DNA of 13,514 nt from Candidatus Thorarchaeota archaeon (lineage in GTDB: Archaea; Asgardarchaeota; Thorarchaeia; Thorarchaeales; Thorarchaeaceae), in contig JAEOUG010000119.1 of the NCBI GenBank assembly GCA_016839445.1, forward strand, positions 1 through 13,514, read 5' to 3'. Both the position numbers and the translations under genes were made by a program. Of this stretch, positions 1 to 13,514 are shown piece after piece. How positions within the stretch are numbered: position 1 is the stretch's first letter; every line of letters starts with the position of its first letter. A model generated the notes under the pieces. It saw only the letters and a program-made list of their open reading frames with translations, ran no database searches and was not told the DNA's origin.

Positions 1-149
1 CCTTCCGGCAGGTGCAGTACCTGGTGCTGAGGGCCCAGCGGTATTCATCGTATGACCTGGTGGACCTGCGGCTCTCAGCCATCAACCTCTACGCAGGCCA
101 GGAGACCCAGGTGGAGGACTTCGAGAGCGGGGACGGGACGCTGGATGGA
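1..149 (+). repeat. Constant-region repeat copy 1 (cut by window edge)
   Basis: Aligns without gaps to 1480-1628 with 16 mismatches in 149 nt by manual count; the first 43 nt are identical. Confidence 0.97.
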
Positions 150-893
150 TCATTTGGGAGTGTTGACGACCAGGCGGAACAGAAAACCGATGGTACTCTG
201 TCAACTGCTACTGATTCCATAGAAATCTATTGGACTGGTTGGTGGCCCACAGCGCACTTTGAAGTGCACAAGGCAATCGACGATGAAACGTCGCTGGATT
301 TCCACCTATGTGTTGATATTCTTGGGTCAGCGTCCATACTTGAGATTGACTACACACTGTACGGATATGAGGAACTGAGTGAGGAAGAGGCCGAACAGGT
401 TACTGATGAGATCGAGCAGAGTGGCGGTATTCCTCTCGGTGAGGTGGTATCGACCATGGCCCAATTTCTCACGCTCTATTGGCTAGGATTGGAGGTCTTT
501 GCTAGGATATGCACACCAGCGACGGAAACATTCTTCTGGGTAGCTCTCGGAGGCTTCATTGCATGCTGTTTCATGTACTTCGCATTCTTGGTTTGGAGCG
601 TTCAGCAGTCTGATGCTCCACGATGGCTCGCCGCTCTCACCTTCCTTACTTCCGCCATTGTGTTTCTGTGGCGGAGACACCAAAACAGCAATCTTGCCTC
701 AGCTATAGTCGAGAAGTGTCCACTGACAACTAGGATTGGCCACATGTTCAGTGACGTATGGGGGCTCTCGGCGTTTCGAGACAAGTGGGACAACGTCCTT
801 GCACGAACTCACTATGGCCTTGCGCTGGTGAGTCTCGTTTTGTGCGTCGCAGCCTTTTTCTTCTTCTCTGCAATCATGACTGGAGTGCTATGA
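3..893 (+). CDS. Cassette 1: 5'-partial polymorphic membrane protein (constant repeat-encoded segment, YWTGWWP domain, variable ~4-TM C-terminus)
   Basis: Frame is open from the window edge (TTC CGG CAG GTG...) to TGA 891-893, so the GTG at 12 is probably internal. The first 49 codons are shared with cassette 2. Then come YWTGWWP (228-248), FHLCVDILG (300-326), an acidic stretch and four hydrophobic helices. Confidence 0.8.
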   Translation, partial: FRQVQYLVLRAQRYSSYDLVDLRLSAINLYAGQETQVEDFESGDGTLDGSFGSVDDQAEQKTDGTLSTATDSIEIYWTGWWPTAHFEVHKAIDDETSLDFHLCVDILGSASILEIDYTLYGYEELSEEEAEQVTDEIEQSGGIPLGEVVSTMAQFLTLYWLGLEVFARICTPATETFFWVALGGFIACCFMYFAFLVWSVQQSDAPRWLAALTFLTSAIVFLWRRHQNSNLASAIVEKCPLTTRIGHMFSDVWGLSAFRDKWDNVLARTHYGLALVSLVLCVAAFFFFSAIMTGVL

Positions 894-953
894 CCCATGC
901 CTGAGACAACCGACACCATGCTGGCCGCAAGTGACCTGCTTCTGAAAACAAGA

Positions 954-959
954 AGGAGG
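954..959 (+). promoter_or_regulatory. Shine-Dalgarno AGGAGG for the partner gene at 968
   Basis: AGGAGG lies 8 nt upstream of GTG 968. Confidence 0.75.
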
Positions 960-967
960 CCTTTGGA

Positions 968-1279
968 GTGATTCTCGAAGTCACTGTGATCTTGGTCGTC
1001 ATAACAGAGGCTCTGCTCTTGTGGTTTCTGAAACGAGTCCGCAAGACCAGAGGCCTCACAGATTCATCCTGGTACTCGAGGAATGTCTGCAGTATGTTTC
1101 GGTCTGTCCTCTATCATGCACTCGCAGGCACCGCCGTGTGGTGTGGCTGCGTGCTCTGGCCGGTTCTCCTCATCCCGCAGTATGGCCTTTCGTTCTTGTT
1201 GGGAGTCCTGTGGTTGCTTCCAATAGCTTCAGTCGGGGGTGCACTAGATGGCTGGGACTTCGCCCGCCGAAAGGAGTAG
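968..1279 (+). CDS. Small 3-TM membrane protein, candidate cognate partner/immunity protein of cassette 1
   Basis: 103 aa, GTG start with strong SD, three hydrophobic segments, basic loop after TM1 (KRVRKTR), ends RRKE. Function is inferred from position only. Confidence 0.72.
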   Translation: MILEVTVILVVITEALLLWFLKRVRKTRGLTDSSWYSRNVCSMFRSVLYHALAGTAVWCGCVLWPVLLIPQYGLSFLLGVLWLLPIASVGGALDGWDFARRKE

Positions 1280-2279
1280 TCCTGCCTGCCAGATCGAGGC
1301 CACAGAAGCCCCTCTTCGGAGCGTTCTAGGTCGCTTCACGGCCAATGTGGGTAGCTCTTGGGTACTCACAAGTCGCTGTCGAACTGACAGGATCTACCGG
1401 CACGCAGGCCGCAACAACCACAAAATCAAGGACTCTGGAGGGACCCTTGCCTCAGGGAGCCTGGGAGAGGTGGCCAACCCCTTCCGGCAGGTGCAGTACC
1501 TGGTGCTGAGGGCCCAGCGGTACTCCGCCTACGACCTGGTGGACCTCAGGCTCTCCGCCATCAACCTCTACGCGGGCCAGGAGACCGAGGTGGAGAGCTT
1601 TGAGAGCGGAGACGGGACGGTGGAGGGAGAGACCGGAGCAGCAGAAGGGGAAGTGGACAACCATCTTTCTGATGCCAGTAGTATGATGGTGTTGTACTGG
1701 ACAGGATGGTGGCCGCAGCTCCATTTCGTGGCGTCATCGGAATCCAGAGGTACATTGTTCCATCTAAAGGTCGATCTCCTTGGTAACTCAGAGATCGTCC
1801 AGGCGGACACGTTTGGAGCAGAAAGCCAGGACTTCGAGAATGCGCTACTCTTCGGAGAGTGGGCATTTGTCGTGGGCCTGCAGCTATTTGGTCTGTATCT
1901 TGTCTGCGCTGCGGCAGAGAGAATACCTGCAACTGGTTGGTGGGGAGTAGCAGCAGTCATACTGACGATGGTTCTCATCGCGGCCTACGTATGGATCACG
2001 GCATGTAGACTCGTTGAGAATGGGATCAAGAGTGCTGGGGGCATGTCCTTCTGGTTTTTGCAGCTCTCAGTTGCTATGATTTGTGTTGCTGCTGGTGTCA
2101 AGAGAGTGGGAAGTGTGGCGGCTTCTGCGATCATGTACTTCCTCAAACTGATAATGCATGTCCCTGAGGGTGTGGAAATCAAGAAGGGGGGAATCTGGAC
2201 TGCTCTCGTCTTCGTAACGATGGCTGCGGTCTTCTTCTTCTACTATGGGCATTTTTATGGACTCAGCACGAAGGTGTGA
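1248..2279 (+). CDS. Cassette 2: probable orphan C-terminal module (homology begins ~1420), constant segment plus YWTGWWP domain plus variable 4-5 TM C-terminus
   Basis: 343-aa open frame. KIKDS...GSLGEVANPFRQVQYLVLRAQRY...FESGDGT is shared with the other copies; YWTGWWP 1695-1715; FHLKVDLLG 1758-1784. The first ~57 codons match nothing in the window, so the true start, or whether it is translated at all, is uncertain. A GGGGGTG does lie 6 nt before ATG 1248. Confidence 0.75.
   Translation: MAGTSPAERSSPACQIEATEAPLRSVLGRFTANVGSSWVLTSRCRTDRIYRHAGRNNHKIKDSGGTLASGSLGEVANPFRQVQYLVLRAQRYSAYDLVDLRLSAINLYAGQETEVESFESGDGTVEGETGAAEGEVDNHLSDASSMMVLYWTGWWPQLHFVASSESRGTLFHLKVDLLGNSEIVQADTFGAESQDFENALLFGEWAFVVGLQLFGLYLVCAAAERIPATGWWGVAAVILTMVLIAAYVWITACRLVENGIKSAGGMSFWFLQLSVAMICVAAGVKRVGSVAASAIMYFLKLIMHVPEGVEIKKGGIWTALVFVTMAAVFFFYYGHFYGLSTKV
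1420..1628 (+). repeat. Constant-region repeat copy 2 (overlaps both other copies)
   Basis: 1420-1497 matches 2986-3063, including an exact 30-mer GGGAGCCTGGGAGAGGTGGCCAACCCCTTC at 1455-1484 and 3021-3050. 1480-1628 matches 1-149. Confidence 0.97.
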
Positions 2280-2292
2280 CGCTATGATTGAT

Positions 2293-2298
2293 GAGGTG
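2293..2298 (+). promoter_or_regulatory. Archaeal-type Shine-Dalgarno GAGGTG for the partner gene at 2307
   Basis: GAGGTG lies 8 nt upstream of GTG 2307. Confidence 0.7.
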
Positions 2299-2306
2299 GT
2301 GAGAGA

Positions 2307-2714
2307 GTGCTGCAAGCGATCGTGCCCTTGATTTCTCTGCTAGTGGGCGTTGCCCTGATGCTGGCTTCCCAACTCTACATCGATGCTGTTGTTGCTGTAG
2401 TGCAGAACAAGGAAATCAAAGGACCGGCGGTAACTCAAGGCAAGGGTCGGTCCCCCATGACCGGAGAGACCTTCTCGGGCGCCTCGTTTGGGTTCTATGC
2501 ACGTAGCAGAGCGTGGTGGTACGTATCCTGGACAGTCATGGTTGGCTCGGGTCTCATTCTTACAGAAGTGACCATCTTCGTCTTGATGATGGAGTTCCTG
2601 ACGATTGTCCCGATGACCGAGTGGCTTCTGGGCCTCATTCTCCCAACATTCCTCGCAGTCATCGTGCTTGAATCAGCCATCAGCTCATTGAGAGAGCTCA
2701 GGCGTCATGAGTGA
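2307..2714 (+). CDS. Small 3-TM membrane protein, candidate cognate partner/immunity protein of cassette 2
   Basis: 135 aa, GTG start with SD, 27 nt after the cassette 2 stop, three hydrophobic segments, ends RRHE. Confidence 0.78.
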   Translation: MLQAIVPLISLLVGVALMLASQLYIDAVVAVVQNKEIKGPAVTQGKGRSPMTGETFSGASFGFYARSRAWWYVSWTVMVGSGLILTEVTIFVLMMEFLTIVPMTEWLLGLILPTFLAVIVLESAISSLRELRRHE

Positions 2715-2834
2715 TGCAGGATGATGAACTTCGACCGATACAGGGTGGTCTCTCTCGGTCCATTCCTCGCAGGGCAGGGTCCAGTAGGAGTGCGATGATG
2801 TCAATAGGAAGATGGCAGTGTTGACAAGTAATTC

Positions 2835-3065
2835 GTGTTGGAGGGAAATCTAAGTAGACTTGCCTTCAAGGGGGGAATACCCGTGATTGCGCAGTACCAC
2901 ACAAAGGTCCGCCTTTTGCCCAGCGACATCTACGGGAGTTTCTTCCGGATCGGTGAGCTGAAGGTGGAGGATGGTGGGGTGATCTACAAGATCAAGGACA
3001 GTGAGAGTACCATCGCCAGTGGGAGCCTGGGAGAGGTGGCCAACCCCTTCAGGCAGGCGCAGTGA
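2835..3065 (+). pseudogene. Truncated constant-region fragment (cassette 3 remnant)
   Basis: Encodes YKIKDSESTIASGSLGEVANPFRQAQ-stop, homologous to HKIKDSGGTLASGSLGEVANPFRQVQY. TGA 3063-3065 replaces the Tyr codon and no homology follows. The 5' boundary is uncertain. Confidence 0.75.
2986..3063 (+). repeat. Constant-region repeat copy 3 (truncated)
   Basis: Ungapped match to 1420-1497 with a 30-nt exact core. Confidence 0.95.
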
Positions 3066-3162
3066 GTCGTATTCAGTTCGTGAAGGTGCTCCACACGCGC
3101 TTGACATTGCACCGAATACGATATATGCCGAGGTGGGAATGGATGTGGGCAAGGGAAGAACT

Positions 3163-3396
3163 ATGGGCAAGTCCGAGATAGATGAACGGGGCAGGGTCAC
3201 CATACCAAAAGAAGTCAGAGAGAAGGCTGGTCTGAAGGCAGGCGACAAGCTCTTGCTGACTGCTGACAACAAGCGAGTCATCATGGAGAAGGTGGTCAAC
3301 CTTGACAGATTCATTCAGGAACTAAAAGGCTGTATCACAGTCCAGGGCGATTTGGACCCTTTGAGGCTCAAAGAGATCTGGAGAACTGCAGAATGA
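3163..3396 (+). CDS. vapB: AbrB/MazE/SpoVT-family DNA-binding antitoxin (VapB-like)
   Basis: MGKSEIDERGRVTIPKEVREKAGLKAGDKL is the swapped-hairpin signature; ATGA overlap with the downstream PIN gene. Start could alternatively be ATG 3139. Confidence 0.9.
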   Translation: MGKSEIDERGRVTIPKEVREKAGLKAGDKLLLTADNKRVIMEKVVNLDRFIQELKGCITVQGDLDPLRLKEIWRTAE

Positions 3397-3797
3397 TGAT
3401 CGTGGACTCGAACATATGGGCGTACTATTTCGACAAGAGCCTCGGTGAACACGAGAAGGTGGTCAAGCCGCTAGAAACCGCATTGAAGAAAGAACGAGTT
3501 GCTGTGAATGCGACTATTGTCGTGGAAACCCTTCACTATCTCGTGAAGCGACTCGGACCTATTGTGGGTGGCGACAAGGGCAGGGTGTTCACAGGACTGG
3601 GATTCCCAATCTATCCCCTAGATGTCGAAACGCTTCGAGTGACGAACCAGAAGCTGTGTGACTTCACCCACCTTGGAATTGGAGGACGAGACGCATCGAT
3701 TCTGGCCACGATGGAGCTCGAAAACCTAGCGCAGATCATGACTCATGACCAGGCATTCAAGAGGATCCCAGAACTTGACGTAATTGATCCAGTCTAA
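3393..3797 (+). CDS. vapC: PIN-domain ribonuclease toxin, VapC family
   Basis: 134 aa with PIN acidic residues in IVDSN, IVVE, GRDASI and THDQAF; translationally coupled to the AbrB gene. Confidence 0.92.
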   Translation: MMIVDSNIWAYYFDKSLGEHEKVVKPLETALKKERVAVNATIVVETLHYLVKRLGPIVGGDKGRVFTGLGFPIYPLDVETLRVTNQKLCDFTHLGIGGRDASILATMELENLAQIMTHDQAFKRIPELDVIDPV

Positions 3798-3815
3798 GGG
3801 AATCAGTGCCGGGAA

Positions 3816-5333
3816 TTAGATCAAGCTGGAGAATCCAATCCTACCTCTGACGAGGTTCCGCAGAGTCCCAACAAGCTGGTCTCGATGCACCCGGACCTGT
3901 TCCATCGAGTCTCTATCACGTATCGTGATTGTCCCATTTTCGAGCGTATCATAGTCAATAGTGACACAGAAGGGTGTGCCGACCTCATCCTGGCGTCGGT
4001 ACCTTCTGCCAATCGACCCGCTCTGGTCGAATTGCGTGATCAGTCCTGATTCGACTATTCCTTCGAAAATCTCTGTCGCCGGCCCCATCAATTCAGGCTT
4101 CCCCATCAACGGAAACACTGCCACTTGGATAGGAGCTACCTCCGGTGGAAACTTCAACCAATTCGTGTCGCGCTCCTCCCCCTCCTGGAAGGAGTTGTCG
4201 ATCAGGCAGTAGAGGGGCCTCTCAATCCCGAACGCAATCTCCAGGACATTGGGCACGATCGGCTTCTTGTCTACCTTGACATGCAGGTTCTCCTTGGAGA
4301 ACTCCTGGTGCCGACCAAGATCATAATTGCCTCTGTCGTGGACACCGCAGCACTCAACCCAACCGAAGCTCTCTGTGTGCACCTCGACGTCCCAGGCATC
4401 CTTAGCGTAGTGTGCCCTCTCGTCCATGAGGTGCTGTCTCAGTCGCATCTTCTGTACGTCGAACCCCATCTTCCGGAAGATGTCGAAGGCCAAGTAGACA
4501 CACCATGCGTAGGCAGGCTTCTGGAAGTAGCCCTTCTTCACAGCCTCGCTCATCTTCACATTGAGCGGCTTCTCATCTCCCTTCTCCTGTAGCTGTATCG
4601 GCAGAAGGGGGAGTTTCTCATCTTCGATATCCTCGAACTGCGGCCAGTCTATCTCATCCTGCTCAAGCAAGAAGATCTGACCCTCTGTCTGGGTGAACTC
4701 ACGGAGACGCAACATCCCCTGACGTGGAGAGATCTCATTACGATAGGCCTTGCCAATCTGGAACACCTGAATGGGCAGTTTGTCCCGGAAGAATGTAACG
4801 AAGCGCTTGAAGAGCAAGTAGGTGCCTGTGGCGGTCTCAGGTCGCAGGTACGCATCTTGGTCTAGCCCCAGCCTGGTCTTCAACATGAGGTTATAGGTCT
4901 CCACGGGGCCGAGGGCACCCTTGCAGGAGGGGCACACCACGCCGAGGTCTCCCAACATCTTCGTGAGACCCTCAACAGTGTGGTCCGTTATCTTGGCGTC
5001 AGGCGACTGCTCAAGTATCAGGTTGTCTGCGCGATAGACCTGGCCGCACTTGGTGCAGGCTGTGACAGGATCAATGAACCCATCGAGATGGCCCGAAGCC
5101 TTCCAGACCATCTCTGGGGAGACAGTCGGACACTCAACCTCCCAGAAACCGGCCTTGACAAAGGACGAGCGGATAGCGCTCTCAAGCCTGTTCTTCAGCA
5201 GTTTGCCCAGAGGACCCAAGTCATAGAATCCTGAGCTACCGCCATAAATCTCTGGAGAGGGCCCCCAATAGAAGCCCCTCTTCTTGCTGAGGCTAGCTAC
5301 TACTTCGCTGAAGTCCTTGTCTTCGGTAGTCAT
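3816..5333 (-). CDS. glyS: Glycine--tRNA ligase, archaeal/eukaryote-type homodimeric class II
   Basis: EIYGG..GFYDLGPLG, VWKASGHLDGF, YLRPETA, QIGKAYRNEISPRQG..RLREFTQ.E, ERAHYA, GSIGRRYRRQDEVGTPFCVTID anticodon-binding domain, CTKC/CPSC zinc ribbon. Confidence 0.98.
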   Translation of the reverse strand: MTTEDKDFSEVVASLSKKRGFYWGPSPEIYGGSSGFYDLGPLGKLLKNRLESAIRSSFVKAGFWEVECPTVSPEMVWKASGHLDGFIDPVTACTKCGQVYRADNLILEQSPDAKITDHTVEGLTKMLGDLGVVCPSCKGALGPVETYNLMLKTRLGLDQDAYLRPETATGTYLLFKRFVTFFRDKLPIQVFQIGKAYRNEISPRQGMLRLREFTQTEGQIFLLEQDEIDWPQFEDIEDEKLPLLPIQLQEKGDEKPLNVKMSEAVKKGYFQKPAYAWCVYLAFDIFRKMGFDVQKMRLRQHLMDERAHYAKDAWDVEVHTESFGWVECCGVHDRGNYDLGRHQEFSKENLHVKVDKKPIVPNVLEIAFGIERPLYCLIDNSFQEGEERDTNWLKFPPEVAPIQVAVFPLMGKPELMGPATEIFEGIVESGLITQFDQSGSIGRRYRRQDEVGTPFCVTIDYDTLENGTITIRDRDSMEQVRVHRDQLVGTLRNLVRGRIGFSSLI

Positions 5334-5489
5334 TGCCCAAAACCGTCAGCAAGCACTAGTTGGGCAGTCTTAAACGTATGGTCTTGCCTGCCAGCAGAGG
5401 ACGTCTATGTGGCAAGACGTACTCAAGCAGATTTATGTGAGGGAGCCGCCCAGGTTGGCATACCATCTAAGTAGGCATGGAGCGGAGGC

Positions 5490-8400
5490 ATGAGCGTGCG
5501 GACTAGTGGGAACATCCATTGGAAGGGTGTGATACTAGTCGCAATACTCCTCCTTCTCAACCTGGGACCTGTGCCTTCGGTCCAGCCAGGAGCAAGTCCT
5601 GATGATCTCTCTCCGCGGAATTCGTCGGAGGACGTAATCACCCCGGCCGCCGAACCCATCCAAATCTGGGAAACAGCGCTCGAGGGACTCCTTCCCTGTG
5701 CTATCTCAGCGGCCGACCTTACTGGTGATGGGAAGCTCGAGATGGTTCTGCGAACTGACGATGGGGTGCATTGCATCGATTCCTTGGGCCAGATTGTGTG
5801 GTCATATGACATGCAGAGCTACATTGAGGAGATGACATTTCCCATTGCCGACTTCAACAGAGACAACCTACTGGAAGTATTGGTCACAGATGTCAGCAGG
5901 GACGAGATCGTAATCCTTGACGGGCAGGGAAACGTGGTCTCGAGTACCCACTTCACGCAAGTCTGGGCAAACGCCCCATGCGTGCTGGATGTCAATGGCG
6001 ACTCGTGGCTAGAGGCCATTGTGGCAACCGGACAGCAGTTCACATGCATGGACTCACGGGGTTGGTTGCGGTGGGCAACCGAGATCGATGTCGGACCGTT
6101 TGAATCTGAGATAACGTCAAACATCTGTGCGGCGGACCTGGATCACGATGGCAGCGCGGAGATTATCGCGACCGTTGACAGTGGACACCTGGTCTGCCTA
6201 GACTCAGCGACTGGTGACCTAGTCTGGTATAGAGCCGTCACTGGAGTGAGCTCTATCTCAGCCATTACGGTGGCCGATATTGAAGGGAACGACAACCTTG
6301 AGATTCTGGTGTCTACCCTTGAGAGATATGTCTACTGCATTGATTCGGATGGCTTGATCTCCTGGTACTACAGACCGCCTTTGGCACTCATCGCACAGCC
6401 GTGTGTTGTTGACATCGACAACAGCGGAGACCAAGAAGTGCTGCTCTCTGGAAGTGGAGGGGGCGTCTACTGCTTGAGTTCCAGCGGGGCACTCGAATGG
6501 GCCTTCTCCACCTCCGCGGACCTTGGATCCCCGTCTGTTCTTGACGTGGATGGCAACGGTTACCTAGAGTGTATTGTCCCAGGGACTCGGAGCTATGTAC
6601 TAAGCCATCTCGGGGGCGCGAAGTGGACCATCGACTTTGGTGCCAGAGGATCGCCATGTGTCGCCGACATAGACCTTGATGGCAGAACAGAACTCGTCAT
6701 CTGCGACGAGGACACGGTCAGGTGCTACCGGATCAGCGAAACCCCTCAGAACCCAGGAGCGTATCCTTGGACGCCAAAGACTGCACAGGCAGAAATTCGT
6801 AGGAGAGGAGTCTATTCTGATGGCGATTCTGACTTACTGACTGATAACCACGAACGCCTTTCCGGGAGTTTCCCTGACTCATCTGATTCAGACATGGATT
6901 CCGTAGACGACTTCTCTGAGTTCGCTACATCAGGATGCCCTAGGGGCGGAGGGATTCTTTCTACTCCCCTGGGTATCTTGGACTGGGATTCCGGCGGCGG
7001 CGATGATGCCGATGCGTGCATAGCAGACATCGGGGGGGACGGACTTCAGGAGCTCGTAATGCGGTCTGACCGCGGCCGCATCACCGTTACAGATCGGCGC
7101 TTCATCGAGGAGTGGGAGTATGATCTGTTGATGCAAGACATCGGGCCAATCTGCGTTTTTGACGCTGAGGGTGATGGGCATCTTGAAACGGTCTTTGGTA
7201 GAGAAACAGGATGGATCACGTGTCTAGACCACAGCGGTGTTCTGAGTTGGCACATCTTTGTTGGGGGACGGTCAATCTATATGCCATGCGTCGTCGATCT
7301 CCAAGGCGACGGCCTCATGGAGATAGTCTGTGTGACGAGTCTGGGCGGTGTGGTATGTATTGACGGCGAGGGTGAGTTGCTCTGGAGCGATAGCATCGGT
7401 CACGAACCGACGGAGCCCGTAGCCGCAGACATAGACCTGGACGGAGATATCGAAATCCTTGTGGGCTCGGAAGATGGCGGGATTTTCTGTTTCAGCGATT
7501 CGGGGGAACTTGAGTGGAGCCGCACGAACGAAGACACATCTGTGAGGCTCTCGATTACAGAGGAACTGGGCGGCGACTTCAGAATCATGGCGGGCACAAG
7601 TTCGGGCCAGATTTGGTACATGGACAACACTGGAACCCCACTGTGGACATTCGAGGGAGACATACCCTGTTGTGCTCCCTGCGCTATCGATCTGAATCGC
7701 GACGAGGCTGCGGAACTATGTTTCAGTTCCGGGAGCAAGATCTGGTGTCTGGATTCATCGGGGATTCCGATCTGGAACTTCACGGCGGATTCATCTGTGG
7801 GTCCAACCGTGACGATTCTCGATGTCGACTGTGACGACACCATGGAGGTCCTCTTCGGCACAAGCGGAGGCTTTGTCTACTGCTTGGACGATGTGGGTTC
7901 TTTGGAGTGGATATTCAGGACCTCTGGAGGAGTCTGCAGCCTGACTGCAGGTGACACAGACGGCAACGGAATCTCTGACATATTGGCCGGGACCTCAACT
8001 GGTTCGTATCATACGTTCATTGTGTCAGGAGTAAGGCCGGAAGAGAGAACCTACGCGTGGCCCCCAATGAACTCCAGAGGTAACGGTTGGCGCTCCGGAT
8101 GGTTCGACGACCATGACGGAGACACCCTGACAACAGGATTCGAACTCTGCGCAGGTTCTAATCACACGAGCATGGATGGGGACACAGACTCCATAGATGA
8201 CAAGAACGAGTATCTGCAGTTGACCAATCCAATGAGGGATGATGTGCCTCCAGGGGAAATTGACGACCTCTCTCTTGCTTCTGTGAATGGAACAGTCGCC
8301 ACGATCTCGTGGACAGCGACAGGAGAGAACCAGTTGCTTGGAAGAGCGACATCCTACGTAGTCGTTTTTGCGCTGGTTCCTGAGGTACTCGCAAATGTGT

Positions 8401-8741
8401 TCCTGAACGACATCTACAACCAGAGCTGGATTCCCCTCAATCCCGGTGACACTGAGGAGAGGGCAGTTGATGGCCTTATCCCCGGCTCGAGGTACGCATT
8501 TGCGATTCGCGCGGTCGATGAGCAGGGTAATGAGGGACCGCTCTCCAATGTCCTAACGTTCTCCACCTCAGGAGGTGGGGGAGGGGGCTTGATAACCCCG
8601 GCTAATGTGGCCGCATGGAGTGTTTCTGCAGTCTCTCTAGCAGTTATCGCAGTGTTCACAAGGAAATCATACAGAGCTCTAAGACGAGAACAAGAGCCCG
8701 AGGACGAATCTGATGTCCCAGACCTTGAGGACCTGCTTTAG
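5490..8741 (+). CDS. Secreted, C-terminally anchored protein: two FG-GAP/VCBS-like (PQQ-like) beta-propellers, Asp-rich TSP3-like Ca-binding motifs, FN3-like domain, TM helix, acidic tail
   Basis: N-terminal hydrophobic signal (GVILVAILLLLNL); ~16 repeats of aDlDgDG..Eiv......v.ClD..G...W; DGDSDLLTD and DHDGDTLTT motifs; PPGEIDDL...ISWTA...DGLIPGSRYAFAIRAVDEQGNEGPLSN (FN3); TM near 8604-8657. GGAGG 5484-5488 better fits GTG 5496 as the start. Confidence 0.9.
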   Translation: MSVRTSGNIHWKGVILVAILLLLNLGPVPSVQPGASPDDLSPRNSSEDVITPAAEPIQIWETALEGLLPCAISAADLTGDGKLEMVLRTDDGVHCIDSLGQIVWSYDMQSYIEEMTFPIADFNRDNLLEVLVTDVSRDEIVILDGQGNVVSSTHFTQVWANAPCVLDVNGDSWLEAIVATGQQFTCMDSRGWLRWATEIDVGPFESEITSNICAADLDHDGSAEIIATVDSGHLVCLDSATGDLVWYRAVTGVSSISAITVADIEGNDNLEILVSTLERYVYCIDSDGLISWYYRPPLALIAQPCVVDIDNSGDQEVLLSGSGGGVYCLSSSGALEWAFSTSADLGSPSVLDVDGNGYLECIVPGTRSYVLSHLGGAKWTIDFGARGSPCVADIDLDGRTELVICDEDTVRCYRISETPQNPGAYPWTPKTAQAEIRRRGVYSDGDSDLLTDNHERLSGSFPDSSDSDMDSVDDFSEFATSGCPRGGGILSTPLGILDWDSGGGDDADACIADIGGDGLQELVMRSDRGRITVTDRRFIEEWEYDLLMQDIGPICVFDAEGDGHLETVFGRETGWITCLDHSGVLSWHIFVGGRSIYMPCVVDLQGDGLMEIVCVTSLGGVVCIDGEGELLWSDSIGHEPTEPVAADIDLDGDIEILVGSEDGGIFCFSDSGELEWSRTNEDTSVRLSITEELGGDFRIMAGTSSGQIWYMDNTGTPLWTFEGDIPCCAPCAIDLNRDEAAELCFSSGSKIWCLDSSGIPIWNFTADSSVGPTVTILDVDCDDTMEVLFGTSGGFVYCLDDVGSLEWIFRTSGGVCSLTAGDTDGNGISDILAGTSTGSYHTFIVSGVRPEERTYAWPPMNSRGNGWRSGWFDDHDGDTLTTGFELCAGSNHTSMDGDTDSIDDKNEYLQLTNPMRDDVPPGEIDDLSLASVNGTVATISWTATGENQLLGRATSYVVVFALVPEVLANVFLNDIYNQSWIPLNPGDTEERAVDGLIPGSRYAFAIRAVDEQGNEGPLSNVLTFSTSGGGGGGLITPANVAAWSVSAVSLAVIAVFTRKSYRALRREQEPEDESDVPDLEDLL

Positions 8742-8748
8742 TGATGCC

Positions 8749-9027
8749 CTACTCCAGCATGGGCTTCTTCTCTTGAATGCGCAGGCTTGTATGCCCAACG
8801 AATCTCATGTAGGTAATCTGGAAGAGAGCAAAGGCGAAGCCTCCAATGGTTCCAGCAATCAGCGCCGTGAAGGGGTCAAAGGGAAGGTACCCCATGGCGG
8901 ACAGAATCACGGAAGCAGCAGACGTCGTGACTATGGATAATCCGAGATAGAGTCCAAGGGCCTTACGACGCTTCCGCGGAAGATCAGGATCAGGCTCGCT
9001 CATAACCATGTCAGTTCCAGACTTCAT
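8749..9027 (-). CDS. Small hypothetical 2-TM membrane protein
   Basis: 92 aa, basic RKRRK followed by two hydrophobic helices; fills the gap between flanking genes. Start may be 9009 or 9003. Confidence 0.65.
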   Translation of the reverse strand: MKSGTDMVMSEPDPDLPRKRRKALGLYLGLSIVTTSAASVILSAMGYLPFDPFTALIAGTIGGFAFALFQITYMRFVGHTSLRIQEKKPMLE

Positions 9028-9072
9028 AATGGGCTCTGAGTATTAATGGTTCTATCACAGCAGCCCTTTCCC

Positions 9073-10137
9073 TTATTCCCGCAGCCGCCGCACCAAGACA
9101 ACAGCCTCACCCAGTGCCAGCACACCAAGAATCATCGAGAGTCCAATGAGGCCAAGGTTCAGAATCGCGGCGGATTGGGAACCAGGACCTCCTTCTAGGG
9201 CTGCCGTCAATGCTCCAAGATTGTGGGTCATTATTGCAGTATAGTCCGATAGACCTGAGAAGAAGACTGCTCTCCACCAGACGAGAGTGCCACCGTAATC
9301 ATCAACCAGCTGGTACGCAAACTCCCCGGCTGTTTGCAGTCTGGCAACGTCCGAACCAAGGATGAGAGAGATGGACCCGTTGAGAAAGGCATTCTGAACA
9401 TCGATGAGTTCGTCACCGGAGATTGTCTGGCCCTCGTTGATCAGAACCGCCTCGACGCCAATGCCGAAGGCTTCAGCCACGTAGGCCTCGGCCGGGAACA
9501 CGACAACAGCATTCATGGAGGAGAAGTGGTACTCATCATCAGCCTCCAGAATCAGCTCCTGCAGGTCATCGAGCTGGTTCAGGAAGTGCCCGAAATTGCT
9601 GTTCCACACGTCAGATAGCGCAGCATTCAGGGTTGTCAGGGCCGCGCGAGTTGCGTTGGCAATGGCAACGGCGTTCGAGGGTAGAAGCCACCACGCGTGT
9701 GGATTCCCATCATGGTCGTGGTCCTGAGCAGTCGTGTGGGTGTCTTCGCCTGGGAAGGGTGACAGCTCTGCGCCGTAATCCTCGTAGTTCTCAAGTGCTC
9801 CGGGGTCGTGGAGTGTGATGAAAGGAGTTGCGGTCTGGTTCGCGAGGGCTTCTTCCCAGTCGAAGTGCCCAGTGAAGACCAGAAGATCCGCACTCTCTGC
9901 AATCGCAATCACTTGAGGAGTCACGGTGAAAGAGTGAGGCTCGAATCCCTCAGAGAGGAGGATAGAGGTCTCGACATAGGCCCCACCAACTTCCGAGACA
10001 ATCCCCGACAACGGAGCAACTGAAGTCGCCAACAGGAATGAAGGCGACGTCTGACCTTCAACACGGGTCGTTGCTCCTGACAGCAAGAGTGGTAGCAGGA
10101 AGGCCACGAGAACAAGGGCCGAACGACGGTTCCTCAT
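9073..10137 (-). CDS. Metal ABC transporter substrate-binding protein, ZnuA/TroA (cluster A-I) family, with C-terminal TM anchor
   Basis: Signal peptide MRNRRSALVLVAFLL, GFEPHSFTVTP, ADLLVFTG, His-rich loop HTTAQDHDHDG, NPHAWW, DY.AIM.HNL, C-terminal hydrophobic helix. ATG at 10137 preferred over 10149. Confidence 0.9.
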   Translation of the reverse strand: MRNRRSALVLVAFLLPLLLSGATTRVEGQTSPSFLLATSVAPLSGIVSEVGGAYVETSILLSEGFEPHSFTVTPQVIAIAESADLLVFTGHFDWEEALANQTATPFITLHDPGALENYEDYGAELSPFPGEDTHTTAQDHDHDGNPHAWWLLPSNAVAIANATRAALTTLNAALSDVWNSNFGHFLNQLDDLQELILEADDEYHFSSMNAVVVFPAEAYVAEAFGIGVEAVLINEGQTISGDELIDVQNAFLNGSISLILGSDVARLQTAGEFAYQLVDDYGGTLVWWRAVFFSGLSDYTAIMTHNLGALTAALEGGPGSQSAAILNLGLIGLSMILGVLALGEAVVLVRRLRE

Positions 10138-10139
10138 GA

Positions 10140-10167
10140 TTATTAACATTCATAGGGATGTTAATAA
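10140..10167. promoter_or_regulatory. Palindromic operator in divergent promoter, candidate NikR site
   Basis: Perfect 10-bp inverted repeat TTATTAACAT-N8-ATGTTAATAA; the right arm is also TATA-like on both strands. Confidence 0.85.
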
Positions 10168-10201
10168 GTACAGAGGTCCAACCCTACTCGGATGTGTCGT
10201 A

Positions 10202-10597
10202 ATGCCGGTTGTAGCCGTTTCGATGCAGGACAATGATCTAGGAGAACTGGAGCGCCTCAAATACGAGGGAGGTTTCTCCAACAGGTCGGAAGTAGTCCGC
10301 CATGCACTTCAGCTCCTCCTCGCAGAGCATCGATCGCTGGAAGACATCAGAGGAGAGATGACTGCTGTTCTAACAGTGAGCTTCGCAGAAGACGGAAAGG
10401 ACCGGAGCTGCAGTCGTGTCCAACACGACTACAATCATCTGATATCAGCCATGATGCATGCACACACCATAGGAGGGGGCTGCATCGAGGTCTTGGTCAC
10501 GAGAGGCGATGCTGATGATGTGCGTGCCTTTCTGAGAAAGCTGCGCTCGCAGAAGAGGGTGGAGAGGGTGAGAGTAGAACTATTCGGAGAGGATTGA
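10202..10597 (+). CDS. nikR: NikR-family metal-responsive regulator (RHH plus ACT-like metal-binding domain)
   Basis: MPVVAVSM...GFSNRSEVVRHAL ribbon-helix-helix; QH...HAH.....CIE matches the NikR His76/His87/His89/Cys95 ligand pattern. Confidence 0.88.
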   Translation: MPVVAVSMQDNDLGELERLKYEGGFSNRSEVVRHALQLLLAEHRSLEDIRGEMTAVLTVSFAEDGKDRSCSRVQHDYNHLISAMMHAHTIGGGCIEVLVTRGDADDVRAFLRKLRSQKRVERVRVELFGED

Positions 10598-10598
10598 C

Positions 10599-11393
10599 AT
10601 GAACCTTCTAGAAGCAGAAGATCTTGCAGTAAGATACCCGAACGGGACATGGGCTCTGCACAATGTAACATTCAGCATCGAGGCCCCCAGCTTCACCGCA
10701 GTAATCGGCCCCAACGGATCAGGGAAGAGCACGCTCCTGCGGACCCTGCTCGGGCTAATCGAGCCTGCAAGGGGACACAGTGGTCTGATGGGGTATGACT
10801 CGGTTCGCCAGAAGTCCAAGATTCGCAAACTGGTCCGGTATGTCCCTCAGAGGGAGGGGATTGCAGCCAACATCCCTCTGAAGGCCATGGATATTGTGCT
10901 GATGGGTCGACTCCTGAAGAAGGCACCTCCAAGAATTGCCTCGTCCAAGGACAGGGACTTGGCCCTGGACGCACTGAAGCAAGTGGATATGCTTGATTTG
11001 AAAGACAGGTCCTTCTCCGAACTCTCGGGCGGCCAGAAGCAGAGGGTCTTGGTTGCTCGAGCTCTTGCAGGAGAGGGACCCGTCTTGATGCTTGACGAGC
11101 CGCTGGCAGGCACTGATGCTCACAGCCAGGACCTGATAGTTGAGGTTCTCGGGAAGTACCACAATGAGCACGATGTCAGCATCATTATGGTTACCCATGA
11201 CCTCAATCCAATACACACCTATGTCGAGGACGTTCTCTTGCTGAAGAACACACTCGTTGGTATCGGCACACCGTGTGATGTGATGGACATTGAGATGCTG
11301 AAGAGAGTCTACGGACCCTCAGCAAGGATAGTGGAGTACGCAGGTCACAGATACTGCATAACAAGAGATTCAGGATTTGATCGCCATGATTGA
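10599..11393 (+). CDS. Metal ABC transporter ATP-binding protein, ZnuC/MntA family
   Basis: Walker A GPNGSGKST, YVPQ Q-loop, LSGGQKQRV signature, LMLDEP Walker B, VTHD switch. Confidence 0.95.
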   Translation: MNLLEAEDLAVRYPNGTWALHNVTFSIEAPSFTAVIGPNGSGKSTLLRTLLGLIEPARGHSGLMGYDSVRQKSKIRKLVRYVPQREGIAANIPLKAMDIVLMGRLLKKAPPRIASSKDRDLALDALKQVDMLDLKDRSFSELSGGQKQRVLVARALAGEGPVLMLDEPLAGTDAHSQDLIVEVLGKYHNEHDVSIIMVTHDLNPIHTYVEDVLLLKNTLVGIGTPCDVMDIEMLKRVYGPSARIVEYAGHRYCITRDSGFDRHD

Positions 11394-12315
11394 CATCATC
11401 ACATTCATCTTGCAGACTCCGTTTCTCCAGAGAGCGATAATCGGAGCTATTCTTATTGCGGCAGTCGCTGCGACAAGCGGTACATTCCTTGTTTACCGAG
11501 GTCTCTCCTTCATGACCTCTGGGGTGGCCCACGCAGCCCTAGGTGGCGCAGCGCTAGGTCTCTTCTTGGAGGACAGCGGTATCGCCCCTTGGTTCGACCC
11601 TGTGCTAGGAGCACTTCTCTTTGCAGTTCTAGTCGCCATCATCACAGGATACGCGGGGGAGAGTGGAATGGCAGAGAAGATGGAAGTGGCGGTCGGGGTC
11701 TCGTTTGCGCTCTCTATGAGCTTGGCAGTCTTCCTGATGTACTACATTCCACCTGCGGACACTCTGATCATCTGGGGATACCTAGTTGGAGACCTTCTAC
11801 TCCTAACAACCTCCAACATCGTCACTCTGGGTCTTGTGACGCTAGTCTTGTTGATTGTCTCGATCATCTTTGGAAAGGAGTTCATCTACGTCAGCGTGGA
11901 TATGGAGGGGTCAATGGCTCACGGTATGAACGCACGGGCGTACCATTACCTCATGTTGATCACAGCGGCCTTGGCAATCACGCTGGCTACAAAGGCAGTA
12001 GGAGCGATTCTGGTGTACGCGATTCTGGTAGCACCGGCCGCAGCCTCAAACGAGTTGCTGAAGTCAGTGAGAGCTGTTGTGATATCCGTCTTCGTCATTG
12101 CACTAGGGACAGAGCTTGTTGGCATCGCCACTTCGTTCGTAATCCGCGTATCGCCCAGTGCAGTTGCGGGTGTTCTCGCGGCTCTATCGTATGTAGTGGC
12201 GTTGACAATCAAGAGAAGGAGAATGATGGTTGACGAGGATACAATCCCCGATGCAGAACCTCCTCTCGTGGGTCAAACGATCAGGGAAAGCCAGCATGAC
12301 CACCACGACCACTGA
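11386..12315 (+). CDS. Metal ABC transporter permease, ZnuB/ABC-3 family, His-rich C-terminus
   Basis: FLQRA, GTFLVYRGLSFM..GVAHAALGG, YLVGDLL, KAVGAILV.A.LVAPAAA; overlaps the ATPase stop; ends QHDHHDH. Confidence 0.95.
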   Translation: MIDIITFILQTPFLQRAIIGAILIAAVAATSGTFLVYRGLSFMTSGVAHAALGGAALGLFLEDSGIAPWFDPVLGALLFAVLVAIITGYAGESGMAEKMEVAVGVSFALSMSLAVFLMYYIPPADTLIIWGYLVGDLLLLTTSNIVTLGLVTLVLLIVSIIFGKEFIYVSVDMEGSMAHGMNARAYHYLMLITAALAITLATKAVGAILVYAILVAPAAASNELLKSVRAVVISVFVIALGTELVGIATSFVIRVSPSAVAGVLAALSYVVALTIKRRRMMVDEDTIPDAEPPLVGQTIRESQHDHHDH

Positions 12316-12375
12316 TGGGCATCACTCTTTTATGGAAATGACGAACCGGCGTATCAAAATTGACGAGGTCTCAAG

Positions 12376-13514
12376 ATGGTGAAGGACTCGAGGATTTCAG
12401 GATTCTACAAGCTCCCCAGAGAGGAGCGCGTTCGCAAGCTTATGGAAGTGACAGGTCTTGACGAAGAAACCCTTGGCCCCCTTGCCGAACCGGGCAAAGT
12501 AGACCTCGAGGTTCTCGATCACATGATAGAGAACGTCGTGGGATCAATGACGCTCCCTCTTGGCATAGCGACGAACTTCCTAGTCAACGGGAAGGACTAT
12601 CTCGTCCCCATGGCCATTGAGGAACCCTCGGTTGTGGCTGCCGCAAGCAACGCAGCAAGGATGGCCAGAGACCTCGGAGGATTCACTGCAACAGACACTG
12701 GTCCTGTCATGATAGCACAGATACAGCTTGTCGAAGTCACAGACCCCTCTGCAGCAAAGGACAGGATTATGGAGTCGAAGGACGGACTCGTGGCCTTCGC
12801 TAACGAGCAAGATCCTATTCTTGTCAGATTTGGCGGAGGAGCCAAGGATCTGAGAGTCCGACTCATAGACTCGAAGGTTGGACCCATGGTCATCACTGAA
12901 CTGCTTGTCGACTGCCGCGATGCGATGGGAGCTAACGCAGTCAATACGATGGCTGAGGCGTTGGCACCAAGAATAGAGAGGATTACAGGAGGGAGAGTCA
13001 TCCTTCGAATCCTATCTAACCTCGCAGAGTTCAGACTGACGAGAGTCCATGCTACGTTTGACAAGGAAATGCTCGGCGGCGAAGAGGTAGTCAATGACAT
13101 AGTCGCCGCTTGGGCCTTCGCAGAGGCAGACCCCTACCGTTGTGCTACTCACAACAAGGGCATCATGAACGGAATCGATGCAGTGGTCATCGCCACAGGC
13201 AATGACTTCCGAGCCATAGAGGCAGGGGCGCACAGCTATGCTGCCGTGGGTGGGTACAGCTCTCTGACCAAGTACGAGAAGGATGGCAACGGAAACCTTC
13301 ACGGCTCGATTGAAGTGCCGATGGCGGTTGGTCTGGTCGGCGGAGCAACCAAGGTTCATCCTGTAGCACGAGCATGCGTGAAGATTCTTGGTGTTGAGAC
13401 TGCAGCAGAGCTAGGTCACGTAATAGCTAGTGTTGGCCTTGCGCAGAATATGGCCGCGTTGCGCGCGCTGGCCTCAGAAGGCATCCAGAAGGGCCACATG
13501 GCCTTACATGCGCG
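12376..13514 (+). CDS. mvaA: Hydroxymethylglutaryl-CoA reductase, class II (bacterial/degradative-type), 3'-partial
   Basis: Manual translation from ATG 12376 (GAGGT upstream): SRISGFYKL, MIENVVG, VPMAIEEPSVVAAAS, DAMGANAVNT, ATHNKGIMNG, GNDFRAIEAGAH, GLAQNMAALRALASEGIQKGHMALHA. No stop in the window, hence absent from the ORF track. Confidence 0.96.
   Translation, partial: MVKDSRISGFYKLPREERVRKLMEVTGLDEETLGPLAEPGKVDLEVLDHMIENVVGSMTLPLGIATNFLVNGKDYLVPMAIEEPSVVAAASNAARMARDLGGFTATDTGPVMIAQIQLVEVTDPSAAKDRIMESKDGLVAFANEQDPILVRFGGGAKDLRVRLIDSKVGPMVITELLVDCRDAMGANAVNTMAEALAPRIERITGGRVILRILSNLAEFRLTRVHATFDKEMLGGEEVVNDIVAAWAFAEADPYRCATHNKGIMNGIDAVVIATGNDFRAIEAGAHSYAAVGGYSSLTKYEKDGNGNLHGSIEVPMAVGLVGGATKVHPVARACVKILGVETAAELGHVIASVGLAQNMAALRALASEGIQKGHMALHA

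Follow-up and report, generated by a model that had tools for sequence, protein, structure and literature searches.

A candidate polymorphic cassette array of membrane tails and small membrane partners in Thorarchaeota

Three same-strand copies of one coding repeat lie near the left end of a Thorarchaeota contig, and two of them run on into unlike hydrophobic C-termini. Are these copies spare modules of a larger gene, exchanged by recombination, or are they ordinary related genes? The initial annotation of this DNA favoured the former. It compared the copies with the orphan modules of bacterial CDI and Rhs loci, predicted a long parent gene outside the contig and guessed that the host was archaeal, which the assignment to Thorarchaeota confirms. 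Here, we explored this question in the window, that is, the complete contig of 13,514 nucleotides, and in the genomes of related archaea.

The repeat and its units in the window

The first base of the window falls inside copy 1 of the repeat. Nucleotide comparison recovered all three copies on the + strand at the offsets first noticed: bases 1–149 are 89% identical to bases 1480–1628 (offset 1479), and bases 1420–1497 are 82% identical to bases 2986–3063 (offset 1566). Compared per 30 nt, copies 1 and 2 are 83–100% identical over the first 150 nt, after which identity falls abruptly to 10–37%.

In a metagenome-assembled genome, such a repeat might be an artefact of assembly or binning. The contig begins inside the repeat, public contigs branch or break at every constant segment, and bin contamination is 6.45%. 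However, the copies are mutually diverged (82–89% identical) and have unique flanks, the unique parts of the window were found with 0–3 differences in contigs of four runs, each run belonging to a different study, and dozens of loci in other genomes show the same tandem layout, in part on contigs of more than 100 kb. Thus, we give an artefact hardly any credence.

Unit 1 (p1; positions 3–893, + strand) is an ORF of 296 aa that is open at its 5' end at the contig edge and covers positions 46–326 of the family HMM. It holds the end of the constant segment (bases 1–149), followed by a variable juxtamembrane region and a helical membrane tail. Because the contig edge cuts copy 1, p1 could itself be the tail of an unassembled parent, the alternative being an orphan. 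A crude hydropathy scan placed two of its hydrophobic segments above threshold, and three to four can be seen by eye. The p1 tail shares 37% identity with that of an orphan in genome G033, and the partners of both units are likewise related. The small membrane partner of unit 1 (s1; positions 968–1279, + strand, 103 aa, about three hydrophobic helices) belongs to a family of diverged partners with three helices; about 17 relatives occur in the retrieved arrays. For s1 there was no Pfam, NCBIfam or PADLOC match at the curated cut-off; the sole Pfam hit, TraS, was far below it (E = 0.064).

Unit 2 (p2; positions 1248–2279, + strand, 343 aa) is an orphan cassette. It opens with a non-homologous 5' leader, which shares bases with the 3' end of s1, and continues through the constant segment (about 1420–1628) and a juxtamembrane region with the motifs WTGWWPxLH and VDLLG into a helical tail; the same scan found five hydrophobic segments above threshold. 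The database holds 12 relatives of 209–387 aa. The p2 tail is 37% identical to that of a unit in genome G032 (L037); s2 has only two relatives, and the partner of L037 is one of them. This partner of unit 2 (s2; positions 2307–2714, + strand, 135 aa) again has about three hydrophobic helices and no Pfam, NCBIfam or PADLOC match at the curated cut-off, its sole Pfam hit being Aa_trans below that level (E = 0.0018). The ORFs and the hydropathy scan therefore agree with the first description of two copies running in frame into differing hydrophobic C-termini, each with a different small membrane ORF behind it.

Unit 3 (p3; positions 2835–3092, + strand) is a decayed stub with two TGA stops inside the match and an ORF of 76 aa at 2835–3065. 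It keeps a fragment of the lectin module and the constant segment (2986–3063), and its stop at 3063–3065 stands just past the residues FRQAQ. Read-through adds only about nine degenerate codons with two more stops, and neither a tail nor a partner follows. The N-terminus of p3 matches that of P0006, an intact relative of 377 aa. A vapBC pair adjoins the window array.

Parent genes, orphan arrays and the junction

The predicted long parent gene exists in same-genus relatives, but not in the assembly of the window genome. Two same-genus genomes carry parent frames of 1,319 and 1,294 aa, both secreted, and ten complete parents of at least 1,000 aa were found among the retrieved loci. In the secreted parents of about 1,300 aa from the same genus, the repeat forms the end of the final lectin-like module. 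No parent ectodomain was detected in the assembly of the window genome (89.8% complete), and because of this absence the parent of the window locus is inferred from relatives.

In all five independent genomes with a parent-headed array (G001, G368, G352, G355 and G356), the array opens upstream with the parent and continues on the same strand with copies truncated at their 5' end, each of which is paired with a small partner. Some other arrays have no parent on their own contig. The 5' ends of 44 orphans are ragged and lie inside the parent's last lectin-like module, of which an orphan retains just the final strands, the constant segment, and the parent's signal peptide is absent from them; the units are thus truncated pieces rather than ordinary full-length paralogs. 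Short forms outnumbered long forms by 70 to 10 in the database sample. When three parents were aligned, identity per 50 columns was 46–79% over most of the ectodomain, apart from a single drop to 33%; it was 43% in the junction block (columns 1051–1100) and 13–30% past column 1100. All three are therefore long first genes whose N-terminal body is conserved and whose C-terminal region is polymorphic.

From structure models, a parent of about 1,050–2,100 aa is predicted to consist of a signal or anchor helix, a caspase-like (clan CD) alpha/beta domain, beta domains and two to three concanavalin-A-like lectin modules. C-terminal to these modules, a disordered acidic linker that opens with a conserved Asp-Gly leads into a small helix-plus-sheet juxtamembrane domain (WTGWWPxLH, VDLLG) and then into a bundle, hypervariable in sequence, in which about five long helices are packed. 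The lectin module was modelled with pLDDT of about 85–96 over residues 1–211. It matched the carbohydrate-binding module of a phage baseplate (5ly8; Z 18.6, rmsd 3.4, 210 residues aligned) as well as calreticulin and GH16 (Z about 13), with 475 Foldseek matches at E ≤ 0.001. The repeat modules that hold the constant segment are accordingly modelled as having a concanavalin-A-like lectin/glucanase fold, with putative sugar binding.

For the N-terminal domain of the parent, the best structural match was CHAT protease (Z 11.8, 159 residues aligned), with legumains at Z 9.1–9.9 and metacaspase and caspases at Z 7.9–8.9, in a list that also holds generic Rossmann-like and binding-protein folds at Z 8–9.3. 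His105-Gly106 follows the strand at 99–103 and Cys140 follows the strand at 134–137; all of these residues are at least 90% conserved. No Pfam or PDB sequence match was obtained for this domain, and no relative is annotated as a peptidase. Judging by fold and motif, it may be a caspase-like domain. The helical tail matched only designed or generic helical proteins (Z < 13, below the meaningful level for helices) and no known toxin or pore fold, with Atlas scores of at most 0.83.

The constant segment is the sole DNA homology between units. In every genome examined, DNA similarity between the units of one genome is confined to this segment and ends about 740 nt before the stop codon. In all seven genome groups examined, blastn alignments between units were 31–720 nt long (mostly 50–310 nt) at 66–95% identity, and in no unit did an alignment reach the final 590 nt. 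The homology has a fixed 3' edge; within genomes 75–95% identity is kept in the segment, and the remainder is unalignable.

Recombination at the constant segment carries tail and partner modules from one genome to another and from one kind of position, orphan or parent, to the other. Upstream of the junction, a mosaic orphan in genome G003 is 70–93% identical to the parent of its own genome; downstream, it is 64–87% identical to the tail of the G001 parent, compared with 12–36% to its own parent's tail. Comparison of the tail of the G001 parent with that of the G003 orphan gave a synonymous difference of 0.46, as against 0.79 for the two ectodomains, several dS values in the analysis being saturated. 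Moreover, six of the ten parent tails have a relative (≥50 bits) in orphan position in another genome, and in the best case of such sharing the tail is 77% and the partner 71% identical. Because of the mosaic orphan and the tails common to parent and orphan positions, recombination at the junction is required. The cassettes are thus far from invariant and syntenic, and a cassette-by-recombination organisation is well supported. Of the four outcomes that the initial annotation had named as fatal to its idea, each was checked and none was observed. The system offers a clean natural case of recombination at a defined protein junction.

Pairing of tails and partners and what it may mean

Behind 52 of 54 units we found a small ORF with at least two hydrophobic segments, which starts from 78 nt before to 215 nt after the unit's stop. 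We compared tails and partners over 1,326 unit pairs. Partners were similar in 13 of the 37 pairs with similar tails (≥50 bits) versus 9 of the 1,289 other pairs, and none of 2,000 label shuffles reached 13; the other 24 of the 37 had no detectably similar partner at ≥50 bits. Because dN/dS of tails and partners is 0.04–0.31 (several dS values saturated), their coding capacity appears to be maintained. The s1-type partner is present in 14 genomes, all of which have tails, and in none of the 58 tail-negative genomes of the family; that is, no "immunity-only" genome was seen. Runs of solo partner-like genes occur within arrays. Tandem immunity genes are described for polymorphic toxin loci in parts of Zhang et al. 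(2012, PMC3482391).

The system was found, patchily, in 27 of 85 other genomes of one Thorarchaeial family and in none of 314 genomes elsewhere in the phylum. Pfam, NCBIfam and PADLOC named no part of it, and Pfam gave no family in either of two parents at E ≤ 0.1, in line with the initial annotation, which recognised no named family in the conserved motifs. We found no description of the system in the literature searched, and no delivery machinery.

With modest confidence, we favour the reading that the window holds the array of downstream cassettes belonging to a polymorphic, lineage-specific system of surface proteins, with the tail as a membrane toxin and the partner as its immunity protein. 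Recombination would put a stored tail and its partner onto the expressed parent. The lectin modules would bind glycans of neighbouring cells, the clan-CD-like domain might free the tail by cutting in the linker, and the tail would act on the membrane as a pore-forming or depolarising effector, with the partner as cognate immunity protein in the producer's membrane. Several observations speak against a toxin. The tails are variants of one architecture, unlike the sets of unrelated toxin folds in CDI and Rhs systems, and one would expect a polytopic tail to enter the membrane of the very cell that makes it. In addition, "immunity-only" genomes are missing, and similar tails often lack similar partners (24/37 pairs).

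Some of these observations would fit a non-lethal role. The same cassettes could serve self/non-self recognition or compatibility, as in adhesion, membrane exchange or kin cell fusion, with tail and partner as lock and key and with contact mediated by the lectins. One tail architecture together with partners that are all three-helix proteins would suggest a single interacting pair that has diversified and not an assortment of toxin folds; no toxin domain can be recognised, no genome has partners but lacks tails, and the extracellular juxtamembrane domain falls in the variable part. Co-variation fits equally well, and VARTIG, the closest archaeal analogue, carries the same open hypothesis. However, silent stored cassettes and strings of solo partner-like genes would be more usual in a toxin/immunity arsenal, and nothing in the data shows cell-to-cell transfer. 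To our knowledge, it is rare for known identity systems to maintain extended series of truncated spare alleles, which also counts against this role. We regard it as a real but lesser possibility. A further proposal joins the two: an archaeal membrane-level allorecognition, independent of bacterial polymorphic toxins, in which a hypervariable tail/partner pair reprogrammed from silent cassettes would decide which neighbours are tolerated, adhered to or admitted to membrane exchange, and mismatch would be punished by membrane damage. This we advance tentatively, as a rather unlikely outcome.

The units could also be fast-evolving paralogous membrane proteins, the short copies being independent genes with a small subunit, the long forms stalk fusions and the shared segment a conserved domain. 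The short copies do have start codons, open frames and signs of purifying selection, they outnumber the long forms 70 to 10 in the database sample, and some arrays lack a parent on their contig. Nevertheless, this explanation is improbable, since the short copies start raggedly inside a beta-sandwich that could not fold from its last strands alone, and lack a signal peptide. The DNA homology is limited to that fragment, with its fixed 3' edge and 75–95% identity within genomes; the mosaic orphan and the tails shared by parents and orphans require recombination at the junction, and parents head the array in 5/5 cases. Less probable still is that the system varies a surface receptor or acts as an anti-virus decoy, with cassette switches altering either the receptor used by a virus or a membrane effector of abortive infection. 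The phage baseplate module as best structural match of the lectin module, the patchy, lineage-specific distribution and the vapBC pair beside the array would agree with it, but the exposed ectodomain is conserved and the variable part is mostly membrane-embedded. Moreover, PADLOC gave no match, and no virus or defence genes were seen while the arrays were mapped.

Under the favoured toxin/immunity reading, the system is a candidate new class of membrane-acting effector plus protector. A full cassette logic is built from parts that no library recognises and is confined to one Asgard family, with a variable module that is membrane-located and not a soluble nuclease. Cassette systems of the polymorphic-toxin type are a hallmark of bacterial social conflict, and Asgard archaea are the closest known relatives of eukaryotes. 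The system gives a testable handle on how uncultured Asgard archaea interact with and discriminate their neighbours.

Comparison with known systems

The CDI loci (cdiA-CT/cdiI) are described in passages of Poole et al. (2011, PMC3150448) as having downstream fragments that encode alternative C-termini, nearly always with a small cognate gene behind; modules are exchanged between species, and orphan modules of one species are found fused to full-length genes of another. As far as those passages go, all of these organisational features are matched here, namely the long first gene, the fragments, the small genes, the exchange and the fusion of orphan to parent. The analogy to orphan modules of CDI and Rhs loci is thus upheld by the parent-headed arrays, the junction-limited homology, the co-variation, the sharing of six of ten parent tails and the mosaic orphan. 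The parts differ, however. CDI proper was rejected, because Pfam found no TPS domain or FHA repeats and the junction motif is different; CdiA/CdiB homology and the VENN motif are likewise missing. The archaeal host, the lectin-like stalk and the single hypervariable membrane-tail architecture contrast with the diverse soluble toxins of CDI, toxicity here being a candidate property. Archaea have no outer membrane.

For Rhs-CT/rhsI and other polymorphic toxins, sections of Zhang et al. (2012, PMC3482391) report a conserved junction motif that marks the variable C-terminus, small genes directly downstream, and orphan modules. They also report a caspase-like domain as an autoprocessing module, usually just upstream of the toxin domain, and state that classical polymorphic toxin systems are scarce in archaea and look bacterial in origin where present. 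Measured against those sections, the junction motif, the downstream small genes, the orphan modules and the tandem immunity-like genes are alike, whereas the clan-CD-like domain is N-terminal here and not just before the toxin domain. A Rhs/YD-repeat toxin was rejected: the parents have no Pfam family, and the folded parts are concanavalin-A-like sandwiches and an alpha/beta domain. YD repeats, a DPxGL-type junction and known toxin or immunity families are absent.

A variable membrane-associated determinant with a cognate small membrane protein is also known from Proteus IdsD/IdsE and from pore-forming colicins, whose membrane immunity proteins have three to four helices; neither is homologous to the archaeal system, their delivery routes (T6SS, or Tol/Ton import) are not known from archaea, and both serve as leads only. 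TsaI, the antagonist of TspA, is a polytopic membrane protein. From the portion of the source used here (10.1101/2022.01.07.475358), TspA of the Staphylococcus aureus type VII system is a polymorphic toxin that depolarises membranes and is neutralised by TsaI; homologous recombination among tandemly arranged paralogues drives the evolution of strings of non-identical immunity genes. On that portion, TspA/TsaI comes closest to a functional model of a tail that acts on membranes and has a membrane protein as partner, but it is bacterial, carries an LXG/T7SS delivery domain and has no sequence or fold relation to the archaeal system.

The VARTIG system of Thermococcales has, according to extracts of Makarova et al. 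(2021, PMC8416519), no counterpart found outside that order. Membership in it was rejected, as the parents have no Ig-type Pfam match but concanavalin-A-like modules and a membrane tail. Going by the same extracts, both systems are archaeal, lineage-restricted and patchy, with a large secreted first gene that has a recombining hypervariable C-terminal region, and with variable downstream genes, including membrane proteins, that track subfamilies. Neither has a recognisable toxin domain, and the same three hypotheses are open for both. However, VARTIG is built of Ig domains, one of which is its variable part, whereas the system described here combines a concanavalin-A-like stalk with a variable juxtamembrane domain and a helical membrane tail, a sharp junction, and regular orphan-plus-partner repeats.

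Array architecture and distribution

The window is one complete contig of a metagenome-assembled genome, which consists of 190 contigs, with 89.8% completeness and 6.45% contamination. A coding repeat occurs three times in the window, always on the same strand. Copies 1 and 2 match over bases 1–149 and 1480–1628 (89% identity), and copies 2 and 3 over bases 1420–1497 and 2986–3063 (82% identity). Copies 1 and 2 share 83–100% of their nucleotides per 30 nt over 150 nt, after which identity drops abruptly to 10–37%. The initial annotation had described two of the copies as continuing into a membrane C-terminus, each with a small membrane gene behind it, and the sequence agrees with this description. 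Unit 1 (p1; 3–893, plus strand, open at the contig edge) runs in frame into a hydrophobic C-terminus and has a small membrane ORF of 103 aa (s1; 968–1279, plus) directly behind it. Unit 2 (p2; 1248–2279, plus) ends in frame in a hydrophobic C-terminus differing from that of unit 1, and the small membrane ORF behind it (s2, 135 aa; 2307–2714, plus) differs from s1. Copy 3 is a stub (p3; 2835–3065, plus), which stops after ...FRQAQ and is followed by about nine decayed codons with further stops. Copy 2 has a non-homologous 5' leader (1248–1420) that overlaps the 3' part of s1. P0002, a relative from the database, has a conserved version of this leader; thus, the leader-plus-cassette layout is not unique to the window but occurs in two sources or more.

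A vapBC-like pair is located at the exact point where the copy 3 stub loses its tail. It consists of a MazE/AbrB-type antitoxin ORF (3001–3396, plus; domain at residues 61–98, likely true start near 3137) and a PIN-domain gene (3393–3797, plus), which overlap by 4 nt. Beyond the pair lies a convergent glycyl-tRNA synthetase gene, and divergent from the latter is the gene of a predicted surface protein of 1,083 aa (5490–8741, plus) with FG-GAP/beta-propeller repeats, an fn3 domain, a hydrophobic helix at the N-terminus and hydrophobic segments at the C-terminus, which is unrelated to the cassette family. A metal-uptake cluster follows within 9073–13512 (ZnuA-like binding protein on the minus strand, NikR-like regulator, ABC ATPase and ABC-3 permease), and then HMG-CoA reductase, which runs off the contig end. 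Rfam and tRNA scans of the window gave no match.

A protein-database search returned 12 relatives of 209–387 aa, as well as two longer proteins (1,333 and 1,314 aa) in which the last ~330 residues are the family. In two genomes of the same genus, G001 and G003, the match ends open frames of 1,319 and 1,303 aa (ORFs of 1,319 and 1,294 aa). The prediction of a large full-length parent gene, upstream of the window or elsewhere, was therefore borne out in relatives but not in the window's own assembly, where tblastn with a parent found no parent ectodomain and tblastn with all five window proteins found no further copy of the repeat, tails or partners. Copy 1 may be the first orphan, that is, a 5'-truncated copy with its own tail and partner, or the tail of a missing parent, because the first base of the contig falls within the repeat itself, a kind of sequence at which assemblers break. 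The window array and the G003 parent gene have the same flanking genes, HMG-CoA reductase and glycyl-tRNA synthetase (84% and 74% identical at the protein level), which indicates that the two are the same chromosomal neighbourhood, rearranged.

The G001 array comprises, on one strand, the parent, a 191-aa membrane ORF, a 313-aa copy, a 111-aa membrane ORF, a 349-aa copy and a 116-aa membrane ORF. After removal of duplicate contigs, a parent heads the upstream end of a same-strand array in five independent genomes (G001, G368, G352, G355 and G356); the parents of G381 and G003 have only their own partner directly behind them. Arrays of up to about ten units also occur with no parent on the contig (e.g., G033:C39). 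In G003 (locus L023, G003:C56), the parent lies on the plus strand (9352–13236) and three inverted orphan units on the minus strand (794–5142), about 4 kb apart. Recombination between these inverted constant segments would invert the intervening segment and swap tails. The genes between the parent and the orphans, which face away from each other (794–13606), are HMG-CoA reductase and glycyl-tRNA synthetase. In another locus (L040, 7956–11371), a frameshift or sequencing error divides a parent-type gene into overlapping frames of 693 aa (N-terminal ectodomain) and 454 aa (last module and tail).

The system is restricted to one lineage. A scan of 61 relatives at E ≤ 0.001 matched nine, including the window genome itself; the other eight were among 36 further genomes of its Thorarchaeial family, and none was among 24 genomes of other families. 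The same was found for 400 genomes of the phylum at E ≤ 1 × 10−5, with 28 matches including the window genome, 27 of 85 in the rest of the family and 0 of 314 in other families. Four of 27 other genomes of the window's genus matched, and absence in incomplete genomes is no proof. A search with the parent alignment A3 gave 13 loci with parent-type genes, whose records are titled Candidatus Thorarchaeota, Promethearchaeota or uncultured archaeon; a related-locus search with alignment A2 gave 147 pattern matches, none of them confirmed. Run against 1.84 billion representative proteins, the ectodomain profile had 322 matches at E ≤ 0.001. The tail family accounted for 88 of 164 fetched database proteins (70 of 250–650 aa and 10 of at least 1,000 aa). 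Metagenome runs holding the window stretch came from marine sediment, estuary and mangrove.

Domain organization of the parent

The parent layout was derived from sequence and two AlphaFold models. Residues 9–39 form a signal or anchor helix, followed by an alpha/beta domain (residues ~45–205). Its Foldseek matches were mostly non-compact (rmsd above 20), and we therefore relied on a second structural aligner. The best match was the caspase-like CHAT protease (Z 11.8, 159 residues aligned), followed by legumains (Z 9.1–9.9) and metacaspase and caspases (7.9–8.9); generic binding-protein folds score Z 8–9.3 in the same list. His105-Gly106 directly follows one strand and Cys140 the next, and an alignment of 26 sequences shows conservation of 90% or more for both (P0015 numbering). 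A clan-CD peptidase-like domain with His105 and Cys140 as a possible catalytic pair is plausible from the model but not established, and neither sequence libraries (Pfam, PDB profile) nor the annotation of relatives gave support for a peptidase.

Two or three lectin-like repeats of ~200 residues come next, their number differing between genera; parents of the shorter kind carry the tail directly behind their counterpart of repeat 2. The last module is modelled as a concanavalin-A-like sandwich (pLDDT about 85–96). It best matches the carbohydrate-binding module of a phage baseplate, with 210 of 230 residues aligned at Z 18.6, then calreticulin, GH16 enzymes and legume lectins (Z about 13), and has 475 Foldseek matches at E ≤ 0.001. 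What the initial annotation called a constant repeat is the last three strands of this final module. The module also occurs in other very large surface proteins (P0113, P0081, P0090, P0022 and others; up to 2,385 aa) together with DUF2341, PKD and Ig-like domains, and some parents carry DUF2341 insertions, such as the 2,115-aa parent in L054.

Behind the last module, a disordered acidic linker opens with Asp-Gly. All sequences of alignment A7 have this pair, and in A5 its conservation is 90% or higher. Such alignments were a better guide than strict hand-written junction patterns, which gave 1 match in one run and 28 of 146 sequences in another. In the model, the linker is followed by a helix and a four-stranded sheet carrying WTGWWPxLH and VDLLG, and then by five long helices that complete the protein. 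Although the tails can mostly not be aligned with each other, many of them close with a short aromatic-Gly-aromatic motif (…YGW, …QGY, …LGW; alignment A1), which the window's own two tails do not have.

Tail and partner co-vary and recombine as modules

Pfam, NCBIfam and PADLOC gave no family at the curated cut-off for tails, partners or parents, and small partners had only two weak sub-threshold Pfam matches. The PDB sequence profile search found nothing at E ≤ 1, and the best score of the p2 tail in a protein atlas search (0.83, plant cellulose-synthase fragments) was below a meaningful level.

Of 63 family ORFs, 54 remained as units once duplicates (loci L039 and L043), ORFs open at the 3' end and those shorter than 200 aa had been set aside. 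In 52 of these units, a small ORF (72–228 aa, at least two hydrophobic segments) begins near the unit stop, at most 78 nt ahead of it and at most 215 nt behind it; the hydropathy counter over-splits helices, and its tail counts were not used. Tail and partner co-vary. Among the 1,326 pairs of these 52 units, partners were similar in 13 of 37 tail-similar pairs (at least 50 bits) and in 9 of 1,289 others, and none of 2,000 label shuffles reached 13, although this significance is somewhat overstated because related genomes are not independent. However, in 24 of the 37 tail-similar pairs no similarity between the partners was detected. Divergence is faster in partners than in tails (e.g., tail 81%, partner 52%), and both are under purifying selection (dN/dS 0.04–0.31, with several dS values saturated).

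Iterative searches joined 48 of 77 partner-like ORFs into one family; 25 of the 77 were not picked as a partner directly behind a tail, a few being alternative ORF calls and several forming runs of solo genes. The s1 protein has about 17 relatives, with which it makes up a three-helix family. Relatives of s2 were found only in L037, one of them directly behind a unit whose tail is 37% identical to that of p2. All 14 genomes with an s1-type partner have tails, and none of the 58 tail-negative genomes of the family has such a partner; no "immunity-only" genome was found for this partner type. Small partner-like genes of the three-helix type stand three or four in succession, uninterrupted by any tail gene, in L035 (four in a row; G003:C57, 2847–4894) and L024 (G003:C38, 1866–3937).

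Tail-plus-partner modules recombine at the constant segment. Identity among three parents is 46–79% per 50 columns along the ectodomain, apart from a single drop to 33%, then 43% in the junction block (columns 1051–1100) and 13–30% after column 1100. In all seven genome groups, blastn similarity between units was limited to 31–720 nt (mostly 50–310) at 66–95% identity; the alignments mostly end about 690–830 nt before the stop, and none enters the last 590 nt of any unit. The 5' ends of 44 orphans are ragged, their first matched model position being scattered from 1 to about 150. Orphans are without the parent's signal peptide, and, judging from the model, they would start inside a sandwich that could not fold from its last strands alone.

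The G001 parent tail is 77% identical to a 484-aa orphan tail in G003 (partners 71%), and a G033 orphan holds the same pair at 51% (tail) and 43% (partner). For six of ten parent tails, another genome holds a relative in orphan position that scores 50 bits or more; for two the matches are only weaker (41 and 43 bits), and the remaining two lack any. When the tail of the G001 parent is compared with that of the G003 orphan, synonymous difference is 0.46, against 0.79 between the ectodomains of both genomes, which indicates that the tail module is younger than its carriers. The G003 orphan is a mosaic. Upstream of ...LYADQETL it is 70–93% identical per 30 columns to its own parent and 43–77% to the G001 parent (85% to both in the first block); just downstream, it is 64–87% identical to the G001 tail and 12–36% to the G003 tail.

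Public contigs in two runs from different studies match the copy 1 constant segment without differences (bases 1–127 in one run and 14–127 in the other) and then continue into different sequence. They may represent a strain or a paralog, and give a population hint. A joint from 2999 to 1455 in one public run (6 and 2 mismatches at its sides) is probably another family member and not a rearrangement of the window locus. Gaps in the public-contig cover of the window carry no meaning, and these contigs do not reach far enough to reveal the sequence left of the window.

Functional readings and comparison with known systems

With moderate confidence, we favour a reading of the sequences in which the tail would be an effector that acts on membranes, the producer being protected from it by the cognate three-helix partner as immunity protein. 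Homologous recombination at the constant segment would place a stored tail and partner onto the expressed parent, the lectin modules may contact neighbouring cells, and the tail might be set free at the linker by the clan-CD-like domain. This reading has weak points. A polytopic tail should be expected in the producer's own membrane, there is no known delivery route, and no known toxin fold is recognisable in the tails. The main rival is a non-lethal identity or compatibility pair, which is favoured by the single architecture common to all tails; we regard it as possible but rather unlikely.

That the units are an ordinary paralog family is improbable. The conserved ectodomain is sharply demarcated from the variable tail among the three parents, and unit homology has a fixed 3' edge with ragged 5' ends. 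Tail modules also move between parent and orphan positions across genomes, and the mosaic G003 orphan argues against simple paralogy as well, as do, as a hint, the public contigs that leave the copy 1 constant segment. A virus-related role appears very improbable, and an artefact is scarcely credible.

A full-text literature search found no description of the Thorarchaeial system; an earlier mention, for instance in supplementary tables that list Asgard loci, is possible. In the parts of Makarova 2021 (PMC8416519) used here, VARTIG of Thermococcales is said to have no counterpart in other archaea, and archaeal polymorphic toxins are cited as having mostly DNase or RNase domains. VARTIG, which is described there as Ig-based, is the nearest archaeal analogue. 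The nearest functional model is TspA with TsaI, TspA being membrane-depolarising according to the portion of the preprint consulted (10.1101/2022.01.07.475358). The tandem partner-like genes of L035 and L024 resemble tandem orphan immunity genes. The Thorarchaeial proteins are none of CdiA, Rhs or MafB, as the parents contain no Pfam family; their organization nevertheless has every sequence-testable defining feature of CDI/Rhs orphan modules, as these are set out in the sections of Poole 2011 (PMC3150448) on which we drew.

Follow-up and report, generated by a model that had tools for sequence, protein, structure and literature searches.

Why should a short coding sequence occur twice in nearly the same form within an archaeal contig, break off at the same point in both copies, and continue each time into a C-terminal part of its own? 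The question is raised by the window analyzed here, a 13,514-nt stretch of DNA from a Candidatus Thorarchaeota archaeon (GCA_016839445.1 JAEOUG010000119.1:1-13514). The window contains two cassettes and one stub. Each cassette comprises the end of a constant protein region (the constant block) and a variable C-terminal region (the tip), and is followed by a small gene for a putative membrane protein. The features are given below, with residue numbers referring to P0001, a homologue of 1333 aa that was found among longer proteins:

1..149, + strand: constant block copy 1 (W1), last beta-sandwich strands; the contig begins inside it, with the reading frame starting from base 3; GC3 is 42/49 and the block aligns to P0001 residues about 1038-1086
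150..893, + strand: tip 1, with an acidic linker, a W-T-G-W-W-P motif, a V-D-x-L-G motif and a hydrophobic helical region
891-893, + strand: stop codon of tip 1, closing the open-ended ORF W1 (3-893, block plus tip 1)
968..1279, + strand: small membrane-protein gene A, 103 aa with 3 hydrophobic segments, candidate partner of tip 1
1248..1419, + strand: open frame before cassette 2, its ATG overlapping the end of gene A; it may be translated
1248-2279, + strand: ORF W2, in which the block begins at 1419/1420 and is followed by tip 2
1420..1628, + strand: constant block copy 2 (W2), 70 codons from 1419
1629..2279, + strand: tip 2, with 4-5 hydrophobic segments; in the model, one helix leads to a four-stranded sheet and then to five helices
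2307..2714, + strand: small membrane-protein gene B, 135 aa with 3 hydrophobic segments, candidate partner of tip 2
2926..3065, + strand: constant-block remnant (W3), an earlier part of the block that ends in TGA and carries no tip
3139-3797: AbrB/MazE-like gene and PIN gene

W1 is 34% identical over 96% of its own length to the C-terminus of P0001, and the remnant W3 matches P0001-type sequence and the related loci described below at 63-67% identity (tblastn). The stretch ahead of the second block (1248..1419) is not homologous to the full-length proteins and resembles the N-terminus of the cassette-like protein P0009. Neither the cassette ORFs of the window nor the product of gene A belong to a Pfam, NCBIfam or PADLOC family; small protein B has a single Pfam match, which lies under its cut-off, and a word-based search for homologues of this protein matched only itself. 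The arrangement is best explained as the 3' part of a cassette array from a Thorarchaeota surface-protein family without annotation.

We characterized the repeat and its edge at nucleotide and codon level. A repeat finder aligned window positions 1-149 with 1480-1628, gap-free and at 89% DNA identity, and positions 1420-1497 with 2986-3063 at 82%. The two blocks differ in 14 of 49 codons, 9 of them by synonymous and 5 by non-synonymous changes. G/C-ending codons number 42/49 and 46/49 inside the block (for W2 in its last 49 codons, with 30/30 in its richest 30-codon window) and drop to 11/30 and 9/20 directly after it. The identity, the differing codons and the third-position counts of a first-pass annotation are all reproduced by these recounts. 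That annotation had further described an abrupt end of the repeat within a gradient of three tiers, namely DNA-level identity in the block, conservation mainly of protein beyond it, and a barely alignable membrane region. A maximum chi-square scan of the codon-guided W1-W2 alignment places the best single breakpoint after 149 / 1628, with an identity of 0.89 to its left and 0.42 to its right (chi-square 101 versus at most 13 in 200 shuffles). Across 179 aligned codons, the two tips retain 32% protein and 43% DNA identity. In the related locus L001, the scan of the full-length gene L1main against cassette L1a finds the breakpoint at the same junction, with 0.90 identity before and 0.40 after it.

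The same edge was profiled in nine cassettes, each drawn from a different 50%-identity cluster and combining a near-identical block with a very different tip. Mean pairwise protein identity is 0.73-0.92 over the 40 residues before the junction and 0.12-0.26 over the first 30 columns after it, falling from 0.83 to 0.26 within ten residues. It recovers to 0.38-0.53 in two motif islands of the tips and stays at 0.11-0.21 in most of the membrane part. The decay of identity at the junction is a step, not a slope, in this larger sample as in the window, and the second and third tier are likewise real.

An exhaustive search identified 67 representative relatives at E<=0.001. The junction lies at most 130 residues from the N-terminus in 43 of these and at residues 131-600 in 14, the rest being 5 full-length proteins, 2 proteins without a block and 3 block-only fragments; some of the short relatives may be clipped by contig ends. 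Full-length relatives measure 1273-1741 aa, align along their whole length and share one order of parts, with an N-terminal hydrophobic leader, a conserved alpha/beta domain, sandwich domains and a C-terminal module. When the five full-length proteins are compared, the bodies align and divergence sets in after the junction. A domain of ~220 residues is present in three to five copies per full-length protein. Its fold was approached via a model of the first 700 residues (mean pLDDT 62.9; for most of the sandwich, the block means are 68-89). At E 5e-6 to 9e-5 and target TM-scores of 0.44-0.57, the modelled sandwich matches GH16 laminarinase, a phage Dit CBM2, VIP36 and a legume-lectin-like domain. 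The model thus points to repeated concanavalin-A-type lectin-like beta-sandwiches. The last of these ends in the constant block, and the same motif closes the internal domain copies. The junction itself falls on a nearly invariant Asp-Gly at the domain boundary, continued as Asp-Gly-Thr/Ser/Ala in the cassettes, and a near-invariant Trp, Trp-Pro and Asp-Gly are present in at least 90% of 60 alignment rows. The common junction motif, Asp-Gly-Thr/Ser, is not VENN.

Beyond the junction, all tips share one scaffold made of one helix, a four-stranded sheet and 4-5 membrane helices. An AlphaFold2 model of W2 built on the 60-row alignment (mean pLDDT 76.9, with block means of 71-95 over residues 81-220) displays a helix, the four-stranded sheet and five helices after the junction, where 4-5 segments are hydrophobic enough for membrane spanning. 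The tip 2 model has no match at E<=0.001 among PDB or viral (BFVD) structures, and look-alikes in the protein atlas yielded nothing usable for the tip; claudin and sarcospan rows in the tip fold searches were discarded, having TM-scores of at most 0.25 or resembling the tip in composition only. Profile and sequence searches of the PDB with the full-length protein returned no matches, P0001 and P0020 carry no Pfam family, and no toxin, immunity or defence family was recognized in Pfam, NCBIfam, PADLOC, PDB sequences or PDB/viral folds. For the N-terminal domain, the protein atlas gave a weak CHAT lead at 0.79, which is under the trustworthy level. No delivery machinery is evident.

To place the window among its relatives, species-representative genomes were searched by alignment. 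With cassettes as query 111 patterns matched and no relative was confirmed; with the full-length sequence six loci were recovered, four in Candidatus Thorarchaeota and two in archaeal MAGs. Two of the loci, L001 and L002, allow a comparison of gene order. The glycyl-tRNA synthetase of the window is 74% and its HMG-CoA reductase 84% identical to the L001 counterparts, which places the window in a related Thorarchaeota. L001 encodes a main gene of 1294 aa, followed downstream by a small ORF and a 73-nt block remnant (13623-13695). Some 4.2 kb upstream of the main-gene start, the other strand carries four cassettes, L1a-L1d, with their small ORFs. Inverted arms do occur here: the arms shared by L1main and L1a are inverted, 7 kb apart, and extend over 361 nt at 86%. 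In L002, both cassettes are downstream of the main gene, in the order 1319-aa main gene, small ORF, cassette L2a, small ORF, cassette L2b, small ORF. Related genomes thus have truncated cassettes, two to four in number, beside a full-length gene. What each cassette retains of the block amounts to 37-103 residues; the upstream cut points vary, and the block portion always ends at the same junction. The shared arms are coding sequence and measure 146-361 nt. Behind all 10 of the 10 complete cassettes lies a small ORF with 1-3 hydrophobic segments. The cassettes carry open frames with possible start codons, so that they could also be independent short genes. Truncated cassettes beside full-length genes are the layout expected of a homology arm, and the gene order supports such a role for the block.

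We consider it rather probable that the family is a polymorphic-toxin-like cassette system in which the block acts as recombination arm. The spare cassettes beside the full-length gene would each provide a block stub, an alternative tip and its small gene, and homologous recombination within the block would exchange the tip together with its partner module, both within one genome and between strains. In its layout, the family resembles polymorphic toxin systems that have orphan modules; there, a retained piece of the constant region lets a cassette recombine into the main gene (PMC3482391; PMC4927057).

Among all tips, the nearest to tip 1 is that of L1c in locus L001 (113 bits, 29%), and the best match of gene A among the 9 other small ORFs is the ORF after L1c (36 bits). 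The most similar tip pairs altogether are L1a-L2a (251 bits, 48%) and W1-L1c, and these top two pairs are also the top two pairs of small ORFs (69 and 36 bits), a coincidence noticed post hoc; identity between the blocks of these two pairs is no more than 40% and 46%. When all 45 pairs are taken together, the similarities of tips and small ORFs correlate weakly and not significantly (Spearman 0.16, Mantel p=0.13), since the majority of pairs do not rise above noise. The small proteins are mostly unrelated to each other. A complex prediction for tip 2 and small protein B scored 0.00, with the partner poorly folded, and counts neither for nor against binding. A pairing of tip and small gene is suggested by these comparisons.

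As for the function of the module, a membrane-acting effector with a membrane immunity protein is possible, and we put it forward tentatively. The modelled bundle of membrane helices is compatible with a pore former and also with a plain anchor. Pore-forming colicins with their membrane immunity proteins, and the IdsD/IdsE identity pair of Proteus, likewise set a helical membrane module against a small multi-pass protein encoded next to it; no sequence or fold match was found, and the likeness is one of analogy only.

The closest competitor keeps the same recombination architecture and takes tip and small membrane protein for a non-toxic specificity pair, a lock and key for self/non-self recognition, adhesion or partner choice, with the lectin-like domains binding neighboring cell surfaces. 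One conserved tip scaffold in place of unrelated toxin folds, the location of the variable part in membrane helices, the surface binding suggested by the modelled lectin-like domains and the failure to recognize a toxin family in Pfam, NCBIfam or PADLOC all speak for such a pair. A pore-forming effector with a membrane immunity protein would, however, look identical in sequence; one shared membrane scaffold fits both readings about equally, and small proteins that are mostly unrelated are typical of immunity proteins (PMC3482391). We regard the recognition pair as the less likely reading, though one to be taken seriously.

The polymorphic-toxin-like reading with the block as recombination arm would let the block and the tips follow separate lines of descent: blocks concerted by genome and tip types common across genomes would follow from recombination within the block. 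Separate trees were computed for 10 cassettes from 4 genomes, with 46 residues of the block. In the block tree, copies group by genome, W1 and W2 being joined with support of 98/88; only 3 changes of genome label are needed, which is the minimum and is matched by 2 of 200 shuffles. The tip tree takes 6 label changes, no better than shuffled labels, and joins cassettes across genomes, L1a with L2a (100/99) and W1 with L1c (92/87). AU tests on the tips reject a W1+W2 clade (p=0.028) and an L1main+L1a+L1c clade (p=5e-7), and those on the block reject L1a+L2a (p=0.018) and W1+L1c (p=2e-4); the groups tested were named after the trees had been seen, and the tips have long branches. Two of the four tests are marginal (p=0.028 and p=0.018). 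The incongruence between block and tip phylogenies supports different histories of the two parts, as the first-pass annotation had anticipated.

Synonymous sites were used to separate homogenization from plain conservation. At sites encoding the same residue, identical codons are found in 34/43 cases in the W1-W2 block versus 16/50 in the tips (p=8e-6), and in 73/83 versus 17/50 for L1main-L1a (p=2e-10). Blocks of different genomes, which cannot have converted each other, provide a baseline of 267/470 = 0.57, a value that is this high because block codons are strongly biased. Much of the 89% identity in the window is accordingly protein conservation plus extreme codon bias. Measured against this baseline, the W1-W2 block keeps an excess (32/41 identical codons, p=0.008), as does the L1main-L1a block (28/31, p=1e-4); three L002 block pairs have none (0.52-0.65, p 0.47-0.68), and their conservation may be selection plus bias. 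L001 thus presents a clear case of concerted evolution and the window a moderate one, while in L002 none is demonstrated. The earlier proposal that the block is homogenized by recombination or gene conversion holds in so far as the window blocks exceed the baseline; the 9 synonymous differences argue against fresh homogenization, and L002 gives it no support.

These same numbers bear on a second alternative, which does without cassette exchange: tandem paralogues could have diverged in place, with the block under purifying selection and codon bias and the tips relaxed or diversifying. The baseline of 0.57, the L002 pairs that do not rise above it and the synonymous differences between the window blocks speak for this scenario. 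It is at odds with cassettes that keep 37-103 of ~220 sandwich residues, leaving no fold to conserve, with the incongruent block and tip trees, with the 361-nt arm of L1main and L1a that is 86% identical beside saturated tips, and with the excess of W1-W2 over the codon-bias baseline. Divergence in place is hence an improbable account of the family, and we retain recombination within the block. For the further claim that the block serves as a homology arm, truncated cassettes ending at one junction and the different histories of block and tips are favorable, and against it stands the lack of a recombinant or tip-swapped allele among the three informative genomes with DNA. The shared tip types are old, L1a and L2a having 48% protein and 57% DNA identity, and horizontal exchange is for this reason indistinguishable from long-kept polymorphism.

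The compositional step at the repeat edge had been read in the first-pass annotation as a sign of foreign, horizontally exchanged tips. Base composition points the other way. Since GC3 is 0.55-0.70 in nine other genes of the window, nothing sets the tips apart (0.54 and 0.57), and it is the block that deviates in composition; tips are host-like in GC3 in each genome. The reading of the step as a mark of foreign origin is abandoned, and horizontal exchange is one possible account of the shared tip types, beside long-kept polymorphism.

The block anomaly recurs across the family. Block GC3 is 0.75-1.0 in three genomes of 43-54% GC. All 9 tip-bearing genes examined have their richest 30-codon window on the 44-codon block or at most about 25 codons upstream of it, with GC3 values of 0.77-1.0 versus gene means of 0.40-0.64. 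The peak spans about 45-60 codons and is also present in the two main genes, each some 1,300 codons long; the loci have 43%, 48% and 54% GC. In L1main and L1a, the richest windows begin 23 and 21 codons upstream and overlap only the first block residues. Paralogous domain-end blocks with the same motif have GC3 values of 0.43 and 0.52 in L1main versus 0.75 in its constant block, and of 0.68 versus 0.84 in L2main. Windows of 44 codons with a GC3 of at least 0.86 make up 0.09% of those in all long ORFs of L001 and 0.02% in L002. On the simplest account, repeated recombination would have left the peak as its footprint through GC-biased gene conversion, or the arm would be under selection. We prefer the recombination footprint, with selection on codon use as the alternative, because recombining prokaryotic genes tend to a higher GC3 (PMC4450053). 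In prokaryotes, frequent recombination goes with a higher GC3 (Lassalle et al. 2015, PMC4450053), a signal known from gene-to-gene comparison and amounting to a few percent, whereas here it would be a peak within a gene at GC3 0.75-1.0, placed precisely at the arm of the proposed cassette system.

A codon-aligned open frame on the opposite strand crosses the block as antisense ORFs of 71-91 aa in W2, L1a, L1c and L2main, which could hint at a second function of the block DNA as an RNA structure or an opposite-strand gene. We give this hardly any credence. The 1440-1640 region folds no better than shuffled sequence (z = -0.19, with 81/200 shuffles folding as well), and the consensus fold of 8 blocks reaches -5.5 kcal/mol with an unfavorable covariation term, so that an RNA structure was rejected. 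The antisense ORFs begin and end at differing places, and their frame is open automatically since its stops need A-ending sense codons and block codons are G/C-ending; an antisense gene was likewise rejected, as a by-product of this codon use. An artefact of assembly, in which strain variants were joined in tandem, is a very improbable source of the repeat: the window is probably the whole contig, its protein being listed on a contig of 13,514 bases, and it starts in the block, where 5 bases remain of a 30-nt stretch that copies 2 and 3 share perfectly, but independently assembled L001 and L002 display the same layout with different tips and small genes, and the copies differ throughout the tips.

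The proposed system, a polymorphic-toxin-like array that would recombine at its constant block, was compared with known ones. CDI (cdiA-CT/cdiI) and Rhs (rhs-CT/rhsI) loci likewise join a constant body to a C-terminal module that varies from a fixed short motif, likewise carry a small cognate gene directly downstream (here a candidate), and have truncated cassettes that keep a piece of the constant region (PMC3482391; PMC4927057). Differences from CDI and Rhs are the archaeal host and the tips, which are variants of one membrane-helix scaffold and not unrelated soluble enzymes. With polymorphic toxin systems as defined by Zhang et al. 2012, the family shares an exported multi-domain protein whose body is conserved and whose C-terminal-most module varies, as well as orphan cassettes with the constant-region end (W2 and W3 in the window; four and a remnant in L001; two in L002). 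No transposase or integrase was found between cassettes in the loci seen.

Membership in established families was rejected in each case. CDI is set aside for lack of CdiB, haemagglutinin repeats and VENN, with no Pfam family on P0001, P0020 or the window ORFs, and Rhs/YD-repeat proteins for lack of a Pfam RHS/YD match and of DPxGL, the body consisting of concanavalin-A-like sandwiches. The nearest archaeal counterpart is VARTIG, a Thermococcales locus with a large secreted multi-domain protein that has a hypervariable C-terminal region, and with shorter genes that align to the C-terminus; similarity of the variable part departs from the species tree (Makarova et al. 2021, PMC8416519). Its authors compare the organization with polymorphic toxin systems and, in the accessible text, leave the function open and report no counterpart beyond Thermococcales (PMC8416519). 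VARTIG and the present family have in common the archaeal host, the large protein, the variable C-terminus and the shorter genes aligning to it, but VARTIG has Ig domains (arCOG07710-type) and a sorting signal, in contrast to concanavalin-A-like sandwiches and a multi-helix membrane tip in another phylum (PMC8416519). Membership was excluded here too, since no Pfam Ig family is hit, the folds are lectin/glucanase sandwiches and the relatives are Thorarchaeota or archaeal MAGs. Because the defining domains of CDI, Rhs and VARTIG are absent, the family is none of these. A diversity-generating retroelement was dismissed, with no reverse transcriptase in the 15 window ORFs scanned and tip differences that are not adenine-limited, and so was a shufflon/invertase switch, with no recombinase among the window ORFs and arms that are coding sequence of 146-361 nt, not short crossover repeats.

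Classical polymorphic toxin systems are described as rare in archaea (PMC3482391, accessible text). No paper on such a system in Thorarchaeota/Asgard, or on this protein family, was found in the literature, supplements aside, and the accessible text of PMC6393860 holds no description of the family. The most far-reaching reading, to which we assign a small chance, is that of an Asgard identity/conflict system built on a new protein family, in which a lectin-studded surface protein would exchange its membrane-embedded tip and the partner as a single module, by homologous recombination at a GC-enriched arm of ~150 nt, and the GC3 peak would be the gene-scale footprint of GC-biased gene conversion. 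Across the inverted arms of L001, the exchange would amount to a large inversion that flips the glycyl-tRNA synthetase and HMG-CoA reductase genes. In the conserved N-terminal domain, a His-Gly ... Ala-Cys pattern follows two hydrophobic strands, an arrangement we take to be like that of caspase-type peptidases, and by that analogy the protein might cut its own tip free at the invariant Asp-Gly.

The findings matter in practice as well as for the biology of the lineage. The repeat breaks assemblies, and it leads gene callers to list numerous cassette fragments as short orphan proteins. The GC3 peak, found in three genomes of different base composition, offers a test bed for the question whether recombination drives GC content in archaea. 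If true, the proposed system would provide a testable case of cell-to-cell conflict or self-recognition, based on a family without annotation, in the archaeal lineage closest to eukaryotes.

The window, 13,514 bases long, probably represents an entire contig. It begins inside the constant block, the last strands of a lectin-like beta-sandwich: window positions 1-20 fall within this block in copy 1 (cassette W1, window 3-893). A 30-nt stretch is identical in copy 2 (cassette W2; 1455-1484) and copy 3 (the block remnant W3; 3021-3050), and the first base of the contig lies 5 bases short of the end of this shared stretch. The contig seems to have been broken by the assembly at the constant-block repeat and, owing to this break, W1 may derive from either a full-length gene or another cassette.

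Upstream of the second cassette, the frame is open across window 1248-1418, starting from an ATG situated within the 3' end of small gene A (968-1279). Read in this frame, the stretch is similar to the N-terminal part of P0009, which is cassette-like but carries another tip. Small genes A and B (2307-2714), which encode small membrane proteins 3' of tips 1 and 2, each have a GGAGG-like stretch ahead of the start. The remainder of the window includes the following genes, including another large surface protein that is unrelated to the cassette family (5490-8741).

Window 3139-3797: AbrB/MazE-type antitoxin gene and PIN-domain gene, directly after the W3 block remnant
Window 5490-8741: 1083-aa protein with FG-GAP/beta-propeller repeats, a fibronectin type III domain, a Gly run and a C-terminal hydrophobic anchor
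Window 9073-12315: metal-uptake cluster, with a minus-strand gene for a ZnuA-like binding protein, followed on the plus strand by a NikR-like regulator, an ABC ATPase and an ABC-3 permease

The AbrB/MazE-type and PIN-domain genes overlap by four bases and form a VapBC-like pair.

Among related loci, the conserved N-terminal domain (residues about 105-150 of the 1333-aa full-length relative P0001, about 104-145 in the main gene of locus L002) displays His-Gly after one hydrophobic strand and Ala-Cys after another, a pattern that we take to recall caspase-type (clan CD) peptidases. The protein atlas gave a weak CHAT lead for this domain (0.79), and the His-Gly/Ala-Cys region was modeled structurally at low confidence. 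The junction preceding the tip is a nearly invariant Asp-Gly. A mini family member in L004 (7160-8296, 379 aa; the frame is open from 7151, 382 codons) runs from the conserved N-terminal domain directly into a hydrophobic tail, without lectin-like domains. The full-length gene of L003, located on a low-coverage MAG contig, carries three in-frame stops (319-321 TAA, 1360-1362 TAA and 3529-3531 TAG), one of which occupies a position that is Ser in relatives; no sign of recoding was found at these three stops, which reflect either pseudogenization or sequencing errors.

In locus L001, a 73-nt block remnant (13623-13695) lies directly 3' of the main gene's small ORF, paralleling the W3 remnant that closes the window's array; 53 nt of it are 94% complementary to the block of the truncated cassette L1c. 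The window's cassette array is convergent with the glycyl-tRNA synthetase gene, whereas the L001 main gene follows the synthetase in the same direction. This main gene and truncated cassette L1a share inverted arms (361 nt, 86%; 4834-5194 and 12183-12543), spaced by 6,988 nt and enclosing the genes for glycyl-tRNA synthetase and HMG-CoA reductase. Recombination between these arms would invert the intervening segment and thereby swap the tips.
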